Part shown: positions 1 through 64,000 of the stretch, one piece after another | Position numbering within the stretch: position 1 is the stretch's first letter | How the letters are laid out: each line of letters begins with the position of its first letter | Assembly (NCBI GenBank): GCA_001602415.1 | Contig: CP012155.1 | Location: forward strand, 2,874,824 to 2,938,823 | DNA length: 64,000 nt | Source of the DNA: Bacteroidetes bacterium UKL13-3 | Lineage (GTDB): Bacteria > Bacteroidota > Bacteroidia > UKL13-3 | Direction: 5' to 3' | Position numbers and translations under genes: made by a program | Notes under the pieces: model-generated | The model's input: only the letters and a program-made list of their open reading frames with translations | What the model was told of the DNA's origin: nothing | Databases searched by the model: none

Positions 1-116
1 CAAACAACGTATGAGCCAAGAAAACCACTTGCTCCACTTACTGCAATCACGATGTGGAAATGTTTATTTAATGCCGCGCTAAAATAGGCTATTTTGTAGT
101 AAGTATAAACAAAACT

Positions 117-1283
117 ATGCAGCTAACCGATTTTTTAAGCCCATTGCCCGAATCAATATTTAACAATATCAATGATAGTTCACCTAAAACACTTGTGAAC
201 GTATCTGATATCTACATAAAACACTTGCCCGATTTAACCGATGTAAAAATAGCCATCATTGGAGTTAAAGAAGATCGGATTAAACCCAATGATAACGGAT
301 GTGCACTAGCACCAAACGATATACGTAAACACTTTTATACATTGGTTCAGCCCAAATATGAAGTACGCATTGCCGATTTAGGCAATATTGAACCGGGAGA
401 GTCAATAAGTGATACATTGTTTGCACTCAATGCTGTATTGCAATATTTACATGAACGAAACATTATTGCGCTGATTTTGGGAGGAACGCAAGAATTGGCA
501 TATGCTCAGTATACTTCTTATCAAGGCCTTAAACACGCAATAAATGCTGTTGTTGTAGATGCCAAAATTGATTTAAAACAGCATGAAACCGACCATGAAC
601 AAACAGGCTTTTTATACAAGATGATTGCTCATCAGCCAAACTACTTATTTAATATTGTACATATGGGCAATCAAAACTATTTTATTGAACAAGAAAGTTT
701 AGACTCATTTGAAAAAATGAATTTTGACTTGATGCGTTTAGGAAATATTCGTAGCAAGATACAAGAAACAGAACCCTTGATGCGCAATGCCGATATGTTG
801 GTAATGAGCTTGAATAGCATACGTGCTGCCGATTGTCCCGCATCGGTTGATGCCAATCCCAATGGTTTTTTTGGAGAAGAAATATGTCAGCTATCGCGTT
901 ATGCAGGTATGGGAAACGATTTAAGCACAATAGGCTTTTACGATTTAAAAGCCACCAACGATATTGATGGAAGAAGTGCAAAATTAGTTTCACAAATGAT
1001 GTGGTATTTTATTGATGGTGTGTATGCTCGTAAACATGATTATCCAACAACAGAAAGTAAAGACTACATGATTTACCGAACAACTTTTCAAAATGGCGAT
1101 TACCAAATTATATTTTATAAGAATACCTCAACAGACCGATGGTGGATGGAAATTCCTTATCCTAAAGAAAGAAGTCAGCATAAAGGAATATTTATGGTCC
1201 CATGCTCTTACAGCGATTATCAGGCTGCTTTAAACGATGAAATACCCGACAGGTGGATGAAAGCCTATCAGAAGTTATTGTAA
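117..1283 (+). CDS. arginase/formiminoglutamase (ureohydrolase) family protein
   Basis: 388 aa ORF. Its length and overall pattern resemble arginase-family/HutG-like proteins of Bacteroidetes. The call rests on recognition only, with no motif-level proof. Confidence 0.5.
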   Translation: MQLTDFLSPLPESIFNNINDSSPKTLVNVSDIYIKHLPDLTDVKIAIIGVKEDRIKPNDNGCALAPNDIRKHFYTLVQPKYEVRIADLGNIEPGESISDTLFALNAVLQYLHERNIIALILGGTQELAYAQYTSYQGLKHAINAVVVDAKIDLKQHETDHEQTGFLYKMIAHQPNYLFNIVHMGNQNYFIEQESLDSFEKMNFDLMRLGNIRSKIQETEPLMRNADMLVMSLNSIRAADCPASVDANPNGFFGEEICQLSRYAGMGNDLSTIGFYDLKATNDIDGRSAKLVSQMMWYFIDGVYARKHDYPTTESKDYMIYRTTFQNGDYQIIFYKNTSTDRWWMEIPYPKERSQHKGIFMVPCSYSDYQAALNDEIPDRWMKAYQKLL

Positions 1284-1286
1284 TAC

Positions 1287-2759
1287 TTACCTACCAAATT
1301 TTTTCTTCACATCCATCATCCATTGCTCCATCATTGACGGTTTGCGAACTTTCCAACCTTGAGGTTTGCCATTGTATTTTGGATTTGTAAATACATTAAT
1401 GTAAACAGCACCTTGCTCAAAAGATGTTCCATACCAAGTGGCCAGCAACTTTTTATCTTCAACGGTAAACTCGGCATTTACGTTTGATTGAATCACAACA
1501 GGTAATGTATCTAACATAAATTCGTTGATACGCAATATGGGTTTAAACGGTGTGCTGTGTAAATACGTTAAACTATCATCATTAGCAATAGGCGCATGAC
1601 TATAACTAGACCCCAAAGCAGCCGAACGTGCTTTGGTGATTAATGAAAAATAAGATCGATACCCGAGCGTTGCATCGCCCAAATTTTTGCCCGGATAGAA
1701 AAGGAAATTTCCTGCAAATAATGATAGCGCCAAAGCAGTGTATACAATAACTCTTGGCAATGGTTGCAGATACTTTGTAAGGTAAACACAATATAATATT
1801 ACAAGCATACCAAAAGCCATAAAATAACGATGTCCGATGGTGTGGTTTAAAAAAATAGCCATAGCTAAACAGCAGGGTATTATGAGTGCCGCTAGTTGAA
1901 TGAAAGCTCTTCTGCTTTGCTGTTGTTTGAAAACCAACCAGCCGATAATCATATAAAAGGGTAACATTCCATAATCAACCAATCTCCAGCACATCAATAA
2001 CAACGCCTTGATGTATTCACTCACTCCATTTAGTTCGTTTGCATCGTTATATTGAGGTGAGACCAATAACCAACCTGTATGTTGTTGATGAATGATAAGC
2101 CATGAACCAAACAGCATTGCTGGAATTGCATACACCCAAGTCTTTTGTTTTAACCATCTTAATATAGAGGCATAATTACTGGCAGATAACGAATACACCA
2201 TATCAAAACAAGCAAGTGATAATAGAAGAAAAGCCGATTGCAAATGGGTAACACACATCAAGGATGCCGCAATAAGAATAGTGATTCGGTTCTGTTTGAA
2301 TACACCATAAACAGCTAAGAGAAAAAACGTCACCAGCGCAACAGTGTTTAACATCATTGCACTTTGAGCAAGATACGTTGGAAACAGCATTACCAAAACG
2401 GTTGCTACGTTGGTTTCTGTTTTTGATAACAAACAAGAAGCCACTTTGCGAAAAGCTACAAGCAACGCAACAGCCCATAAACAGCTGTATAAATGGGCAA
2501 TGGCTAGTGTTTTACCAAACAATACCCAACATACTGCTAATCCGTAGGCATATAATGTTGGATGCCCGGGATCGGCATAAGCAGGGTAAAATATCGTTGA
2601 TAATTGATGCGCATAAATATGACTAGCTGCTTGAGAGGTGGAAGCAATTGAATCTCCGAAAAAAGGATCATCTTTTACCACAAACCACAGAACGATTTGC
2701 AGTAAAAGCGATAGACTAAAAAAATAAGTTGACGATAAAAATTTCATGTCTGTGTGCAA
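1287..2759 (-). CDS. PMT/ArnT-like integral membrane glycosyltransferase (GT39/GT83-like)
   Basis: 490 aa. The N-terminal ~350 aa is multi-pass hydrophobic with a YxxxAHxxLS-like segment, followed by a soluble C-terminal domain. It sits next to bshA. Confidence 0.45.
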   Translation of the reverse strand: MHTDMKFLSSTYFFSLSLLLQIVLWFVVKDDPFFGDSIASTSQAASHIYAHQLSTIFYPAYADPGHPTLYAYGLAVCWVLFGKTLAIAHLYSCLWAVALLVAFRKVASCLLSKTETNVATVLVMLFPTYLAQSAMMLNTVALVTFFLLAVYGVFKQNRITILIAASLMCVTHLQSAFLLLSLACFDMVYSLSASNYASILRWLKQKTWVYAIPAMLFGSWLIIHQQHTGWLLVSPQYNDANELNGVSEYIKALLLMCWRLVDYGMLPFYMIIGWLVFKQQQSRRAFIQLAALIIPCCLAMAIFLNHTIGHRYFMAFGMLVILYCVYLTKYLQPLPRVIVYTALALSLFAGNFLFYPGKNLGDATLGYRSYFSLITKARSAALGSSYSHAPIANDDSLTYLHSTPFKPILRINEFMLDTLPVVIQSNVNAEFTVEDKKLLATWYGTSFEQGAVYINVFTNPKYNGKPQGWKVRKPSMMEQWMMDVKKKFGR

Positions 2760-2777
2760 ACAAACATACTCAATAAA

Positions 2778-3917
2778 CTAAACAGATGCGAGCATCTTGG
2801 CAATAACTTCCTCGTACATATTTTCGTATTGAGGCACAATTTTATCTATGTGAAAATCGTGTGCACGTTGACGAGCATTATGTTTGAACATTTTTAAGCG
2901 TTGGTCATCACTCAAAATATACAATGCTTTTTCGGCCATTGCATCAACATCTCCAACATTGCACATAAAACCGGTTTTTCCATCAATGTTTAACTCAGGA
3001 ATTCCACCTGCATTGCTGGATACAACTGGAACTTCGCAAGCCATTGCTTCTAAAGCTGCCAAACCAAAACTCTCCGTTTCAGAAGGCATCAAGAACAAAT
3101 CTCCTATAGACAATACTTCTTCAACAGCATCTTGTTTTCCAAGGAAACTAATGCCATCACAGAGTTTTAAATCACGACACAGTTGCTCAATATTTTGTCT
3201 TTCCGGACCATCTCCAACCAGCAATAATTTTGCGTCCATCTGCTCACGTATTTTGCCGAACACACGTACCACATCTTCTACCCGTTTTACTTTTCTAAAG
3301 TTAGATGTATGAATAATAATCTTTTCTCCATTGGGTGAAACCGCCATTTTAAAATGCTCTTTGGCCTGTTTGCTAAAACGATCAAAATCAATAAAGTTTG
3401 GAATAATGGCAATATCGCGTGTTACTTTAAAGTGATCGTATGTATCTTGTTTTAACGAGGCTGAAACAGCCGTAACTCCGTTGGATTGGTTTAACGAGTA
3501 ACTCACTACCGGTTCAAACGATTTATCCTTCCCAACCAATGTAATATCTGTTCCATGTAGCGTAGTTACAATAGGAATTTGAATTCCTTCAGTTGCCAAA
3601 ATATGTTTTGCCATAACGGCTGCCGAAGCATGTGGAATGGCATAATGTACATGCAATACATCCAGTTTTTCAAACTTAACCACATCCACCAATCTGCTTG
3701 TTAATGCAGTTTCATAAGGCGGAAAATCAAATAGGGGATAATGAGAAACATATACCTCGTGAAAGAAGATGTTACCTGTAAAAAAATCAAGGCGTGCAGG
3801 TTGTTTATATGAAATAAAATGAACCTGATGTCCGCGCATTGACAATGCTTTTCCAAGCTCAGTAGCTACTACACCGCTTCCTCCATATGTGGGATAACAA
3901 ACAATTCCTATTTTCAT
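2778..3917 (-). CDS. bshA: N-acetyl-alpha-D-glucosaminyl L-malate synthase (bacillithiol biosynthesis GT4)
   Basis: N-terminus MKIGIVCYPTYGGSGVVATELGKALSMRGHQVHFISY is the characteristic BshA signature. GT4 fold throughout. The start was moved to the internal ATG at 3917 (MKIGIV), since the ORF track starts 9 codons earlier. Confidence 0.8.
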   Translation of the reverse strand: MKIGIVCYPTYGGSGVVATELGKALSMRGHQVHFISYKQPARLDFFTGNIFFHEVYVSHYPLFDFPPYETALTSRLVDVVKFEKLDVLHVHYAIPHASAAVMAKHILATEGIQIPIVTTLHGTDITLVGKDKSFEPVVSYSLNQSNGVTAVSASLKQDTYDHFKVTRDIAIIPNFIDFDRFSKQAKEHFKMAVSPNGEKIIIHTSNFRKVKRVEDVVRVFGKIREQMDAKLLLVGDGPERQNIEQLCRDLKLCDGISFLGKQDAVEEVLSIGDLFLMPSETESFGLAALEAMACEVPVVSSNAGGIPELNIDGKTGFMCNVGDVDAMAEKALYILSDDQRLKMFKHNARQRAHDFHIDKIVPQYENMYEEVIAKMLASV

Positions 3918-4050
3918 GTTGATTCTTTCTATTGGTAATACCATATCAATGAAGATATGTTCTAAAATACTGGAAGTATCGTTTAACTAATTTACAACTA
4001 ACGCACAAAGTTAATCTAAAATCACAAAGATGACGTTAACGATACACTAC

Positions 4051-7008
4051 TCATTTCTCATTAATAGCATCGTAAATAACATCCTGGATGCGAGTGCGTA
4101 CATTCATTTCTACCAGCTTTTTGTTTTCAGCTGAAGGATGTACCCTGTTGCTCAGAAACACGTATACCAATTTATGTTTCGGATCTACCCAAGCGGATGT
4201 TCCGGTAAAACCTGTATGACCGAATGCTTGAGGAGAAACCAACTTACTCACCGGGGATGCTTTTCTAAAATCTGTTTCGGGCTTATCAAAACCAAGGCCT
4301 CTTCGATTCGCTTTTACCTGTTTTTTGGTAAACATATTAACTGTTGATTCTTTTAATATTCGTTTGCCTCCATAGTCTCCTCCGTTGGCAAGCATTTGCA
4401 TAATTATAGCCACATCATTGGCACTAGCAAATATCCCTGCATGTCCGCTCACTCCACCCAACATGGCTGCGGTTTGGTCATGCACGTAACCATCCAACAG
4501 TTGCCATCTAAAAAAAGTATCATCTTCGGTAGGAACAATCCAATCGGGGTTTATTCCCTTTTGCAATGGATTAAATGTAAGGTTAGCCAAATTAAGCGGG
4601 CTGTAAATATTTTTTTGCAAATACTGCTCAAACGGCATTCCACATTGGTGCTCGATAACCTTTCGCAAAAGCATAAATCCTAAGTCGGAATACACATACT
4701 CTCCTGCTGGTTTTACATCTGATTGAATGATTTGTTTCCATAACATTGGTTCGTAATCTTTATGCATAAAAAGATTTTGCGCAACTTGGATAGTATAGTC
4801 AGAATCTTGTGTTTCGGCATAAATGAGATTGCTAGGCTTGCCATCAAGCAATGTTCGTTTGTAAATCGGAATAAATGGTGTTAAACCCGCTTGATGCAAC
4901 AGCACATCATGAATGGTTAACCGTCCTTTATTACTTCCTCTTAGCTCAGGCAAATAATCGCCCAAAGTTGCTTCCAACTTTATTTTGTGTGCATCAAATA
5001 AATGCATTATTCCTACCGTAGTAGCCAGTATTTTGGTAAGCGATGCCACATCATAGAGATGATAATTTTTTACGGGCATTACACTATCATAAGTGTGAAA
5101 TCCAAATGACTTTTGATAAATAACCTTTCCATCCTTTACTACTAAAACTTGTGCGCCAGGCATCGCTTTTTTCGTTATCGCATCTATAACAATTGTATCT
5201 ATCCATTGAAATGGAAAATGATCGATGTTCATTTCTTCTGGATAGATATACTCCATCCGGTCGAGTGATTCGGTAAATTTTCCCATACCCAAAGGAAATG
5301 TTGTATTTACTGTTACTGGGAGTTTGCCTTTAGCACCTATTGCGCCATACAAAACTTGTGCAGCAAGTTGATTGTATTGTTCTAAATCTTCATAAGATAA
5401 AATAATATTGCGTGCGGTTTTAAACTGTTCAAGTATGTATGGATTACCATTGCACACCAATATTACCTTCTTATCCAACGCCAAAACTTTATTCACAAAG
5501 TCAATTTGAAGTGGGGAGAGTCCAAGTTTTTTGGCAACAAACCTACTAGTGTTATGCAAGCTCAACACTACTAAGTTGTATTGTTTTAAGGTAGTAAAAA
5601 GTGTGTCCCATGATGCTGGGGTATCGGCTTTATCAATGCTAAAGTAATCAGCTTTAACATAGTTCATACTCATTTCTTGAAAAGCTGTTAATTGGTTGGA
5701 TCCAACAGCTACGATTGCCTGTTTGTATAATTCAGGATTAGCGATCGGAATAATATTATCATCGTTTTTTACAACAACAATGGCTTGTTTAATTATTTTT
5801 TTGATAGATAAATACGTGTTGCAACAATTTAAGTCCTCCGTTAAACTGTTCAAATTAATAGGTTGATAGTTATTTAGACCTGCCCAATATTTAGCCATCA
5901 ATATCTTTTTACAGCTTTTTTCAAGTTGTGACCGAGGGATGATGCTATCGTTTAAATATTGTTTAATCATGCTAATAGATGCCGAAACATCTTCCACAAA
6001 TTCCATTAAATCATTACCGGCAGCAAATGCTTTTGCAGTAATTTCTCCAGGTTTGTAATAATCCGTTACACCTTTCATATTTAATGCATCGGTAACCACA
6101 ATACCTTCGAAGCCCATTTCATCTTTGAGTAGATTGGTAACAATGGTTTTAGATAATGATGAAGGTGTATTTGCTGTTGAATCCAGAGCAGGAACATTAA
6201 GGTGCGCAGTCATCACACACATTACATCATTTTTAATCAGCTCCCTAAATGGATACAATTCAAGAGAATCTAAGCGTTTGCGATCGCCCTTCACAACTGG
6301 CAAGCTAAAATGCGAATCGGTTTCAGTATCTCCATGCCCTGGGAAATGTTTGGCACAAGCCATCACATGTTGGTTTTGCATTCCCTTAGCATATTGCGCA
6401 CCTAGCTTGGCCACCCAATATTTATTTTCACCAAAGGATCGGTCGTTTATTACCGGATTTCTAGGATTGTTATTTACATCAACATCAGGGGCAAAATTTA
6501 CATGAATGCCCATTCGCCTACACTGATTTCCAACAGCAATTCCCATCTGGTATGCTGCATCTTCATTCTGCGCTCCACCTAATACCATCTGTCGCGGAAA
6601 TGTAAGCACACTATCCAAACGCATTCCAATACCCCACTCTCCATCAATTCCAATTAACAGTGGAACCTTGGTTTGCGATTGAAAATAATTGGTTAACGCG
6701 GCTTGTTTGGTTGGATTGCCTTTGAAAAAAATAAGTCCGCCAACCTTTTGCTCGCGCACAGCACATTCCACTTCCTTAATATGGGTAGAATCTCTGTTGG
6801 AAAAAGCGGCAATCATAATGAGTTGAGCAATGCGCTCATCTTCCGAAAGCGTTTCATAAACTGAATCAACCCAATTGTTTGATTTTCGCCAATTTATTGC
6901 ATCCGACTGTGCAAGAGCATTAAAGCTGATACAAGCAAATGATATGAGAATATAAATAAACTTAAGCTGCTTTCTTTCCATGAACTGTATTTGCAAAAAT
7001 ACGCTCAT
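4051..7008 (-). CDS. glycoside hydrolase family 3 (NagZ-like beta-N-acetylhexosaminidase) fused to a serine beta-lactamase-fold domain, secreted
   Basis: 985 aa. The N-terminal half carries a GH3 motif (KVPLLIGIDGEWGIGMRLD, FPGHGDT). The C-terminal ~400 aa has an S-x-x-K serine hydrolase motif (ASLTKILATTVG) typical of class C beta-lactamase/PBP-like esterases. A signal peptide follows the internal Met (MERKQLKFIYILISFAC), so 6981 is an alternative start. Confidence 0.8.
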   Translation of the reverse strand: MSVFLQIQFMERKQLKFIYILISFACISFNALAQSDAINWRKSNNWVDSVYETLSEDERIAQLIMIAAFSNRDSTHIKEVECAVREQKVGGLIFFKGNPTKQAALTNYFQSQTKVPLLIGIDGEWGIGMRLDSVLTFPRQMVLGGAQNEDAAYQMGIAVGNQCRRMGIHVNFAPDVDVNNNPRNPVINDRSFGENKYWVAKLGAQYAKGMQNQHVMACAKHFPGHGDTETDSHFSLPVVKGDRKRLDSLELYPFRELIKNDVMCVMTAHLNVPALDSTANTPSSLSKTIVTNLLKDEMGFEGIVVTDALNMKGVTDYYKPGEITAKAFAAGNDLMEFVEDVSASISMIKQYLNDSIIPRSQLEKSCKKILMAKYWAGLNNYQPINLNSLTEDLNCCNTYLSIKKIIKQAIVVVKNDDNIIPIANPELYKQAIVAVGSNQLTAFQEMSMNYVKADYFSIDKADTPASWDTLFTTLKQYNLVVLSLHNTSRFVAKKLGLSPLQIDFVNKVLALDKKVILVCNGNPYILEQFKTARNIILSYEDLEQYNQLAAQVLYGAIGAKGKLPVTVNTTFPLGMGKFTESLDRMEYIYPEEMNIDHFPFQWIDTIVIDAITKKAMPGAQVLVVKDGKVIYQKSFGFHTYDSVMPVKNYHLYDVASLTKILATTVGIMHLFDAHKIKLEATLGDYLPELRGSNKGRLTIHDVLLHQAGLTPFIPIYKRTLLDGKPSNLIYAETQDSDYTIQVAQNLFMHKDYEPMLWKQIIQSDVKPAGEYVYSDLGFMLLRKVIEHQCGMPFEQYLQKNIYSPLNLANLTFNPLQKGINPDWIVPTEDDTFFRWQLLDGYVHDQTAAMLGGVSGHAGIFASANDVAIIMQMLANGGDYGGKRILKESTVNMFTKKQVKANRRGLGFDKPETDFRKASPVSKLVSPQAFGHTGFTGTSAWVDPKHKLVYVFLSNRVHPSAENKKLVEMNVRTRIQDVIYDAINEK

Positions 7009-7209
7009 TTCTATTGGTTTTGTATCATCAACAGGCGTTGAAATATCAACAATAATACTAAAATACCCACCTCTCTTAAAGTTGCGTTTACCCAGATATG
7101 GCAGCGTATGAGCAACAATTACAACAAAAATGAAGGATGGCGCGGAAGTTTATCAACACTGTTTTTCAGCCCTTTTAGAATGCTTACCTTGCAACCTGCA
7201 AAGGAAGTT

Positions 7210-9024
7210 ATGAGCGATATAATAAAACTGTTACCCGACCATGTGGCTAATCAAATTGCTGCGGGAGAAGTTATCCAACGACCCGCATCAGTTGTCAAAG
7301 AATTACTTGAAAACGCGATTGATGCCGGCAGCACAGATATAACATTAGTCATTAAAGAAGGTGGTAAAACCTTTATCCAGGTAATTGATAATGGAAAAGG
7401 AATGTCGCCCAGCGATGCGCGCATGTGTTGGGAGCGCCACGCCACATCTAAAATTGCTGCTGCTGAAGATATTTACAATGTAAAAACGATGGGATTTAGG
7501 GGCGAGGCGTTGGCCTCCATTGCATCTGTTGCGCAGGTTGAAATGAAAACAAAACGAGAGGAAGACAGCGTTGGAACATTAATTTTGATTGAGGCTTCGG
7601 AAGTAAAAAAACAGGAGTCGTTTGCAGGAAATACTGGTACAAGCTTTACCATAAAAAATCTCTTTTACAATATTCCGGCACGCAGAAATTTCTTGAAATC
7701 AAACCCTGTTGAAACACGCCACATCATGGATGAGTTTTTACGTGTTGCATTGGCCAATCCTGAAATTGCGTTAAGCATGTATAACAATGATGCCGATGTT
7801 TATCTTTTACCGAAAGGTGATTTGCAAAAACGTATTCAGGATATATTTGGATACAAATCACCTGAACAGATTCTGCCAGCCAATGAGGAAACGTCTATTA
7901 TCAATGTACATGGCTTTATTGGCAAACCAGAAAATGCCAAGAAAACAAGAGGTGAACAGTACTTTTTTGTAAACAAACGTTTTATCAAAGATGCATACCT
8001 CAACCATGCAGTAACAAGTTGTTATGAAAATCTAATGCCAAAAGATCAATATCCATTTTATGTTTTGCATATTGATATTGACCCTGCGCAAATTGATGTG
8101 AACGTTCATCCAACCAAAACGGAAATAAAGTTTGAAGACGAACGTTCTGTTTATCAAATTGTAAGAGCTGTAGCTAAAAAAGCTATTGGTCAACATTATC
8201 ACACACCTACCTACGAACCAGCAAGCGAGGATACTTTTTTAAACCTCACCCGACCTGATGCCCCGTTAACTTTTGCATCAACACCTGAGCGAAGAGGAAG
8301 CGATCCGTATACCAAAAATACTTTTACCAAACCTGCTGAAAAACAAGATTGGCAGGAGTTGTTTAATGTGATAAATAAAAAAGGTGATGTTGTTGGAAAA
8401 CAATTTGCTCCACAGCGTAACGAGGAATTACGACAAGCAACTTTAACACCCGAAGTAGTTACCCGTCAGGTTATGCAAGTGCATCAAAGTCTTATTATTT
8501 CACAAATAAAATCCGGTATTCTATTAATTGATCAACAGGCTGCGCACGAAAGGGTATTGTATGAAAAGTATCTTATTGCCCTCGAAAATAATCCCGTTGC
8601 CAGTCAGCAAAAGTTATTCCCCAAAACCATTTTATTGCAACCTGCCGATGAACAACTTTTGTTAGAAATGATGCAGGAAATTCGAGCTTTAGGGTTTGAT
8701 ATTAACGAATTTGGCAAACATACTTTTGCGGTAAATGGTGTACCTGCCGAACTTAATCATTATAATGAACAAGATTTAATTATACAATTGATTGAGGGCT
8801 ATAAAAACCAATCGAGTACGGCCTTAAACAAGAAAGAAAAAGTAGCTCGAACCCTTGCCAAACGTGCCGCCACCAAAACAGGAACCAGCCTTAACCAAGA
8901 AGAAATGAATATGCTTATTGATGAGTTATTTGCGTGCAAGGAGCCCAACTATGCTCCCGATGGAAAAGTATGCTTAACCACTTTAAGTTTGCAGCAACTG
9001 TTTGAAATATTAGGAAAGAAATAA
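7210..9024 (+). CDS. mutL: DNA mismatch repair protein MutL
   Basis: MSDIIKLLPDHVANQIAAGEVIQRPASVVKELLENAIDAG is the GHKL ATPase N-terminus of MutL. The start is the internal ATG at 7210, so the upstream 34 codons in the ORF track are unlikely to be translated. Confidence 0.9.
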   Translation: MSDIIKLLPDHVANQIAAGEVIQRPASVVKELLENAIDAGSTDITLVIKEGGKTFIQVIDNGKGMSPSDARMCWERHATSKIAAAEDIYNVKTMGFRGEALASIASVAQVEMKTKREEDSVGTLILIEASEVKKQESFAGNTGTSFTIKNLFYNIPARRNFLKSNPVETRHIMDEFLRVALANPEIALSMYNNDADVYLLPKGDLQKRIQDIFGYKSPEQILPANEETSIINVHGFIGKPENAKKTRGEQYFFVNKRFIKDAYLNHAVTSCYENLMPKDQYPFYVLHIDIDPAQIDVNVHPTKTEIKFEDERSVYQIVRAVAKKAIGQHYHTPTYEPASEDTFLNLTRPDAPLTFASTPERRGSDPYTKNTFTKPAEKQDWQELFNVINKKGDVVGKQFAPQRNEELRQATLTPEVVTRQVMQVHQSLIISQIKSGILLIDQQAAHERVLYEKYLIALENNPVASQQKLFPKTILLQPADEQLLLEMMQEIRALGFDINEFGKHTFAVNGVPAELNHYNEQDLIIQLIEGYKNQSSTALNKKEKVARTLAKRAATKTGTSLNQEEMNMLIDELFACKEPNYAPDGKVCLTTLSLQQLFEILGKK

Positions 9025-9030
9025 AAGAAA

Positions 9031-11022
9031 TTATTCAGCTAATAACTCCGTAACTCTTCCATTTTCGTCAATCAAAATCGAATCTGTTTCTAATGTATCT
9101 GAGCTTATTTTGATAAACCCTTTTGCAAGCCCTGCAATCTTAATGGGCTGAGCGGCCATGAGCGTATCGGAAGGTTCTAAAACTGCTCTACGCATCATGA
9201 GGTTTGTGAGGAAAGTGAATTGTTTGCTTGCAAATTCTTTGAGGTTTCCATCTTTACCAAACCTCCACATAAATCCCTTCGGACGAGGAATAATCGTTGC
9301 TAAAAATAAACACTCATTCAGTGTTAAATCGGATGGTCGTTTTTGAAAATAAAATTGAACTGCTTCCCCAATTCCATATACATTTGGTCCCCATTCAATA
9401 ATATTAAAATATACTTCGAGCATCCGGTCTTTTGAACTGATGCGGTTATTCTCCAGAATGTATACTAGCAAAATTTCTTCCATTTTACGAGAGATTGTTT
9501 TTTCGCGCGTTAAGAAAACATTTTTCACCAACTGCATGCTTATAGTGCTAGCACCACGAGCAAATTTGCGTTTGCGAATATTTTTAATGATAGACTGACG
9601 AAAGGCTTCATCAATAAATCCTCGGTGAAAGAAAAATGAAGGATCTTCGGTTGTGAGTACACATTTCTTCAGATAAGGAGAGAGCTGATTGAGCGGTGTG
9701 TAATAGGGATTGGCAGTACTCACTAAAATAGGACGTTGAGGTCGTCCGTTTTCTATTGGTGTATACACGAAATCTCCATTCAATTTACTCAAATTGGCTT
9801 CTCCATATTTCACAATACGCAAATCATCTTTGTGAAGAGTACTCTCAAAAATTAGATCTTGGGGCTTATTTTCATTGTAAACAAAGTCTAATCTGTAATC
9901 AAAACTACCGGTTGTTTCCATTCCTTTAAAATGCGAAAACAAACCTTCAGGTAGTGATGAGATAAAATGCTGTGCCTCCATATTTGGAATGGTTACGTGC
10001 ATTTCATAAATAGTATCTTCTTGTATTTTTAACCCAATAAACGGAATAAATGTGACCTTGTTAAACCTTACACTTGAAGAGCTATCGAGCTGAATAAAAT
10101 CGGCACCTGCAATAAAATGATAATCAAAACGAGCATCTTCTATCACAACATCTTTTTTAGCTATTTTAGGATGGTTAATAATAAAATTTTTAATGGATGC
10201 AAAACCTGCTACATGTAATTCGTCTCCATCCATATCAACACTTCTCAAATCAAGTTGGATGGAATCAAAACCAGACACAAGATTAAACTGCTCATCAACA
10301 TAAGGAATACGAACATGTCCAGTATCTAAACTAAAAAAAGAAAGATTTGCCTTTTTATCACGAGGATCAGCTACACCTTGAATACTCCATCGCTGCATAA
10401 ATGTGCTTGTGGTTACATGAATAGTTGATTGCAATTGCTCATCCATAAATGAAAGGTTTTGCAGCCGTATCTCCACCTTGTGTCCCATATCATCGGTGCG
10501 TAATGCTAGATTTTCTATACTCATGTGAGTTGGAACTAAGTTGAGTATTTTAGAAATAAGACGATACACAATTTTTGCATAGTTCGTTTTGGTAACTTTT
10601 TCAACCTCCGCCTCTGTTGTCGCATCTTTTGATTGAATCAAAAAAACATCAAAGTTTCTACCTTGTTCGTTTTTTACTAACTGCACAAAACCATCTTTTA
10701 CTTCTAGATTTTTTAGCCGCACATCGCCTATTAAAGCATACCAAAAACTAATACTTGCAGATAAATGTACGATGTTAAACAAGGTATCAGCATTGTTTGG
10801 AACAAGTATTACATTATTCAGCTCAACACCTGCTAAACCCGTGAAAGAAGCATTTTCAACCGAAAACGTACTATTGTATTCTCTTTGAATTTTTACCGTT
10901 ACCTTATCGATAGTGCGGTGAAGCAACATGTTTCGGAGCGCAAAAAAGCCAATTATCGCAAGCACAAAAAAAACACCGATAACTTTTAGAACGGCTACCA
11001 GTGTTTTTTTCCAATTATTCAT
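9031..11022 (-). CDS. membrane-anchored protein with C-terminal peptidoglycan glycosyltransferase (GT51 transglycosylase) domain
   Basis: 663 aa with an N-terminal TM helix. The C-terminal third carries transglycosylase motifs: EDPSFFFHRGFD, GASTISMQLVKN, RKMEEILLVYILE. The long N-terminal region is of unknown function. Confidence 0.6.
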   Translation of the reverse strand: MNNWKKTLVAVLKVIGVFFVLAIIGFFALRNMLLHRTIDKVTVKIQREYNSTFSVENASFTGLAGVELNNVILVPNNADTLFNIVHLSASISFWYALIGDVRLKNLEVKDGFVQLVKNEQGRNFDVFLIQSKDATTEAEVEKVTKTNYAKIVYRLISKILNLVPTHMSIENLALRTDDMGHKVEIRLQNLSFMDEQLQSTIHVTTSTFMQRWSIQGVADPRDKKANLSFFSLDTGHVRIPYVDEQFNLVSGFDSIQLDLRSVDMDGDELHVAGFASIKNFIINHPKIAKKDVVIEDARFDYHFIAGADFIQLDSSSSVRFNKVTFIPFIGLKIQEDTIYEMHVTIPNMEAQHFISSLPEGLFSHFKGMETTGSFDYRLDFVYNENKPQDLIFESTLHKDDLRIVKYGEANLSKLNGDFVYTPIENGRPQRPILVSTANPYYTPLNQLSPYLKKCVLTTEDPSFFFHRGFIDEAFRQSIIKNIRKRKFARGASTISMQLVKNVFLTREKTISRKMEEILLVYILENNRISSKDRMLEVYFNIIEWGPNVYGIGEAVQFYFQKRPSDLTLNECLFLATIIPRPKGFMWRFGKDGNLKEFASKQFTFLTNLMMRRAVLEPSDTLMAAQPIKIAGLAKGFIKISSDTLETDSILIDENGRVTELLAE

Positions 11023-11191
11023 TGTGTAATTTTTTGTTGTTATAAATAGTACCGAATGTTACACTGGTTTCATCGAAGTGTTTTCTAGAGGACTATTGCC
11101 TTCAATAGCTAGATAGCTTCGATCAACTCAGCCTCACATTTTCTTCAAATCACCACTTTCAAATCACAAATCGTAATTCTCAAATCGTAAG

Positions 11192-11758
11192 TTACACATG
11201 CATTACTTCTGCTTCTTTCGTTGCAGTTAAGTCCTCAATTTTTTTGATGTATACATCCGTATTTTTTTGAACCTGTGTTTCTGCTGCTTTAGCTTCATCT
11301 TCAGGCAATCCATCCTTTTGTAAACGTTTAATTGTTTCGTTAACATCTTTACGAATATTGCGCACCGCAACTTTTGCACTTTCGGCTTCAGCCTTTACCT
11401 TCTTCACAATTTCTTTTCTACGATCTTCGGTTAGCATGGGTAATGTAATACGAATGATTGAACCATCATTACTAGGTGTGAAACCTAGGTTAGCAATTAC
11501 AATTCCTTTTTCAATAGCTTGTAATACCGATTTTTCCCACGGTTGTACCGTGATGCTGCGTGCATCAGGAGTAGTAATGTTTCCAACTTGGCTCAACGGA
11601 ACCATTTCGCCATAATATTCTACTTTCACCGAATCCAACATGCTAGGATGTGATTTTCCGGCACGGATTTTTGTAAACTCGTTGGCAGCATGGTCAATGG
11701 CTTTATCCATTGCTACTTTCATATCGTCAAATACTGCTTTTACTCTTGGGTCGCTCAT
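11192..11758 (-). CDS. frr: ribosome recycling factor
   Basis: 188 aa, full-length similarity pattern to Frr (VKVEYYGEMVPLSQVGNITTPDARSITVQPWE). Confidence 0.9.
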   Translation of the reverse strand: MSDPRVKAVFDDMKVAMDKAIDHAANEFTKIRAGKSHPSMLDSVKVEYYGEMVPLSQVGNITTPDARSITVQPWEKSVLQAIEKGIVIANLGFTPSNDGSIIRITLPMLTEDRRKEIVKKVKAEAESAKVAVRNIRKDVNETIKRLQKDGLPEDEAKAAETQVQKNTDVYIKKIEDLTATKEAEVMHV

Positions 11759-11934
11759 AATTGCTTGTCTAATTTATAAGAATTCGAAAATACTATTTTA
11801 AGTTGATTAAGTAATAAAGTTGATTAGGTTGATTAAGTACTTCGCAAATGTGAATAGATATTAACTTATGCCGAAATTATACCCCCTTCAACTACATCAA
11901 TCAATCACACCCGATAGCTATCGGGACAACCGCA

Positions 11935-12642
11935 CTAATGAACCAATGTACCAACGGTTTCTCCGTTACATACGCGCAAGAAGTTTCCTTCTTTGTTCAT
12001 GTCAAATACTACAATTGGTAAGTTATTTTCTTGGCAAAGGGTAATGGCTGTTAAGTCCATAACGTTTAATCCTTTTTCGTATACTTCGCTAAAGGTGATA
12101 TTCTCGTAGCGGGTTGCTGTTTTATCTTTCTCTGGATCGGCTGTGTAAATACCATCCACACGTGTTCCTTTTAAAACCAAATCGGCTTGAATTTCAACTG
12201 CACGAAGTGATGCGGCCGAATCAGTAGTGAAATATGGATTACCTGTTCCGGCTCCAAAAATCACAACACGTCCTTTTTCGAGGTGACGCATGGCCCGTCT
12301 GCGGATAAACGGCTCGCAAATTTGCTCCATCTTTATAGCTGATAGCAAACGTGTTTTGATACCTACACGCTCTAATGCACCTTGCAATGCCATCGAATTG
12401 ATTACTGTTGCCAACATACCCATATAATCGCCCTGAGCCCTATCTACAATACCTCCGGCAACACCCTGTACTCCTCTAAAAATATTACCCCCTCCAATAA
12501 CGATGGCAACTTCAACTCCTTTGTCGGTTACGGTTTTAATATCTTTAGCATATTGATCTAAAATTTTTGCATCAATGCCGTATTGTTGGTCGCCCATCAG
12601 CGATTCTCCGCTCAGTTTAAGCAGTACGCGTTTGTATTTCAT
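11935..12642 (-). CDS. pyrH: UMP kinase
   Basis: [17 protein letters not shown]...[10 protein letters not shown], the amino-acid kinase fold typical of PyrH. Confidence 0.9.
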
Positions 12643-12709
12643 GAAATGGAATGGATTAAAATCAGCGCAAATTAGGGGAATTTGGATGGAAAAAAAATTG
12701 AGTGCCTTA

Positions 12710-13294
12710 TTAGGTGAAATATTTTCCTAAGGAATATACACGGATTATGGAAGAGGTCTATTCCTTTATACTTTCTTTCTTTCTTTCCATTTTGAGTCCT
12801 CGTTCAATAAGAAAATCATTAATGTCAATACACCTTACACCGTGTTTTTCGGCAACTTTAGGAATTTTATTATGTTTTGTTTTACTTTCATTTGTAATTA
12901 AAACATGATTATGAATTATGCAATGCCCAATCAAATAGGGATCTGCCTCTTCCTTACCCTCAGCTTGCTTTTTAGCATCAAAAAAGCCAGACTAATATTC
13001 TTCATTAATGATTGGAATTGTAGCATTCATCGTAGCAGAATCAACTTCAATAACTAAGTGCTTTCTCCATTTTTTAACCCACTTCTTCAAGAAGTCTTGC
13101 TTCCCCTCATAACTATTAATTTCATCTTCAACGAAATTAATAGTTTTAAAATGACCTTGTGAAATCAAATCTTCTACCTCTTCCCAAATGGCTTTAAAAA
13201 CCGGATTATCATAATTAAATGTGAAATCCAAAATTATTAGAGCACTTGTGTCAATTACGTATATGCAATTACCTTGGTTAAAATCTAATTGCAT
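12710..13294 (-). pseudogene. DUF4411 (PIN-like) family gene interrupted by an in-frame TAG at 12992-12994
   Basis: N-terminal 100 aa (YVIDTSALI...NATIPIINEEY) ends at TAG. The same frame continues directly as SGFFDAKKQAEGKEEADPYLIGHCIIHNHVLITNESKTKHNKIPKVAEKHGVRCIDINDFLIERGLKM. Both halves match the DUF4411 pattern (N-terminal PIN-like D-T motif, C-terminal ADPFLIA...VVT.E motif). The frame after the stop was checked codon by codon on the sequence. Confidence 0.6.
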
Positions 13295-13297
13295 CTT

Positions 13298-14446
13298 TTA
13301 ACTATTTAATAATTGCCTCGTTTTTGAAATATAAGAGAGCTTTACTCCCAAAAAATCTGAAAGATCTTTTAAATCAATTCTATTCTGATCAAATGCTGAG
13401 AACGCCAATGATATATAAGATCTTCCTTTTTCCTTAATTGTTTCTTTAGCAATATTTCTACCTTCTGGTTTCTTGGCTCTTCCAAATTGAGGTTTATTCC
13501 AAGCTAGATGTCTGTCCTTATAATACGATGCTGTGGTAAGGCCATTTTCAAGTAAACTTCTTAAAACTGCTAATGGTCCTACATGAAAATAATTGCCGAT
13601 CTCAATTAAATCCTTTTTAGCCCAATTCATTTGCCCCTTTGACTTTTGATCGACCACATTACCCATTTCTAAAAGTTCAGTTGACGGAATTAACATTTCT
13701 GAAGCAAAAGCATTACACCACTTTTCAATTTGTTGGCTTGAGTTCTCCGAAAGATCACATAACCCACCATCGTTTAAAAGAATATGCCCTAACTCATGAA
13801 ATAGCGTAAAAATCTTTGCAGTTGTGGGTTCTCCTCCTCTTTTGATACCAATAATTGGAATACTTTCATCCACTAATGCAAATCCTCTCAAGTTGTCCTG
13901 TGTCATCGTCAATTGAAAGACGGCAACACCCAATGACTCGACTTTATCTATATAACCCTCTAAAGCTAAATTAAGGTTTTCAATTTGTCTAACCTCCATG
14001 ATTCCCCACTGATTTCTATATCTGTTTGCTATCGACCTAGGATCATCATTTATTGATGCTTTATATTGAAACTTGTTAATTTGAATTCCGGCATCTTGCT
14101 TTAATTCAATTAGTGAAACGACAAGTGCTCTAGCTTTCCGAATTGCCATAATTGTCTTTTCGTGGAAATTGCCTAATTCATTAGAATTAACCGTTCTTCG
14201 ATCTAGAGGTAATGGCTTCTCTTTAGGAGGCGCATTGAGTAATAAGGTAGCCATCGTCCTTTTGTAAATCTTCGAAAACTCTTTCAACTCTTCTAATGTT
14301 GGCTGCTTATCGCCTTCTTCCAATTGAATTAGCCGTTTTGCCGATATACCTGTTTTGTCTGATACAAAAGCCCGAGACAATACAATGCTCTCCCTCGCCC
14401 AACGAAGAACCTGATGATTGACTAAAATTATAGCATTCTCTGACAT
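13298..14446 (-). CDS. XRE-type HTH fused to ImmA/IrrE family Zn metallopeptidase (COG2856-like)
   Basis: 382 aa. N-terminal HTH (KTGISAKRLIQLEEGDKQPTLEELKEFSKIY). HEXXH motif (FTLFHELGHILLNDGG) in the central region. Lies 3 bp upstream of the DUF4411 gene on the same strand. Confidence 0.75.
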   Translation of the reverse strand: MSENAIILVNHQVLRWARESIVLSRAFVSDKTGISAKRLIQLEEGDKQPTLEELKEFSKIYKRTMATLLLNAPPKEKPLPLDRRTVNSNELGNFHEKTIMAIRKARALVVSLIELKQDAGIQINKFQYKASINDDPRSIANRYRNQWGIMEVRQIENLNLALEGYIDKVESLGVAVFQLTMTQDNLRGFALVDESIPIIGIKRGGEPTTAKIFTLFHELGHILLNDGGLCDLSENSSQQIEKWCNAFASEMLIPSTELLEMGNVVDQKSKGQMNWAKKDLIEIGNYFHVGPLAVLRSLLENGLTTASYYKDRHLAWNKPQFGRAKKPEGRNIAKETIKEKGRSYISLAFSAFDQNRIDLKDLSDFLGVKLSYISKTRQLLNS

Positions 14447-14523
14447 TGAAATATCTTATCTCCTGTAAAAATAATTTATTTTAATTCTGTTACAATATAA
14501 CATTATATAATTCAGTAGAAGCA

Positions 14524-14562
14524 CCAACAAAAACGCCCCGATCCAACAGGAACGAGGCGTTT
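14524..14562 (-). terminator. intrinsic terminator downstream of tsf
   Basis: On the minus transcript: AAACGCCUCG-loop-CGGGGCGUUU stem followed by UUUUGUUGG. It sits 24 nt after the tsf stop and before the ImmA/DUF4411 module. Confidence 0.55.
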
Positions 14563-14585
14563 CATATTCGGTATCTCTATTCAGA

Positions 14586-15419
14586 TTAACCTAAAGCAAC
14601 ACGTTTGAATGCTTTTACAGATAAACCTTTTTCAACACCATCTAACATTTGAGCGATGGTTTTTGAACTATCTTTCACAAATTCCTGATTTAACAAAGTA
14701 GACTCTTTGTAGAATTTACCCAATTTACCTTCAGCAATTTTTTCAATCATGTTTTCAGGCTTTCCTTCGGCACGCACTTGCTCTTTTGCTACTTCAATTT
14801 CGCGGGCAACAACTGATGCATCTACATCGCCTTTATCTAATGCTAATGGATTTAATGCAGCAATTTGCATGGCTACATCTTTACCAGCAACAAAATTAGC
14901 TTCGTTAGCAGCAGAAGTTAATGAAACCAATACACCTAAACGGTTACCCGCGTGGATATAAGGAACCAAGTTATCGCCTTCCAAAATTTCGTAGCGAGTT
15001 ACGTCAACTTTTTCACCAATTTTTCCAACTTGTTCCATTAAACGTTCAGCAAGTGTTACGCTTCCCATTGTTAATGCCTTTAAGGCATCAAGATCAGCCG
15101 GTTTGTTAGCCAAGGCTAAATCAGCAACCTCATTCGCAAATGCAACGAAATCATCGTTTTTAGCAACGAAATCTGTTTCACAAGCCAACAAGATTACTAC
15201 TCCTGTTTTTTTATCAGCAGAAGTTTTAGCAATAACTGCACCTTCTTTAGCGTCACGGTCTGCACGAGCAGCCGAAATTTTTTGTCCTTTTTTACGTAAG
15301 TAATCAACTGCAGCATCAAAATCACCGTTGGTTTCGGTTAATGCTTTTTTGCAATCCATCATACCTGCACCGGTTAATTGGCGCAATTTGTTAACGTCAG
15401 CAGCACTAATAGTACTCAT
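14586..15419 (-). CDS. tsf: translation elongation factor Ts
   Basis: MSTISAADVNKLRQLTGAGMMDCKKALTETNGDFDAAVDYLRKKG is the canonical EF-Ts UBA-like N-terminus. The start is the internal ATG at 15419. Confidence 0.9.
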   Translation of the reverse strand: MSTISAADVNKLRQLTGAGMMDCKKALTETNGDFDAAVDYLRKKGQKISAARADRDAKEGAVIAKTSADKKTGVVILLACETDFVAKNDDFVAFANEVADLALANKPADLDALKALTMGSVTLAERLMEQVGKIGEKVDVTRYEILEGDNLVPYIHAGNRLGVLVSLTSAANEANFVAGKDVAMQIAALNPLALDKGDVDASVVAREIEVAKEQVRAEGKPENMIEKIAEGKLGKFYKESTLLNQEFVKDSSKTIAQMLDGVEKGLSVKAFKRVALG

Positions 15420-15491
15420 AGTATGTTCTTTCTTTAAAGTTTTTGTTAAAAAATAATTCAAAAAAAATCGGCCTAAGCCGATTTTTCAATG

Positions 15492-16238
15492 TTATGCTTC
15501 GGTTGTTTCGGCAGCGGGTGCTGCTTCTTTATCTTCAGCTTCTTTATCTTTTTTGCGTTCAGTTAATCCTTCTGCAATGGCATTGGTCATAACTTTTGCA
15601 ATCAAAGCAATTGATTTTGCTGCATCATCATTTGCAGGAATCGGGAAATCAACAACAGTTGGATCTGAGTTGGTATCAACGATAGCAAAGGTAGGGATGT
15701 TTAATTTTTGTGCTTCAGCAATTGCAATGTGTTCGCGTTTGATATCTACAATAAACAACGCAGCAGGAAGACGGTTCAAATCAGCAATACCACCAAATAA
15801 TCTGGTTAATTTTGCTTTTTCACGCTCCAACATCAAACGCTCTTTTTTGTTGATATTTTGGTAAGTACCATCTACAGCCATTTTATCAATGGTTTGCATT
15901 TTTTTGATAGACTTACGTACAGTAGTAAAGTTGGTTAACATACCACCCAACCAGCGCTCCGTTACAAAAGGCATGTTTACACGTGCAGCTTCTGTTTCGA
16001 TGATTTCTTTCGCTTGTTTTTTGGTAGCTACGAACAATACCTTACGACCCGACTTAACGATGTTTTTCAACGCTTCTGCCGACTCTTCCAACTTTACAGC
16101 TGTTTTATTAAGGTCGATCAAGTGGATTCCGTTTTTCTCCATAAAAATATACGGAGCCATTTTTGGATTCCATTTGCGGGTAAGATGTCCAAAGTGAACA
16201 CCAGCCTCTAACAATTCTTCTTGAGTTATTTTTGACAT
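15492..16238 (-). CDS. rpsB: 30S ribosomal protein S2
   Basis: [32 protein letters not shown]. Confidence 0.95.
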
Positions 16239-16265
16239 GATTTTGAATTTCTGTAAAGTAAATGA

Positions 16266-16655
16266 TTAACGTTTTACGAATTGGAAACGTTTACGAGCTT
16301 TCTTCTGACCTGGTTTCTTACGCTCAACCATACGAGGGTCACGCGTCATCATCGATGCAGCTTTAAGTGTTGGTTTAAGTTCTGCGTTGTGCATAACCAA
16401 TGCTCTGGCAATTGCAAGTTTAAGAGCTTCAGCTTGACCCGATACTCCTCCACCATCAATATTTGCTTTCACATCAAACTGACCAAGCATATTGGTTAAT
16501 TCGAACGGACGGTTAATTTCATTTTGTAACATCAATGTTGGGAAATACACTTTCATGTCTTTTCCGTTTACGGTGAAGTTTCCAGATCCTCCTACTGATA
16601 GATATACTCTGGCAACAGATGTTTTTCTTCTTCCTAATGCGTTGATAATTTCCAT
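16266..16655 (-). CDS. rpsI: 30S ribosomal protein S9
   Basis: 129 aa ending KKPGQKKARKRFQFVKR. Confidence 0.95.
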   Translation of the reverse strand: MEIINALGRRKTSVARVYLSVGGSGNFTVNGKDMKVYFPTLMLQNEINRPFELTNMLGQFDVKANIDGGGVSGQAEALKLAIARALVMHNAELKPTLKAASMMTRDPRMVERKKPGQKKARKRFQFVKR

Positions 16656-16659
16656 TTCG

Positions 16660-17103
16660 TTAGAATTTTAATGGTTTAGGTTGTTGTGCTGCATGCGGAT
16701 GCTCTGTTCCTGCGTACACGTAAAGGTTTCTGAAAATTTCAGCTCCCAATTTGTTGTTAGGCAACATACCTTCAATAGCATGCTCAACAGAATAGGTAGG
16801 CTTTTTAGCCATCATATCCTTAGCCGTAACAAAACGTTGTCCACCCGGGTGACCTGAGTAAAATACATACTCTTTGTCAGCCAGTTTGTTTCCTGTGAAA
16901 CGAATCTTCTCAGCATTGATGATGATTACGTTGTCGCCACAGTCCACATTGGGAGTAAAACTCGGCTTGTGTTTACCTCTTAAAATGTTCGCTACCTTAG
17001 AAGCGAAACGGCCTAAGGTTTGACCCTCGGCATCCAATACAAACCACTCTTTATTAACAGTAGCTTTATTGGCAGATTTTGTTTTGTAACTTATATTGTC
17101 CAC
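16660..17103 (-). CDS. rplM: 50S ribosomal protein L13
   Basis: 147 aa, [28 protein letters not shown]. Confidence 0.95.
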
Positions 17104-17140
17104 GATTGAAATGGTTTAGTCCCTTTATGATAAGGGGTGG

Positions 17141-17176
17141 CAAAAGTAGGGCATGATTTGCTAATTCACAACAAAA
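17141..17176 (-). promoter_or_regulatory. candidate Bacteroidetes sigma-A promoter for the rplM-rpsI-rpsB-tsf operon
   Basis: Minus strand reads TACTTTTG (matching the -7 consensus TAnnTTTG) at 17148-17141. A TTTG sits ~23 nt upstream at 17175-17172. That spacing is slightly longer than typical. Confidence 0.3.
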
Positions 17177-17265
17177 TGTGCGAAAAAAATTGAGCAACTT
17201 GGGGTACTAGTGAGAAAAGCCCGATTTTATTGGGTTTCTTCGGGTTACAAGGCAAAAATAATTTC

Positions 17266-17742
17266 TTAAATTGACGTTTTTAGGAACTTTTTCCAACGGT
17301 AAGTGCCTTTTGTATCATACACATATATTAGATAAGGACCGGGAGCCATGTACGTAATGTCGATTTGCAGATACTCGCGCGGTAGAGCTGTTATTTCGCG
17401 CTGGAACCATAATTTGCCATAAAAATCAACAATAAACAATCTGCTAAAATTGGGTGTTGCCTGAACAAGGGTAAAATAGATATAATAGGGGTCGTAAGTA
17501 GGAATAATATCAAACTCAAAACCTGAGCAGGAGCCATCCGTAATTGTTCTAACACCATTCCTCAAACGTGCATCGCAGTCGTTTCTATATGTATTGTTAT
17601 CACAACCACAAACAGGATAAAACTCATTGTTGGGGCATGGGAAACCAGGACTGATAGACAATGAATCAATACACCCAAAAATTTGCGCATTTATATTTAA
17701 GACCATAAAAAATAATATGAGTAAGGTAAGGGTATATTTCAC
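17266..17742 (-). CDS. secreted Kazal-type protease-inhibitor domain protein with T9SS C-terminal sorting domain
   Basis: Signal peptide. Cys pattern CPNNEFYPVCGCDNNTYRNDCDARLRNG (Kazal-like). C-terminal IDITYMAPGPYLIYVYDTKGTYRWKKFLK resembles a type-A T9SS CTD. Confidence 0.55.
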   Translation of the reverse strand: MKYTLTLLILFFMVLNINAQIFGCIDSLSISPGFPCPNNEFYPVCGCDNNTYRNDCDARLRNGVRTITDGSCSGFEFDIIPTYDPYYIYFTLVQATPNFSRLFIVDFYGKLWFQREITALPREYLQIDITYMAPGPYLIYVYDTKGTYRWKKFLKTSI

Positions 17743-18164
17743 TTTTTAACGAAATTGAGTGGTTTGTACCAAGCGAATTTACCAAACTTATAGTAAGAAA
17801 CCTCTACTAACTTTCCGGTTGTGTCAAATTTTTGCCAATCCCCTTCCCATCTGTAATAAGCTGTATCGAGTGATTCGAAATAATAGGCATATCCTTTCAG
17901 GTGTAAACGCCCTTGATAATCGTAATAAGTGGTTTTGATGCGTTTATCTTTTTTATACCGTTCGTCCAAATACAGCGTACCACGTGAAGTGTAATATTTC
18001 CAATGCCCAACCTGATGGTGATTTTTATAGCGGCCCTTCCACATCAGATGCTTTTTATCATCATCATAATAAATCTTCCTCCTGCCTTGCCTGAATTTAT
18101 GCTCATCAAGCTTGTTTAAGTTACAAGAGCCACAAAAGAATATAAGTAGGAATAATCGAAACAT
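17739..18164 (-). CDS. MORN-repeat variant (YwqK-like) lipoprotein
   Basis: Lipoprotein-type signal (LLIFFCGSC). Repeated G.W..YY..G.L units typical of the MORN variant/YwqK family. 4-bp overlap with the downstream Kazal gene. Confidence 0.5.
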   Translation of the reverse strand: MFRLFLLIFFCGSCNLNKLDEHKFRQGRRKIYYDDDKKHLMWKGRYKNHHQVGHWKYYTSRGTLYLDERYKKDKRIKTTYYDYQGRLHLKGYAYYFESLDTAYYRWEGDWQKFDTTGKLVEVSYYKFGKFAWYKPLNFVKK

Positions 18165-18242
18165 TAATTGTCGAACGTTTTACACGGGAAATTGTTATCG
18201 AGAACCCTCTATTTTACCGCTCAATAACCATTGTTTTACTTT

Positions 18243-19313
18243 TAACCTGAGTTCGGTTTAAGCAGCTAATGTCAATTGTTGTTCAAGTTGCTTGATAAGC
18301 TGAGGGTTTGTTTCCTCAATATCTTTTTTGATGGAAGGTTTTTTAGGAAAGAAAGAATACGCAGCAATTGCACTCATAATATTAAGAAGAAAACCGCTGA
18401 TAGAGCGATGTCTTGTATGTTCAACTTGACAAATGTTTTTTAACTCATCATTTACGGTTTCAATCACGGACCGTTTCCTTAAAAGAAGTTTCTCTTCATT
18501 GCTCAATGCTTTAGATTTCATGTTTCTTCTTACAGCTGTAATGAGTTGTATACCGTTGCCAAAAAGCAGATCACTCAATGCTTTTGAGATATATCCCTTA
18601 TCTCCAAATAGTTTTCCGAAAAGGTCTTTAGTCATATTGGTAATTGTTTTAGCATCTCTATCATCCACATTTCCTTTGGTTAGAAAGAAAGATAATATCT
18701 CACCTTTGTCGTTTATAATCAGGTGAAGTTTAAAGCCAAAGAACCATCCCATTGATGATTTACCAACATCTGCAAAGCCTTTAAATGTTTTATTACGCTT
18801 TATCCTTTTGTTGTGACAAACACGCAGTACAGTATAATCAATAAAGCTAATGCCAGTGCACTCGCCTTTGCAACAATGATGGAGAAACAACATGAATGCA
18901 ATAGCACAACGATGACTCAATTCAACAAACCTGTTATAGGAAACCAATCCGGGAAAATCTTCTCTTAAATGAACAGACACATAGTCCACATAAAAATGCT
19001 TGAAATTCCTGAATTGACCACCATGAAACGCAATCAGGAGTGTGATAATTTCAGAGTCACACATTCCGGCTTTTCTATTTCTTGTTTTAACGTTTGATGG
19101 TGCGGGTAATTGGTGTTTTGAATACAAAATTTCAAATTCATTGCAGAAATCATCAACTTTTACAAAAGTTTCTGTAATTTTATCTTGTAGCATTGGTGTG
19201 TTTTTTATGTTTTTTTGGACTACAAAATTAACACTTCCAATGCTACTAATTATTTGATTACCAAATAATTATAAACAAAATAATCAACACTTTCTTATCC
19301 CGAACTCAGGTTA
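18243..19313 (-). mobile_element. IS982-family insertion sequence (~1.07 kb) with 13-14 bp terminal inverted repeats
   Basis: Terminal IRs AACCTGAGTTCGG (18244-18256) and CCGAACTCAGGTT (19300-19312) flank a single transposase ORF. The size is typical of IS982. Confidence 0.7.
18258..19193 (-). CDS. IS982 family DDE transposase
   Basis: 311 aa. N-terminus ...KVDDFCNEF... and C-terminal DKGYIS...LITAVRRNMK pattern characteristic of IS982 transposases. Confidence 0.85.
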   Translation of the reverse strand: MLQDKITETFVKVDDFCNEFEILYSKHQLPAPSNVKTRNRKAGMCDSEIITLLIAFHGGQFRNFKHFYVDYVSVHLREDFPGLVSYNRFVELSHRCAIAFMLFLHHCCKGECTGISFIDYTVLRVCHNKRIKRNKTFKGFADVGKSSMGWFFGFKLHLIINDKGEILSFFLTKGNVDDRDAKTITNMTKDLFGKLFGDKGYISKALSDLLFGNGIQLITAVRRNMKSKALSNEEKLLLRKRSVIETVNDELKNICQVEHTRHRSISGFLLNIMSAIAAYSFFPKKPSIKKDIEETNPQLIKQLEQQLTLAA

Positions 19314-19605
19314 CTATTATTTTCAAGTAATTGCGTTGGAAGGAAATACGCCCTATGTTTTGCTGGTATGCACAAGAATGACCGAGCACAACACAAAAGA
19401 AATAAGGAAGAGAAGCCCTAATCAGAGTTTGAGGATTTAAAAGAGAAAACCCTTTCGACAGATCCGGTAGAATTTTTATCCTTGAGGTAAGATGGACAAG
19501 TCACGCACGACACGTGTGCCAAAAAGGAACATTACCGGCTGAGTTCAGCATCTGAGGAAAGACCTCTTAAAGTTTTACCCTTGAGATAAACGGTGGGAAT
19601 GCTAA

Positions 19606-19633
19606 TTCGCACTAACGTGACGTTAGCGCGAAC
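19606..19633. repeat. palindromic repeat TTCGCACTAACG(T/A)GACGTTAGCGCGAAC, copy 1 of 2
   Basis: A near-identical 28-mer recurs at 39482-39509 with 1 mismatch. It forms an imperfect hairpin (CACTAACG/CGTTAG-G). Confidence 0.7.
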
Positions 19634-19686
19634 AGAGCTAAATTTAATCTATTCTCGATGCACCCATCATCCGCTACTCGAACCGA

Positions 19687-20244
19687 CTATAATTGTCCTT
19701 CCAGCATCATCAGCTTTAGTTTAAGTACCGCTGCCACGGTTAAACTATCGGTTACAAAGCCTTCTTTCACCAAGCGATATAACTCCTCAAACGGAACCTT
19801 ACGGATGCGGAGTTGTTCGTTTTCTTCAGGCTGCGCTTGCGTATAGGTAAGTTTCCTTGCCACAAATAAATGCGCCACTTCATCGGTTGCTGAATTGCTG
19901 AGTTGCAGCTGTTGAATAGGAATATATTCTTCGGCAATAATTCCGCACTCTTCCAATAATTCTCTTTTAGCGGATTCAACAGGATCAACATCCAAATCGC
20001 CTCCACCTTCGGGAATTTCCCATGTATACGTGTGAAGAGGGTAACGGTACTGTCCAACAATCCATGTGTTGTTATCTTCATCCAATGGCACAATGCCAAT
20101 GGCTAATTTTTTAAACCTCACTACAGAATAGGTTCCGGGATTTCCGGCAGGATTCAACACTTCATGATGCTCTACACCAATCCATGGCGATTCATAAACT
20201 TGGTTACGGTTTAAGGTTGTCCAGGGATTTTGTTCTTCTTTCAT
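19687..20244 (-). CDS. NUDIX hydrolase
   Basis: Nudix box GGGDLDVDPVESAKRELLEECGI. Confidence 0.8.
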   Translation of the reverse strand: MKEEQNPWTTLNRNQVYESPWIGVEHHEVLNPAGNPGTYSVVRFKKLAIGIVPLDEDNNTWIVGQYRYPLHTYTWEIPEGGGDLDVDPVESAKRELLEECGIIAEEYIPIQQLQLSNSATDEVAHLFVARKLTYTQAQPEENEQLRIRKVPFEELYRLVKEGFVTDSLTVAAVLKLKLMMLEGQL

Positions 20245-20311
20245 TTAACAGTTTTGTAATCTTCGGTAATTGTAATATGCAAATGAGAGACTTGTTTGTG
20301 TAAAGAGATTG

Positions 20312-20391
20312 AAGTTACAAACTTCAAACAGCGCAAGCGCATCTGCGAAGTTTAAAACTTTGCAGATACAAGACTGGCAAGTTTGTAACTT
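20312..20391. terminator. nested inverted-repeat structure between the amidohydrolase and NUDIX genes
   Basis: Outer 13-bp inverted repeat AAGTTACAAACTT (20312-20324) / AAGTTTGTAACTT (20379-20391). It encloses an inner 12-bp-stem hairpin TCTGCGAAGTTT-aa-AAACTTTGCAGA (20342-20366, 1 mismatch). Confidence 0.4.
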
Positions 20392-20400
20392 GCTCTTTCA

Positions 20401-21663
20401 TTATTTCAACTGATACTTCTCTTTGTACTTTCTGTACAATTGCTTTTGTTGATTGTCTAAATCTATTTCCTTGCCCTCCATAAACGCCCGTTCTACAACA
20501 CTTGTGCGCATATCCAGTATATCGCCACTGCTTATAATAAATGTGGCATCTTTTCCTGCCTCTAGTGAACCAATTGTTTTATCTACTCCAATTATTTTGG
20601 CAGCGTTGTAGGTTATACATTGCAAAGCTTCTTCTTTGCTTAAACCGTAATTTACGGTTGTGCCAGCATTAAACATTAGATTGCGTACTTCCCAATAGCC
20701 GTTATGACCAATAGCAACCGTTATTCCGGCTCTTACCAACTCGGCCACCGTTTTGTAGGGTTGATCAATATCACTGTGATTATGTTTAGGTAATTGGTGA
20801 ACGTTATTGATAACAACCTGAAGATTGCTCTCTTTAATTTGTTCCTTCACCATCCATGCATCATTTGCATCAACCAACACCAATCGCATGTTTGGATATT
20901 GTTTTTTGAATTGGATGACTGCAATAATAGACTTTGCACTTTCTGCATGCACGTAGAGGTTCTTGGTGCCATTTAATACCCCTTTCATTGCATCCAACCG
21001 TGCATTGAACACGTTAGGTTTTGCTATCCGATTGTATTGATCGGCTTGTTCAAAAAACTCTTTAATTGTTCTCAACTCTTTTTCATTTTTGAGTTGTTGT
21101 GCGTTGCCCTGCTCAGCCCACCATCCGGTGTATCGAATCTCTTCGGGCCAATTTAGGTGCACGCCATCATCGGCTTTGTATACGGCATCTTCCCAGTTCC
21201 AAGCAGACGTGCGCATCAAACTCGACATCCCCGAAATTAAACCACCTTGCGGAACCGGTTGAGTATATAAAATTCCGTTGCTTAACGCGGTAGGTATTAC
21301 TTTTGAATCTGTATTATAAGCAATCAATGATCGCACATTGGGATTAATTTCACCTGTTTCTTTAAAATCTAACGTTGCACGCACCGCTTCAATTTCGTTA
21401 AGCCCCATTATATTGCTCATGCAAATAATACCCGGATAAATATGTTTACCTGTTACATCAATATTTGTTGCATTTGCAAATCCTGCATCAATCTTTTCTG
21501 AGCAAAACAAAACCTTTCCGTTTGCTATTCCGAGGTAACCTTTTTCGATCACTTGTCCGTTTCCAATATGTATGGTTGCTCCTTTATACACAACCAGATT
21601 TTGTTGTGCAGTTGATACACAAACAGCAAACAAGAATATTAGACCTAAACTATTTTTTATCAT
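20401..21663 (-). CDS. secreted amidohydrolase family protein
   Basis: 420 aa with signal peptide. Metal-dependent amidohydrolase fold (GxxDxHxH-like N-terminal region). Commonly paired with the large amidohydrolase that follows. Confidence 0.65.
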   Translation of the reverse strand: MIKNSLGLIFLFAVCVSTAQQNLVVYKGATIHIGNGQVIEKGYLGIANGKVLFCSEKIDAGFANATNIDVTGKHIYPGIICMSNIMGLNEIEAVRATLDFKETGEINPNVRSLIAYNTDSKVIPTALSNGILYTQPVPQGGLISGMSSLMRTSAWNWEDAVYKADDGVHLNWPEEIRYTGWWAEQGNAQQLKNEKELRTIKEFFEQADQYNRIAKPNVFNARLDAMKGVLNGTKNLYVHAESAKSIIAVIQFKKQYPNMRLVLVDANDAWMVKEQIKESNLQVVINNVHQLPKHNHSDIDQPYKTVAELVRAGITVAIGHNGYWEVRNLMFNAGTTVNYGLSKEEALQCITYNAAKIIGVDKTIGSLEAGKDATFIISSGDILDMRTSVVERAFMEGKEIDLDNQQKQLYRKYKEKYQLK

Positions 21664-21720
21664 ACGTTAAATGTTATCATGTTAAAAGAATTGCTCCCAG
21701 AAAACTTAGCCCAACAGAGA

Positions 21721-24693
21721 TTAATCATCGCAATGGTATTCATCTTGTGGTTTAGAGATTTTCTTTTCGGTTTTTTCACCATTTCGTTTGGCTAGTATCA
21801 TCTTTTGAATGATGCGTTCACGTTCTCGTTTCAATTCTTCTCTAAGCTTTTTATCTTTATCAATAGTATACATACACATACCATCAACAAGTGTCATTTC
21901 GGATTTTGCATAAATACTTAGCGGATGGTTGCTCCACAATACTAAATCTGCATCTTTACCAGCTTTAATACTTCCCATTTTGGCATCTAAGTGAAGCATT
22001 TTGGCAGGATTAAGGGTTACCATTTTTATGGCTTCTTCTTCAGATACTCCACCATATTTAATTGTTTTGGCAGCCTCTTGATTTAACCTTCTGCCCATCT
22101 CTGCATCGTCCGAATTGATGCCAGTATTCACACCCATTTGTGTAAGAATAGCTGCATTGTACGGAATAGCTTCCATTACCTCAAATTTATAGGCCCACCA
22201 ATCGGCAAATGTGCTGGCATTTACCCCGTGAGCTTTCATTTTATCAGCTACTTTATATCCTTCTAAAATATGTGTAAAGGTATTCACTTTGAAACCCATC
22301 GAATCGGCAACATGCATGAGCATATTAATTTCGCTTTGTACGTAACTATGACAGGTGATGAATCGTTTTTGATGCAAAATTTCTACCACAGCATCCAACT
22401 CTAAATCTCTTCTTGTTGTGGCATCGGTTTTTAATTGTTGCTCATACTCTTTTGCTCTAATAAAAGCATCATAAAATGTTTGCTCAACACCCATACGTGT
22501 TTGTGGATACCGGAAAACGGCTCTATCTCCCCAATTCGATTGTTTTACATTTTCGCCTAAAGCAAATTTGATAAACCCATCGGCTCCCGCTATTTTCATT
22601 TTCTCTGGTTCAAATCCCCAACGTAATTTGACTAAAGCACTTTGCCCACCGATGGGATTTGCCGAACCATGCAGCAATTGTGATGCCACCACACCACCTG
22701 CAAGTTGCCTGTATATATTAATATCTTCACTATTTATAACATCTCCAATTCGCACTTCACTCGAGCTGCTTTGTGTACCTTCGTTCACTCCATTACTGAT
22801 GGCAATATGAGAGTGTTCGTCAATTATTCCTGCAGTAATATGTTTATCTCTAGCATTAATTTCAATTGCTCCTACTGCGTTCAAATTGCTTCCCACAGCG
22901 GCTATTTTTCCTTGCTTCACCAATACATCTGCTTGCTTTAAAACTCCCTCGTTTTCGTTGGTCCACACCGTTGCATTTTTAAACAAATAGGTTTCCTGTT
23001 TGGGTAAAACTGCGCTGCCATAATCGGTAAATGGATATACTATTGCTTGAAGTTGATGGCCTGTTTTTGCTGAATCCTTTGGCGTTTTCTCGGTAATTGT
23101 ATCAATTAAATTTATAGAAAATAAACTTACTAAGCCATTGGGCATGGTAAGGTTTCCAGTTAATTTTTTAACTACTGCAGGATAAACAGAGCTATCTATT
23201 TGTTCGGGCCAACCTATGGCTCTAATCAACGAATCACCCTTTTTATTGAGCGCAATTTGCCACACAAACATTCCTTTTTCTTGAGATATTTGAACCTTCA
23301 AGGTATCCTTAGCAATAAGTTGCTGACTTCCCTTTTTTGCCTGTAATACATATTCACCAAAATGCGGGTGTGTAATAGCATATTTGCCTAATAGTGTAGG
23401 ATGTTTAGCAGCTGATACTTCATACTGTTTCCCTTTCACCCATGTTTGAAGAATAGCAGCATCTGATGAAAAAATAGGCGCATCTGTAATCAAAAAATTA
23501 GCAACCAACCCTGTTTTAAGCGCCCCAATTTGAGACTCGGCTTTAAGTATTGAAGCAGGTGTTGCTGTGAGTGCTTTCAAAGCTTCTGTTTCCGATAATC
23601 CATAGGCAACAGCCTTTTTTACGTTTTGTAAAAACTGTTTAGGATTTTCGCACCCATCAGAAGTAATTGTAAAACGAATTCCTTTTTCGTTTACCAACCT
23701 TAAATTAAAAGGAGCCGTTTCCCAGTGTTTTAAATCAGAGGTGCTTACATAAGCCGCATCAAAAGGATCTTCAACATCGTAGGGTTTAGGAAAATTAACC
23801 GGTATAATTAGCGTAGCATTTGTTGGTTTAACCTCATCCAATAGTTGGTATTCATCGCCTGCTGTTTTCATGAGGAATTGAACGCCAAATTCATCTCCAA
23901 CTTTATCCGCACGCAAGAGAGAGAGTTTATTATCGATAGCAAAAATTCCTGGAAGGGTTTTTAATTGGTTAAATGATTCGAGTGTAAGATTGGTTTCTTT
24001 GTTTTGCTTTTGATACCATTGCGCATCGTAATATGTTTGGCGCAACAATGCAATACTTCCCATTAATGACGATGGGTATGATTGTTTGGAACTTCCTTTA
24101 TGAAAGGAGAAACCTGCGGCAGCTTTCGCTGTAAGAATCATGTCGTGCTCAACACCCGATGCCGTTAATACCAGCGCATTACTCCCTCTGCAAATTCCAT
24201 CTTGCAACCCGCTTAATACTGCGCCAAATCCTGCCTCACGCAATTGAGTTGCCTTTTTTTCATCAACAACAAAATTAGTTGCTGCATTAACTTCAGCCTT
24301 TATCGACTCATTCCAATTATATGCGCCCTTTTTGGCAGATACAAATTGACGCGTTTCTTGCTCGCTCTTTTTAGGCTCAACCGGTGGTTGAATGCCATAG
24401 GATGAATATAAATCAATAAAAGCCGGATAGATATATTTCCCCTTCGCATTCATAACTGTTGCCCCCTCGGGAATTGATTTTGCTAGACCTGCGTAAACCA
24501 CTTTACCATCTTTAATAATGAGTAGCCCATTCTCAATCTTGGTTTGGTAATCCACAAATAAAGTTGCGTTGGTAAAAGCAAAAAACTGAGGTAAAATATC
24601 GCGCGGGCCGTTTACCGGAAAGGTTTGTTGAGCATTAACCATATTGGTTGCCATCCACAAAAAAAGTATCAGAATTTTCTTCATTATAGGCAA
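21721..24693 (-). CDS. large secreted amidohydrolase family protein (two amidohydrolase-like regions)
   Basis: 990 aa with signal peptide. Motifs GIIDEHSHIAISNGVNEG and KMGSIKAGKDADLVLWS are typical of amidohydrolases. Confidence 0.65.
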   Translation of the reverse strand: MPIMKKILILFLWMATNMVNAQQTFPVNGPRDILPQFFAFTNATLFVDYQTKIENGLLIIKDGKVVYAGLAKSIPEGATVMNAKGKYIYPAFIDLYSSYGIQPPVEPKKSEQETRQFVSAKKGAYNWNESIKAEVNAATNFVVDEKKATQLREAGFGAVLSGLQDGICRGSNALVLTASGVEHDMILTAKAAAGFSFHKGSSKQSYPSSLMGSIALLRQTYYDAQWYQKQNKETNLTLESFNQLKTLPGIFAIDNKLSLLRADKVGDEFGVQFLMKTAGDEYQLLDEVKPTNATLIIPVNFPKPYDVEDPFDAAYVSTSDLKHWETAPFNLRLVNEKGIRFTITSDGCENPKQFLQNVKKAVAYGLSETEALKALTATPASILKAESQIGALKTGLVANFLITDAPIFSSDAAILQTWVKGKQYEVSAAKHPTLLGKYAITHPHFGEYVLQAKKGSQQLIAKDTLKVQISQEKGMFVWQIALNKKGDSLIRAIGWPEQIDSSVYPAVVKKLTGNLTMPNGLVSLFSINLIDTITEKTPKDSAKTGHQLQAIVYPFTDYGSAVLPKQETYLFKNATVWTNENEGVLKQADVLVKQGKIAAVGSNLNAVGAIEINARDKHITAGIIDEHSHIAISNGVNEGTQSSSSEVRIGDVINSEDINIYRQLAGGVVASQLLHGSANPIGGQSALVKLRWGFEPEKMKIAGADGFIKFALGENVKQSNWGDRAVFRYPQTRMGVEQTFYDAFIRAKEYEQQLKTDATTRRDLELDAVVEILHQKRFITCHSYVQSEINMLMHVADSMGFKVNTFTHILEGYKVADKMKAHGVNASTFADWWAYKFEVMEAIPYNAAILTQMGVNTGINSDDAEMGRRLNQEAAKTIKYGGVSEEEAIKMVTLNPAKMLHLDAKMGSIKAGKDADLVLWSNHPLSIYAKSEMTLVDGMCMYTIDKDKKLREELKRERERIIQKMILAKRNGEKTEKKISKPQDEYHCDD

Positions 24694-24813
24694 TATAGCA
24701 GATTAATGTGTACAACAAAAACCAGTAATCATTTTGAAGAAAATAGGCTAGAAAAAATCAGACGAAAGGCAAATTACATTCAGGTATTAAAATTTTCAGC
24801 AGCATACACATCG

Positions 24814-24847
24814 AACATAGCTTAGGGTTTAAACCCTAAGCTATGTT
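24814..24847. terminator. perfect 34-bp palindrome immediately 3' of the 115-aa gene
   Basis: AACATAGCTTAGGGTTT|AAACCCTAAGCTATGTT is perfectly self-complementary. No U-tract follows on either strand. Confidence 0.45.
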
Positions 24848-24875
24848 AAGGATTGCTTAACACAAAACGAATACG

Positions 24876-25223
24876 TCAACAACCACAACCCTTGCGGGTT
24901 TTTAACACTCCATTTTCGTCAATGGTTTTAATAATGCGGCCTTTGCTATAAAATATTTGCCATTTTAAAACTCCATTATCCCATTTCTCTTTCAGGTCAA
25001 TTGTACCATTTGGGTTATAATGCAACCAAACCTTGTGCTTTTGGCTGTTGTGATAAAAGCCTCGCTCCTTAACCACACCATCGTCATAACGCATAATATA
25101 TTTTCCATCAGGAATTGATTGCGCATAGCCCCCTGTTACGCTTAAAGCCATAAAAGCTAAACAACACATCAGCAAAATAAACTGATAGTCAATGGATTTG
25201 TGTTTTAAAATGTTTTTTTTCAC
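24876..25223 (-). CDS. small exported MORN-variant (YwqK-like) protein
   Basis: 115 aa, hydrophobic N-terminus. Repeats of the form G.Y..Y..G....G.Y. Ends GCGC. Confidence 0.4.
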   Translation of the reverse strand: MKKNILKHKSIDYQFILLMCCLAFMALSVTGGYAQSIPDGKYIMRYDDGVVKERGFYHNSQKHKVWLHYNPNGTIDLKEKWDNGVLKWQIFYSKGRIIKTIDENGVLKTRKGCGC

Positions 25224-25293
25224 TCTTTCAAAGTTAAAAACATTTCTTATTTTAGTGGCCTTATATACACAGCATTTACAACTAAAATAACTC

Positions 25294-25878
25294 GTGATAA
25301 CTCATATTGACGGAAAATTGGTTCAGAAAACCCCAACCTATGTGGTGATTGATTGTGGCGGAGTAGGTTATGCCATTAATATCTCCCTTCATACTTATGA
25401 CAAATTAAGCGACAACGAACGCCTTAAACTTTTTACTCATCAGGTGATTAAGGAAGATAGTCATACGCTTTACGGTTTTTTTGATGATGAAGAGCGACAA
25501 TTATTTGTGCAGCTCATATCGGTTAGTGGTGTTGGTCCCAACACTGCCCGCCTGATGTTATCCTCTTTAAAACCTTCTGACATTAAACAAGCAATAACCA
25601 CAGCCAACTGGGCGTTAATTAAAACCGTTAAAGGTATTGGCGAAAAAACAGCACAAAAAGTGGTTATTGACTTAAAAAATAAGGTTAAAGGAGATGATAT
25701 TGCAGAAGGACTCTCGTTTGCAGGTTCAAAAAATGTATCAATGGAAGAAGCATTGGCCGCCTTGGTTATGCTTGGATTTTCTAAGGCTGAAGCTGAAAAA
25801 GGGCTTCAAAAAATTAGACAACAAAATCCACTATATACTGTAGAAGAGTTAGTAAAAAATACCTTAAAAATTCTTTGA
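25294..25878 (+). CDS. ruvA: Holliday junction DNA helicase subunit RuvA
   Basis: MITHIDGKLVQKTPTYVVIDCGGVGYAINISLHTY, with a HhH region. Confidence 0.9.
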   Translation: MITHIDGKLVQKTPTYVVIDCGGVGYAINISLHTYDKLSDNERLKLFTHQVIKEDSHTLYGFFDDEERQLFVQLISVSGVGPNTARLMLSSLKPSDIKQAITTANWALIKTVKGIGEKTAQKVVIDLKNKVKGDDIAEGLSFAGSKNVSMEEALAALVMLGFSKAEAEKGLQKIRQQNPLYTVEELVKNTLKIL

Positions 25879-25893
25879 TGGCGCATTTCTACT

Positions 25894-28800
25894 TTGCTAA
25901 GTAACTCTCGAAACACATACATATCATTTTCAGCAGTTGTAGCTATCTTCTTATCGGTGGCCTGGTCGGTTAGTGCCGAAACTTTTGTAGAAAAGGAAGA
26001 AACAAAACTGCGTAAAAAAATGTGGGGATTTGCCCCGCCCGACTCATTGTTGGGTGATTCTTCGCGCATAAAGCTACCCTACCCCATTAAAGATAGAAAA
26101 CCATACGAACGTACCACATCTAAGAATCCGCTCGACTTAGGCGAGCCGTCTAATATTAAGAACCGTTACGATCTTGATCCAGAAACAAACTCTTATAACT
26201 ACTCATCAAAAGTAGGAGGACAAGATTACCGCTTGCCAGCTTCGATGAGTTTAAAAGACCAGCTTAAAGAAGACGGAAAGCGTAAAAACAACGACTATTT
26301 CCGCCAGCGCTCGCAAGCCAACAACTTTGTTAGCGGAAGTGGTATTATTCCTCCTTTAAGGGTTGGTCCTAAAATTTTCGAAAAAATATTTGGAAGTGGC
26401 ATCATCGATATTAGGCCACGAGGTACAGCAGAACTCGTGTTTTCGGGAAACTTTAATACCGTGCGCAACCCAGCATTTGCTCCGCAGCAACAAACAATAG
26501 GGCAGTTCGACTTTAGACAAAAAATTCAGTTAAACGTGCAAGGTAGCATAGGCGACCGCATGAAGGTAAACATCAACTACGATACTGAAGCTACTTTTGA
26601 TTTCGAAAATCAGGTTAAGTTAGATTACAGTGGAAAGGAAGATGATATTATTAAAAAGATAGAGTTGGGAAACGTGAGTTTGCCTCTTAACTCCTCACTT
26701 ATTCAAGGAAGTCAAAGTTTATTTGGTATTAAAACCGTGATGCAATTTGGTAAACTTACCGTTACCACCATCATTACCCAACAACGAGGAAAAACTACTG
26801 AAACAGAAATATCAGGAGGTTCGCAAAGTACTAGGTTTGATATACAAGCTGATGCTTATGACATGAACCGTCACTATTTCTTATCTCACTATTTTCGTGA
26901 CAACTATGATGCCTGGCTGTCTAACCTTCCAATTATTGGATCGCCCATCATTATTAATCGTGTAGAGGTTTGGGTTACCAATCGGTCGGGGTCGTTTGAA
27001 GGATCACGTGATGTGGTTGGTTTTGCCGATTTGGGTGAATCCGACAAACGCGACAACAAAAAATGGGTTGTCACCAATCCGCAAGACATAGCACCAAATA
27101 ATACAACCAATAATTTATACGCTTACCTAAACGGAGAAACCCCACTAAACAGCAATAAAAGCGGACTACGTTCAGCACTTCAAGTGCAAAACGAATTGCA
27201 AAAAGATTTGCCAAGAACAACACTCCAACCCATTTCGCAGTATCAAGGTGTGAGTTATGCCCGTTTACTCTCACCAACTGAATATACTTTTAACCCTCGC
27301 CTAGGATACATCTCTTTAAATCAAGCACTCAATAATGATGATGTACTATGTGTAGCATACGAATATTCTTTTAATGGTCGTCCGTTAAAAGTTGGAGAAT
27401 TTACCACCGATGTTCCGCAAGACCCTAGCATACCTACCGTATTATTCACTAAAATGCTAAAAGGTCCTTCACTTCGCCCAGACTTACCTATTTGGGATTT
27501 AATGATGAAGAACATTTATTCGCTCGGTACTTTCCAACTTCAGCAAAAAGATTTCCGACTTAATATTGTTTATGCCGATGACCCATCGGGAGCTGACTTA
27601 AACTATTTACCGGTGCAAAACGAGCCTCAACTTACCGGTTTGCCTTTGGTGCGGGTGTTCAATTTAGATAACTTAAACACACAACAGGAGAAAGCTCCCG
27701 ATGGTAATTTTGACTTTATTGAAGGTGTTACTGTTAGCTCACAACAAGGACGAATTATTTTTCCCATGTTGGAACCCTTTGGAAACTATTTAACTAACAA
27801 GTTCGTGAACGACCGTTCGCGGGCACGCTATTATTCGTTTTATGAGTTGTATGACTCCACTCGCTTTGCAGCAGTTCAGCTACCTCAATATAATAAATTT
27901 TTCTTAAGAGGAATCTATTCGGGTAACTCAAGCTCCGAAATTTCTTTAGGACAAAGTAATATACCGAAGGGTTCGGTTAGAGTAACGGCCAATGGAGCTC
28001 CACTTACCGAAAACCAAGATTTTACAGTTGACTATATGTTAGGACGTGTAAAAATCATCAATACCGGATTACTTAACTCGGGCGCTGTTATTAAAGTTTC
28101 TTCCGAAAGCAATTCACTGTTTAGCGTGCAGCAAAAAACGTTGCTCGGCTCACGTTTTGATTATAAGGTTAACAATGACATTTTATTTGGTGGAACAATT
28201 TTATACCTCAATGAAAGGCCGCTTACACCAAAAGTAAATATTGGAGAAGAACCCATTAGCAACATGATGATTGGCTTAGATGGAACGTATACAAAAGAAT
28301 CACGATTGCTTACCAAATTGGTTGATAGGCTGCCTTTCATCGAAACTAAAGAGCCTTCCAACATAACCATTAAGGGTGAATATGCACAGCTTATTCCAGG
28401 AGTGCAAAGCTCACTCGCTAATAGTGGAACTGCTTATTTAGATGACTTTGAAGGAAGTGAAACACCTTTTGACTTACGATTGGGTAATAACTGGTTTTTA
28501 GCATCAACACCTCAAGGGCAATTGGATAAATTCCCTGAAACTGCAGTTACCAATAAACTTGATTACGGCTTTAAAAGAGCCAACCTTGCTTGGTACAGTA
28601 TTGCCAGTACCTTTTACATAAACAACGCACAAACCCCCACACATATTCAAAACGATGATGTACAATTATCAGATCATAGAGTGCGCCAAGTCGGGGTAAA
28701 CGAAATATATCCAAGCCGCCAAGTTCAAAGCGGCCAGCCAACCAATCTGCCAACTTTTGATTTATCATTTTACCCCAAAGAACGTGGCCCATACAATTAC

Positions 28801-31800
28801 ACAGTTGCTGGTTTAAACGCTGATGGAACACTAAAAAATCCAACACAGACCTGGGGTGGTATTATGCGTAAAATTGAACAAAATGATTTTGAAGCATCAA
28901 ATATTGATTATATTGAAGTTTGGATGCAGGATCCTTATTTAAGTAATCCCAATCCAGGAAATAAAGGTCAGTTGTATATTAACCTCGGAAATATTTCAGA
29001 AGATATTTTACGCGATAACAGACGTGCAGCCGAAAATGGCTTGCCACGCTCGGCCGATCCAACTTTACAGTATGTTGATACCACTGCTTGGGGAAGAATT
29101 GGCCGTCAGCCAGTTGTTAACTTTGCTTTTGATGCTGATCCTGCCATTCGCGCATTGCAGGATGTAGGTTTGGATGGATTTAATGACGATGGTGAAAGAA
29201 CTTATTTTGACACTTCTTACTTGGCAAAACTAGCCACAACCTTTGGTATAAACTCCCCCGCATACCAAAATTCCTTTTCAGACCCATCATTTGATAACTA
29301 CCATTACTATTTAGGCACAGCCGATTATGATCCTGCCCAATTGAGTATTTTGGATCGTTACAAAAAATACAACAAACATCAAGGAAATTCTCCAACACAA
29401 ACACAATCCACCGAACCTTTTGCTACATCGGCAACCAATATTCCCGATAATGAAGATATTAATCGTGATTACACCCTAAACGATATTGAAGAGTATTATC
29501 AATACAAAATTGATATTGATAAAGGACGTTTAATTGTGGGACAGAATTATGTTACAGATAGTATTGTTACACCTGATGTTCCGTTAAAAAATGGAAAAAA
29601 AGAATCTGTTACCTGGTATCAATTAAAAATTCCAATTCGCGAATATGAGAAACGTGTGGGTGAAATTTTAGATTTTAAATCTATCCGTTTTGTGCGTTTG
29701 TTCATGAGTGGATTTGAAAACGAGCAAGTACTTCGTTTTGGTGCTTTTCAGCTGGTACGTGCCGATTGGCGCAAATATCTAGGAAATCTTGAAGCAGGTA
29801 AAGAAGCAAAACCGAGCAACCCCGAAGATGATACACGTTTTGTGGTTTCAACGGTTAACATTGAAAAAAATAGGTTCCGCACTCCCATTCCGTATGTTGT
29901 GCCTGCGGGCATTCAGCGCGAAATAGATTTTAGTTCACCACAAGCCGTTCAGCAAAACGAGCAATCATTATCCGTATTGGTGTGTAATCTAAAAGATGGT
30001 GATGCGCGTGGGGTATTTAAAAATATCAAAACAGATTTGCGCCAATATGGTAAGCTTCGAATGTTTATCCATGCTGAAGGAGATCAAACCAACAATGGTG
30101 ATGTAACAGCATTTATCCGTTTAGGAACCGATTTAACCAACAACTACTACGAATTTGAAATTCCATTAACGATGACTCGGCCCGGACAGGCCTCTCCAGA
30201 GCAAATATGGCCTTCCGAAAATGAAATGATTATCGACTTGGAAGAGTTTATTAATACTAAAATTCAACGCACCAATGCTAATCATCCATTTACAACTCCG
30301 TATTACCGACAAGCGGGTAGGTTTAAATATACCGTTATTGGACTACCCGATTTAAGTAACTTAAGGGTGGCCATGCTGGGTATTCGTAACCCTCGGGCTA
30401 TTCCGGGTGCCGTAGATGATGGGTTACCTAAATGTACCGAAGTATGGTTTAATGAATTGCGAATGACAGAGTTTAACCAGCGAGGAGGTTGGGCTGCAAA
30501 TGGTTTAATACAAGCTAAACTTGCCGATTTCGCAAACGTCCGATTATCTGGAAGTGTATCAACCGTTGGGTTTGGTGGAATTGATAAGAAACTGAGTGAA
30601 CGTAATTTTGACGATCATTACCAATACGATATTCAAAGTAGTTTTGAGTTAGGGAAATTCTTTCCGAAAAATACTGGATTATCTATTCCGATGTTTGTAT
30701 CGTATGGTAATATTTTAGTTAGACCATACTACAATCCACTTAACCCAGACACAAGGCTGCAAAAAGAAATTGATGAAACAACCGACCCTCTTCGAAAAGA
30801 GAAACTCAAAGGAGCGTCTGATGATTTTACAGCCAAGAGAAGTATCAATTTTACGAATGTGCGCAAAAACAAAGTTGGACAAAACACCAAAAATCATTTT
30901 TACGATGTAGAAAATTTCAACTTCACCTATTCCTTTAATGAAACATTTAGGCGCAACCAAACGATGGAGTATTACCTCCAACAGAATTATAAAACAATGT
31001 CGGGATATAGCTACAATTTTAATCCTAAACCTTGGGAACCTTTTAGTAACATCATCAAATCAAAACAACTTTCTCTAATCAAAGACTTCAACCTTTATTT
31101 CAAACCTCAATCTTGGGGAGCTCGTTTGGAAACGGACAGAAGATATGGCGTTACGTTAGACCGTAGTAACGATAATTTAGGAATTAAACCACAGACCAAC
31201 TACGATAAGATGTATACCATGACGCGTTATTATGAATTCCGGTATGATATTTCAAAAGGACTAAAACTTGATTATAACGCAACTGCTCTTGCCCGTATTG
31301 ACGAGCCTTTGGGAAATATTGACAGCAACACACCCAATAAAAAGGATTCTATTTGGGATAACTTCTTAAAAGGTGGACGGTTGATGCAGTTTGACCAAAC
31401 TTCACGATTAAATTATTCCATTCCTATCAATAAAATCCAACCATTAAGTTGGATTACACCAACCTATACCTACACGGCAACTTACCAATGGAAACAGGCG
31501 CCACCAGCTGCCGATAGCCTAGGAAATACCTTATCAAACTCGCGTGCGCAGGCATTTAATACAAACTTCAACTTTACCATGTTGTACAATAAGGTTCCAT
31601 TTTTGCGCAATATTCTCAATCCAAATCAACCACGAAAACCTGCTCCTAAAAAAGAGGAAATTAAACTAGGCAAAGATGGCAAGCCGCTCAAAAACGCCAA
31701 GAAAGAAGAGAAGGAAAAAGAACCCGCCAAAAATCCACCAGTGTTGGTGTACACAATGAAAGTGTTGATGAGTTTGAAAAATGCATCTGTTGCCTACAAT

Positions 31801-33096
31801 GTTACCGAAGGAACAATTTTACCCGGCTTCAAACCTCGTCCGCAATACTTAGGACAAAATTTTGATTCGGATGGACCGGGATTTGACTTTATTCTAGGCT
31901 CTCAAGATCCCGATTTTAGAAACCTCGCAGCACGCAACGGCTGGGTGAGTGCCGACCCTCGATTAACATCGTTTTATACAACAAACTATCAGGAAAACTT
32001 AACCGGAAGAGCTACATTAGAACCCATTACCGATTTGCGTATTGATTTGAATATTTCCCGTACCCAAACCATGAATTCATCTGTATTGTTTAGATATGAT
32101 GATACCACCGAAACGTTTAAGGATGTTAATCAACCATCGGTAACAGGAACTTATTCCATTACCTTTAACGCATGGGCAAGTGCCTTCTCAAAAGAAGGAA
32201 GCAATGGCAATACAGCCGTGTTTGAAACATTCCAAGAAAACAGAAAAGTAATAGCTAACCGTTTGGCTCAAGACCCTAACAAACCTTCACAAGGTCTTGA
32301 CTCACTAGACTTCCCTATTGGATATAGCCGTAATTCACAAGATGTATTGATACCTGCATTTTTAGCCGCCTACGGAGGCACAAATGCTGATGGTGTGAGC
32401 TTATCAGCCTTCCCTAAGATACCTGATGCAAACTGGAAAATTACGTATAATGGTTTATCTAAAATTGATCTCATAAAACAATACGCAAGTAATATTACCC
32501 TCAATCATCAATACACATCAACTTACAATATTGGTTCGTTTCAAACCATTTTAACTGATACAGGTACCAACAGAATTACGGGCGATTACGCACCACAATA
32601 CCAGATAAGGCAAATATCCATTACTGAGCGTTTTGGACCTTTCTTGGGTGTAGACATTACGTTTGTAAACAACATCTCAACCCGTTTGGAATACAAGCGC
32701 GATCGTACACTTAATTTTAACCTTACCAACGGACAACTAAACGAACAAAATGGGAGCGAATGGGTAATTGGTGCAGGATATAAAACAACCAAATTAACGA
32801 TTCCATTTATCCGCAGTAATGGCCGCCAATTGGTGTTAGAAAGTGATATTAATTTCCGGTTGGATTTTGGTATCCGCGACAACGTAACCAAAATTCGTAA
32901 TATTGACCGACCATCAAATGACCCCGTTCAAGGTCAACTCGTGTATACGTTACGACCAACGATTGATTACATGATTAGCCAACAGTTAATGTTGCGTATT
33001 TTCTATGATTACAGAAGAACTGATCCTAAAACATCCAACTCGTTCCCTACCATTATTCAGAGTGGAGGATTCTCTTTAAGATATACTATTCAGTAA
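25894..33096 (+). CDS. sprA: gliding motility / type IX secretion system translocon protein SprA
   Basis: 2400 aa secreted protein immediately downstream of ruvA. The size and composition (Asn/Tyr/Thr-rich beta-barrel) match SprA (~2400 aa in Flavobacterium). The predicted start is TTG at 25894, and the first in-frame ATG would remove the signal peptide. Confidence 0.85.
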   Translation: MLSNSRNTYISFSAVVAIFLSVAWSVSAETFVEKEETKLRKKMWGFAPPDSLLGDSSRIKLPYPIKDRKPYERTTSKNPLDLGEPSNIKNRYDLDPETNSYNYSSKVGGQDYRLPASMSLKDQLKEDGKRKNNDYFRQRSQANNFVSGSGIIPPLRVGPKIFEKIFGSGIIDIRPRGTAELVFSGNFNTVRNPAFAPQQQTIGQFDFRQKIQLNVQGSIGDRMKVNINYDTEATFDFENQVKLDYSGKEDDIIKKIELGNVSLPLNSSLIQGSQSLFGIKTVMQFGKLTVTTIITQQRGKTTETEISGGSQSTRFDIQADAYDMNRHYFLSHYFRDNYDAWLSNLPIIGSPIIINRVEVWVTNRSGSFEGSRDVVGFADLGESDKRDNKKWVVTNPQDIAPNNTTNNLYAYLNGETPLNSNKSGLRSALQVQNELQKDLPRTTLQPISQYQGVSYARLLSPTEYTFNPRLGYISLNQALNNDDVLCVAYEYSFNGRPLKVGEFTTDVPQDPSIPTVLFTKMLKGPSLRPDLPIWDLMMKNIYSLGTFQLQQKDFRLNIVYADDPSGADLNYLPVQNEPQLTGLPLVRVFNLDNLNTQQEKAPDGNFDFIEGVTVSSQQGRIIFPMLEPFGNYLTNKFVNDRSRARYYSFYELYDSTRFAAVQLPQYNKFFLRGIYSGNSSSEISLGQSNIPKGSVRVTANGAPLTENQDFTVDYMLGRVKIINTGLLNSGAVIKVSSESNSLFSVQQKTLLGSRFDYKVNNDILFGGTILYLNERPLTPKVNIGEEPISNMMIGLDGTYTKESRLLTKLVDRLPFIETKEPSNITIKGEYAQLIPGVQSSLANSGTAYLDDFEGSETPFDLRLGNNWFLASTPQGQLDKFPETAVTNKLDYGFKRANLAWYSIASTFYINNAQTPTHIQNDDVQLSDHRVRQVGVNEIYPSRQVQSGQPTNLPTFDLSFYPKERGPYNYTVAGLNADGTLKNPTQTWGGIMRKIEQNDFEASNIDYIEVWMQDPYLSNPNPGNKGQLYINLGNISEDILRDNRRAAENGLPRSADPTLQYVDTTAWGRIGRQPVVNFAFDADPAIRALQDVGLDGFNDDGERTYFDTSYLAKLATTFGINSPAYQNSFSDPSFDNYHYYLGTADYDPAQLSILDRYKKYNKHQGNSPTQTQSTEPFATSATNIPDNEDINRDYTLNDIEEYYQYKIDIDKGRLIVGQNYVTDSIVTPDVPLKNGKKESVTWYQLKIPIREYEKRVGEILDFKSIRFVRLFMSGFENEQVLRFGAFQLVRADWRKYLGNLEAGKEAKPSNPEDDTRFVVSTVNIEKNRFRTPIPYVVPAGIQREIDFSSPQAVQQNEQSLSVLVCNLKDGDARGVFKNIKTDLRQYGKLRMFIHAEGDQTNNGDVTAFIRLGTDLTNNYYEFEIPLTMTRPGQASPEQIWPSENEMIIDLEEFINTKIQRTNANHPFTTPYYRQAGRFKYTVIGLPDLSNLRVAMLGIRNPRAIPGAVDDGLPKCTEVWFNELRMTEFNQRGGWAANGLIQAKLADFANVRLSGSVSTVGFGGIDKKLSERNFDDHYQYDIQSSFELGKFFPKNTGLSIPMFVSYGNILVRPYYNPLNPDTRLQKEIDETTDPLRKEKLKGASDDFTAKRSINFTNVRKNKVGQNTKNHFYDVENFNFTYSFNETFRRNQTMEYYLQQNYKTMSGYSYNFNPKPWEPFSNIIKSKQLSLIKDFNLYFKPQSWGARLETDRRYGVTLDRSNDNLGIKPQTNYDKMYTMTRYYEFRYDISKGLKLDYNATALARIDEPLGNIDSNTPNKKDSIWDNFLKGGRLMQFDQTSRLNYSIPINKIQPLSWITPTYTYTATYQWKQAPPAADSLGNTLSNSRAQAFNTNFNFTMLYNKVPFLRNILNPNQPRKPAPKKEEIKLGKDGKPLKNAKKEEKEKEPAKNPPVLVYTMKVLMSLKNASVAYNVTEGTILPGFKPRPQYLGQNFDSDGPGFDFILGSQDPDFRNLAARNGWVSADPRLTSFYTTNYQENLTGRATLEPITDLRIDLNISRTQTMNSSVLFRYDDTTETFKDVNQPSVTGTYSITFNAWASAFSKEGSNGNTAVFETFQENRKVIANRLAQDPNKPSQGLDSLDFPIGYSRNSQDVLIPAFLAAYGGTNADGVSLSAFPKIPDANWKITYNGLSKIDLIKQYASNITLNHQYTSTYNIGSFQTILTDTGTNRITGDYAPQYQIRQISITERFGPFLGVDITFVNNISTRLEYKRDRTLNFNLTNGQLNEQNGSEWVIGAGYKTTKLTIPFIRSNGRQLVLESDINFRLDFGIRDNVTKIRNIDRPSNDPVQGQLVYTLRPTIDYMISQQLMLRIFYDYRRTDPKTSNSFPTIIQSGGFSLRYTIQ

Positions 33097-33366
33097 CAGA
33101 GGCAAGGTAAAAAAGAATGATAGCAGTACGTATTATTCCAAAATTGAAATAGCATAAAACATTAATAAGACTGTACCGAAGCAAGTGTGGCTTTCTTACT
33201 TTATTAATTTCGAAAATGCCTTTTTGAGGGTCAACAATTTAGTCATTTTCCAAGACCAACATTTTTCTGCTAAGCCACCATAGAGTGCTTTTCCTTTTTT
33301 TTTAACGAAAAAATGGATTTTACCATAAAAATCCGTTATTTAGGCAATTGAATTTCCCAAAAAAAC

Positions 33367-33537
33367 ATGGTTTACCGAAATATAAAATCTTTACTCACGA
33401 TAGCACTTGCCTTGGTCATTTTGGCTAGTTGCAGTCCCACACGTTATAAAGCACCGAAGAAGCCACATAACTCGTTTAGACCCGGAAAGAAGAATAAATG
33501 GATGGAGGAAAAGCGCAGAAACCTTCAGCAATTCTAA
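33367..33537 (+). CDS. possible small lipoprotein (56 aa)
   Basis: ATG-initiated ORF MVYRNIKSLLTIALALVILASCSPTRYKAPKK..., with signal peptide plus lipobox (LASC). It falls below the ORF-track size cutoff. Support is the signal-peptide signature only. Confidence 0.25.
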   Translation: MVYRNIKSLLTIALALVILASCSPTRYKAPKKPHNSFRPGKKNKWMEEKRRNLQQF

Positions 33538-33558
33538 TTCTATCTGTTGATTCCTGCT

Positions 33559-34578
33559 TTACTGGTTTGTTGAGGGATGAGTTGAAAAATAATGAACTTC
33601 ATCATCCCAATGAAGCATTGGTAATATTTTACCCAAGCTGTTTGTTTTGTCTAAAAACGTTTTTAAAAACTGTTGATGTGCCGCTGTATTCGGATTAAGC
33701 GGACGGTGACTTTTAGCTGATACAATCTGCATCACATCATCCATCAATTGTTTAGTGTTATCGTTCATATATGTTTGGCAAAAGTGCTCAAACACAAACT
33801 CAATAGCTTGTTGGTTGGGATGAGCCATATCTTGAGCATAAAACCGATAATCGCGCAATACATCCGTAACCAATTCGTATGCAGGGAAATATGAACACTC
33901 TTCAACCACTTCTGCAAGTTGGTTAGCGGCCTCAATTAATCGGGCTTTACTCCGGTTATTTTCAACAATACCGTCCCTTATATGCTTTACAGGACTTACT
34001 GTAAACACAATTTGCAATGATGGATTCAGTTTACGAATCGTTGTTATTGCATATGTTAATGCTGTTGTTATTTCTTCAATGCTCAATAGCTTTTTGTTAA
34101 ACCACTCTTTCGGTGCTTTGTGGCAATTGGCAACCGGTGTACTTTCCTTTTTAAGTTGATACGAATAAGCTGTTCCCAACGTAATAAATAAAAATGCAGA
34201 CGATAGTAATTGTTGATGCGCCAATTGAATTGCATCATTTATGTGCTTTAGTGTATGTTGTTGATTGATAGATGAAAAATCGGAATGATGAAACCAGCTT
34301 TGCCAAAGTTCATTATATAAAAAAAGTTCGTCAACCGCGTATTGCTTGCAGGTTGCATAATCCTCCAGATGCCTTGATAAACTGATGGGGTCAAACACAA
34401 TACCGGTTGGATTAAACAAAACCTGAAACTTAGCGCGTTGCAATTGCATTCCAATATAATCGGAAAAACACGACCCCAACAATAGCAGCTTATCAGCATA
34501 TGAAAGAGTGTGTTTGGAAGGTTTAGGTTCAAATGGCAGCATCAGCTTCATGGTTGCAATATCACAGTTTTCCTGCAT
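33559..34578 (-). CDS. GSCFA family protein
   Basis: Contains the eponymous LLGSCFSDYIG motif near the N-terminus. A start at the internal Met (34551) is possible. Confidence 0.65.
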   Translation of the reverse strand: MQENCDIATMKLMLPFEPKPSKHTLSYADKLLLLGSCFSDYIGMQLQRAKFQVLFNPTGIVFDPISLSRHLEDYATCKQYAVDELFLYNELWQSWFHHSDFSSINQQHTLKHINDAIQLAHQQLLSSAFLFITLGTAYSYQLKKESTPVANCHKAPKEWFNKKLLSIEEITTALTYAITTIRKLNPSLQIVFTVSPVKHIRDGIVENNRSKARLIEAANQLAEVVEECSYFPAYELVTDVLRDYRFYAQDMAHPNQQAIEFVFEHFCQTYMNDNTKQLMDDVMQIVSAKSHRPLNPNTAAHQQFLKTFLDKTNSLGKILPMLHWDDEVHYFSTHPSTNQ

Positions 34579-34645
34579 TTTGAAACCTATTTAGGTTACA
34601 ATTCGGGGGATTCTCGAATTTTGTTCTACATTTGCCACGCTTTTT

Positions 34646-34996
34646 ATGAATATAGAAGTTTTAAAATCCAAAATTCACAGGGCTAAGCTCACGCAAACTG
34701 AGCTTCACTATGTGGGAAGTATTACCATCGATGAAGCATTGATGGATGCTGCAAATATGATTGAGAATGAAAAAGTACAAGTAGTAAACGTGAACAACGG
34801 TGAACGACTTGAAACTTACATCATTAAAGGAGAACGCAACTCGGGTGTGATTTGCCTTAATGGTCCCGCTGCCCGAAAGGGTTTTGTGGGTGATCATCTC
34901 ATTATCATTTCGTATTGCTCAATGGAATTTGAGGAAGCCAAAAAGCATCAGCCTATTGCTATCTACCCTGATAACAACAACAAACTGATCTCTTGA
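34646..34996 (+). CDS. panD: aspartate 1-decarboxylase
   Basis: [38 protein letters not shown], with the pyruvoyl-forming G-S site. Confidence 0.9.
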
Positions 34997-35985
34997 GTCA
35001 ACAGCTAAAATCGGCTATTCAATACGGTATCGTTGCCCTAATTGGGGCTTTCTTCCTTTATTTTGTATTCAAAGGAACCGATTGGAACGATTTGTTGCTG
35101 AAGTTCGAAAGTGCAAACTACTGGTGGATTGCTGCCGGAATGGCTATTTCCATTTTCAGTCATTATATAAGAGCCTATCGAGCTGTTATGTTGTATGATG
35201 TTTTACACTATAACGTAATAGTTAAAAACAGTTTCTATGCTGTGATGATTGGCTATATGATGAATTACATCATACCACGCGCAGGCGAAGTTTCACGTTG
35301 CGCGGCACTTACCAAAACAGATGATATACCGGTAAACAAATCACTCGGAACAGTAGTAACCGAACGCATTTTTGATATGGTTATTTTGCTCGTTATTTTA
35401 CTAGTGGTTTTCCTTTTTCAATTCGACTTGCTTGTACAATTCATCACCACATCCTTAAGTGCAACACCACAAGAACCTTCAGGTTTGAACATCAAATTAC
35501 TATTGCTTATTGCTGTTGCAGTAGGTGGGATAATCCTATTTCTTATTCGTAAAAAACTAGCTACTAACCCTGTATTCATCAAAATCACGGGGTTATTATT
35601 GGGATTTGGTGAAGGTTTGATGAGTATACGCAAAGTGAAAAACCCCCTATTGTTTATTGTGTTATCCGTAGCTATTTGGTTGTGTTATGTGTTGATGATG
35701 TATTTCTGTTTGTTTGCTATGGAAGCTACTTCACATCTCAGCTTTATGGATTGTCTTACCGTATTTGTTATTGGTTCCATCGGAATGATTATTCCGGCTC
35801 CAGGAGCAGGTGCAGGTACCTATCATTTTGCCGTTATGCAATCACTATTATTATTTGGTGTTGCCCAAGCAGATGGTATTGCATACGCTACCATCGTGCA
35901 TGGCGTGCAAATGATTTTGTTACTTGCTGTTGGGGCTGTGTGCTCTTTGTTGGTATTGGCTCAACATAAAAAGAAATTAGCTTAA
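34993..35985 (+). CDS. UPF0104/MprF-like flippase-like integral membrane protein
   Basis: 330 aa with ~8 TM segments. Architecture of lysylphosphatidylglycerol synthase TM-region family. Start overlaps the panD stop (ATGA). Confidence 0.55.
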
Positions 35986-35998
35986 TTTCACTTCTGAA

Positions 35999-36502
35999 AT
36001 GACTCATACCGAATTTATTGAAAACAAAATCTGCACTTCCCCCGAAATGCTCTTACACAAAATTGCAATGTGGAATGACGGGGGTGAAAAAATTGTATTT
36101 ACCAATGGAGTATTTGATTTGTTGCATCGAGGTCATGTTGATTATTTAGCGAAGGCTCGCGACTTAGGTGATCGATTGATTATAGGTGTAAATACCGATG
36201 CTTCGGTGAGCAAATTAAAGGGTCCCCATCGGCCTATTCAAGATGAATATTCACGTATGTTGATTTTGGCTTCGTTTGAATTTGTGGATGCTGTTATTTT
36301 ATTTGGAGATCAAACACCCTATGAGTTGATAAAGATGATGCAGCCTGATATTTTAGTAAAGGGAAGCGATTACAAAGCCGAAGATATTGTTGGCTATGAT
36401 ATTGTGATGGCGAAAGGTGGTTTCGTAAAAACGATTGATTTCATTCCGGGTTTCTCTACCTCATTAATCGAAAAAAAAATCAGACTCAATTCTCAATCCT
36501 AG
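35999..36502 (+). CDS. cytidylyltransferase-like nucleotidyltransferase (RfaE/HldE domain II-like; D-glycero-beta-D-manno-heptose-1-phosphate adenylyltransferase)
   Basis: VFTNGVFDLLHRGHVDYLAKAR ... ILVKGSDY matches the HxGH nucleotidyltransferase signature of RfaE domain II. Confidence 0.75.
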   Translation: MTHTEFIENKICTSPEMLLHKIAMWNDGGEKIVFTNGVFDLLHRGHVDYLAKARDLGDRLIIGVNTDASVSKLKGPHRPIQDEYSRMLILASFEFVDAVILFGDQTPYELIKMMQPDILVKGSDYKAEDIVGYDIVMAKGGFVKTIDFIPGFSTSLIEKKIRLNSQS

Positions 36503-36511
36503 AGTTGCGGA

Positions 36512-36574
36512 GGTTGAGCGAAGTCGAAACCCCAGACGGATTGACTGATTAGTTGGTTTCGACTCCGCTCAACC
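36512..36574. terminator. bidirectional terminator hairpin between convergent cytidylyltransferase and purN genes
   Basis: 20-bp inverted repeat GGTTGAGCGAAGTCGAAACC / GGTTTCGACTCCGCTCAACC (1 mismatch) with a ~23-nt loop. Confidence 0.6.
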
Positions 36575-36648
36575 AACTAATGAACTTCCCTTTATATTTC
36601 ATCCTCTCACATCCAACATCTCAATTATCTCCCGATAGCTATCGGGAC

Positions 36649-37218
36649 TCAAATCCCCCTGAGGTATGCGTCAATTACTTTTGGAAAATGAGTCATCTCC
36701 AATAACGATATTTTGGTAGCAATAGAGTCTAATGTATCCAACGGAGTTACCTTAAACGATTGCTGAAACAGATGTTCTCCTTCATCAAATTTTTCGTTTA
36801 CCAAATGTATGGTAATACCATGTTCGGTTTCTTTTTGGGCAAGCACTGCCTCATGAACATGATGTCCGTACATACCTTTACCCCCAAACTTTGGCAACAA
36901 TGCCGGATGTATGTTGATGATTTTATTGGGAAATTGTTGAACCAAATAAGAAGGTATTAATAATAGAAAACCGGCAAGAATAATTAGATCGGGCTGGTAT
37001 TGCGCAATCAATTGTAAAAACTCCCCTTCGCTATTAAGTTGTTTGCGGGTGATTAACTCCACCGGTACATTCCATTTTGCCATTTTGGAAATAACTCCCG
37101 CTTGTGGATTATTACAAAACAATCCAACTACTTTTACTTCATCATTTTTTGCAAAATACTGGCAAATATTATCGGCATTGGTGCCACTTCCCGAAGCAAA
37201 AATGAGTAGCCGTTTCAT
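36649..37218 (-). CDS. purN: phosphoribosylglycinamide formyltransferase
   Basis: MKRLLIFASGSGTNADNI...NIHPALLPKFGG, the formyltransferase SLLP motif region. Confidence 0.9.
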   Translation of the reverse strand: MKRLLIFASGSGTNADNICQYFAKNDEVKVVGLFCNNPQAGVISKMAKWNVPVELITRKQLNSEGEFLQLIAQYQPDLIILAGFLLLIPSYLVQQFPNKIINIHPALLPKFGGKGMYGHHVHEAVLAQKETEHGITIHLVNEKFDEGEHLFQQSFKVTPLDTLDSIATKISLLEMTHFPKVIDAYLRGI

Positions 37219-38706
37219 TTAAAATTCCAATTCGTTAATCAGTGCTTTTCGAAACAACGAATCTATGTTTCCGTTTCCGTTCAACCGATTCAGCGGAAGT
37301 GTACACACAATCAAATCAGTTTTTCCGGTGCCCACTTTAATGCGCTTGCTCAATACTGTTGAAGCACCCATCCAGGCAGTTGTTCCGTTTACGTTTTGTG
37401 CAAGAATATTTGCCCTGCATGTTGAATCGTAAGTGAACGCTCCCGAAGGTGTGCTAAAGGTAACAAAAGGGCGCGCACTCGATAAGATAGAAGTAGATTT
37501 TAACACAGGCCAGCCACTACCTGCAATATGTGGGTACATTAATTCGCCAATATTCATTCGAAGTGTTACTCCGGCAGGCGGCACCACCAATTCTTGTATA
37601 GGTGTAAAACTGAAAAAAATGGAATTATACGGAAAATCATTAGCCATTTCGCATACCAAAAACATACGACCACCTTGTTGAAAAAAATTGGCCGTAACCA
37701 ATTGCGCCAAGCCAAGGGTGCTGTTTGGATTATCGCTAAACCACACAATGCGCTTATAAAATTCCAACGTTTTAACGATGGTAAACACATCATCGGGCAA
37801 GTCGGAAGCAATACTGATTACCGAATCAAACTGGTTGTATCCGGAACCTAAATTTGATAGTTGTGCATTGTAAAACGTTTGAACCGGACCTTTGGTACTG
37901 TAGTCATTAATCAACAACAAATCAGACTTTGGTCTTTTAATAAAAATAGAATCTTTGGCCCAGGCTGATTTTAATCCCACTCTATCAACTGCACGGATGT
38001 ATATTTTATTTAACTGATTGTACAAAACGCCATTTAACTTATCGGGAAAAGGAACAGAACGGTTGTTTTGATACACGAACAAAACAGTATCAAACACCCC
38101 TGCTGTAACTTGTGCTACAAAACTAGCAGCAATGCTGTTTCCGGTAATAACTAAAGGTGTTTTAGTCGTATCATTCAATACGATTTCGATGTTTTGAATA
38201 TCCAATGGTCCGTCAATATCCGTTGCGGTCCAATAATACCTAAAAGCCGGAAACGCGCTTGTACGTCTGCCCCTAGAATAATCCATTTCCAAAGCAGGTG
38301 CAGAATTTTTTACAGGAAATACCATGATGGCAGGTGTAGGATCTTTCTGCCCCAAATTATCGACTGCTCTCACGTAAATAGGTAAATTTCCACTTTGTTG
38401 CCCTACCGGCAAATTGAGCAAAAATGAGCCCTTTTGATTTTTTGTAAAAGTCCATGTTTGCTGGTTATCGATGGATACTTCATACCCACTGATAAAACCC
38501 TTTTTCGATTCGCCCCACCAGCGTGCTTCAACAGTTGTGGAAAGCAAATTATTGGTATCTCTTCTTATGGAGTCAACAACGGTGTAGGTTTCGGGAAGGG
38601 TTTGGGTATTCTCTGTTCCTTCAAAATCTTTACGACACGAAACGGCAACCACACCGATAAGCACACAAAATAATAGTAGTTTACGCATGAACCTTTGGGT
38701 TTTCAA
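37219..38706 (-). CDS. hypothetical lipoprotein
   Basis: 495 aa, signal peptide with lipobox (VAVSC). No recognised catalytic motifs. Immediately follows purN with no gap. Confidence 0.45.
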   Translation of the reverse strand: MKTQRFMRKLLLFCVLIGVVAVSCRKDFEGTENTQTLPETYTVVDSIRRDTNNLLSTTVEARWWGESKKGFISGYEVSIDNQQTWTFTKNQKGSFLLNLPVGQQSGNLPIYVRAVDNLGQKDPTPAIMVFPVKNSAPALEMDYSRGRRTSAFPAFRYYWTATDIDGPLDIQNIEIVLNDTTKTPLVITGNSIAASFVAQVTAGVFDTVLFVYQNNRSVPFPDKLNGVLYNQLNKIYIRAVDRVGLKSAWAKDSIFIKRPKSDLLLINDYSTKGPVQTFYNAQLSNLGSGYNQFDSVISIASDLPDDVFTIVKTLEFYKRIVWFSDNPNSTLGLAQLVTANFFQQGGRMFLVCEMANDFPYNSIFFSFTPIQELVVPPAGVTLRMNIGELMYPHIAGSGWPVLKSTSILSSARPFVTFSTPSGAFTYDSTCRANILAQNVNGTTAWMGASTVLSKRIKVGTGKTDLIVCTLPLNRLNGNGNIDSLFRKALINELEF

Positions 38707-38821
38707 TCTGCAATAATAACGTATGTAAGGTTAAGTAAAAATTAAATGCTTGAGTAAAATACTCCCGCACTCTTACAAAACATAAATTACTCTGCAAACA
38801 ATTCAAAGAATTTCTTAACGC

Positions 38822-39040
38822 AAAATACTTATCTTTTTAACAACCCATTGTTCATTTTCTCCCAGTATTCGGAGCATATACAATCCTTCTGCGATGTTGG
38901 ACACATCAATGGTTTGTGTTTCCGCATTGCCTTTATACGCAAGGTTGCCTGTTGTATTCCAAAGTTCAAAGGCTTTATGTGGATAAGAGGATTGAATATG
39001 AAGGATGGTGCTTACTGGATTGGGATAAATAAGAAACTAA
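38822..39040 (-). pseudogene. orphan T9SS C-terminal sorting domain remnant, without start codon or upstream body
   Basis: Minus-strand translation gives IYPNPVSTILHIQSSYPHKAFELWNTTGNLAYKGNAETQTIDVSNIAEGLYMLRILGENEQWVVKKISILR*. This is the canonical type-A T9SS CTD pattern (YPNP...idvSnlaeGlYilri...K.ikk). The frame is closed by a stop immediately upstream, at the hairpin CTCTGCACTgaaaGTGCAGAG. Confidence 0.55.
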
Positions 39041-39095
39041 ATTACTCTGCACTGAAAGTGCAGAGGTTTAGAGGAAGAAGAATGAAATTCTTCTT

Positions 39096-39314
39096 TCACG
39101 TCTCGAGAATCATTGTCCCATCAGTATCGTTAGTCGAATCTCGATGATGATCTAAGTACTTTTGTACCATATCATCGGTTATGTTACCTGTACTCCATGC
39201 TCCGTAACCTGAGGCCCAAAAGTGACGACCCCAGTAACGTTTCTCTATCCAAGGATACTCCTGTTGTAACTTACGTGATGTATGACCTTTCAAGCGCTTT
39301 ACCAAATCAATCAC
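39096..39314 (-). pseudogene. IS200/IS605-family Y1 transposase (TnpA) C-terminal fragment
   Basis: 72 aa: VKRLKGHTSRKLQQEYPWIEKRYWGRHFWASGYGAWSTGNITDDMVQKYLDHH matches the C-terminal half of IS200 TnpA, including the catalytic-Tyr region. The N-terminal HuH-containing half is absent from every frame. Confidence 0.7.
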
Positions 39315-39338
39315 ACTTAGTTTAGGAGGGTATTCTGT

Positions 39339-39371
39339 TCACGCTAACATCTTGTTAGTGTGAATTCAGAA
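39339..39371. repeat. 33-bp hairpin-containing repeat TCACGCTAACATCTTGTTAGTGTG(A/T)ATTCAGAA, copy 1
   Basis: Second direct copy at 39561-39593 with 1 mismatch. Contains the hairpin CACGCTAACA-tctt-TGTTAGTGTG. Confidence 0.7.
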
Positions 39372-39481
39372 CGGCAAACGTTGAATGCATCGGAATGCTT
39401 AAGCGCAGCACACACCAAATGAGGCATAATTGTGAGGTTATTTAAAACAGTTAAGATAGGATTAGCATGGGGAATTCTTCT

Positions 39482-39509
39482 TTCGCACTAACGAGACGTT
39501 AGCGCGAAC
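39482..39509. repeat. palindromic repeat TTCGCACTAACGAGACGTTAGCGCGAAC, copy 2 of the 19606 element
   Basis: 27/28 identical to 19606-19633. Confidence 0.7.
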
Positions 39510-39560
39510 TTGGCAACTAATCCTTTTAACCTCAACTGAGGCTTCAATCAACTCCCCAGC

Positions 39561-39593
39561 TCACGCTAACATCTTGTTAGTGTGTATTCAGAA
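39561..39593. repeat. 33-bp hairpin-containing repeat, copy 2
   Basis: Direct repeat of 39339-39371, 222 bp downstream. Confidence 0.7.
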
Positions 39594-39731
39594 GTCAATT
39601 GCTGAACGTATCGGTTAAACAGGGAAGATACACGGAAGGTAAGTCCGCGACAACGATAATTTGCCATCTACTCTGTGTAATTTTTCTTCATTAATACATC
39701 AGTGTAATCTGTGGCAACCCTTCCCGAAAGA

Positions 39732-41210
39732 CTACACCTCCTTGCGCAACCTTGCTACCGGAATATTTAATTGCTCACGGTATTTAGCTACGGTTCTGCG
39801 GGCAATATTGTATCCTTTGTCTTTCAGTATTTCCATCAATTTTTCATCGGGCAACGGCTTGTGTTTGTCTTCTGCTTCAATGGCATCTTTCAAAATTCTT
39901 TTCACCTCGCGGCTACTTACTTCTTCGCCATCATCGGTTGCTATACCTTCGCTAAAAAAGAACTTTAGCGGAATGGTGCCAAAATCAGTTTGAACATATT
40001 TGCTATTGGCAACTCGCGAAATAGTAGAAATATCCATTCCAACTTTTTCGGCAATATCTTTCAAAATCATGGGGCGCATTTTGGTTTCGTCACCCGTTTC
40101 GAAGTAGGCATACTGCTGCTGCAAAATCGCATTCATCGTCATCAACAAAGTATTCTGACGTTGTTTAATGGAATCGATAAACCACTTAGCTCCATCCAAT
40201 TTTTGCTTAATAAACTGAACGGTTTGTTTCAGTTCTTTACCGGGCTTTTCTGTTTTGTCATAAGCTTTTAGTGTTTCCATGTAACTGCGGCTAATGCGCA
40301 AATCGGGAGCGTTGCGCGAGTTGAGTAGCACTTCAAGTTTGCCCTCATTTTCCACCAAAATAAAATCGGGTGTAATATACTGTGGCTTCGAATCGGAAAC
40401 AGATTCACCCGGTTTAGGATTAAGGTGTGTAATTACCTTAATGGCATCTTTAAGTTGCTCATCTGTAATTTTGAGGGAACGAGTAAGTTTTTCGTAGTGC
40501 TTTTTGGTAAAATCATCGAAGTAATCGCGCAGCAAAACCTCAGCTATTCGCACCCCATCACGTGCGTGGTCCTTACGTTTTAGTTGCAACAATAAACACT
40601 CTTGTAAGCTAGTAGCGGCAATACCGGCAGGCTCTAGTGCTTGAATTTTTACCAAACAGGTTTTAAGTTCATCAATACTTGCCTCAATGTTTTGTGAAAA
40701 CGCCAAATCGTTTTGAATGGCTTCTAATGGTCTGCGCAAATAACCATCATCATCAATGGTGCCGATGATTTGGTTGCCCATTATTTGTTCGCGTTCATTT
40801 TCGGCAATGGCATTAAACTGCTCTGCTAATAGCTCATGAAAACTAGTTGTTTCGGCCAGGGGCATTTCCTTTTTATCGTCATCAGGACCTTCATCGCTCA
40901 GGTGAAATCCCTCCGAATCATAATCATCATTTACATATTCCTTGATATCGAGGGTTTCATCCGTTAAATAATCTTCCACCGAAACATTGTCCTCTTGCCC
41001 ATCGTCTGCCGTTTCAGCCTCTTTAATATCCGACTCGAGCGGAGCAGCTGCATCCTCGTCTTCCGACTTTACCAATGCTGGGTTCTCAATGAGTTCGTCA
41101 TCAATTCGTTGCTGTAAATCAACCGTGTTGAGTTGCAACAATTTAATAAATTGTATTTGCTGTGGCGACAGCTTTTGCAGCAGTTTTTGTTGTAATCCCT
41201 GTTTTAACAT
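39732..41210 (-). CDS. rpoN: RNA polymerase sigma-54 factor
   Basis: N-terminal Gln/Leu-rich activator-interacting region (MLKQGLQQKLLQKLSPQQIQFIKLLQL). C-terminal RpoN box ARRTVAKYRE. Confidence 0.9.
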   Translation of the reverse strand: MLKQGLQQKLLQKLSPQQIQFIKLLQLNTVDLQQRIDDELIENPALVKSEDEDAAAPLESDIKEAETADDGQEDNVSVEDYLTDETLDIKEYVNDDYDSEGFHLSDEGPDDDKKEMPLAETTSFHELLAEQFNAIAENEREQIMGNQIIGTIDDDGYLRRPLEAIQNDLAFSQNIEASIDELKTCLVKIQALEPAGIAATSLQECLLLQLKRKDHARDGVRIAEVLLRDYFDDFTKKHYEKLTRSLKITDEQLKDAIKVITHLNPKPGESVSDSKPQYITPDFILVENEGKLEVLLNSRNAPDLRISRSYMETLKAYDKTEKPGKELKQTVQFIKQKLDGAKWFIDSIKQRQNTLLMTMNAILQQQYAYFETGDETKMRPMILKDIAEKVGMDISTISRVANSKYVQTDFGTIPLKFFFSEGIATDDGEEVSSREVKRILKDAIEAEDKHKPLPDEKLMEILKDKGYNIARRTVAKYREQLNIPVARLRKEV

Positions 41211-41303
41211 TAGTGTGGGTTAGCTAAAAATTATGCCAAAGTCCGTTTTGCTAGGCATAAATTATTATTTTCGCGCAGTATTAATCGCTAACAAAAGTAA
41301 GGA

Positions 41304-42818
41304 ATGTATATTAAAGATTTGAGTTTGCATGAGGAGAAAGAAATAACCCTGCAAGGTTGGGCGGCCAACAAACGCGAAAGCAAGGGGTTGGTTTTTATCA
41401 TTTTGCGTGATGGAACAGGCTTGTGCCAGTGTGTGGTAGATGCCAATAAAGTTTCGGAAGAAATATTTGCACATGCCCAAAAAGTGTCGCTTGAAACATC
41501 GTTGAGCATTACCGGAACGGTAGTAAAAGATGATCGTCAGGTGGGTGGATATGAATTGCAAGCCACTTCTGTGACCATTATTGGAGGTTCGGTTGATTAC
41601 CCGATTGCTAAAAAAGAGCATGGAGTTGAGTTTCTGATGGATCACCGTCATTTGTGGTTGCGCAGCCAGCGTCAGTGGGCGATTATGAAAATTCGTAACC
41701 GTATTATTTATTCCATACACCAGTTTTTTCAAGAAGAAGGATATATTCAGATGGATGCTCCGTTGTTTACCGCTAATGCATCTGAAGGAACCTCAACCTT
41801 GTTTGAAACTGATTTTTATGGAGAGCCTTCGTATCTATCGCAATCGGGCCAATTGTATGGTGAAGCAATGGCAATGGCAATGGGAAAAATATACACGTTC
41901 GGTCCAACCTTTCGTGCCGAGAAATCTAAAACCCGCAGGCATTTATCCGAGTTTTGGATGATTGAGCCGGAGATGGCGTTTCATGATATTTTTCAAAACA
42001 TGGATGTGATTGAAGCCTTTTTACGCAAGGTTGTTTCGGATGTATTGGCGGAGTGTAAAAACGAGTTGGCCATTATTGGAAGAGACACAGCATTGCTCGA
42101 AAACATTGTGAAACCGTTCCCTCGTTTAACCTACGATGAGGCCGTAAAAATCATCAAAGGTGAAGAGAATGTAAATGGTGTGAATGCGATTGAGTCGTTG
42201 GAAGAAGAGTTGAAAAAAGTAGTAGCACGAATGGAAGAGGTGAAGGCAGAAATAGCAGAGCGTGAAGAAAAGATTAAAGTTCCGGGTATGAAAAAAGGAG
42301 AGATTGGATTTAATCAAGCCAAGATAGATAAGCTGAAACAGGAGTTGGCAGATTTGGAAGAAGATCAACGCAATATTCCGGGATGGCTCAACAGTGCCCG
42401 TAATTTTGAATATGGAAACGATTTCGGAGGAAGCGATGAAACGGTTATCACCCGATTGTTCGACCGCCCAATTATGGTTTACAATTGGCCACATGAGGTA
42501 AAAGCATTCTATTTAAAGCGTGATCCGAATAACAGTCATTTTGCGCGTGGTGTGGATGTTTTGGCTCCAGAAGGATACGGAGAAATTGTTGGTGGTGGAG
42601 AACGTGAAACAGACTTAACGTTATTGGTTGATAAGATTAACGAACATAAACTACCAATGGAAGCCTTTGAGTGGTACCTTGATTTGCGCAGATTTGGTTC
42701 GGTGCCACATGCAGGTTTTGGCTTGGGCTTAGAGCGTTTGGTAACTTGGGTGTGTAAATTGCCGCATGTGCGCGAAAGTATTCCATTCCCACGCATGTAT
42801 GGTCGATTGAAGCCGTAG
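41304..42818 (+). CDS. asnS: asparagine--tRNA ligase (Bacteroidetes-type with insertion)
   Basis: Class II aaRS motifs: FRAE (motif 2 region), GFGLGLERL (motif 3). Anticodon-binding OB N-terminus. A ~40-aa coiled-coil insertion is present. Confidence 0.85.
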   Translation: MYIKDLSLHEEKEITLQGWAANKRESKGLVFIILRDGTGLCQCVVDANKVSEEIFAHAQKVSLETSLSITGTVVKDDRQVGGYELQATSVTIIGGSVDYPIAKKEHGVEFLMDHRHLWLRSQRQWAIMKIRNRIIYSIHQFFQEEGYIQMDAPLFTANASEGTSTLFETDFYGEPSYLSQSGQLYGEAMAMAMGKIYTFGPTFRAEKSKTRRHLSEFWMIEPEMAFHDIFQNMDVIEAFLRKVVSDVLAECKNELAIIGRDTALLENIVKPFPRLTYDEAVKIIKGEENVNGVNAIESLEEELKKVVARMEEVKAEIAEREEKIKVPGMKKGEIGFNQAKIDKLKQELADLEEDQRNIPGWLNSARNFEYGNDFGGSDETVITRLFDRPIMVYNWPHEVKAFYLKRDPNNSHFARGVDVLAPEGYGEIVGGGERETDLTLLVDKINEHKLPMEAFEWYLDLRRFGSVPHAGFGLGLERLVTWVCKLPHVRESIPFPRMYGRLKP

Positions 42819-42896
42819 GTTGGTTAATTGGGTTAATTAAGTAATTAGGAACCTTAAACAACTCAATCAACCTTACTACTCAAATACTTCTCTCCA

Positions 42897-44084
42897 TTGA
42901 AAAACAACAATAATATCAGCAGTTTAGCAGGATTATGTAAGAACATTGTTCTATGTCTTGTGTTGTTTTTTATTTTTCACAGTGCAATTGGTCAACCCAA
43001 TATTACCAGGCCTGTTCGTAAATCGTTTATTCTGCGCACAATGGATTGGGGTTATAGAATTATTGAGGGCGACTCGGCACATCCGCGCAAGCGTTATATT
43101 TTTCCCTTCCCCATTATTGCATACAAACCCGAAACACGCTGGATTCTTGGTGTATCTGTTACCAATATTTTTCGTTTGAGCAATGATAGTGTTACCCGAC
43201 CATCATACGCACGCTTAAATATTGCTTATTCTCAGGAGAAACAATTTTCGGTTCGCCCCAGTATTGAGTGTTTTACAAAAGGTAATAAATGGAATATTCG
43301 AGCAATGTACGGGTACACCAATTTTGCCGAAAATTTTTGGGGACTTGGAAAAAATGCTGTCGCTTCCAATAAGGAATTGTATTTTTTTAATCAACATAAA
43401 GCCTCACTCAAAGTTGCCAATCAGGTGCTGCCACATTTGTTTGTGGGAGCGCAGTATAGCTTGGAACAACTTTATGATATTCGTTCGATAAGGGGCGGAT
43501 TGTTTGAAACTTCTAACTTAGTTGGAGGCACCGGTTATTTGGTTTCGGGCGCAGGGTTAACAGTGTATTATGATAACCGTGATCATATTTATTTTCCGCA
43601 CAACGGACAGATCATTGAGTTGTCGAATTTATTTAACCAAAAGTTTTTGGGTAGTGAGTATACCTTTTTTAATATCACCCTTGATGCGCGAAAATACATC
43701 CATCTGTGGAAGGAAAACGTATTGGCAATACAAGGGTTTATGAATATTAATGAAGGTGATATTCCTTTTAGAATGTTGGGTGTTATTGGAAGTGATGTGT
43801 TTATGAGAGGCTATTATAACGGTCGTTTTAGAGATAACCATGCTATGGCTTTTCAAGCAGAGTTACGCAAAACAATTTGGGGGCCAATAGGATGTGTGGT
43901 ATTTGCAGGAGGCGGAACAGTTGGCAGAATCCCCTCGGAATTAACCTCGGGAATTAAACCCAATATTGGATTTGGATTGAGGGTTAAAGCTATTCCGCGA
44001 GAACGGGTAAATGTTCGTGCCGATTGGGGTTTTGGCGAAAATGGAATCAATGCGCTTTACATTGGCTTGAATGAAGCATTTTAG
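42897..44084 (+). CDS. Omp85/BamA-TamA-type outer membrane beta-barrel protein without POTRA domains
   Basis: 395 aa with signal peptide. The C-terminal strand pattern (GFGLRVKAIPRERVNVRADWGFGENGINALYIGLNEAF) is typical of bacterial surface antigen D15 barrels. Confidence 0.55.
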   Translation: MKNNNNISSLAGLCKNIVLCLVLFFIFHSAIGQPNITRPVRKSFILRTMDWGYRIIEGDSAHPRKRYIFPFPIIAYKPETRWILGVSVTNIFRLSNDSVTRPSYARLNIAYSQEKQFSVRPSIECFTKGNKWNIRAMYGYTNFAENFWGLGKNAVASNKELYFFNQHKASLKVANQVLPHLFVGAQYSLEQLYDIRSIRGGLFETSNLVGGTGYLVSGAGLTVYYDNRDHIYFPHNGQIIELSNLFNQKFLGSEYTFFNITLDARKYIHLWKENVLAIQGFMNINEGDIPFRMLGVIGSDVFMRGYYNGRFRDNHAMAFQAELRKTIWGPIGCVVFAGGGTVGRIPSELTSGIKPNIGFGLRVKAIPRERVNVRADWGFGENGINALYIGLNEAF

Positions 44085-44270
44085 TTTCGGAATTGGAATC
44101 TGTCGAATCGGTATACTATCGGGTGAGTTAACCGAAGCCGGGCCTGTTTTTTGCCTACTGCCTACTTTCTTTTTGATAATTTTATGTAAGTAAGAAACCT
44201 TCTCCAAAATTAACCGCATACTTTTATCCAGTTTATTCTTCTGTTATTTTCGCAAATTGCTCAATCATCT

Positions 44271-44513
44271 ATGAACGAAACAAATCTTCCAACATACACC
44301 CGCTCACAACTTGCGCTGCGCAATGGTCAAGATAAACCAGAGGTTTGGGTTGCTTATAAAGGTTTGATTTATGATGTTACACGAAGCAGGTTGTGGCGAA
44401 ATGGAAAGCACTATGAACATTGGGCCGGACAAGATCTTACAAACGAACTGAAAGATGCGCCACACACGCAAAGTGTATTTGAAAAATTTGATGCTGTGGG
44501 GAAATTGGTATAA
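44271..44513 (+). CDS. cytochrome b5-like heme/steroid-binding domain protein
   Basis: 80 aa. ...WVAYKGLIYDVT...HWAGQDLT... matches the cyt-b5 fold signature. Confidence 0.65.
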   Translation: MNETNLPTYTRSQLALRNGQDKPEVWVAYKGLIYDVTRSRLWRNGKHYEHWAGQDLTNELKDAPHTQSVFEKFDAVGKLV

Positions 44514-44529
44514 CGTTATCAAAGAATCT

Positions 44530-45219
44530 TTAAACCAATTTCTTTGGAGTAGTGCCTACGAAATCTTTCAAATAATAAGGTTCAAAATAAGCCACATCTT
44601 CGAATTGTTGTTGTGTAAATGCCTCTACCGCTAACCTATGCATTCCTTTTGCCGAACAATGAATATTGGCAACAAAACGGGCATTGGTATGAGTTATAGT
44701 GGTTTCACACTTAACAGCACCATTCCCGAAAAAATAAACAGTACCGCTGTTCAATTCATCAGTAAACGATTGAGCATCTATTATTTTAGCTTCAGTTACG
44801 CGTTCTTCATGTAACAGATGATTGTATCCGGCACAATACACTTCCATTCTTCGTGCATCCAACATGGATAGGCATAAATCGTTTTCTTCCAACCTAACTG
44901 TTTCAACAAACTGCGCAGCCAATGATTGAAGCGTAGGAATAGCTAATAGCGGTTTGTTTAGTGCATAACACAATCCTTTTGCCGTGCTTACCCCAACACG
45001 CAGTCCGGTATAACTTCCGGGGCCTTTACTCACAGCTATGGCATCTAATTGTTGTAACGTAAATCCTGCTTGTTTGAGCGCGGCTTCTATTAAGCCAGTG
45101 AGTTGCGAAGCATGCGCATTTCCCTCGTGGTTTTCACACACAGAAAGGATATTGGTTTCCGAAACAATAGCTACGGAGCATATTTCAGTAGCCGTTTCAA
45201 TACACAGGATGATACTCAT
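44530..45219 (-). CDS. tsaB: tRNA threonylcarbamoyladenosine biosynthesis protein TsaB
   Basis: MSIILCIETATEICSVAIV...AVSKGPGSYTGLRVGVSTAKGL. Start taken at the internal Met. Confidence 0.85.
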   Translation of the reverse strand: MSIILCIETATEICSVAIVSETNILSVCENHEGNAHASQLTGLIEAALKQAGFTLQQLDAIAVSKGPGSYTGLRVGVSTAKGLCYALNKPLLAIPTLQSLAAQFVETVRLEENDLCLSMLDARRMEVYCAGYNHLLHEERVTEAKIIDAQSFTDELNSGTVYFFGNGAVKCETTITHTNARFVANIHCSAKGMHRLAVEAFTQQQFEDVAYFEPYYLKDFVGTTPKKLV

Positions 45220-45320
45220 GGGCCAAAAATACACAAAGTTTGCGGTACATCGTTAAGCCTCAGTACGGTGAAGAAAACATTAACGAGAGTCGGTAAAATT
45301 TAATAAATTCGCCATCCGAA

Positions 45321-47027
45321 ATGACCAAACGCTGGACACATAAACCCGAACCTGATAGCAAATTGGTTGAACAAGTATCAACCACCATCAATGTCAATAA
45401 GATATTGTCGGGTATATTGGTGCAGCGTGGAATCAACCATTACGATATCGCCAAAAAATTCTTCCGCCCACAATACGCTGATTTGCACGATCCTTTTTTG
45501 ATGAAAGGAATGGCAAAAGCGGTAAAACGTATTGACGAAGCCATCGCCAATAACCAAAAAATTCTGGTGTATGGGGATTACGATGTAGATGGAACCACCT
45601 CGGTAGCTATTATTTACGACTTCTTCCAAAAACGCTATCCTCACATCGACTTTTACATTCCCGATCGTTACACTGAAGGGTATGGCATTTCGTTTATGTC
45701 AATTGATTGGGCTTCTAACAATGGGTTTTCGTTGATTATTGCATTGGATTGTGGTATTAAAGCCAACGATAAAGTGCGATATGCCAACAACAAAGGCATT
45801 GATTTTATTATTTGCGATCACCATTTACCGGGTGATGAAGTTCCGGATGCGGTGGCTATTTTAAATCCAAAACAGTTGGATTGCACCTACCCGTTTAAAG
45901 AACTTTCGGGCTGTGGCATTGGATTTAAATTGCTTCAGGGATATGCCCAAGAGCATGAAATTCCTTTTATAGAAATAGAAAAATATATTGACCTGGTTGC
46001 TGTAAGTATATCAGCCGACTTGGTTCCCATTTTGGATGAGAACCGTATTTTGGTTCACTTCGGATTGAAAAAATTGAAGTCGAATCCCAATGTTGGGTTG
46101 AAAGCTTTATTGGAAGCATACGCACCCAAGCCGGAATTTTCGGTAAGTGATGTGGTCTTTTTTATCGGTCCGCGCATTAACGCAGCCGGACGTATTGCCG
46201 ATGCCAAAGATTCGGTAAGGTTAATGACAGCTGATGATTATGGTAAGGCCAAAGAAATTGCAGAATTAGTGAATCACCACAATATGGAGCGCAGAGGTTT
46301 TGACCTTTCCATCACCGAACAAGCTTTTGAAATGGTAGAGAATGATGAAACATTTGTGCAGCGTAAGTCAACGGTGCTGTTTCACAACGAGTGGCATAAA
46401 GGAGTAATCGGTATTGTTGCCTCTCGCTTGATTGAAAAGTACTATCGTCCAACCATTGTATTAACAGAGTCGAACGGATTGGCAACAGGTTCGGCACGTT
46501 CCGTAGAAGGTTTTGATTTATATAACGCCATTGAGCAGTGTTCCGATTTATTGGAGCAATACGGTGGGCACACGCATGCTGCAGGATTAACCATGAAACT
46601 GGATAATGTAAAACAGTTTGCGGCTAAGTTTGAAACGGTGGTTGCCGATAATATCAAGGAAAGAAGTTTAACACCCGAAATTGAATACGATGCGGAAATT
46701 CCATTGAGAGCTATTACACCTAAGTTCTTCAGCGTTCTTAAACAGTTCTCTCCTTTTGGTCCGGGTAACCACAGTCCGATTTTTATGAGTAAAAATGTGT
46801 GGGATGTAGGTGATGTAACGATTGTTGGAAATAACCACCTGAAATTAAGTTTAACGCAGGAAGAAGGCGGACGTATTTTTAAAGCCATTGCCTTTGGCTT
46901 AGGCGAACATTACGATAAAGTAGCACAAGGAATCTCCTTTGATATTTGCTACACGATCGAAGAAAATCATTTTAACGGACATGTGAATTTGCAGTTGAAT
47001 ATAAAAGATATTTTGTTCAGAGGTTAG
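45321..47027 (+). CDS. recJ: single-stranded-DNA-specific exonuclease RecJ
   Basis: DHH motifs (VYGDYDVDGTTS, ICDHHLP) and DHHA1 region. 568 aa. Confidence 0.9.
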   Translation: MTKRWTHKPEPDSKLVEQVSTTINVNKILSGILVQRGINHYDIAKKFFRPQYADLHDPFLMKGMAKAVKRIDEAIANNQKILVYGDYDVDGTTSVAIIYDFFQKRYPHIDFYIPDRYTEGYGISFMSIDWASNNGFSLIIALDCGIKANDKVRYANNKGIDFIICDHHLPGDEVPDAVAILNPKQLDCTYPFKELSGCGIGFKLLQGYAQEHEIPFIEIEKYIDLVAVSISADLVPILDENRILVHFGLKKLKSNPNVGLKALLEAYAPKPEFSVSDVVFFIGPRINAAGRIADAKDSVRLMTADDYGKAKEIAELVNHHNMERRGFDLSITEQAFEMVENDETFVQRKSTVLFHNEWHKGVIGIVASRLIEKYYRPTIVLTESNGLATGSARSVEGFDLYNAIEQCSDLLEQYGGHTHAAGLTMKLDNVKQFAAKFETVVADNIKERSLTPEIEYDAEIPLRAITPKFFSVLKQFSPFGPGNHSPIFMSKNVWDVGDVTIVGNNHLKLSLTQEEGGRIFKAIAFGLGEHYDKVAQGISFDICYTIEENHFNGHVNLQLNIKDILFRG

Positions 47028-47034
47028 TTTACTA

Positions 47035-48864
47035 TTATTCTTTTTTGAGAAGCACTTTACTTGAAAATACGCTACCTGTAGAATATGTAACTGTAACAAT
47101 ATAGTATCCCTCTGAAGGAAGCATCTCCAAGTTAAGTTTGGTATCGAAATTATCCACTACTCTTTCCAACAACACTCTACCCTGCATGGAAGCAATTCTC
47201 ACATTTATGGGCGCATTCTTCATGTCAGGATTCACTTGAATATATTCACCAGCCGGATTAGGATAAACCAAAGGGCTCAAATTCTTTGTCATATCATATT
47301 GATTCGAAATACCAACAGGAGAGCCATTCGTATTGGTTATAAAATATAATCTGCCATATGGAGAGCTAAAATCACGAATATTGCGAGTTGCAACGATATC
47401 CGGTCTACCGTCCCTGTTGAAATCTGCAATGGTCAACCCAAATGGATTGGTCATCACAACAGGCATTCGCTCTGAAGAATAATCCGCTTCTGATATATAC
47501 CTGGTGTCCGTGGCTGTATTCCAATTAATCAGTAAAGCACTGGTCCAATTGGTTGTGATGATATCGTTCTTCCCATCACCGTTTAAATCCGCAATCTTAA
47601 TCTGATAATATTGAGTAAACTGATCATTCACCTGTGACGGTTTAATAAACAATCGCTCGAATCCCGTTGTATCCATGATATTCAATTGCTGTTTATTAAG
47701 TAGAATCAACACAAATGAATCTTGCATCGTTACCGCCAAATCATTTTTTCCATCATCATTTAAGTCGCCTGAAGTTACGTAATATGGAGATTTAGGGGTA
47801 ACAATAAAAACAGGCTGACTAAAACTAATTGCTCCATTAGGTTGAGAAGTATTTTTAAATAGTGCAATCGTTTTGTTGAATCCTTGTGTGACAAGAATAT
47901 CATCTTTCCCATCCCCTGTAAGGTCAACAACACAAATACCAAAAGGGCCGTCATTACTTGCCACTCCGGTAGCTAATTCTATAGTATCGGTAAAAGCAGT
48001 TTCGGTAATAGTCTTAGACGATAGATTGTTTTTGATCAAGATTATTTTAGATATACCAGGAGAAGAATTAGCCGATACAACGATATCGGGTAAACCATCT
48101 AAATTTAAATCTGATGTAACAACCTCCGCTAGTTGATTTGCGTTTAGGGTTAAACCTACAGCCTGACCGAATGAGGTCGAATCCAGTCCTCCTGCTGTAG
48201 CTTTGTTTTCGAATAGATATATTCTTTTTCCCATTTTTGACGTACACAAAATATCCTGCTTGCCATCTCCATTAATATCACTTACATAAACTGCATAAGC
48301 TGGAGTATCCATTCTGAGCTTGATACCGGGCTCAAAAGAATTATCATCCAATACACCGCCTATATATGTCAGAGGCATCTTGTTTCGCATCACCGTTAAT
48401 TGTTTCTCTGCATCACTTGTTACGATAATATCCATCCTTCCATCATTATCAATATCTCCATTACAAACGTACTGGGGTGTTCTGGGGATAAAGGCCTTTT
48501 GCACTTCAACGCGAGACAATAACATCTGATCTGGCAATGGTCCGTAGAATGTGGTCGAAAGAAATTGTTTTGAAACGGCTTGCTTGCCACCCGTAAGTAC
48601 ACTCACTCAACCATAGGTTGCTCCGATGGGAACAGTAAATTCAAGCATTTTTTCATTACCGGAAATAGTTTTTGCTTCCGCTCCCTCAAAAAATACTCTG
48701 TTCTGCTGAAAAGCAGAATTAAACCCATTACCATAAATCGTAACAGAAGTTAAGGGTTGGGCATGATAGGTTGAAAGGCTGTCTATCTGAATGCTTTGTG
48801 CAGAAGAATTAGATGCTATTAACGTAAAACCGAAAAGAAATAACAATACGGTTGACTTTTTCAT
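47035..48864 (-). pseudogene. FG-GAP/VCBS-repeat T9SS cargo gene interrupted by an in-frame TGA at 48607-48609
   Basis: An 85-aa ORF with signal peptide (48610-48864) and a 523-aa GTG-initiated ORF (47035-48606) share one frame, separated by a single TGA. The sequence reads through coherently (...TVPIGATYG*VSVLTGGKQAVS, IPT/TIG-like). The body has FG-GAP repeats (DINGDGK.D) and a C-terminal T9SS CTD (YPNPAGEYIQV...YYIVTVTYSTGSVFSSKVLLKKE). Confidence 0.65.
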
Positions 48865-48924
48865 TGGACTGAAGTAATATTGTTCATCCGATATTATAGA
48901 ACTCTATGAAGATATCAAAATTAA

Positions 48925-50055
48925 TCCCCCCTTGTCGTGACAAATTTATTTTTGTTCTTTAGCCAAACATCGCTGATTGTTTGTCGTGCTCAAGATTCGA
49001 ACATTTCTCCTAACGGCCAAAACATTGAACTTCTTTACAGCAGAACAAGATGTATTGAATGTACGTTTAATGGGTGCATATCTGTGAGGCAAGATGTAAG
49101 TCGTGTTTCTGACCTTAATGGATCCAGAATTGTAAATGGTCCTATCGAGATATCTGTTTACAAATTCCCTTGCGCTTGTAATCAAGGACCTGTGATCCCA
49201 GAAATTAAAGACGAAAGAAGATTTCCACCATACCCTTAGGCAAGATTAAATCAAGTTGTGGTAAATGGAACCGCTGCACCAATCAGAGGATTAACAAGGG
49301 ATAGAATAAACATTCCTTCAAGCACAACAACCTTCTATAATGTATTTAAAGCTGATAGAAGTGATGATGAGTTATTCGATATGCCGGAGGCTGACTTCAT
49401 CCGGCTTCTAGATAAAGATTGGCCGAGTAAATATCCTAAGTTATCCTATAGACAAAATGCAAATGGAGACTTAGTTCCTTTTTATGAAACTGTACCTCAA
49501 ATTGCTTGTTGACTCGCCCCTTCTGGTTTCCTTACAGATGGAGGTAACTCTGAACAATTCAACGAATTTTTGAATAAATTACGCGATATGCGTGCCAATG
49601 GAACCAGCACTGACGAATTAGACGCCTGGCTTTTGAAAATTGAAAATGTTTTGAATGGATTACGATCTGGACAACAGGTCATTGTCAGAAATGGAACAAT
49701 AGATATTGGAAAGGGGAATAGGCACTTATACTATGGGGACTGTCGCTGGGACTTCGAATTTTGGTTTAACGGAGGAGATTATTTAACTCTTAAAGAGTTA
49801 CTACCTGTTTCAATCGAAGAAAGTACTCAACCAACAGACTATTCCCAAACTGATTTAGTTTGGAGAAACACTTACCCAATTACCCATATCACTGCAACTA
49901 GACTTAATAATGGTGAAATGATTGCTGATGAAGATTATACTCTGGAAAAAGATATTAAAATAAACATCGCCTCTCTGAATTCAGGAGATATTCTGGCAGT
50001 AACAGCAGTATTATTCAATGGAGAAATCGTCAGTAAAAAGATTTTTATTCCTTAA
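48925..50055 (+). pseudogene. degraded ORF (three same-frame pieces separated by TAG 49237-49239 and TGA 49510-49512) with T9SS-CTD-like C-terminus
   Basis: Frame 1 is open for ~377 codons with two internal stops and no ATG at its head. The pieces initiate only with GTG/GTG/TTG. The last piece ends INIASLNSGDILAVTAVLFNGEIVSKKIFIP, which resembles a T9SS CTD. Confidence 0.35.
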
Positions 50056-50097
50056 TTATCAAATTGTAAAAATCTTCTTAAATCAAGCAAAGAGAGG

Positions 50098-50643
50098 TTA
50101 ATCAACTTTGCCCGCTCCGGCATAATACGTTTTATAGTACTTTTCGCTCAGGTGGTTAATCATCAAGCCTCTTGAACTGCTTACGTGTGCAAACCAGTTA
50201 TCTTTTAAGTAAATGCCAACGTGCGATATTTTGCTGGATTTAATTTTGAAAAAAATTAAGTCGCCCTCTTTCAGCTCCATTGAATCAATCCGTTTGGTTT
50301 GGTTAAACATTTCCACTGAATTACGCGGTAATATTCTTTGGTATACTTCCTCGTAGACCATACGTACAAAACACGAACAATCGGTTCCGCGTTTATCACA
50401 TCCTCCGTCTTTATGAGGCACACCCAGCCATTCCCCCACAAAGGAATAGAGCTTAAAATTATCCTTTCGATCTACTTCCAGGTTTAACTTTTCGCTGAGG
50501 AATCTGTATTCTTTTTGCTTATGTGTAGGCTCTTTTGCTTTGGAAACAGTCGTTCCTTTTTTGCTTTTACACGCAACTAGGAACAAAACAACAGCCATCA
50601 GCCAGATACTTTTCGAGCGAATCATGAAGCAACAATACTTCAT
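50098..50643 (-). CDS. NlpC/P60 (C40) family peptidase lipoprotein
   Basis: Lipobox LVAC. Catalytic Cys context DCSCFV and His context ISHVGIY, typical of NlpC/P60. Confidence 0.75.
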   Translation of the reverse strand: MKYCCFMIRSKSIWLMAVVLFLVACKSKKGTTVSKAKEPTHKQKEYRFLSEKLNLEVDRKDNFKLYSFVGEWLGVPHKDGGCDKRGTDCSCFVRMVYEEVYQRILPRNSVEMFNQTKRIDSMELKEGDLIFFKIKSSKISHVGIYLKDNWFAHVSSSRGLMINHLSEKYYKTYYAGAGKVD

Positions 50644-50697
50644 TTGTTGAAACAGAAAATAAACAAGTACACATTTAAGGTGTACAAAAAGAAGACA

Positions 50698-51189
50698 TTA
50701 AACAACCGGTTTAAATCCTTCAAACGCTTGCAAACAATTATTGCAATAGTGCATGCTTCGGCACAAGGTTGGCCCAAATGGACTTTTCATTTCAGTATTT
50801 TTACTGCCGCAAAACGGGCACTCCACATGTTCCAGTAATTCCTGAGTTACCTCGCCTTCGTGTTTTACGGGTGGCGCTAAACCATGCTTTTTCAAACACA
50901 TCAATCCACGATCGGTAAGTTTATTGCTGTCCCAGGGTTTTTCAAAATTGGTGACCACCTCAACTGTTTGAATCCCGATTTCTTTTAACCTATCGGATAC
51001 CATTCCTTCCATCATTTTAATGGCCGGACAACCCGTAAAGGTTGGTGTCATCTCCACATACACGCTGCTCTCGCCACGCACTTCCACTTTAGTGATGATA
51101 CCCATATCAACCATACTCAAGGTAGGTATCTCCGGATCTTTCACCACTTCGAGGGCATTCCATATATCTTGTTCGGTTGGCATATTCAT
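50698..51189 (-). CDS. MIP18/DUF59-domain protein with C-terminal Cys4 zinc-ribbon (PaaD-like Fe-S assembly/epoxidase subunit-like)
   Basis: N-terminal DUF59 pattern (ALEVVKDPEIPTLSMVDMGII...). C-terminal CPFCGS...CNNC. Confidence 0.65.
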   Translation of the reverse strand: MNMPTEQDIWNALEVVKDPEIPTLSMVDMGIITKVEVRGESSVYVEMTPTFTGCPAIKMMEGMVSDRLKEIGIQTVEVVTNFEKPWDSNKLTDRGLMCLKKHGLAPPVKHEGEVTQELLEHVECPFCGSKNTEMKSPFGPTLCRSMHYCNNCLQAFEGFKPVV

Positions 51190-51508
51190 TAAACGAAAAT
51201 ACGAAGAGTTGGTTTACAAAAAAGATGCTATTTAAGAGTTGCTGCTCTGTTAACCTTAAATTTTGTAAGCAGCCTAACGTATTTTTTTGTTAAATCATAC
51301 TCATAACCACAAAAAAGGCTACAGAAATATTCGAGGCCACTGAAAAAGCATCATTTTGATGAAAACTTAATTTAGAGCGATTAGGTAAAATGTAAATTTT
51401 ACTTATTCGCTTTTTTGTAATTTTACTTTTGAGATTTACAGGATGTTTTATGGTTCTTGTTGCACCCTAAAATGCATTTTTAGACCTTTTTTCGCGTAAC
51501 TTTAGAGT

Positions 51509-52879
51509 TTACTCTGTTAATTTAATAATTCTTTTTAAGTTGACTGCAAAAATTGCCAGTGCACCCTGCATTTGCATATTACTAATGCCATAGGATATTG
51601 CTCTATCGTATCCGTGTATGTTTTTTAACTCACTATTTTTTGCTTCAATTTTATAACGATGCTTTGATTTTTCTTTATAATAATCGGTTTCTTGAAAGAC
51701 TGTTTGTTCTTGATGTAGGTCTGATTTAATTGTTAACGAATAGGTTTTTGTTTTTGCTCCTTCTTTATAACAACCCTCTTTTAAAGGGCATGTTTTACAT
51801 TTGTCTGTATCAAAGTAGTATGTTACTGCTTGGTTTTTTCCAATATTTTTTGTGCCTTGACGAGCCTTTTTTAATGCCATATGACCAGCAGGGCAAACAA
51901 ACATATCTGCATCTTTATTGTAATCAAATTTATCTTCATCCTTTCTTGTGCCTTGTGTGATTGAGGGATTTAGCCTTGCTACTATTTTAATATTTTGCTC
52001 TGTTGTAATTTTAAGATTTTCTTTTCCTGAATAGGCGGTATCGCCTATTATGGTATCCACATCAATTCCATTTTCTTGACTCATTTGTAAAAGTTTTGTT
52101 AACTCTGGCCCATCTCCTTTTTCACCCGATGTTACTACTGCTGCTGTAATAATGCGCTCTTCGGTCATGGCTATATGTGTTTTGTATCCAAAGAATGAGC
52201 TATCAGCTGATTTGTGCCCAATTCTTGCATCAGTATCTTTTGATAGGATGAAATTTTCTTGCGTATCTTCTACCGTTTCTTTTAGTAAATTGAGTTTTTC
52301 TTTTACACCAGGTATTGAACTAATAGTTGGTTCATTTTCTATTCGTTGCTCTAACTCTTTGCAATATGCTAACTCCTTTTCCAAATCATTATCAATGTTC
52401 TTTTGTGGCATATTTTCTTTCCATTCCTCATCAAACAAATACACCGCTTTCCTGAGTAACTTAGAGCGTTCACGTAATACTTCTATTGCTGAAAATGGAT
52501 TTGATCTTGATAGCGTATGTGTGGCATCTACTATAATTGACTTTGAACGAATGATGCCTTTTTCAACTGCTATACTGACTGTTTTGTTTATTAATAAATC
52601 TAACAAGTCGGTGTCTTTTAAACATAGTTTTCTAAACTTGGTCAATGAACTAGAATTTATTACTTCCTCTTCTGGTGTCATTTCTAAAAAGTATTTAAAT
52701 GACATATCGTATCGTGAACGCTCAACTACATCAGATATTGTATAAATTGTTTTCAAAAGTAAATACTTGAACATGCGAACTGGACTTTCCGCCATTCGGC
52801 CATTATTCATGCAATATTTATTTACTAGCTCCTCGTATACAAAGGAAAAGTCTACTAATTCATTAATTTTTCTAAGCAA
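51509..52879 (-). mobile_element. IS1182/IS5-like DDE transposase gene, 5'-truncated (N-terminal ~30 codons replaced by a stop)
   Basis: DUF772/InsH-N motif VRMFKYLLLKTIYTISDVVERSRYDMSFKYFLEM. The frame upstream reads *DLIVPKHNLLRKINELVD, matching the canonical IS1182 N-terminus (DDLIPEDH..R.VNEVID) but cut by TAA. Only a TTG start is available. Confidence 0.7.
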
Positions 52880-52984
52880 ATTGTGCTTCGGAACAATTAA
52901 ATCTTATAACGAAGAATGGTTACTAATCTGAATTTTATGCTGTTGTAATAACATTTGGCTGCCGTTAAATTTCTTAATAAAGAA

Positions 52985-53030
52985 ACAAAAAAAGGGGCAA
53001 AAAACATTGCCGTTTTTTACCCCTTTTACT
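52985..53030. terminator. bidirectional intrinsic terminator
   Basis: AAAAAAAGGGG-22 nt loop-CCCCTTTT, with T/A runs on both sides. Sits 80 bp 3' of the 139-aa minus-strand gene. Confidence 0.5.
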
Positions 53031-53109
53031 AACATTTGTTAATCAAATGACTTTTTCAGTGGCCTCCTGATATGGCCGGGCATTTTTTTATAGTCTAAGA
53101 TGTTTTCTC

Positions 53110-53529
53110 TTATGCTTCTTCGGCTGTTTCTTCCTCTTCTTCTGGCACAATTCCTTCCATCAAATTGCGGATTTCTTGCAGTTCTTCGCGGTTGTATTTG
53201 TTGCTGTAATCAGCAAACAAATCCATTAAATAATCCAAGTTTGCTTTTCCGTCATCATCTTGCAAATACAAGAATGTATAGCCACCAGCATTTTCTTCAA
53301 TGTTCTCGTAGGCCAAACGAATCATGCGCACATAACCCGGCTCATTCAAATTTGCTTTTACATATTCACGCAACTCTTTTAGCTGTTCTACAACTTTAGC
53401 ACCAACACCTTCAGTAGCCAACGTCTTTTTAATTTTATCAATTATCGGTTTCATATATTTATATCTGTCGGCTGCGAAACTACTGTTTTTGTCGATTAAT
53501 GAAAATACATTTGTTTGAAAATTCATCAT
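53110..53529 (-). CDS. hypothetical protein with acidic C-terminal tail
   Basis: 139 aa, no recognised motif. C-terminus EEEEETAEEA. Its start region overlaps the divergent DUF486 gene, so the true start is probably the internal Met (MKPIID). Confidence 0.4.
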   Translation of the reverse strand: MMNFQTNVFSLIDKNSSFAADRYKYMKPIIDKIKKTLATEGVGAKVVEQLKELREYVKANLNEPGYVRMIRLAYENIEENAGGYTFLYLQDDDGKANLDYLMDLFADYSNKYNREELQEIRNLMEGIVPEEEEETAEEA

Positions 53530-53910
53530 TTTACCATGGCTAAAGGAATCTATACCATTGTTTTACTGCTTGTTTCCAACCTTTTCATGACTTTTGCGTG
53601 GTACGGACACCTGCAGTTTCAAAAGATATATTGGCTCAAAAACACAGGATTAATTGGCAATATCGCCATCAGTTGGGGTATTGCTTTGTTCGAATATGTA
53701 TTTCAGGTTCCGGCAAATCGTATTGGGCATATTGAGCATGGCGGACCGTTTAGTATGTTTGAATTGAAAACCATTCAGGAAGCCATCTCCATTTCGGTAT
53801 TTGTGCTGGTAAACATCTATGTGTTTAAGGAAGGAAACCTGCAATGGAACCACATTCTAGGCTTTGCACTTATTTTGCTAGCCGTATTTGTTCTTTTTAA
53901 GAAGTGGTAA
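53515..53910 (+). CDS. DMT-superfamily small membrane protein (DUF486-like)
   Basis: 131 aa, 4 predicted TM helices, EamA-like half-transporter pattern. Start possibly the internal Met at 53536. Confidence 0.5.
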   Translation: MKIHHFTMAKGIYTIVLLLVSNLFMTFAWYGHLQFQKIYWLKNTGLIGNIAISWGIALFEYVFQVPANRIGHIEHGGPFSMFELKTIQEAISISVFVLVNIYVFKEGNLQWNHILGFALILLAVFVLFKKW

Positions 53911-53932
53911 AATTTTATAGCTTTGTGTACGC

Positions 53933-54235
53933 ATGGAAAAGTTAGTGAAACCTATATTCAATAAGCGCATCTTCTGGGATGTGACTATTGAAACATTGGA
54001 TATTGATGCCAAGGCTAACTTTGTTATTGAACGGGTATTTGAGCGTGGCGATGTGGATGATATCAGGCAGTGTAGAAGGTATTACGGGGATGCTAAAGTG
54101 AGAGAAGCATTACTCAATGCAAAATATTTACCCCTGCATACAATTTATTTGGCAAGTGCTGTTGTTGACGAACCCTTAGAAGCATTCAGATGTTACAAAC
54201 TCAGACAGTTGAACCCGGGACTTTATCCCTACTAA
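53933..54235 (+). CDS. small conserved protein upstream-overlapping an AbiEii-type nucleotidyltransferase (candidate antitoxin-like partner)
   Basis: 100 aa: ...RIFWDVTIETLDIDAKANFVIERVFERGDVDDIRQCRRYYG.... Recognised as a recurring ~100-aa partner ORF of AbiEii/DUF1814 genes in Bacteroidetes. The family name is not certain. 46-nt overlap with the next gene. Confidence 0.4.
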   Translation: MEKLVKPIFNKRIFWDVTIETLDIDAKANFVIERVFERGDVDDIRQCRRYYGDAKVREALLNAKYLPLHTIYLASAVVDEPLEAFRCYKLRQLNPGLYPY

Positions 54236-54815
54236 AAACATTAATGTACGTTCCTGTTCTAAAACAATCGTATCTGGTTGGAGGAACGGCACTTTCATTG
54301 TTATATGGACATCGTATTTCCATTGATCTTGATTTGTTTTATCATGATGATTTGGACAAAACAGCCATTATTCAAAGCCTCACAAACTTGTTCAAGATCG
54401 ATTTTGACTATCGAGGAAATCCCAATTCTTTGGGTATCTTTTGCAATATACGTAATGAAAAGTTGACATTATAAAGTACCCTCATCCAATCATCCATCCA
54501 ACCCAACTTATTGATGGGATAAGAATGTATCATACCGATGATATTGTGGCTATGAAAATGAATGCACTATTAGGCAGAGCAAAAAAGAAGGATTTTTGGG
54601 ACGTAGCCGAATTATTGAAGCATTATTCTATTGCTAAAATGGTGGAACTTCATAAGAAAAAGTATCCAAGCCAGATGCTCCTTATTTCAGTGCCGCAAGC
54701 TTTGATTTATTTCAATGAAGCTGAAGAAAGCGAAGATCCCATCAGCCTTAACGGACAAACTTGGGAAAGCGTTAAGAAAACAATTCGGGCTGCAGTGAGG
54801 GATTATTTAAGTTGA
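54190..54815 (+). pseudogene. nucleotidyltransferase AbiEii/AbiGii toxin family (DUF1814) gene split by a frameshift near 54455-54465
   Basis: Piece 1 in frame 1 carries the NTase motif LVGGTALSLLYGHRISIDLDLF and ends ...NIRNEKLTL*. Frame 3 is open from 54459 as KVDIIKYPHPIIHPTQLIDGIRMYHTDDIVAMKMNALLGRAKKKDFWDVAELL, the conserved AbiEii C-terminal pattern. A 1-nt indel at the AAAA run 54457-54460 would fuse them into a ~208-aa protein. Confidence 0.65.
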
Positions 54816-54865
54816 TACAGATCCAAATGATTGAACCAAAAAGTGTATTCGGACCTGTATGCCCT

Positions 54866-55840
54866 CTACCACCAACCTCTGAAATTATAACTCACAACTT
54901 TAGGTTGATTGTTACCATAAGCCACACCAATATCACGTGCAGCATTGATAAGTGCTTTAGACTCTTCTTCATCGGCTTGTTGTTGCTTCAATTTTAGGTC
55001 CCACTCACGTTTATCCAATTCTTTTACTCGTTTGGCAATCTTTTCATACAATTGTTTCACATCAGTATAACAAGTTGATTGAGGATTAATATTCGCTAAA
55101 ATCTGCCCTGCATCATTAGCCGCATTTAAATCCTGATTAACAGACCAAATACTACTTGCTTTACTCAGTTCAACTTTGCACTCTTGATCTATTTTATACT
55201 TGTAAATTATTGTTATTTCTGGATTAACCTTTTTAAAACATTCAACACAAGCATCCGGAACCGCAGCCAATTTGGATATTGCTGCATCATATTCATTTCT
55301 TTTAGCAAGCTCTCTTGATTCTTTAATCAAAGCATCACACTTGTTATTATAATATTCCACAATTTTAGCTTTACCCTTATTCACAAACGGCTGGTATTGT
55401 GCATCATTGGGCTTAATTGATTTTAAAGCAGACAAGTAGGCTTTTGTTTCATTTTCACCAACACCTTTAACAGTGGTGGTGTAGTTTGAAAACTTAGTTC
55501 CATCAATACCATCTCCAATGACCATTGATATTTCAAGAGTATACGCTTGCATAACTGGAGTTGTTGGCGTTATGTCTTTTGAAATTACAAAAACAGTTGC
55601 TGCTAAAACAAATCTAGTTTGTATAGCATTACCTGAAACTCCAGACGAGGTGGCTATTTGATTCAACTTGCTTTCTAATAAACTCTTTGCGGATTGTGGT
55701 AATCCCTCATTGGGTTCTACTACAGCAGTTGCTAGGGAAATTCGGCCTAAATCTTTAGATGCCAATTTTTCACCTTGAGCAAAGGTGCTCAATCGAAAAA
55801 TAAGCATAGTTCCTAATACTATAAAATGATATGTTCTCAT
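54866..55840 (-). CDS. exported hypothetical protein (operon gene 4 of 4)
   Basis: 324 aa, signal peptide (cleavage ~FAQ|GE). Several Cys in the C-terminal half. No recognised catalytic motif. Confidence 0.45.
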   Translation of the reverse strand: MRTYHFIVLGTMLIFRLSTFAQGEKLASKDLGRISLATAVVEPNEGLPQSAKSLLESKLNQIATSSGVSGNAIQTRFVLAATVFVISKDITPTTPVMQAYTLEISMVIGDGIDGTKFSNYTTTVKGVGENETKAYLSALKSIKPNDAQYQPFVNKGKAKIVEYYNNKCDALIKESRELAKRNEYDAAISKLAAVPDACVECFKKVNPEITIIYKYKIDQECKVELSKASSIWSVNQDLNAANDAGQILANINPQSTCYTDVKQLYEKIAKRVKELDKREWDLKLKQQQADEEESKALINAARDIGVAYGNNQPKVVSYNFRGWW

Positions 55841-55853
55841 ATACTTTTTAGTT

Positions 55854-56807
55854 TTATTTTTCTCCTATTACTATAGTTACCTGACCAAGCCCCTTCATCA
55901 TCAGTTTCGATTCAACTTGATAAGTATCCTTAAGATGTTTTTGTAGTCCTTTTCCCCAACCTCTTGCATCCAGAGCCTTACCATTTGAATCAATCATCGG
56001 AATACGAACTTGTTCAAAAAGCATCATATTCTCTGTTGCATCACTTGTGTTAAATCTTCCTTGTACAGTATTTTCTGAAACCCATTTCTCAATTTGGGAG
56101 CCCAGCTCCGCTCCTCCATATTCCTTCTCTAAATCTCCATCAAATGAATCCCACTTCTTAATTCTTAGTACGATCTCGCGTCCATTTTTAAACCAGTCGT
56201 CAAAACCGGCTTGTAGAAGTGAATTGAAATTGTCAATGTGAGATAAAACAGCCTCTTCCAACAATACCGGAAGTTCGGCTGTAAAAGAAGGTACTCCTGT
56301 ACCGGATGCTCCTGCAATTTGTTTGTCGGTATAAGCATCTAAACCTTGTAAATTAAAAGTAATAGACTTTTTAGGCCCTGTCTGATTCACCGTCCATGTC
56401 AGCTGCATCCAGATATCAGCCTTTGCTGTTTTTTTCAGTTTATCAACAGGTGATTCGCTGATGGTAGATCCCGCCTTGCTCGTCATCATTGCTGATTCAG
56501 CGGCTTCACTCTCCAACGTTTTGATTGATGACTCTAAGTTTTTCAAGGGGAATCCCCTTGCTGCCATCAAATCATTTATTTTACTTATTACCAATAACAA
56601 GTCGGTACTTTCTTGAACTGCTCGCTTATAATCGGATACTTTTATTTTAGTTCCTTGGTTATCATATTCAAGTACATAACCATTTTTTATGCACCAAGCA
56701 TCGCTCGGCACAACCATAATAGTTGGCTTTTTTGCTTGACCCATAACAACTTCTACTAAAGAAGTTACTATAGCTAATGTTATTACTATTCGTTTATAGA
56801 TTCTCAT
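55854..56807 (-). CDS. exported hypothetical protein (operon gene 3 of 4)
   Basis: 317 aa, N-terminal signal/anchor, conserved-looking TIMVVPSDAWC segment. 13-bp gap to the next gene. Confidence 0.45.
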   Translation of the reverse strand: MRIYKRIVITLAIVTSLVEVVMGQAKKPTIMVVPSDAWCIKNGYVLEYDNQGTKIKVSDYKRAVQESTDLLLVISKINDLMAARGFPLKNLESSIKTLESEAAESAMMTSKAGSTISESPVDKLKKTAKADIWMQLTWTVNQTGPKKSITFNLQGLDAYTDKQIAGASGTGVPSFTAELPVLLEEAVLSHIDNFNSLLQAGFDDWFKNGREIVLRIKKWDSFDGDLEKEYGGAELGSQIEKWVSENTVQGRFNTSDATENMMLFEQVRIPMIDSNGKALDARGWGKGLQKHLKDTYQVESKLMMKGLGQVTIVIGEK

Positions 56808-56867
56808 ACGTATGTTAATTTTTAATGGTGAAACACTTGGTATAATTACTCTCTATTTCCTTTGGGC

Positions 56868-57380
56868 TCAGAACCCGGAACTTAGAGACTTAATTATTCT
56901 TTCATCTTCAAGAAACTTTCTCAATTGAGTAACATTTACAGAGACCAATACACCTATCTTATATTCTCTACCTATTCGTAATCTATCCTCTGCAGCCACT
57001 GAACCATCATTAGATAAGTTTACATATTTCATGTATTTACCACCATCCATAAAAAACTCGTTAAAAAAACTTGACTTCTCTTTTTCAATAGATGAATTTG
57101 TGGCAAGGGGATTTTGACCCGGTATGCCTTGTTTTCCAGCAAAACCCTTAAATATAATTCCGTGAACGGCATTCTTTTTTGCTTGCTCAATTGCAACTTC
57201 CGGTTTGGCAGAGTAGGACCAAACCTTAATCAAATAAGTTCCCTGAATTCCGGTATTTACAGCCTCAATTTCATATCGCCAATTGTCCGTATCTTTATTT
57301 ACCTGTTTTTTAGATTGACAAGACGAAGCGTTAACTCCCAATAAAATCAAGAGTATTAAGTTTATTAGTATTGTTCTCAT
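56868..57380 (-). CDS. hypothetical lipoprotein (operon gene 2 of 4)
   Basis: 170 aa, lipoprotein-type signal (GVNASSC). Confidence 0.45.
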   Translation of the reverse strand: MRTILINLILLILLGVNASSCQSKKQVNKDTDNWRYEIEAVNTGIQGTYLIKVWSYSAKPEVAIEQAKKNAVHGIIFKGFAGKQGIPGQNPLATNSSIEKEKSSFFNEFFMDGGKYMKYVNLSNDGSVAAEDRLRIGREYKIGVLVSVNVTQLRKFLEDERIIKSLSSGF

Positions 57381-57388
57381 TACTAAGT

Positions 57389-58654
57389 TTATTTTAATTG
57401 TCGAATAAGCATCCCAGAATAAAACTTCTTACCTCCTTTGAAAGTTGTACGATCAATTACCGGCTTTGTTGTATCCGTCTCAGTCGAAGATTCTTCTCCG
57501 GCATTAAATCTATTATCCCAAAGCAACTTTTTATCTACTTTGATAGTTCCTTTAGATTCGTACTTTGTTAACCCGGTCTTAGGGTCAATAACCTGTTCCA
57601 AAACTTCAAATTTCTCACCGCCTTCTAATCCCTCTTTCATTCCTATTTTTGCAGTTATTGGATAACCTGTATACAAGGGAACTTTCGGTTTAAATACATC
57701 ATATTTCTTTTGAAGTTTAGCATAAACAGCGTCAACATTTCGAACTGTTGACAATGCGATAATTTGACTTTCTGTACGTTTTTCTTTTAGAGAAAAGGTA
57801 ACGAGACTAGTTGCCTTCTCTTGCCCTACGAATTCAAGACTAAATAAATTGGTTTTATCAAATGCTTCTTTTTTAGAGGGGCTTACAGATGATTTATCGA
57901 ACCACAAATCATTATAAAATATGGCAGCAATTGAGTCATTCCATTTTAACTTGTACAGATACGAAGTAGTCCACACAGAATATCCTTCTTTTGTTTTTTC
58001 ATACAGTGCATCTGCTGATTTGATTGCAACTTGTTGCATCATGGGATTAGGCATTTGATTTGCAGCTAGTTTAGATGCGTCTCTGATTCCTGCTGCAAAT
58101 ACCTCATTGCTTAAAAATGTAACCTTGGAAAATACTACAAACGTATTTCCTATCAACTCCTCCCCTGCATCGGCTAGGGAAGAAGCTCCTCTTGCACTGC
58201 CTTTAGCGATATTTGCTTCCATGTCGGAAGCATTATAAGCCCCTCGTTCTCCAATTAACTGCATATCAAATGATCCATCCACTTTTCTATTGAACCATTT
58301 TGCAACCAATTTATTGGCGATCTTTTGGTCCGCTATAAATCTATCAATGGCGGGTTGTGTTTCCGATATTTCCTTGTCAGCATCGGCAGCACTCTTTGCT
58401 GTTGCTCCGTAATTTTTAGGATTAAACGATTTTATTCCAATATTGTGATCATTATATTTATCAGGAAAGGGTGAAGTGTTGTATGCTTGTATTACCACTT
58501 CTTTATTCGGGAAATTATCTGCCTCCAATAAAATTGTGTGTAATGAACTCCTACGATACTTGATATCCGGAGTTTTGTCTGCGTTTTGCGCATACGTTGT
58601 TACAAAAGCAGACATAAGCGTTGCTGCTAATGATGAGTAAATGAATTTGTTCAT
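57389..58654 (-). CDS. exported hypothetical protein (operon gene 1 of 4)
   Basis: 421 aa, signal peptide (YAQ|NA). 8-bp gap to the next gene. Confidence 0.45.
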   Translation of the reverse strand: MNKFIYSSLAATLMSAFVTTYAQNADKTPDIKYRRSSLHTILLEADNFPNKEVVIQAYNTSPFPDKYNDHNIGIKSFNPKNYGATAKSAADADKEISETQPAIDRFIADQKIANKLVAKWFNRKVDGSFDMQLIGERGAYNASDMEANIAKGSARGASSLADAGEELIGNTFVVFSKVTFLSNEVFAAGIRDASKLAANQMPNPMMQQVAIKSADALYEKTKEGYSVWTTSYLYKLKWNDSIAAIFYNDLWFDKSSVSPSKKEAFDKTNLFSLEFVGQEKATSLVTFSLKEKRTESQIIALSTVRNVDAVYAKLQKKYDVFKPKVPLYTGYPITAKIGMKEGLEGGEKFEVLEQVIDPKTGLTKYESKGTIKVDKKLLWDNRFNAGEESSTETDTTKPVIDRTTFKGGKKFYSGMLIRQLK

Positions 58655-58811
58655 ATTCTTTGGTTTGATCCTACTCTTCAGGCTTTTCGGTTAACGCCTC
58701 TGCATGAAAATACCCCACGCAGAAAGGGTATCGCATCTGCGACATAAGTTCTCAAATAAATGGTTTGCTTGTTAAATAAGTGATGGGCAGAGGTTGTGAG
58801 CATTTAGGGAT

Positions 58812-58827
58812 TATTTGTCTACAAATA
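58812..58827. promoter_or_regulatory. palindromic operator-like site TATTTGT-ct-ACAAATA in divergent intergenic region
   Basis: 7-bp perfect inverted arms with a 2-bp spacer, in the 247-bp region between the 4-gene exported-protein operon and the divergent XRE regulator. Confidence 0.35.
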
Positions 58828-58925
58828 AAAAAGAAAATTTACGTAATTATCAAATTAATAATTTTATTATTACTATTAATATACTAATTATCTGAATGTA
58901 AGTGTTTTATTTACAACCTTGCGAC

Positions 58926-59291
58926 ATGCATTTAGGCTTACGTATTAAGATTGCCCGCATCAGCAAAGGATTGACTCAGGAACAGTTGGCGGAAAAAATA
59001 AATAAGACAAGACCACTGATTAGTAGCATTGAGCAAACGGGAAAAGTAAACTACTATACCCTTAAGAAAATATGTGAGGTATTGGATTTAGATCTTGACG
59101 AGGTAAATCACGAAGCCAATGATCCTCAAACAGAGTATGGATTCCCTAAAAATACGAAACAAACCGATCGGGTAAAACAACTGGAGAAAGAAGCGCAACA
59201 ACTCCACCTGCTCACACAGTCGCAAGCAGATCTTATTGCAGTGCTAAAAGAAAAAATAGACCTGTTGGAAAAGAAAATCAAGAAAAAATAA
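58926..59291 (+). CDS. XRE-family HTH transcriptional regulator with C-terminal coiled coil
   Basis: LGLRIKIARISKGLTQEQLAEKINKTRPLISSIEQTGK is an HTH_XRE. The C-terminus is Leu/Lys-rich heptads. Start taken at the internal ATG 58926 (ORF track 58902). Confidence 0.7.
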   Translation: MHLGLRIKIARISKGLTQEQLAEKINKTRPLISSIEQTGKVNYYTLKKICEVLDLDLDEVNHEANDPQTEYGFPKNTKQTDRVKQLEKEAQQLHLLTQSQADLIAVLKEKIDLLEKKIKKK

Positions 59292-59867
59292 CTATGAATT
59301 CCACCGTTGGGTAACCCTGAGTGTATATTGAATAAAATCATCCAACCCTGCATCATATTGCGCATTTCCGAGTGAATTTCCCGACTCATCTAATACCTCT
59401 TTGGTAAAATGCGATTCAAAAATTTTGGCGGATACAAACGAATTTAAATCGGTAAAACTGATAATTTTGTTGAGAATCGTATGAAGGTGCAATGCAGGTG
59501 CTTTACCTCCTTTTCCGGTTGATACTCCAACTGTTGCAAATACTTTTTCTTCAAACAAATGCTTAAACGTGCGATCACCTAAACGGTGCAAGAAGTTTAA
59601 AATTTCGGGTGTGGTACTCCAGTTGTATTCGGGCGTAATTAAGATAATAGCCTGTGCCTCCTTCATGGCATGGGCAAGTTGTTGTTGAAAAGACGTAAAA
59701 GCAGATTCAATAACAGGTCCTTGATTGATTAATGGAATATCATAATGCTGGAAATCTACTAGGGATGTTGTGTGTCCTAATGTGTTTAGGCGTAACTGAA
59801 TCGCCTTTCCTACGCGTATGGTATTATTGTTGGCTCTTGCCGAGCCTGATAATATAGCGATGTTCAT
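59292..59867 (-). CDS. NAD(P)H-dependent FMN reductase-like flavodoxin-fold oxidoreductase
   Basis: MNIAILSGSARANNNT..., the N-terminal nucleotide-binding pattern of the NADPH-dependent FMN reductase family. Confidence 0.7.
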   Translation of the reverse strand: MNIAILSGSARANNNTIRVGKAIQLRLNTLGHTTSLVDFQHYDIPLINQGPVIESAFTSFQQQLAHAMKEAQAIILITPEYNWSTTPEILNFLHRLGDRTFKHLFEEKVFATVGVSTGKGGKAPALHLHTILNKIISFTDLNSFVSAKIFESHFTKEVLDESGNSLGNAQYDAGLDDFIQYTLRVTQRWNS

Positions 59868-59907
59868 CTAATCGGTAATTAAGTTGGTTGGTTGATCTAT
59901 TGATTCG

Positions 59908-60810
59908 TTAACCTAACCGATATTTAGAAACATATTGATAGAGGTTAAAGTTTTCATCTTTTAAACACTCTTTAATTTCCTCCAACAACTGCGGAAACGA
60001 AACATCTTTTGTGCGCATGTTCTTAATTAGGGTAAGGGCTTTTTCAGCAACCAAAACTGCCTTGCGCGAGCTGATTTGACTTAACTTTCCATGGTTTTCA
60101 ATAGCGGTTAATAGCTCGTTTAGTCCTTCGTTTTTGGTTGCAACCGTTCGAACAACAGGCGTTTCCCAATCGCTTGTGGCGTGGCTATGAGCAAGCATGG
60201 TAAGGTTTTTATAGAACGTATTTGCTCCGTCTCTATCGGCTTTGTTTAACACATAAATATCCGCAATTTCCATCACACCACTTTTAATGGTTTGAATATC
60301 ATCACCTGCTTCGGGTACCAATGCCAAAATAGTAGTGTCGGCCAACGATGCAATTTCCACCTCACTTTGTCCAACTCCCACCGTTTCAATAATAATATAA
60401 TCAAACCAAGCAGCTTTTAATACATCTGTAACCTCTAGTATTTTAGGAGATAATCCACCTAAACTTCCCCTGCTGGCCATGCTGCGTATAAATACATCGG
60501 GGTGCAAAAAGTGATCGATCATGCGCACCCTATCGCCCATCAATGCCCCGCGGTTAAACGGTGAACTAGGATCAACAGCAACAATAGCCAAACTTTTTCC
60601 GGCCAATAACATTTGTTGAGTAAGTGCACTAATTAAGGTGCTTTTTCCGGCACCTGGAGGACCTGTAATACCAATAACGGGAGTGTGTTTATTGGGCAAC
60701 GATTGCAATAACGTTTCATATCCTTCGGTTTCATTTTCAACGGTGCTAATTGCCCTTGCCAAAGCTCGTTTATCATGTTGCGCTAATTGTTGTAAAAGGA
60801 TATGTGCCAA
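59908..60810 (-). CDS. meaB: methylmalonyl-CoA mutase-associated GTPase MeaB/ArgK
   Basis: P-loop GITGPPGAGKSTLI and GDRVRM motifs characteristic of MeaB. Confidence 0.85.
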   Translation of the reverse strand: MAHILLQQLAQHDKRALARAISTVENETEGYETLLQSLPNKHTPVIGITGPPGAGKSTLISALTQQMLLAGKSLAIVAVDPSSPFNRGALMGDRVRMIDHFLHPDVFIRSMASRGSLGGLSPKILEVTDVLKAAWFDYIIIETVGVGQSEVEIASLADTTILALVPEAGDDIQTIKSGVMEIADIYVLNKADRDGANTFYKNLTMLAHSHATSDWETPVVRTVATKNEGLNELLTAIENHGKLSQISSRKAVLVAEKALTLIKNMRTKDVSFPQLLEEIKECLKDENFNLYQYVSKYRLG

Positions 60811-60865
60811 TGGATGGATTGTTATGAGTGCAAGTTTACGAATATTTATGAGGGGAACGTGTGTG

Positions 60866-61972
60866 CTAATATGTCCTTTTTTTCCACTGCATTTTTACCG
60901 GTAGTATGAAAAAAATCTGTGTGCTAATAGCAATGATATTAGCGTATACATCATACAGTAATACGAGTAAAAAATGTTGGCGCATGCTTAGTTTGTATTG
61001 CAGCCACAGCACAAACAGTGATTGTATCCCCCATTTAATACCGTACAGTTGCACAGCTAGCAAGGGTTGGTAAAAAAACAATATGATAATAGCTGGAAGG
61101 AAAGATCCTAATATTCCAAATAAAATCCACCAATACAGAGGAAGTTCTTTGGCACCCATTAACCAACGTTTGCGCTGATGCATAAGTTGTACAAAAGAGG
61201 TAACCGGGCCCGAAATATTTAAACTGTTGCGGGTGATAATATTTTTTGTTTTCCAACCTTTTTTACGCACTTCCCGATAGAGTTTGTAATCTTCCGTTAC
61301 CGAAAAATCCAACCCTTCATATCCTCCCACACTTGTGTATGCCTCTTTACTTATAGCCATATTGTTTCCAACCGCAGTGCAGCCCATTCCAATATTATCA
61401 AAACCTTTGAGCAAACCCATAAAATACAACCAATCTAACCCCATTAATTGCGCAACAATTGGTTTATCGTGCACCATTGTTAATCCGGAAACAATGGCAA
61501 GTTTATCATCCGTAAAATGTGAAACCAACTCCTTTGCCCACTGTTGGTTTACAATAATGTCGGCATCGGTTATGGCATAAATAGTTCCGGTAGCTTTTTG
61601 TGCAAGATGTGCCAACACATTTGCTTTTCCCCTTGCATTGCCCAGTGTATGGGTAATATTCAAGAGTTTAAATTGTGGCTTATCTTTTATGAATGCTGTA
61701 ACCAAAGCCGCTGTTGCGTCCTCCGACTGGTCGTTTCCAACCAAAATTTGTATGTTATTTTTGGGGTAATTAAGTTCGTTGAGTGCTTGCAAACATTGAA
61801 TAATGTGCTGCTCTTCATTGCGTGCAGCAATCAGTACCGATAATAAAGGAAGTTCTGCATCAGCCATTTGTTTTGTGTCATCTTCTTTGAAGGCAGCTAC
61901 TCCCCAAAACAACACAACTTGAATAACAATATATGCAGCAACAATTCCTAAACAAATAAACGAAAGCATCAT
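60866..61972 (-). CDS. family 2 glycosyltransferase with C-terminal TM helices (NodC/IcaA/PgaC-like processive GT2)
   Basis: LSVLIAARNEEQHI (DxD-region start), ITDADII, QRKRWLMG (the QxxRW motif of processive beta-glycosyltransferases). Several C-terminal TM segments. Confidence 0.75.
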   Translation of the reverse strand: MMLSFICLGIVAAYIVIQVVLFWGVAAFKEDDTKQMADAELPLLSVLIAARNEEQHIIQCLQALNELNYPKNNIQILVGNDQSEDATAALVTAFIKDKPQFKLLNITHTLGNARGKANVLAHLAQKATGTIYAITDADIIVNQQWAKELVSHFTDDKLAIVSGLTMVHDKPIVAQLMGLDWLYFMGLLKGFDNIGMGCTAVGNNMAISKEAYTSVGGYEGLDFSVTEDYKLYREVRKKGWKTKNIITRNSLNISGPVTSFVQLMHQRKRWLMGAKELPLYWWILFGILGSFLPAIIILFFYQPLLAVQLYGIKWGIQSLFVLWLQYKLSMRQHFLLVLLYDVYANIIAISTQIFFILPVKMQWKKRTY

Positions 61973-62587
61973 CTATAATAATTTATTAAACGTAAATCCT
62001 TTGTCCGAAAGTTGTTTAAGCACTTCGGGCAATATTTGTTGTAATTGCCTTTTAGCCTTTTCACTATCATGAAACACAATGATTGAACCGTTTTGTGCTG
62101 CATTTACGGTTGCCTGTATAGCTTGCTCAATGTTAATGTTCGAATCATAATCGCGGGTTAGAATATCCCACATAATGATGCTATATCCTTGTCGTTTAAG
62201 CTTGCCAATTTGCAGTGGACTTATTCTTCCGTATGGCGGGCGAAACAATTTGCTCTTTACCAAAGTGGCGCAGCGCGAAACGTTATCGTAATAGCGTTGG
62301 TTGTCTGTTGTCCAACCTTTAAGGTGATTGTATGTGTGGTTGCCCGTTGCATGTCCCTGGTCGATAATAGAATGATAGGTTCCAGGAAATTTGGTAACGT
62401 TTTCGCCCACACAAAAAAAAGTAGCTTTGGCGTTATGTTGTTTTAAGATGTTTAGCACCCAATGGGTAATTTCGGGGTGCGGACCATCATCAAAGGTTAA
62501 AAACACAACCTTATCACTTGTTTGAACCTTCCAAGTAAGGGATGGCACTAATAAAGGAAGAAAAGATGGTAATGTGTGTTTAAACAT
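61973..62587 (-). CDS. polysaccharide deacetylase (CE4, NodB-like)
   Basis: VFLTFDDGPHPEITHWVLNILKQHNAKATFFCVGEN...HTYNH are the NodB-homology motifs. No gap to the GT2 gene. Confidence 0.8.
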   Translation of the reverse strand: MFKHTLPSFLPLLVPSLTWKVQTSDKVVFLTFDDGPHPEITHWVLNILKQHNAKATFFCVGENVTKFPGTYHSIIDQGHATGNHTYNHLKGWTTDNQRYYDNVSRCATLVKSKLFRPPYGRISPLQIGKLKRQGYSIIMWDILTRDYDSNINIEQAIQATVNAAQNGSIIVFHDSEKAKRQLQQILPEVLKQLSDKGFTFNKLL

Positions 62588-62616
62588 TATTTTTGAATCG
62601 GTACAACTGTTTATCT

Positions 62617-64000
62617 ATGAAATTTTATAACACCATTGTGTTGCGCAAGTTACTAATTATCGCTCTTATTTTAGTTAGCAACACTCAAATACAAGCGCAG
62701 CGCACGTATACGTTGCAAGAGTGCATCGACCAAGCATTTAAAAACAACATTACCATTAAGCAGCGCGAACTCAATCAGCGCAGTGTGCAGGCCGATCAAC
62801 AACAAAGTAAACTGAACTTATTACCTAGCATTAACGGACAAGCAACCAATAATTACAATATTGGATTTGCCATTAATCCGGTTACCAACACCACTCAAAA
62901 CAATGCCACTTTCCGAAGCAATAATTTTGCAGTTAGCAGTTCGGTAACATTGTTCAATGGGTTTCAGAACATAAACAATATTAAACAGCAAAACGCCAAC
63001 GCTAAGGCAACCGATGCTGATGTGCTTGCCACAAAAAACAATATTGCCTTGTCGGTATCAAATGTATATTTACAAGTATTGATGAATGCTGAGATTGCAG
63101 CTGCGCGTGAATTGCAAATTCAATCAACGGCAGAGCAACTTAAACGTCAGGAGAAACTCTATGAATTGGGTGGAGCGAACAAGGTTAAATTATTACAACT
63201 CAAGGCGCAGTATGCCAACGAAGAATCGCAACTCATCACGGCACAAACACAATTGGATCAATCATATTTAACGCTTTGGCAGTTATTGAACATCGCCCCC
63301 GACCCTAATAACAAAGTGCAAAAGCCTGATAGTGCAACCACCACAAACCTTCCTAATGAAATCCTGAATGCCGATTTTATCTATAAATCTTTTTTAGATA
63401 AAAGTCCGGAGGTACAAGCGGCTAAAAACAGGACAGACGCTGCGAGGTTGGCACATAGTATTGCAATTGGTGGTCGTAGCCCACGTTTAACCGTTGGCGG
63501 TAGTATTAGCTCGTTTTACTCAACACAAACACAACAAGGAGTTGGAACACCTACGCAGTTTCTTATTCCCATTGGACAAGATATTAGCGGAAATCCATCA
63601 CCGTATTTCACGCCTATTACAAGATACGGAAGCAGTGAGGTTGTTCCCTTTGGTGATCAGTTTGACAAGAACCTTGGTAAAAACGTTGGTTTCACCCTTT
63701 CGGTTCCCATCTTCAACGGTTACCAGGTTAGCACCAATATTCAAAAAACGCGCATCAACCAGATGAGCAGTGAGCTCACCCAAAAACAAACCGAGATGGA
63801 CGTTTACAAAAATGTAAACCAAGCTTACCTCGATTTTAAATCTTCTCAAAAACGATATGAATCTAATGTAAATAATTATGCTGCAAACAAGGAAGCAATG
63901 ACCGTGGCCGAGGCCCAGTTTAATTTAGGAGCCTTGAGTACAGCCGATTTTATTGTGACCAAATCGCAGTATTTACAAGCCGAAACCAATTTGGTGCAGG
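62617..64000 (+). CDS. TolC-family outer membrane efflux protein (3'-partial, runs off window)
   Basis: ATG at 62617, then open to the window end (absent from the ORF track because no stop is reached). Signal peptide. YTLQECIDQAFKNNITIK and two Leu/Gln-rich coiled-coil repeats typical of TolC/OprM outer membrane factors. Confidence 0.75.
   Translation, partial: MKFYNTIVLRKLLIIALILVSNTQIQAQRTYTLQECIDQAFKNNITIKQRELNQRSVQADQQQSKLNLLPSINGQATNNYNIGFAINPVTNTTQNNATFRSNNFAVSSSVTLFNGFQNINNIKQQNANAKATDADVLATKNNIALSVSNVYLQVLMNAEIAAARELQIQSTAEQLKRQEKLYELGGANKVKLLQLKAQYANEESQLITAQTQLDQSYLTLWQLLNIAPDPNNKVQKPDSATTTNLPNEILNADFIYKSFLDKSPEVQAAKNRTDAARLAHSIAIGGRSPRLTVGGSISSFYSTQTQQGVGTPTQFLIPIGQDISGNPSPYFTPITRYGSSEVVPFGDQFDKNLGKNVGFTLSVPIFNGYQVSTNIQKTRINQMSSELTQKQTEMDVYKNVNQAYLDFKSSQKRYESNVNNYAANKEAMTVAEAQFNLGALSTADFIVTKSQYLQAETNLVQ

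Follow-up and report, generated by a model that had tools for sequence, protein, structure and literature searches.

A fixed single-base lesion in the nucleotidyltransferase gene of a DUF6922/DUF1814 module in a freshwater Bacteroidota population

Genes and features at the locus

The stretch of DNA analysed here (the window, 64,000 nucleotides) belongs to the chromosome of a freshwater Bacteroidota bacterium. At the edge of a variable gene island it carries a two-gene, toxin–antitoxin (TA)-like module, in which a DUF6922 gene is followed by a gene for a DUF1814/AbiEii-type nucleotidyltransferase (NTase) (Table 1). The NTase gene overlaps the 3' end of the DUF6922 gene by 46 nt, out of frame. 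By direct reading and ORF listing, it runs in frame 1 from 54190 and then in frame 3 from 54459 to 54815. Frame 3 opens just behind a TGA at 54456-58 and encodes ...IDGIRMYHTDDIVAMKMNALLGRAKKKDFWDV... up to its stop; ORF reading found no ATG, GTG, or TTG in this frame upstream of 54525. The original prediction had described frame 1 (GGTALSL...DLDLF, stop at 54474), the opening of frame 3, and the intact 100-aa partner with its 46-nt overlap as we find them, while its AAAA run at 54457-54460 was misplaced by one nucleotide.

From its sequence we infer that the TAnnTTTG box ahead of the DUF6922 gene may serve as that gene's promoter. The same box stands at -16 in the orthologues L020 and L023, and a box of this type occurs within 120 nt in only 27 of 56 family loci. 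The original prediction alludes to another toxin-like module in the window, which did not turn up in the parts covered: the ten small ORFs that were tested are housekeeping genes (S9, L13, RRF, PyrH, NUDIX, and others), and nothing TA-like was seen in the gaps at 38.7-39.7 kb and 62.6-64 kb.

Table 1. Features of the DUF6922/NTase module, in window coordinates
Feature	Position	Strand	Basis
Predicted Bacteroidota-type -7 promoter box TAGCTTTG (TAnnTTTG)	53918..53925	+	Read from sequence; 7 nt (53926-53932) before the DUF6922 ATG
Intact partner gene, 100-aa DUF6922 protein, putative antitoxin/regulator of the NTase	53933..54235	+	PF21956, E=7e-21
46-nt dual-coding overlap, DUF6922 3' end / NTase 5' end	54190..54235	+	Same overlap in 76/78 family loci; third-codon-position conservation
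NTase codons 1-89, frame 1	54190..54456	+	PF08843, E=3e-8 for N-terminal half alone
Motif I, V30-G31-G32	54277-54285	+	Motif definition of Dy et al. 2014 (PMC3985639); conserved columns
Motif II, R42 and D46-L-D48	54313-15 and 54325-33	+	Motif definition of Dy et al. 2014 (PMC3985639); conserved columns
Lesion site: G54457-A54458, remnant of codon 90; AAAA run 54458-54461	54457..54461	+	Single 1-nt gap against intact orthologues
Premature TAA stop, frame 1; product ends ...NEKLTL (94 aa)	54472..54474	+	Translation and ORF list
NTase codons 91-208 and stop, frame 3	54459..54815	+	PF08843, E=5e-8 for C-terminal half alone; stop 54813-15
Invariant K91 and D93	54459-61 and 54465-67	+	Invariant family columns
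Earliest start codon of frame 3, ATG (M113)	54525	+	ORF list
Motif III, K123..R130 (K123-MNALLG-R130)	54555-54578	+	Translation; invariant family columns
Motif IV, K134-D135..D138 (K134-D135-FW-D138)	54588-54602	+	Translation; invariant family columns

The nucleotidyltransferase

The original prediction named the gene an AbiEii/DUF1814-type NTase with a fused product of about 208 aa, a claim staked on a match to PF08843. Repaired by one added base, the protein is 208 aa long and matches that family contiguously (E=1.4e-17; 64.9 bits against a cut-off of 22.5). Each half also passes alone (34.1 and 33.7 bits), and the PADLOC AbiEii model matches the repaired protein at 9e-13; an NCBIfam search returned no family for either the NTase or its partner. 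The length of 208 aa is modal among more than 3,000 homologues and is found in 108 of the 120 that were aligned. Among these 120, 70 columns are at least 90% conserved; the repaired NTase retains 68 of them and carries conservative changes at the remaining two. It contains all four DUF1814 motifs as defined by Dy et al. 2014 (PMC3985639), namely I (hG[GS]), II (R...DhD), III (KLxAaxxR-like), and IV (+DxxD), and its motif residues are invariant within the family. T33, which directly follows G31-G32 and so lies next to motif I by sequence, is invariant as well; MenT1 T39 and MenT3 S78 are active-site phosphoacceptors by motif I that undergo antitoxin-induced auto-phosphorylation (PMC11375011).

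For structure, the orthologue P0002 (75% identical to the window NTase; model pLDDT 92.5) stands in for the repaired protein. Its top Foldseek matches are JHP933 (9e-8), MenT1 (1e-5), MenT4 (6e-5), and TglT (1e-4), and on this model the NTase appears to have a Pol-beta-like fold resembling that of solved DUF1814 toxins. By sequence the gene belongs to DUF1814/AbiEii (PF08843) far beyond chance, with an interrupted frame.

The DUF6922 partner and the module family

The Pfam search that the original prediction had proposed for the partner assigned it to DUF6922 (PF21956). An upstream cognate gene had been expected and is present, but it is not of the AbiEi type and belongs to a different, uncharacterised family. 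DUF6922 has 2,360 homologues, nearly all of about 100 aa, and the module family is widespread in Bacteroidota. Its architecture is conserved: a DUF6922 gene lies directly upstream of the NTase in 79 of 80 family loci, and 76 of 78 have the same 46-nt overlap. Third codon positions carry 1.2-1.5 bits within the overlap versus 0.45-0.57 bits outside it. Mean column identity is 83% for the partner versus 68% for the NTase.

An AF2 model of the partner is small and all-α, and we found no structural match to it. Searches for AbiEi and PADLOC matches or a DNA-binding domain were likewise negative, and none of the papers searched mentions DUF6922. In distant relatives DUF6922 forms the C-terminal domain of an Xre-HTH protein encoded directly before the NTase (10 of 10 by HMM, 7 of 7 by Pfam), and this fusion suggests an antitoxin role for the domain. 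Plasmid and viral collections yielded no close family members, only relatives at 28-40% identity.

Nature and fixation of the lesion

Compared with the intact orthologues L020, L021, L023, and L024, the window NTase has exactly one 1-nt gap, in codon 90, and no second lesion, in keeping with the single inactivating lesion that had been predicted. Two sister lineages (71–75% amino acid identity) carry an intact module at the syntenic site, where they share the 46-nt overlap and the upstream junction with the window locus. The frame switch had been placed at the A run. The lesion does abut the run; even so, the most likely event is that a GTA codon (Val) lost its T, rather than that the run lost an A, because codon 90 encodes Val, Ile, or Thr in all 120 homologues (V74/I45/T1) and never Glu. 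Homopolymer slippage from A5 to A4 is a less likely mechanism, since it requires an ancestral Glu90 that is absent from every homologue. The locus also lacks the long, length-polymorphic homopolymer of a phase-variable switch; the run is only 4 A long and does not vary across 14 samples with 19 loci.

The lesion is real, single, and fixed in a wild population. Identical frameshifts were recovered at 19 loci from 14 independent metagenome assemblies (JGI/ENA/Logan) that are 99.5–100% identical at the locus, one of them, SRR6487939, 100% identical to the window over 7.2 kb, and the frameshift is therefore not specific to the CP012155.1 assembly. The original prediction would have given way to an A run of different length, and the independent assemblies agree on the length. 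No intact allele was found among the 19 loci and 14 samples. In the metagenome_contigs collection, a junction pattern of 8-11 nt across the lesion, which recovers the window and all 19 loci, gave 0 matches; this collection lacks the population, so that its result is uninformative on an intact allele.

Within the population, 4-5 nonsynonymous and 4 synonymous variants in the NTase, with 2 and 1 in the partner, are too few to judge selection. In a branch-length test, the window contributes a share of 0.38 to the NTase tree, compared with 0.29 to that of the partner and 0.22-0.24 to those of FMN_red and MeaB; this is suggestive of a mild acceleration of the NTase branch in the window lineage and is not significant.

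Consequences of the break and alternative explanations

With the break, motifs I–II end up on one side and motifs III–IV, together with the invariant K91 and D93, on the other. In the P0002 model, the break sits in the turn that joins core strand 82-87 to core strand 90-96. In AbiEii, toxicity needs each motif individually (PMC3985639). By analogy with MenT and AbiEii, the intact NTase would act as a toxin, arresting growth and attaching nucleotides to the 3' ends of tRNAs, with the DUF6922 protein as its co-translated neutraliser. In this lineage codon 90, most likely a GTA (Val) deprived of its T, has lost a base. Translation therefore stops six codons past the loss, leaving a 94-aa stub that keeps motifs I-II but contains neither D93, the third catalytic Asp, nor motifs III-IV, and has only half of the beta-sheet. 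Behind the break, translation can start only at M113, and such a product lacks K91 and D93. Since neither piece would contain D93, the NTase gene is best regarded as a loss-of-function pseudogene, fixed, beside a surviving partner gene and predicted promoter. We assign a probability of roughly 0.78 to this reading, a fixed NTase pseudogene within a DUF6922/DUF1814 module of putative toxin and antitoxin. The terms toxin and antitoxin are carried over from distant homologues. Furthermore, a partner more conserved than its NTase and synteny across related species are atypical for an addiction module and count against such a reading, as does the outcome of the tests for relaxed selection since the break, which have little power or give at most a mild signal. 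With no second lesion in the gene, the NTase may also keep some residual function through rare frameshifting.

Several other explanations bear on the break itself. A single-base indel is the typical signature of long-read error, and this one lies beside an A4 run, which could suggest that the real gene is intact. Yet the same sequence, without a gap, comes from 14 independent assemblies of different projects and assemblers (MEGAHIT k141 contigs, JGI, Logan), a search of 5.8 billion protein clusters gave no full-length protein above 75% identity, and A4 is too short to be error-prone in short-read data. The missing base is in any case most likely a T next to the run, and therefore a homopolymer sequencing error is not the issue; we give this explanation next to no credence. 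It is scarcely more plausible that both pieces are made, either as a split enzyme (the 94-aa N-fragment with a 96-aa C-fragment from the ATG at 54525) or with one piece in a new role such as a catalytically dead decoy binding DUF6922. Gene callers predict both pieces in every assembly, and both are open and conserved within the population. However, both pieces would miss residues 90-112, with K91, D93, and two core strands, and mutation of any single motif abolishes AbiEii toxicity (PMC3985639); in addition, we saw no start signal for the C-fragment, and none of the other 80 loci and 120 proteins examined is split. Very improbable, too, is compensation by recoding, in which a -1 slip of tRNA-Lys on A_AAG (54459-54462) would give ...N-E-K-V-D-I... 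and a full-length V90E NTase, that is, a trickle of active enzyme under tuned expression. The lesion creates G_AAA_AG, where such a slip leads back precisely into the ancestral frame, the allele is the fixed one in every sample, and the ORF is otherwise pristine, with no further stops and with its conserved columns retained, although a recent pseudogene is equally expected to look so. The site, U_GAA_AAG, departs from the canonical X_XXY_YYZ heptamer in all but its A-site tetramer A_AAG, and the tRNA-Glu in the P site would be forced to re-pair with UGA. The downstream RNA (54463-54560) has an MFE of -12.1 kcal/mol (z=+0.8), a value equalled by 158 of 200 shuffles. Moreover, the orthologues, 120 homologues, and 80 loci examined are all single ORFs, and the product would place Glu where no homologue has it.

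A different alternative accepts the loss of function and disputes what was lost. The pair could be a chromosomal NTase with a conserved accessory subunit in a cellular role, such as RNA or small-molecule modification, and the frameshift would then mark the loss of a dispensable function. The partner's greater conservation, the synteny of the module in three related lineages, the distance of its plasmid and viral relatives, and the partner's lack of AbiEi or PADLOC matches all fit this proposal, as does a dual-coding overlap of 46 nt where typical TA overlaps are 1-4 nt (4 nt in AbiE, PMC3985639). Against it, fold and motifs match DUF1814 toxins specifically, with JHP933, MenT1, MenT4, and TglT at the top. 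Distant relatives on viral contigs and plasmids have an Xre-HTH-DUF6922 partner in the classic antitoxin layout, the module borders a variable gene island, and loss of the enzyme with retention of the partner is the pattern expected of a toxin. We therefore regard a cellular function as unlikely.

Implications

Inactivation of a toxin-like gene through deletion of one base is everyday genome decay and mainly a matter of annotation. The NTase gene should be annotated as a pseudogene. Its break is no assembly error, and its halves should not be listed as separate small "AbiEii" genes, which is how automated calling rendered them in every metagenome assembly. This kind of module is already known, and a fixed pseudogene within it is an ordinary dead toxin-like gene. 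The wider value lies in the module, which is very common in Bacteroidota and consists of a minimal DUF1814 NTase and DUF6922, a previously unstudied pairing whose 46-nt overlap is unusually rigid and whose partner exceeds the enzyme in conservation.

The Xre-HTH-DUF6922 fusions lead to the testable hypothesis that DUF6922 is an NTase-neutralising domain, for which a natural toxin-dead allele and intact orthologues at the same locus offer a ready comparison. With confidence a little short of even, we propose that DUF6922 proteins, as antitoxins or regulators, form a class of partner that has so far gone undescribed and that serves minimal MenT/AbiEii-like NTases throughout Bacteroidota, tied to them by the conserved dual-coding overlap and occurring stand-alone or, on mobile elements, fused to Xre-HTH. 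The window would then capture a natural state in which the toxin is dead and its partner persists, possibly as a gene for anti-addiction or immunity. Less likely is a variant in which the fixed frameshift leaks and holds the toxin at a very low dose.

Comparison with known systems

The MenAT systems of Mycobacterium tuberculosis (MenT1/MenA1, MenT3/MenA3, MenT4/MenA4) appear from the structure model to share the DUF1814 fold with the window NTase (Foldseek 8an5 and 8an4, MenT1; 6y56, MenT4; 6j7p, TglT/MenT3; E 1e-5 to 1e-4). They also encode a short protein partner directly upstream, and MenT1 is similarly minimal (176-195-residue chains). MenA antitoxins are mutually unrelated (PMC10435456, PMC11375011), and DUF6922 in turn is unrelated to MenA1 or MenA3. 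NTase identity is only 12-16%, and the window module differs in its 46-nt dual-coding overlap, its Bacteroidota host, and its frameshifted NTase.

AbiE is a type IV TA system, for which type VII was recently proposed. Like AbiE of Streptococcus agalactiae and Lactococcus, the window module has a PF08843 NTase with motifs I-IV, matched by PADLOC AbiEii models, and is bicistronic with the partner upstream (PMC3985639). The AbiE partner, AbiEi, is an autorepressor of COG5340 with a winged HTH and a C-terminal domain, and its gene overlaps AbiEii by 4 nt (PMC3985639); the window genes overlap by 46 nt, with no cognate AbiEi upstream and instead a 100-aa all-alpha DUF6922 protein without a detectable DNA-binding domain. 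AbiEii is also longer, at about 300 aa versus 208 aa. "Type IV TA / AbiE" thus probably describes the working mode of the window module rather than a demonstrated membership.

The closest solved structure is JHP933 (PDB 4o8s / 4ok0), a plasticity-zone DUF1814 NTase of Helicobacter pylori (profile E=1e-4; fold E=9e-8, TM 0.60). It is of similar size (232 aa), with 18-19% identity to the window NTase, and is not known to have a DUF6922 partner. The Xre-HTH + DUF6922 / AbiEii-like pairs of viral contigs and the Microscilla plasmid pSD15 differ in being on mobile elements, in the N-terminal HTH_3 domain of the partner, in NTases only 32-40% identical to that of the window, and in genes that abut (1-14 nt apart) without the 46-nt overlap. 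These pairs nevertheless unite the same two domain families in the same order, with DUF6922 upstream and the NTase downstream.

The frameshift and its fixation

Direct reading of the region 53400-55200 and its listed ORFs revealed a DUF6922 partner gene followed by a DUF1814/AbiEii-type nucleotidyltransferase (NTase) gene that is split between two reading frames (see table). The genes overlap by 46 nt (54190-54235), and frame 3 of the NTase is open already from 54459, preceded by a TGA at 54456-54458, and reads KVDIIKYPHP...IDGIRMYHTDDIVAMKMNALLGRAKKKDFWDV... This layout agrees with the original prediction from sequence alone, except that the AAAA run had been placed one base too far to the left; it occupies 54458-54461.

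Features of the module and its surroundings (motif positions are residues of the repaired 208-aa NTase)
Feature	Position	Strand, frame	Description
DUF6922 partner ORF	53933..54235	+	100 aa, from ORF listing
NTase N-terminal ORF	54190..54474	+, frame 1	94 aa, contains LVGGTALSL...SIDLDLF
NTase C-terminal ORF	54525..54815	+, frame 3	96 aa
Motif I	V30-G31-G32		upstream of break
Motif II	R42, D46-L-D48		upstream of break
Motif III	K123..A126..R130		downstream of break
Motif IV	K134-D135-x-x-D138		downstream of break
DMT_6 (DUF486) gene	53515..53910		complete
IS transposase	51509..52879	-	intact, 456 aa, DDE_Tnp_1_6/DDE_Tnp_1/DUF772, ~1 kb upstream of module
72-aa ORF	39096..39314	-	contains …GHTSRKLQQEYPWIEKRYWGRHFWASGYGAWSTG…
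Insertion site	54824/54825		1,338 bp in 6/14 strains, 9 nt past NTase stop
Diverged segment	~56,040-59,540		3.5 kb, two haplotypes in population

That the NTase gene is truly frameshifted, as had been predicted, is borne out in the population. When the partner and the 94-aa fragment were looked up as exact sequences, this locus turned up in 19 contigs. Their 14 source samples comprise three JGI metagenomes, one Logan assembly, and ten ENA assemblies, of which one has a freshwater label; a fifteenth sample with identical gene calls, known from those calls alone, was kept outside the DNA comparison. All 19 loci align to 53933-54815 gap-free at 99.5-100% identity and carry the junction AATGAAAAGTTGAC or a variant with an upstream SNP, and over 7.2 kb the SRR6487939 contig matches the window at 100% identity. 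Because this junction is shared by 19 loci from 14 samples, an assembly or homopolymer error can in practice be ruled out, and the sampled population is fixed for the frameshift.

Origin of the lesion

The two closest NTases (P0002, 75%; P0004, 71%) are located in MAGs GCA_044353855.1 and GCA_947470365.1, where the DUF6922 gene (100 aa) and the NTase gene (208 aa) overlap by 46 nt as in the window. Synteny with the MAGs extends downstream through FMN_red, MeaB, a GT2 glycosyltransferase, and a polysaccharide deacetylase (window 59292..62587). Window and orthologues also share the upstream junction, with the last DMT_6 codons (...FKKW and stop) and, 15-16 nt ahead of the ATG, a TAnnTTTG box. 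The orthologous locus L023 retains only the last 26 codons of DMT_6 (~5641-5718, tblastn E = 7e-6), which points to loss of this gene at that junction in the sister lineage.

Alignment of the whole module at the nucleotide level contains exactly one gap, of 1 nt, in the window at 54457/54458 (window, AATG-AAAAGTTGAC; orthologous loci L020, GATGTAAAGGTAGAC, and L023, CAACATAAAAGTTGAT), in keeping with the single inactivating lesion originally proposed. Frame 1 follows the family through N89 and frame 3 does so from K91, so only codon 90 is affected, and G54457 and A54458 are what is left of it. Among 120 homologues, column 90 is Val in 74, Ile in 45, Thr in 1, and Glu in none, and GTA is the sole single-insertion repair giving a family-allowed residue. 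We propose that a T was lost from GTA, which would have converted AAT GTA AAA GTT to AATGAAAAGTT. Slippage from A5 to A4 is less likely, since it requires an ancestral Glu at this buried beta-strand position. For that reason, and judging from sequence comparison, the lesion adjoins the A run but is probably not a homopolymer event.

Consequences for the NTase and its partner

Dy et al. 2014 (PMC3985639) defined four DUF1814 motifs and found AbiEii toxicity abolished by mutation of any one of them; all four are found in the NTase. Furthermore, the invariant residues K91 and D93, which we interpret as the third carboxylate strand of the pol-beta fold, directly follow the break; with no ATG, GTG, or TTG in frame 3 upstream of 54525 (M113), they can be translated only after a frameshift. 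In a confident model of P0002 (pLDDT 92.5), residue 90 forms the turn that connects core strands 82-87 and 90-96. The best solved-structure matches of that model are JHP933 (E = 9e-8), MenT1, MenT4, and TglT, with JHP933 the only PDB relative detectable by sequence-profile search. Normal translation yields a 94-aa stub ending in NEKLTL, and loss of NTase function is the expected outcome.

Could some activity survive? A -1 slip of tRNA-Lys on A_AAG (54459-62) would regain the frame, yielding NEKVD and some full-length NTase. Yet the heptamer U_GAA_AAG is non-canonical, folding of the downstream 98 nt does not exceed that of shuffled sequence (z = +0.8), the product would bear V90E, and the frameshift occurs in none of the orthologues, 80 family loci, or 120 homologues. 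These points speak against a programmed slip; leaky frameshifting stays an improbable alternative. An enzyme assembled from the two NTase pieces would lack residues 90-112, and a contingency switch is rejected by the invariance of the A4 run in the 14 samples.

An inactivated gene is thus the preferred reading, and one that is otherwise undamaged. Of the 70 columns with conservation of 90% or more, 68 are retained; the remaining two differ by conservative changes (I127L, D177E) that occur in other members as well. The NTase gene was therefore inactivated recently compared with the split from sister lineages, but the event predates the coalescence of the sampled population. Underpowered selection tests gave 4-5 nonsynonymous and 4 synonymous segregating NTase sites among the population loci, and window branch shares of 0.38 (NTase), 0.29 (partner), and 0.22-0.24 (two housekeeping neighbours). 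In three samples (L011, L016, L017) the partner start codon is changed from ATG to ATA (window 53935), so that translation would have to begin at a GTG at codon 5, and one sample (L019) has V56E at a nearly invariant column (window 54099). These few signs may be the first of decay; the partner may survive through selection, e.g., protection against related incoming modules, or may simply have decay yet to come.

The surroundings are also variable. The 1,338-bp insertion (L003 1899-3236) encodes 40-aa, 101-aa (MpPF26), and 97-aa proteins, with no terminal repeats seen and no further copy within the window. In the 3.5-kb segment, which spans the 5' part of a DUF6175 gene, 170-aa and 421-aa genes, and an HTH gene, identity between the haplotypes is only 77-93%, against about 100% in the flanks (53,040-56,040; 59,540-60,040). 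Segregating sites in the 421-aa gene number 53 nonsynonymous and 127 synonymous, and the segment may be a recombined or diversifying cassette. Every short-read contig of the locus ends just downstream of the transposase, which implies a multicopy element; in ERZ21989587 it is called as 311 + 87 aa. By eye, the 72-aa ORF looks like a C-terminal remnant of an IS200/IS605-type TnpA.

Family context and proposed function

The repaired 208-aa protein matches PF08843 (AbiEii) contiguously over residues 17-164 (E = 1.4e-17, 64.9 bits; cut-off 22.5 bits), as had been anticipated, and each half alone also exceeds the cut-off. Eighteen PADLOC AbiEii models match as well (best 9e-13). Threshold, motifs, and fold all place the NTase in PF08843/DUF1814, although its gene is not an intact ORF. 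The partner, which was still to be named, belongs to PF21956 (DUF6922; E = 7e-21) and has no match among PADLOC or NCBIfam models. A search of 5.8 billion protein clusters returned 3,385 NTase relatives, the best 120 of which include 108 of exactly 208 aa; none exceeds 75% identity, so the window NTase has no intact allele on record.

With one genome per GTDB species, at least 569 relatives were found, and all named taxa among the best 80 kept are Bacteroidota lineages. A DUF6922 ORF lies directly upstream in 79 of these 80 loci, the sole exception beginning at a contig edge, and the overlap is exactly 46 nt in 76 of 78 family loci across Bacteroidota. Third codon positions are more conserved in the overlap (1.2-1.5 bits) than in single-coding flanks (0.45-0.57 bits). 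Both frames are thus under constraint, and 54190 is the true NTase start. Plasmid and phage collections held no close members, only relatives at 28-40% identity. Ten IMG/VR viral contigs carry distant NTases (32-40% identity) preceded by an Xre-type HTH_3 and DUF6922 fusion (10/10 by HMM; 7/7 confirmed with Pfam) that ends 1-14 nt before the NTase start, and the gene upstream of the NTase on Microscilla plasmid pSD15 carries an HTH-protein annotation. In antitoxins, a DNA-binding domain usually precedes the domain that binds the toxin. Because the fusions match this design, DUF6922, which here lacks a DNA-binding domain, most plausibly serves to neutralise the NTase.

The intact module probably encodes a tRNA-modifying, bacteriostatic NTase restrained by DUF6922, by analogy with known systems, and the overlap may couple the stoichiometry of the two proteins. 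Unrelated MenT antitoxins and AbiEi bind the toxin and induce auto-phosphorylation of an active-site Ser/Thr (PMC11375011; bioRxiv 10.64898/2026.01.19.700257), namely T39 in MenT1 and S78 in MenT3 (PMC11375011). The invariant T33 (54286-54288), directly after G31-G32 of motif I, could be the corresponding phosphoacceptor. In the window lineage, the putative toxin gene is dead and its partner survives.

Taken together, the locus is a genuine population-fixed pseudogene within a TA-like module of a known superfamily. The lesion itself is ordinary; its value is as a way into an unstudied, very common Bacteroidota module. In contrast to TA operons, which typically overlap by 1-4 nt, the 46-nt overlap is unusual. 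Lacking AbiEi, the pair is strictly speaking not an AbiE system, and by inference it would work like a MenAT system.

Follow-up and report, generated by a model that had tools for sequence, protein, structure and literature searches.

An exported-protein operon in Bacteroidetes bacterium UKL13-3 is a four-gene version of a module found across Bacteroidota and carries a DUF805b-type leader RNA

Introduction

What is encoded by a tight run of four genes for exported proteins that lies beside a divergent XRE-type regulator gene and a decayed accessory region, and is it accessory cargo or a conserved unit of the cell envelope? The question arises in Bacteroidetes bacterium UKL13-3, in the window analysed here (the whole 64-kb stretch of DNA), and it bears on a phylum whose envelope differs from that of Proteobacteria in its distinct BAM complex, its surface lipoproteins and type IX secretion, and in which many conserved envelope genes have yet to be given a role. 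A preliminary description, made from the letters of the window, had proposed a regulated envelope or cell-surface module, possibly a lipoprotein complex, at the edge of the accessory region. Here, we combined homolog, family, fold and RNA-motif searches with a comparison of related loci.

Results

Four closely spaced genes encode exported proteins

The four genes lie on the minus strand in the order A (57389–58654, 421 aa), B (56868–57380, 170 aa), C (55854–56807, 317 aa) and D (54866–55840, 324 aa), and the ORF coordinates reproduce the close packing described earlier, with spacings of 8, 60 and 13 nt. All four are real genes: homologs at E ≤ 1e-3 numbered 2176 for A, 1356 for B and 814 for D, and C belongs to a Pfam family, DUF6175. 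Each of the four proteins begins with a hydrophobic signal peptide, as the preliminary description had stated; it had also placed the palindrome, the two stem-loops and the divergent XRE gene correctly. The operon does adjoin a decayed accessory region, where an IS transposase is found along with the remains of an AbiEii/DUF6922 pair.

The module is conserved across Bacteroidota

The module is not a product of this accessory region; it is a unit conserved throughout the phylum, and its flanking genes vary from genus to genus. The proposed check of gene order was borne out: the order A-B-(B')-C-D, where B' is a paralog of B, was kept in approximately 75 of 86 loci, covering all major Bacteroidota orders. 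The five-gene arrangement A-B-B'-C-D accounted for 56 of the 86 and A-B-C-D for 18, the remaining loci being interrupted by contig ends. In total, the module was found in 432 GTDB species of Sphingobacteriales, Chitinophagaceae, Cytophagales, Flavobacteriales and Bacteroidales. B' is present in most relatives and missing from the window, whose operon represents the version with four genes of this Bacteroidota-wide set of Sec-exported proteins. No neighbour family beyond the module was conserved among the compared loci.

Profile-profile comparison of A, B, B', C and D identified B and B' as the sole related pair (hhalign probability 99.7%), an apparent A-B match being traced to one fused ORF in locus L066. 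Two loci (L004 and L013) encode B' as a fusion with a peptidase of caspase type (Peptidase_C14). Among sampled relatives from several orders, mean column identity was 73% for C, 69% for D, 65% for B and 61% for A, and gene A by itself falls into over 1200 clusters when grouped at 50% identity. Such strong constraint on A–D would fit proteins with many interfaces. Because the module is widespread, strongly conserved and composed of the same partner set, it is likely one functional unit, of which the window holds an ordinary single copy with a lineage-specific XRE neighbour.

Family libraries recognize only C, and fold models relate A and D to FlgT and CsgG

Scans of A–D against Pfam, NCBIfam, PADLOC and PHROG yielded a single accepted match, that of C to DUF6175 (PF19672; 412.8 bits, cut-off 23, E = 8.7e-124), in which residues 26–315 of C align to positions 1–293 of 293. 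The same family was matched by all 27 aligned relatives of C. C is the most conserved subunit, with approximately 70 invariant positions, a good number of which are charged or polar; these invariant polar residues may mean an enzyme or ligand binder, a point against a scaffold role.

No catalytic motif or enzyme family matched any subunit, in line with the earlier failure to recognize a catalytic or known domain. DUF6175 itself has no function assigned to it. Sequence searches of the PDB with single sequences and family profiles of A–D returned nothing meaningful, and the Pfam and NCBIfam models of FlgT, CsgG, LptE and PelC gave no match to A–D at E ≤ 1. PADLOC and PHROG produced only single weak matches (best E 0.028); in PADLOC, none was found for A, B or C, and that of D, to JetC at E 0.028, is at chance level. 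B is a small exported protein with a conserved C-terminus (..SGF). BamJ, an FKBP-type isomerase lipoprotein (PMC12578637), was rejected as the identity of B, since the NCBIfam match is weak (E 0.025) and covers the signal peptide. HTH_CodY matches at the B C-terminus, seen when all members of the B and C alignments were scanned with Pfam at E ≤ 1, were short and sub-threshold and are regarded as spurious.

The AlphaFold model of A comprises an alpha/beta domain of FlgT/CsgG/LptE/PelC type followed by a small C-terminal beta-barrel, and a structure search with this model included the LpoB C-terminal domain and TolB-N among its matches. In the D model, an N-terminal LptE/FlgT/CsgG/PelC-type alpha/beta domain precedes a TPR-like helical, coiled-coil tail, so that a TolB-N-like domain is joined to a TPR/coiled coil in a CpoB-like arrangement; D also has five invariant cysteines and a conserved C-terminus (..RGWW). 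As modelled, A and D share a three-dimensional fold with FlgT, CsgG, LptE and PelC, all of them periplasmic proteins associated with the outer membrane. The HMM and structure searches that had been proposed found no described function in any family, but did place C in DUF6175 and reveal this fold in A and D.

Gene A is also variable in architecture. N-terminal extensions are present in no fewer than 44 of the 150 cluster representatives and include lipobox plus PEGA, LysM, Sel1, META and DUF2846 types, and one representative has a C-terminal barrel-like tail. The PEGA form is located in the same five-gene operon, and relatives of A carry LysM, a peptidoglycan-binding domain, as well as long flexible linkers of the kind seen in LpoB. 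LpoB and CpoB regulate cell-wall synthases.

Most subunits are signal-peptidase-I substrates

We compared the export signals against a PROSITE-type lipobox pattern, [LIVMFWSTAG]2-[LIVMFYSTAGCQ]-[AGS]-C after a hydrophobic stretch. The lipobox previously assigned to one gene corresponds to the sequence N-A-S-S-C in B, which does contain a cysteine; however, the Asn at −4 violates the pattern, and in nearly all relatives the cysteine aligns to an Ala at −1 in a signal-peptidase-I site of the Ala↓Gln type. The lipoprotein status of window B, judged from this alignment, is ambiguous. A, C and D have no cysteine at the lipobox position, and A shows TYA↓Q as its signal-peptidase-I site, with KYRRSSL conserved at the mature N-terminus. 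A small residue followed by Gln marks such a site in 92–96% of the relatives of A, B, C and D. Strict lipoboxes occur mainly on B' (30 of 76 complete loci). Tethering is not universal, an observation against a scaffold, as no subunit bears a strict lipobox in 39 of the 76.

The idea of a lipoprotein complex is thereby not supported: more than 90% of the relatives of A–D are signal-peptidase-I substrates, and the lipobox lies mainly on B', which the window lacks. The acidic lipoprotein-export signal is absent after the cysteine in both window B (CQSKKQ) and the PEGA form of A (CSTVFYGRR). Moreover, no type IX secretion C-terminal domain was recognized in A–D by Pfam, their C-termini being short conserved motifs.

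A DUF805b-type RNA precedes gene A

The DUF805 and DUF805b RNA motifs (RF03081 and RF02914; clan CL00115) are candidate cis-regulatory RNAs of Bacteroidota; DUF805 is defined by a pair of hairpins (GUGG..CCAC and GGC..GCC) whose loops are conserved, together with a linker rich in A. A covariance match to RF02914 lies in the 5′ leader of A (58668–58700, minus strand; 31.6 bits, E = 4.9e-5 for the whole 64 kb) and is the sole Rfam match in the window. It contains the hairpin AGGC...GCCU, a ACCGAAAAG loop and then GAAGAGUAGG, and ends 13 nt from the A start codon. Owing to a 2-nt deletion after the hairpin, this is 4 bits short of the gathering score, 35.6. At orthologous sites directly upstream of A, RF02914 scored 36.6 bits in L084 and L085, which exceeds the gathering score, 33.8 in L043 and 31.1 in L086. 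Furthermore, the full DUF805 motif (RF03081) was found upstream of A in L014 (77.7 bits), L069 (70.4), L013 (61.2) and L018 (58.6). The window matched neither RF03081 nor a purpose-built leader model, R1, which matched upstream of A in 24 loci. Overall, about a third of loci have a recognizable DUF805-type leader, and covariation in six of seven pairs backs both hairpins.

Two alternative stem-loops had been noted upstream of A, and both exist. One, AUACCC/GGGUAU with loop UUUCUGCGUG (58710–58731, minus strand), identified as an inverted repeat and by alignment, is a conserved leader hairpin retained with compensatory changes in L005 and L007 (CCUU/AAGG) and in L086; the overlapping inverted repeat CGCAGA/TCTGCG (58718–58741), by comparison, is broken in L084. 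Folding of the leader gave a minimum-free-energy structure of no unusual stability (z −1.64). The DUF805b-type leader, overlooked in the preliminary description, is the main regulatory feature of the locus and probably acts in cis on expression. A function for the DUF805 motif is not described in the titles and abstract openings of the literature searched, and the main text of the paper describing the motif does not mention it.

The promoter-like elements are conserved, and the palindrome and XRE gene are confined to close relatives

Bacteroidota promoters follow the consensus −33 TTTG / −7 TAnnTTTG. Upstream of the leader, TTTG (58851–58854) and TTTATTTG (58822–58829) lie 21 nt apart on the minus strand (58822–58854 overall), with one mismatch to the consensus in the −7 box, and both blocks are invariant in the window, L084, L085, L086 and L061. 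We infer from these elements a phylum-type promoter for the operon. A scan for sigma-70 promoters and terminators, which is not suited to Bacteroidota promoters, returned nothing above chance.

The palindrome reported as TATTTGT-ct-ACAAATA is real and slightly longer, forming a perfect 8+2+8 repeat, TTATTTGT-ct-ACAAATAA, at 58811–58828. The intergenic region, with an A+T content of 68%, contains 18 inverted repeats; in Markov-shuffled copies, a perfect 8+8 short-spacer repeat arose in 6% and a 7+7 repeat in 19%, so the palindrome is only weakly beyond chance. It shares positions with the −7-like box and with the presumed start of transcription, near 58815; a larger, imperfect palindrome is located at 58843–58873. 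Its left half is the promoter-like box TTTATTTG, invariant in five aligned loci, and its right half is retained only in the two closest relatives. L084 has the form TTATTTG-N4-CAAATAA, and neither L086 nor L061 has the palindrome. As read from the sequence, the palindrome is a possible XRE operator; overlapping a conserved promoter-like box, it is by itself weak evidence.

The XRE/Cro-C1 HTH regulator gene (58926–59291, plus strand) encodes 121 aa from the ATG at 58926; the listed ORF starts at a GTG at 58902, and relatives called at 121 aa fit the ATG. The protein matches HTH_3 (PF01381; 44.8 bits against a cut-off of 23, E = 1.3e-11) and ends in a heptad-rich helix, in agreement with the XRE-HTH domain and coiled-coil tail described earlier. 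As a conserved partner of the operon, however, the regulator fails: it is adjacent only in the window, L084, L085 and L086, lies 2.4 kb upstream in L061, and is absent near the operon in the other ~80 loci. In L086, it stays beside the operon despite a different upstream flank.

Discussion

We are confident that the locus encodes an exported, conserved module that acts as a unit, is preceded by an RNA leader and has an XRE neighbour that is not conserved. Of the earlier proposal of an envelope or surface module, the closely packed, co-oriented set of exported proteins stands, and no annotated homolog, library or paper searched assigns them a function; complex formation and the envelope location are inferred, and a periplasmic envelope complex is our best reading. 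Under the proposed mechanism, the products of A–D would assemble in the periplasm, under the outer membrane and beside the cell wall, into a hetero-oligomeric scaffold resembling the rings or plugs of FlgT, TsaP, CsgG, PelC and LptE. A and D would give the alpha/beta ring-type domains, the TPR-like tail of D and the beta-barrel of A might provide further interfaces, and tethering might proceed via lipidated B' or, where present, via the N-terminal PEGA, LysM or barrel extensions of A. Transcription would begin at the phylum-type promoter approximately 160 nt upstream of A, and the DUF805b-type leader would act in cis on the operon. In this lineage alone, expression may come under further control from a divergent XRE repressor bound to the palindrome over the promoter. 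The module encodes no outer-membrane channel and no inner-membrane partner. The full account, with the four genes as one transcription unit and their products as a scaffold, is our best explanation, held tentatively; the scaffold or ring mechanism in itself is doubtful.

A periplasmic pathway in which C is catalytic or binding, for example on peptidoglycan or another envelope polymer, and A, B and D are accessory or targeting subunits in the manner of LpoB and CpoB, is unlikely. The many invariant charged or polar residues of C, the LpoB-like linkers and LysM domains of A relatives, the LpoB and TolB-N fold matches of A, the CpoB-like architecture of D and the Peptidase_C14 fusions of B' would all suit it, whereas the lack of a catalytic motif or enzyme family in any subunit and the restriction of LysM to some A variants argue against it. 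It is improbable that the operon is XRE-controlled accessory or mobile cargo, such as a TraT-like surface exclusion system or an anti-phage barrier switched via the palindrome. The operon does keep an XRE neighbour in L084, L085 and, across a changed flank, L086, the palindrome covers a promoter-like box, and AbiEii fragments and an IS transposase lie nearby; but the ~80 other loci have varied housekeeping neighbours and no XRE, A–D lack a meaningful PADLOC or PHROG match, the palindrome, only weakly non-random, is missing from both L086 and L061, and the module is not accompanied by genes for integrase or conjugation. Secreted or vesicle-borne surface proteins, acting outside the cell in adhesion or matrix, would explain why all four proteins are exported, why PEGA and Sel1, also found in surface proteins, appear in A variants, and why the distribution is patchy and accessory-like. 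This is most improbable, given that no subunit has a recognized type IX secretion C-terminal domain, that window B and the PEGA form lack the acidic export signal and that the fold matches are periplasmic-face proteins.

Extending the envelope-complex reading, the module might be a Bacteroidota-specific periplasmic machine of FlgT/TsaP/CsgG-fold subunits governed by an orphan DUF805-family RNA, a speculative view that we consider unlikely. If true, the operon would be the first physiological context for an orphan DUF805 riboswitch candidate, and the RNA would offer a handle on the signal sensed by the machine. The link to DUF805 and DUF805b adds a second gene set to the orphan RNA, which may narrow the search for a ligand or binding protein. 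With the same partner set widespread and conserved, the module lends itself to genetic work in Flavobacterium, Pedobacter or Mucilaginibacter.

Among known systems, FlgT is the scaffold of the Vibrio flagellar H-ring, and TsaP is a LysM protein associated with the type IVa pilus secretin. A has neither sequence similarity to them nor a Pfam FlgT match, the window operon has no flagellum, pilus or secretin genes nearby, and A has three or four dedicated partners, whereas FlgT and TsaP have none. CsgG, PelC, LptE, PqiC and TraT are outer-membrane lipoproteins with a ring- or plug-forming alpha/beta fold; in contrast, more than 90% of A and D relatives are signal-peptidase-I substrates, and the module lacks a cognate channel as well as genes for polymer synthesis or lipid transport. 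C belongs, over the whole profile, to DUF6175, a family of which the literature searched makes no mention, nor does it mention the operon partners A, B, B' and D or the RNA leader. The window resembles XRE/Cro-C1 repressors with divergent targets in its HTH_3 domain, its divergent layout and its palindrome over a promoter-like box, but the linkage is confined to one lineage and the operator is not kept with the regulator in L086. Finally, the leader shares with the DUF805 and DUF805b RNAs the hairpin, the ACCGAAAAGCC loop-stem, the GAGUAGG tail and the site just upstream of a start codon; the gene that follows it is not a DUF805 (PF05656) protein, and in the window lineage the AUACCC/GGGUAU hairpin is inserted in place of the first canonical DUF805 hairpin.

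Results

Four minus-strand ORFs, A (57389-58654, 421 aa), B (56868-57380, 170 aa), C (55854-56807, 317 aa) and D (54866-55840, 324 aa), are separated by 8, 60 and 13 nt (A/B, B/C and C/D), and all four products carry a hydrophobic N-terminal signal peptide, confirming the tightly spaced exported operon proposed in a preliminary description. Protein A is AEM51_12915 of UKL13-3 (100% identity), a taxon placed as an unclassified Bacteroidota. At E≤1e-3, A, B and D had 2176, 1356 and 814 homologs, respectively, nearly all annotated as hypothetical, and among GTDB species, each represented in the scan by a single genome, 432 had a relative of A. The best 80 A loci were from Sphingobacteriales (Mucilaginibacter, Pedobacter), Chitinophagaceae, Cytophagales, Flavobacteriales (Flavobacterium, Tenacibaculum, Salegentibacter) and Bacteroidales (Rikenellaceae, Muribaculaceae, Draconibacterium). 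Two contigs labelled as Bifidobacteriaceae and Bifidobacterium breve MAGs (L057, L067) carry the Bacteroidota module and are probably mis-binned.

The order A-B-B'-C-D, in which B' is related to B as a diverged paralog (hhalign probability 99.7%), occurred in 56 of 86 loci and the window's form, A-B-C-D, in 18; almost all remaining loci were interrupted by contig ends. Clustering of all neighbouring ORFs identified no further gene family accompanying the module, and its flanks were conserved only within genera. Together with the recurring order, these observations show that the module stands as a unit of its own and did not arise as a by-product of the decayed region beside it in the window. 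The suggestion that the operon lies at the edge of such a region was correct as to position, but the module is conserved independently of it. Directly downstream of D, a DUF6922 gene (53933-54235) is followed by an AbiEii toxin gene broken up into two ORFs (54190-54474 and 54525-54815); the 53933-54815 segment is a decayed type IV toxin-antitoxin pair, and the same fragments are found in the relative loci L084 and L085. An intact-looking DDE transposase (DUF772 and DDE_Tnp_1; 51509-52879) is located some 2 kb past the module, and the syntenic relatives L084 and L086 lack it. In another locus (L066, 9230-9300), A and B are fused in a single 587-aa ORF missing A's last five codons and stop and the start of the B signal peptide; because a small deletion or a MAG assembly error could explain the fusion, it counts as weak evidence that A and B interact.

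C belongs to Pfam DUF6175 over its full length (E 8.7e-124). A, B and D gave no meaningful sequence match in Pfam, NCBIfam, PADLOC, PHROGs or PDB, family profiles included. Two B orthologs (P0245, P0321) are named 'DUF2271 domain-containing' and 'SPOR domain-containing' in UniRef; Pfam scans of B and its relatives gave no match to either family, so these names find no support. The AlphaFold model of A comprises an alpha/beta sandwich followed by a small C-terminal beta-barrel. In that of D (82.6), the N-terminal domain has the alpha/beta fold shared with A (FlgT 8.1, Cj1090c 8.1, CsgG 7.5) and the tail is a long helical TPR-like region (BamD 8.5, BepA TPR 8.3). Among the fold matches of A and D, periplasmic proteins located at the inner face of the outer membrane were strongly over-represented, and several of these proteins are known to form rings or plugs; the modelled likeness to FlgT/CsgG-type proteins is at fold level and is no proof of homology. 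Mean column identity among sampled relatives from several orders was 61% for A, 65% for B, 73% for C and 69% for D, which is high by the standard of exported proteins. The C-terminal residues in most species are ..SGF for B and ..RGWW for D, and D contains five invariant cysteines. On one metagenomic contig, a DsbA-like thioredoxin gene (L087, 3351-4007) directly precedes a LysM-form A, a placement that may bear on the invariant cysteines found in D, C and B'.

A small residue followed by Gln, the usual signal-peptidase-I site in Bacteroidota, was present in 92-96% of A, B, C and D relatives. A strict lipobox occurred mostly on B' (in 30 of 76 complete loci), and on no subunit in 39 of the 76. 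The lipobox noted on one of the proteins is literally present, on the window's B (NASSC↓Q), but biologically uncertain, because the Asn at -4 violates the PROSITE-type pattern and the Cys shares an alignment column with the -1 Ala found in relatives. An exhaustive profile search returned 1257 clusters of A-domain relatives at 50% identity; at least 44 of the best 150 carry N-terminal extensions (median 337 residues) ahead of the conserved KYRRSSL that starts the A domain. Scanned extensions comprised a lipobox with a PEGA domain, LysM, Sel1 repeats, DUF4377 with META, DUF2846 and UVR coiled coils, and low-complexity linkers were also seen; the variants of A include P0376, P0387, P0392, P0418, P0476, P0399 and L088 143-5086. 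In one variant, the C-terminal tail resembles a small outer-membrane barrel and finishes in ..GLNFGF. The A domain is modular and lies outside every Pfam model. The PEGA form sits in an A-B-B'-C-D operon, and in two groundwater Bacteroidetes MAGs B' carries a C-terminal Peptidase_C14 (caspase) domain (L004 3200-4606, E 8e-23; L013 2324-3694, E 2e-20). These variants of A and B' point to the envelope, namely the inner face of the outer membrane and the peptidoglycan, as the site of action.

Upstream of A, DUF805b (RF02914) was the sole Rfam match in the 64 kb window at E≤0.01 (58668-58700, operon (minus) strand; 31.6 bits; gathering score 35.6), its 3' end lying 13 nt ahead of the A start codon. 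Orthologous sites in L084 and L085 exceed the gathering score at 36.6 bits, and many more distant relatives have the full two-hairpin DUF805 (RF03081) at the same position (58.6-77.7 bits; gathering 51.1). Our own covariance model, built from 12 DUF805-type leaders and showing compensatory changes in 6 of 7 base pairs, identified a copy immediately 5' of A in 24 loci. The window's lineage lacks the first canonical DUF805 hairpin and has a different one, AUACCC/GGGUAU (58710-58731, minus strand), ahead of the DUF805b hairpin. Both stem-loops initially described are present; AUACCC/GGGUAU recurs with compensatory changes in L005/L007 and L086, but the CGCAGA/TCTGCG stem is broken in L084. Since further copies lie ahead of small, unrelated ORFs that lack signal peptides in L053 (16065-16126 and 17101-17161; for example, ORF 16146-16700) and L061 (11934-11997; for example, ORF 12020-12400), the motif is a general leader element and not specific to this operon. 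In L061, this copy lies just after gene D and A's own leader has no motif. No description of a function for this RNA motif was found in the literature searched.

The A-XRE intergenic region is 68% A+T with 18 inverted repeats. Its palindrome is perfect, each arm one base longer than originally noted (TTATTTGT-ct-ACAAATAA, 58811-58828); perfect 8+8 repeats with a short spacer occurred in 6% of shuffled intergenic copies. Alignment of the window with L084, L085, L086 and L061 delineated two invariant operon-strand blocks 21 nt apart, TTTG (58851-58854) and TTTATTTG (58822-58829). The Bacteroidota promoter consensus is -33 TTTG / -7 TAnnTTTG, by which these blocks are likely the operon promoter; the resulting leader would be approximately 160 nt. 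The left half of the palindrome is the -7-like box, and the right half is found only in the closest relatives (L084: TTATTTG-N4-CAAATAA), being absent in L086 and L061. A second palindrome, larger and imperfect (58843-58873; GTAATTATCAAATTA / TAATTTTATTATTAC, with 87% complementarity), extends across the -33-like TTTG. All five aligned loci share its left arm unchanged, and a comparable repeat, ATTATCA...TGATAAT, is present in L086.

The divergent XRE-type regulator gene (58902/58926-59291, plus strand) was verified by an HTH_3 match of 44.8 bits. It adjoins the operon in the window, L084, L085 and L086 and lies 2.4 kb upstream in L061; tblastn and phmmer detected it in no other locus. Of the four-gene order and regulator whose joint conservation was to be checked, the order is widespread, and the XRE gene, confined to few loci, is a lineage-specific add-on. 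The upstream flank of L086 differs although the XRE gene is adjacent, which argues for a real linkage within this clade. The XRE protein may repress the operon by binding a candidate operator over the promoter, for which the 58843-58873 palindrome is an alternative candidate.

Discussion

We hold with high confidence that A-D belong to a conserved exported module acting as one unit with an RNA leader and a non-conserved XRE gene; the window copy is one ordinary member. As a mechanism, we propose that A-D are Sec-exported and would form a periplasmic hetero-oligomeric envelope scaffold working like FlgT/TsaP/CsgG/PelC-type assemblies, expressed from the phylum-type promoter via the DUF805-family leader, with XRE providing extra local control. 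The scaffold or ring itself is a tentative proposal, with the balance of probability against it.

In the main rival reading, C would act on the wall as an enzyme or by binding a ligand, and A, B and D would be targeting or regulatory factors; the many invariant polar residues of C, the LysM variants of A and the caspase fusion of B' keep this reading plausible. Less likely, in our assessment, are a mobile or defence system and an extracellular action of A-D.

Databases already list the protein families as hypothetical or DUF entries, and Rfam includes the RNA motif; none of the sources searched reported the fixed module of five genes, its fold assignments, its anchoring variants or its association with a DUF805 leader.
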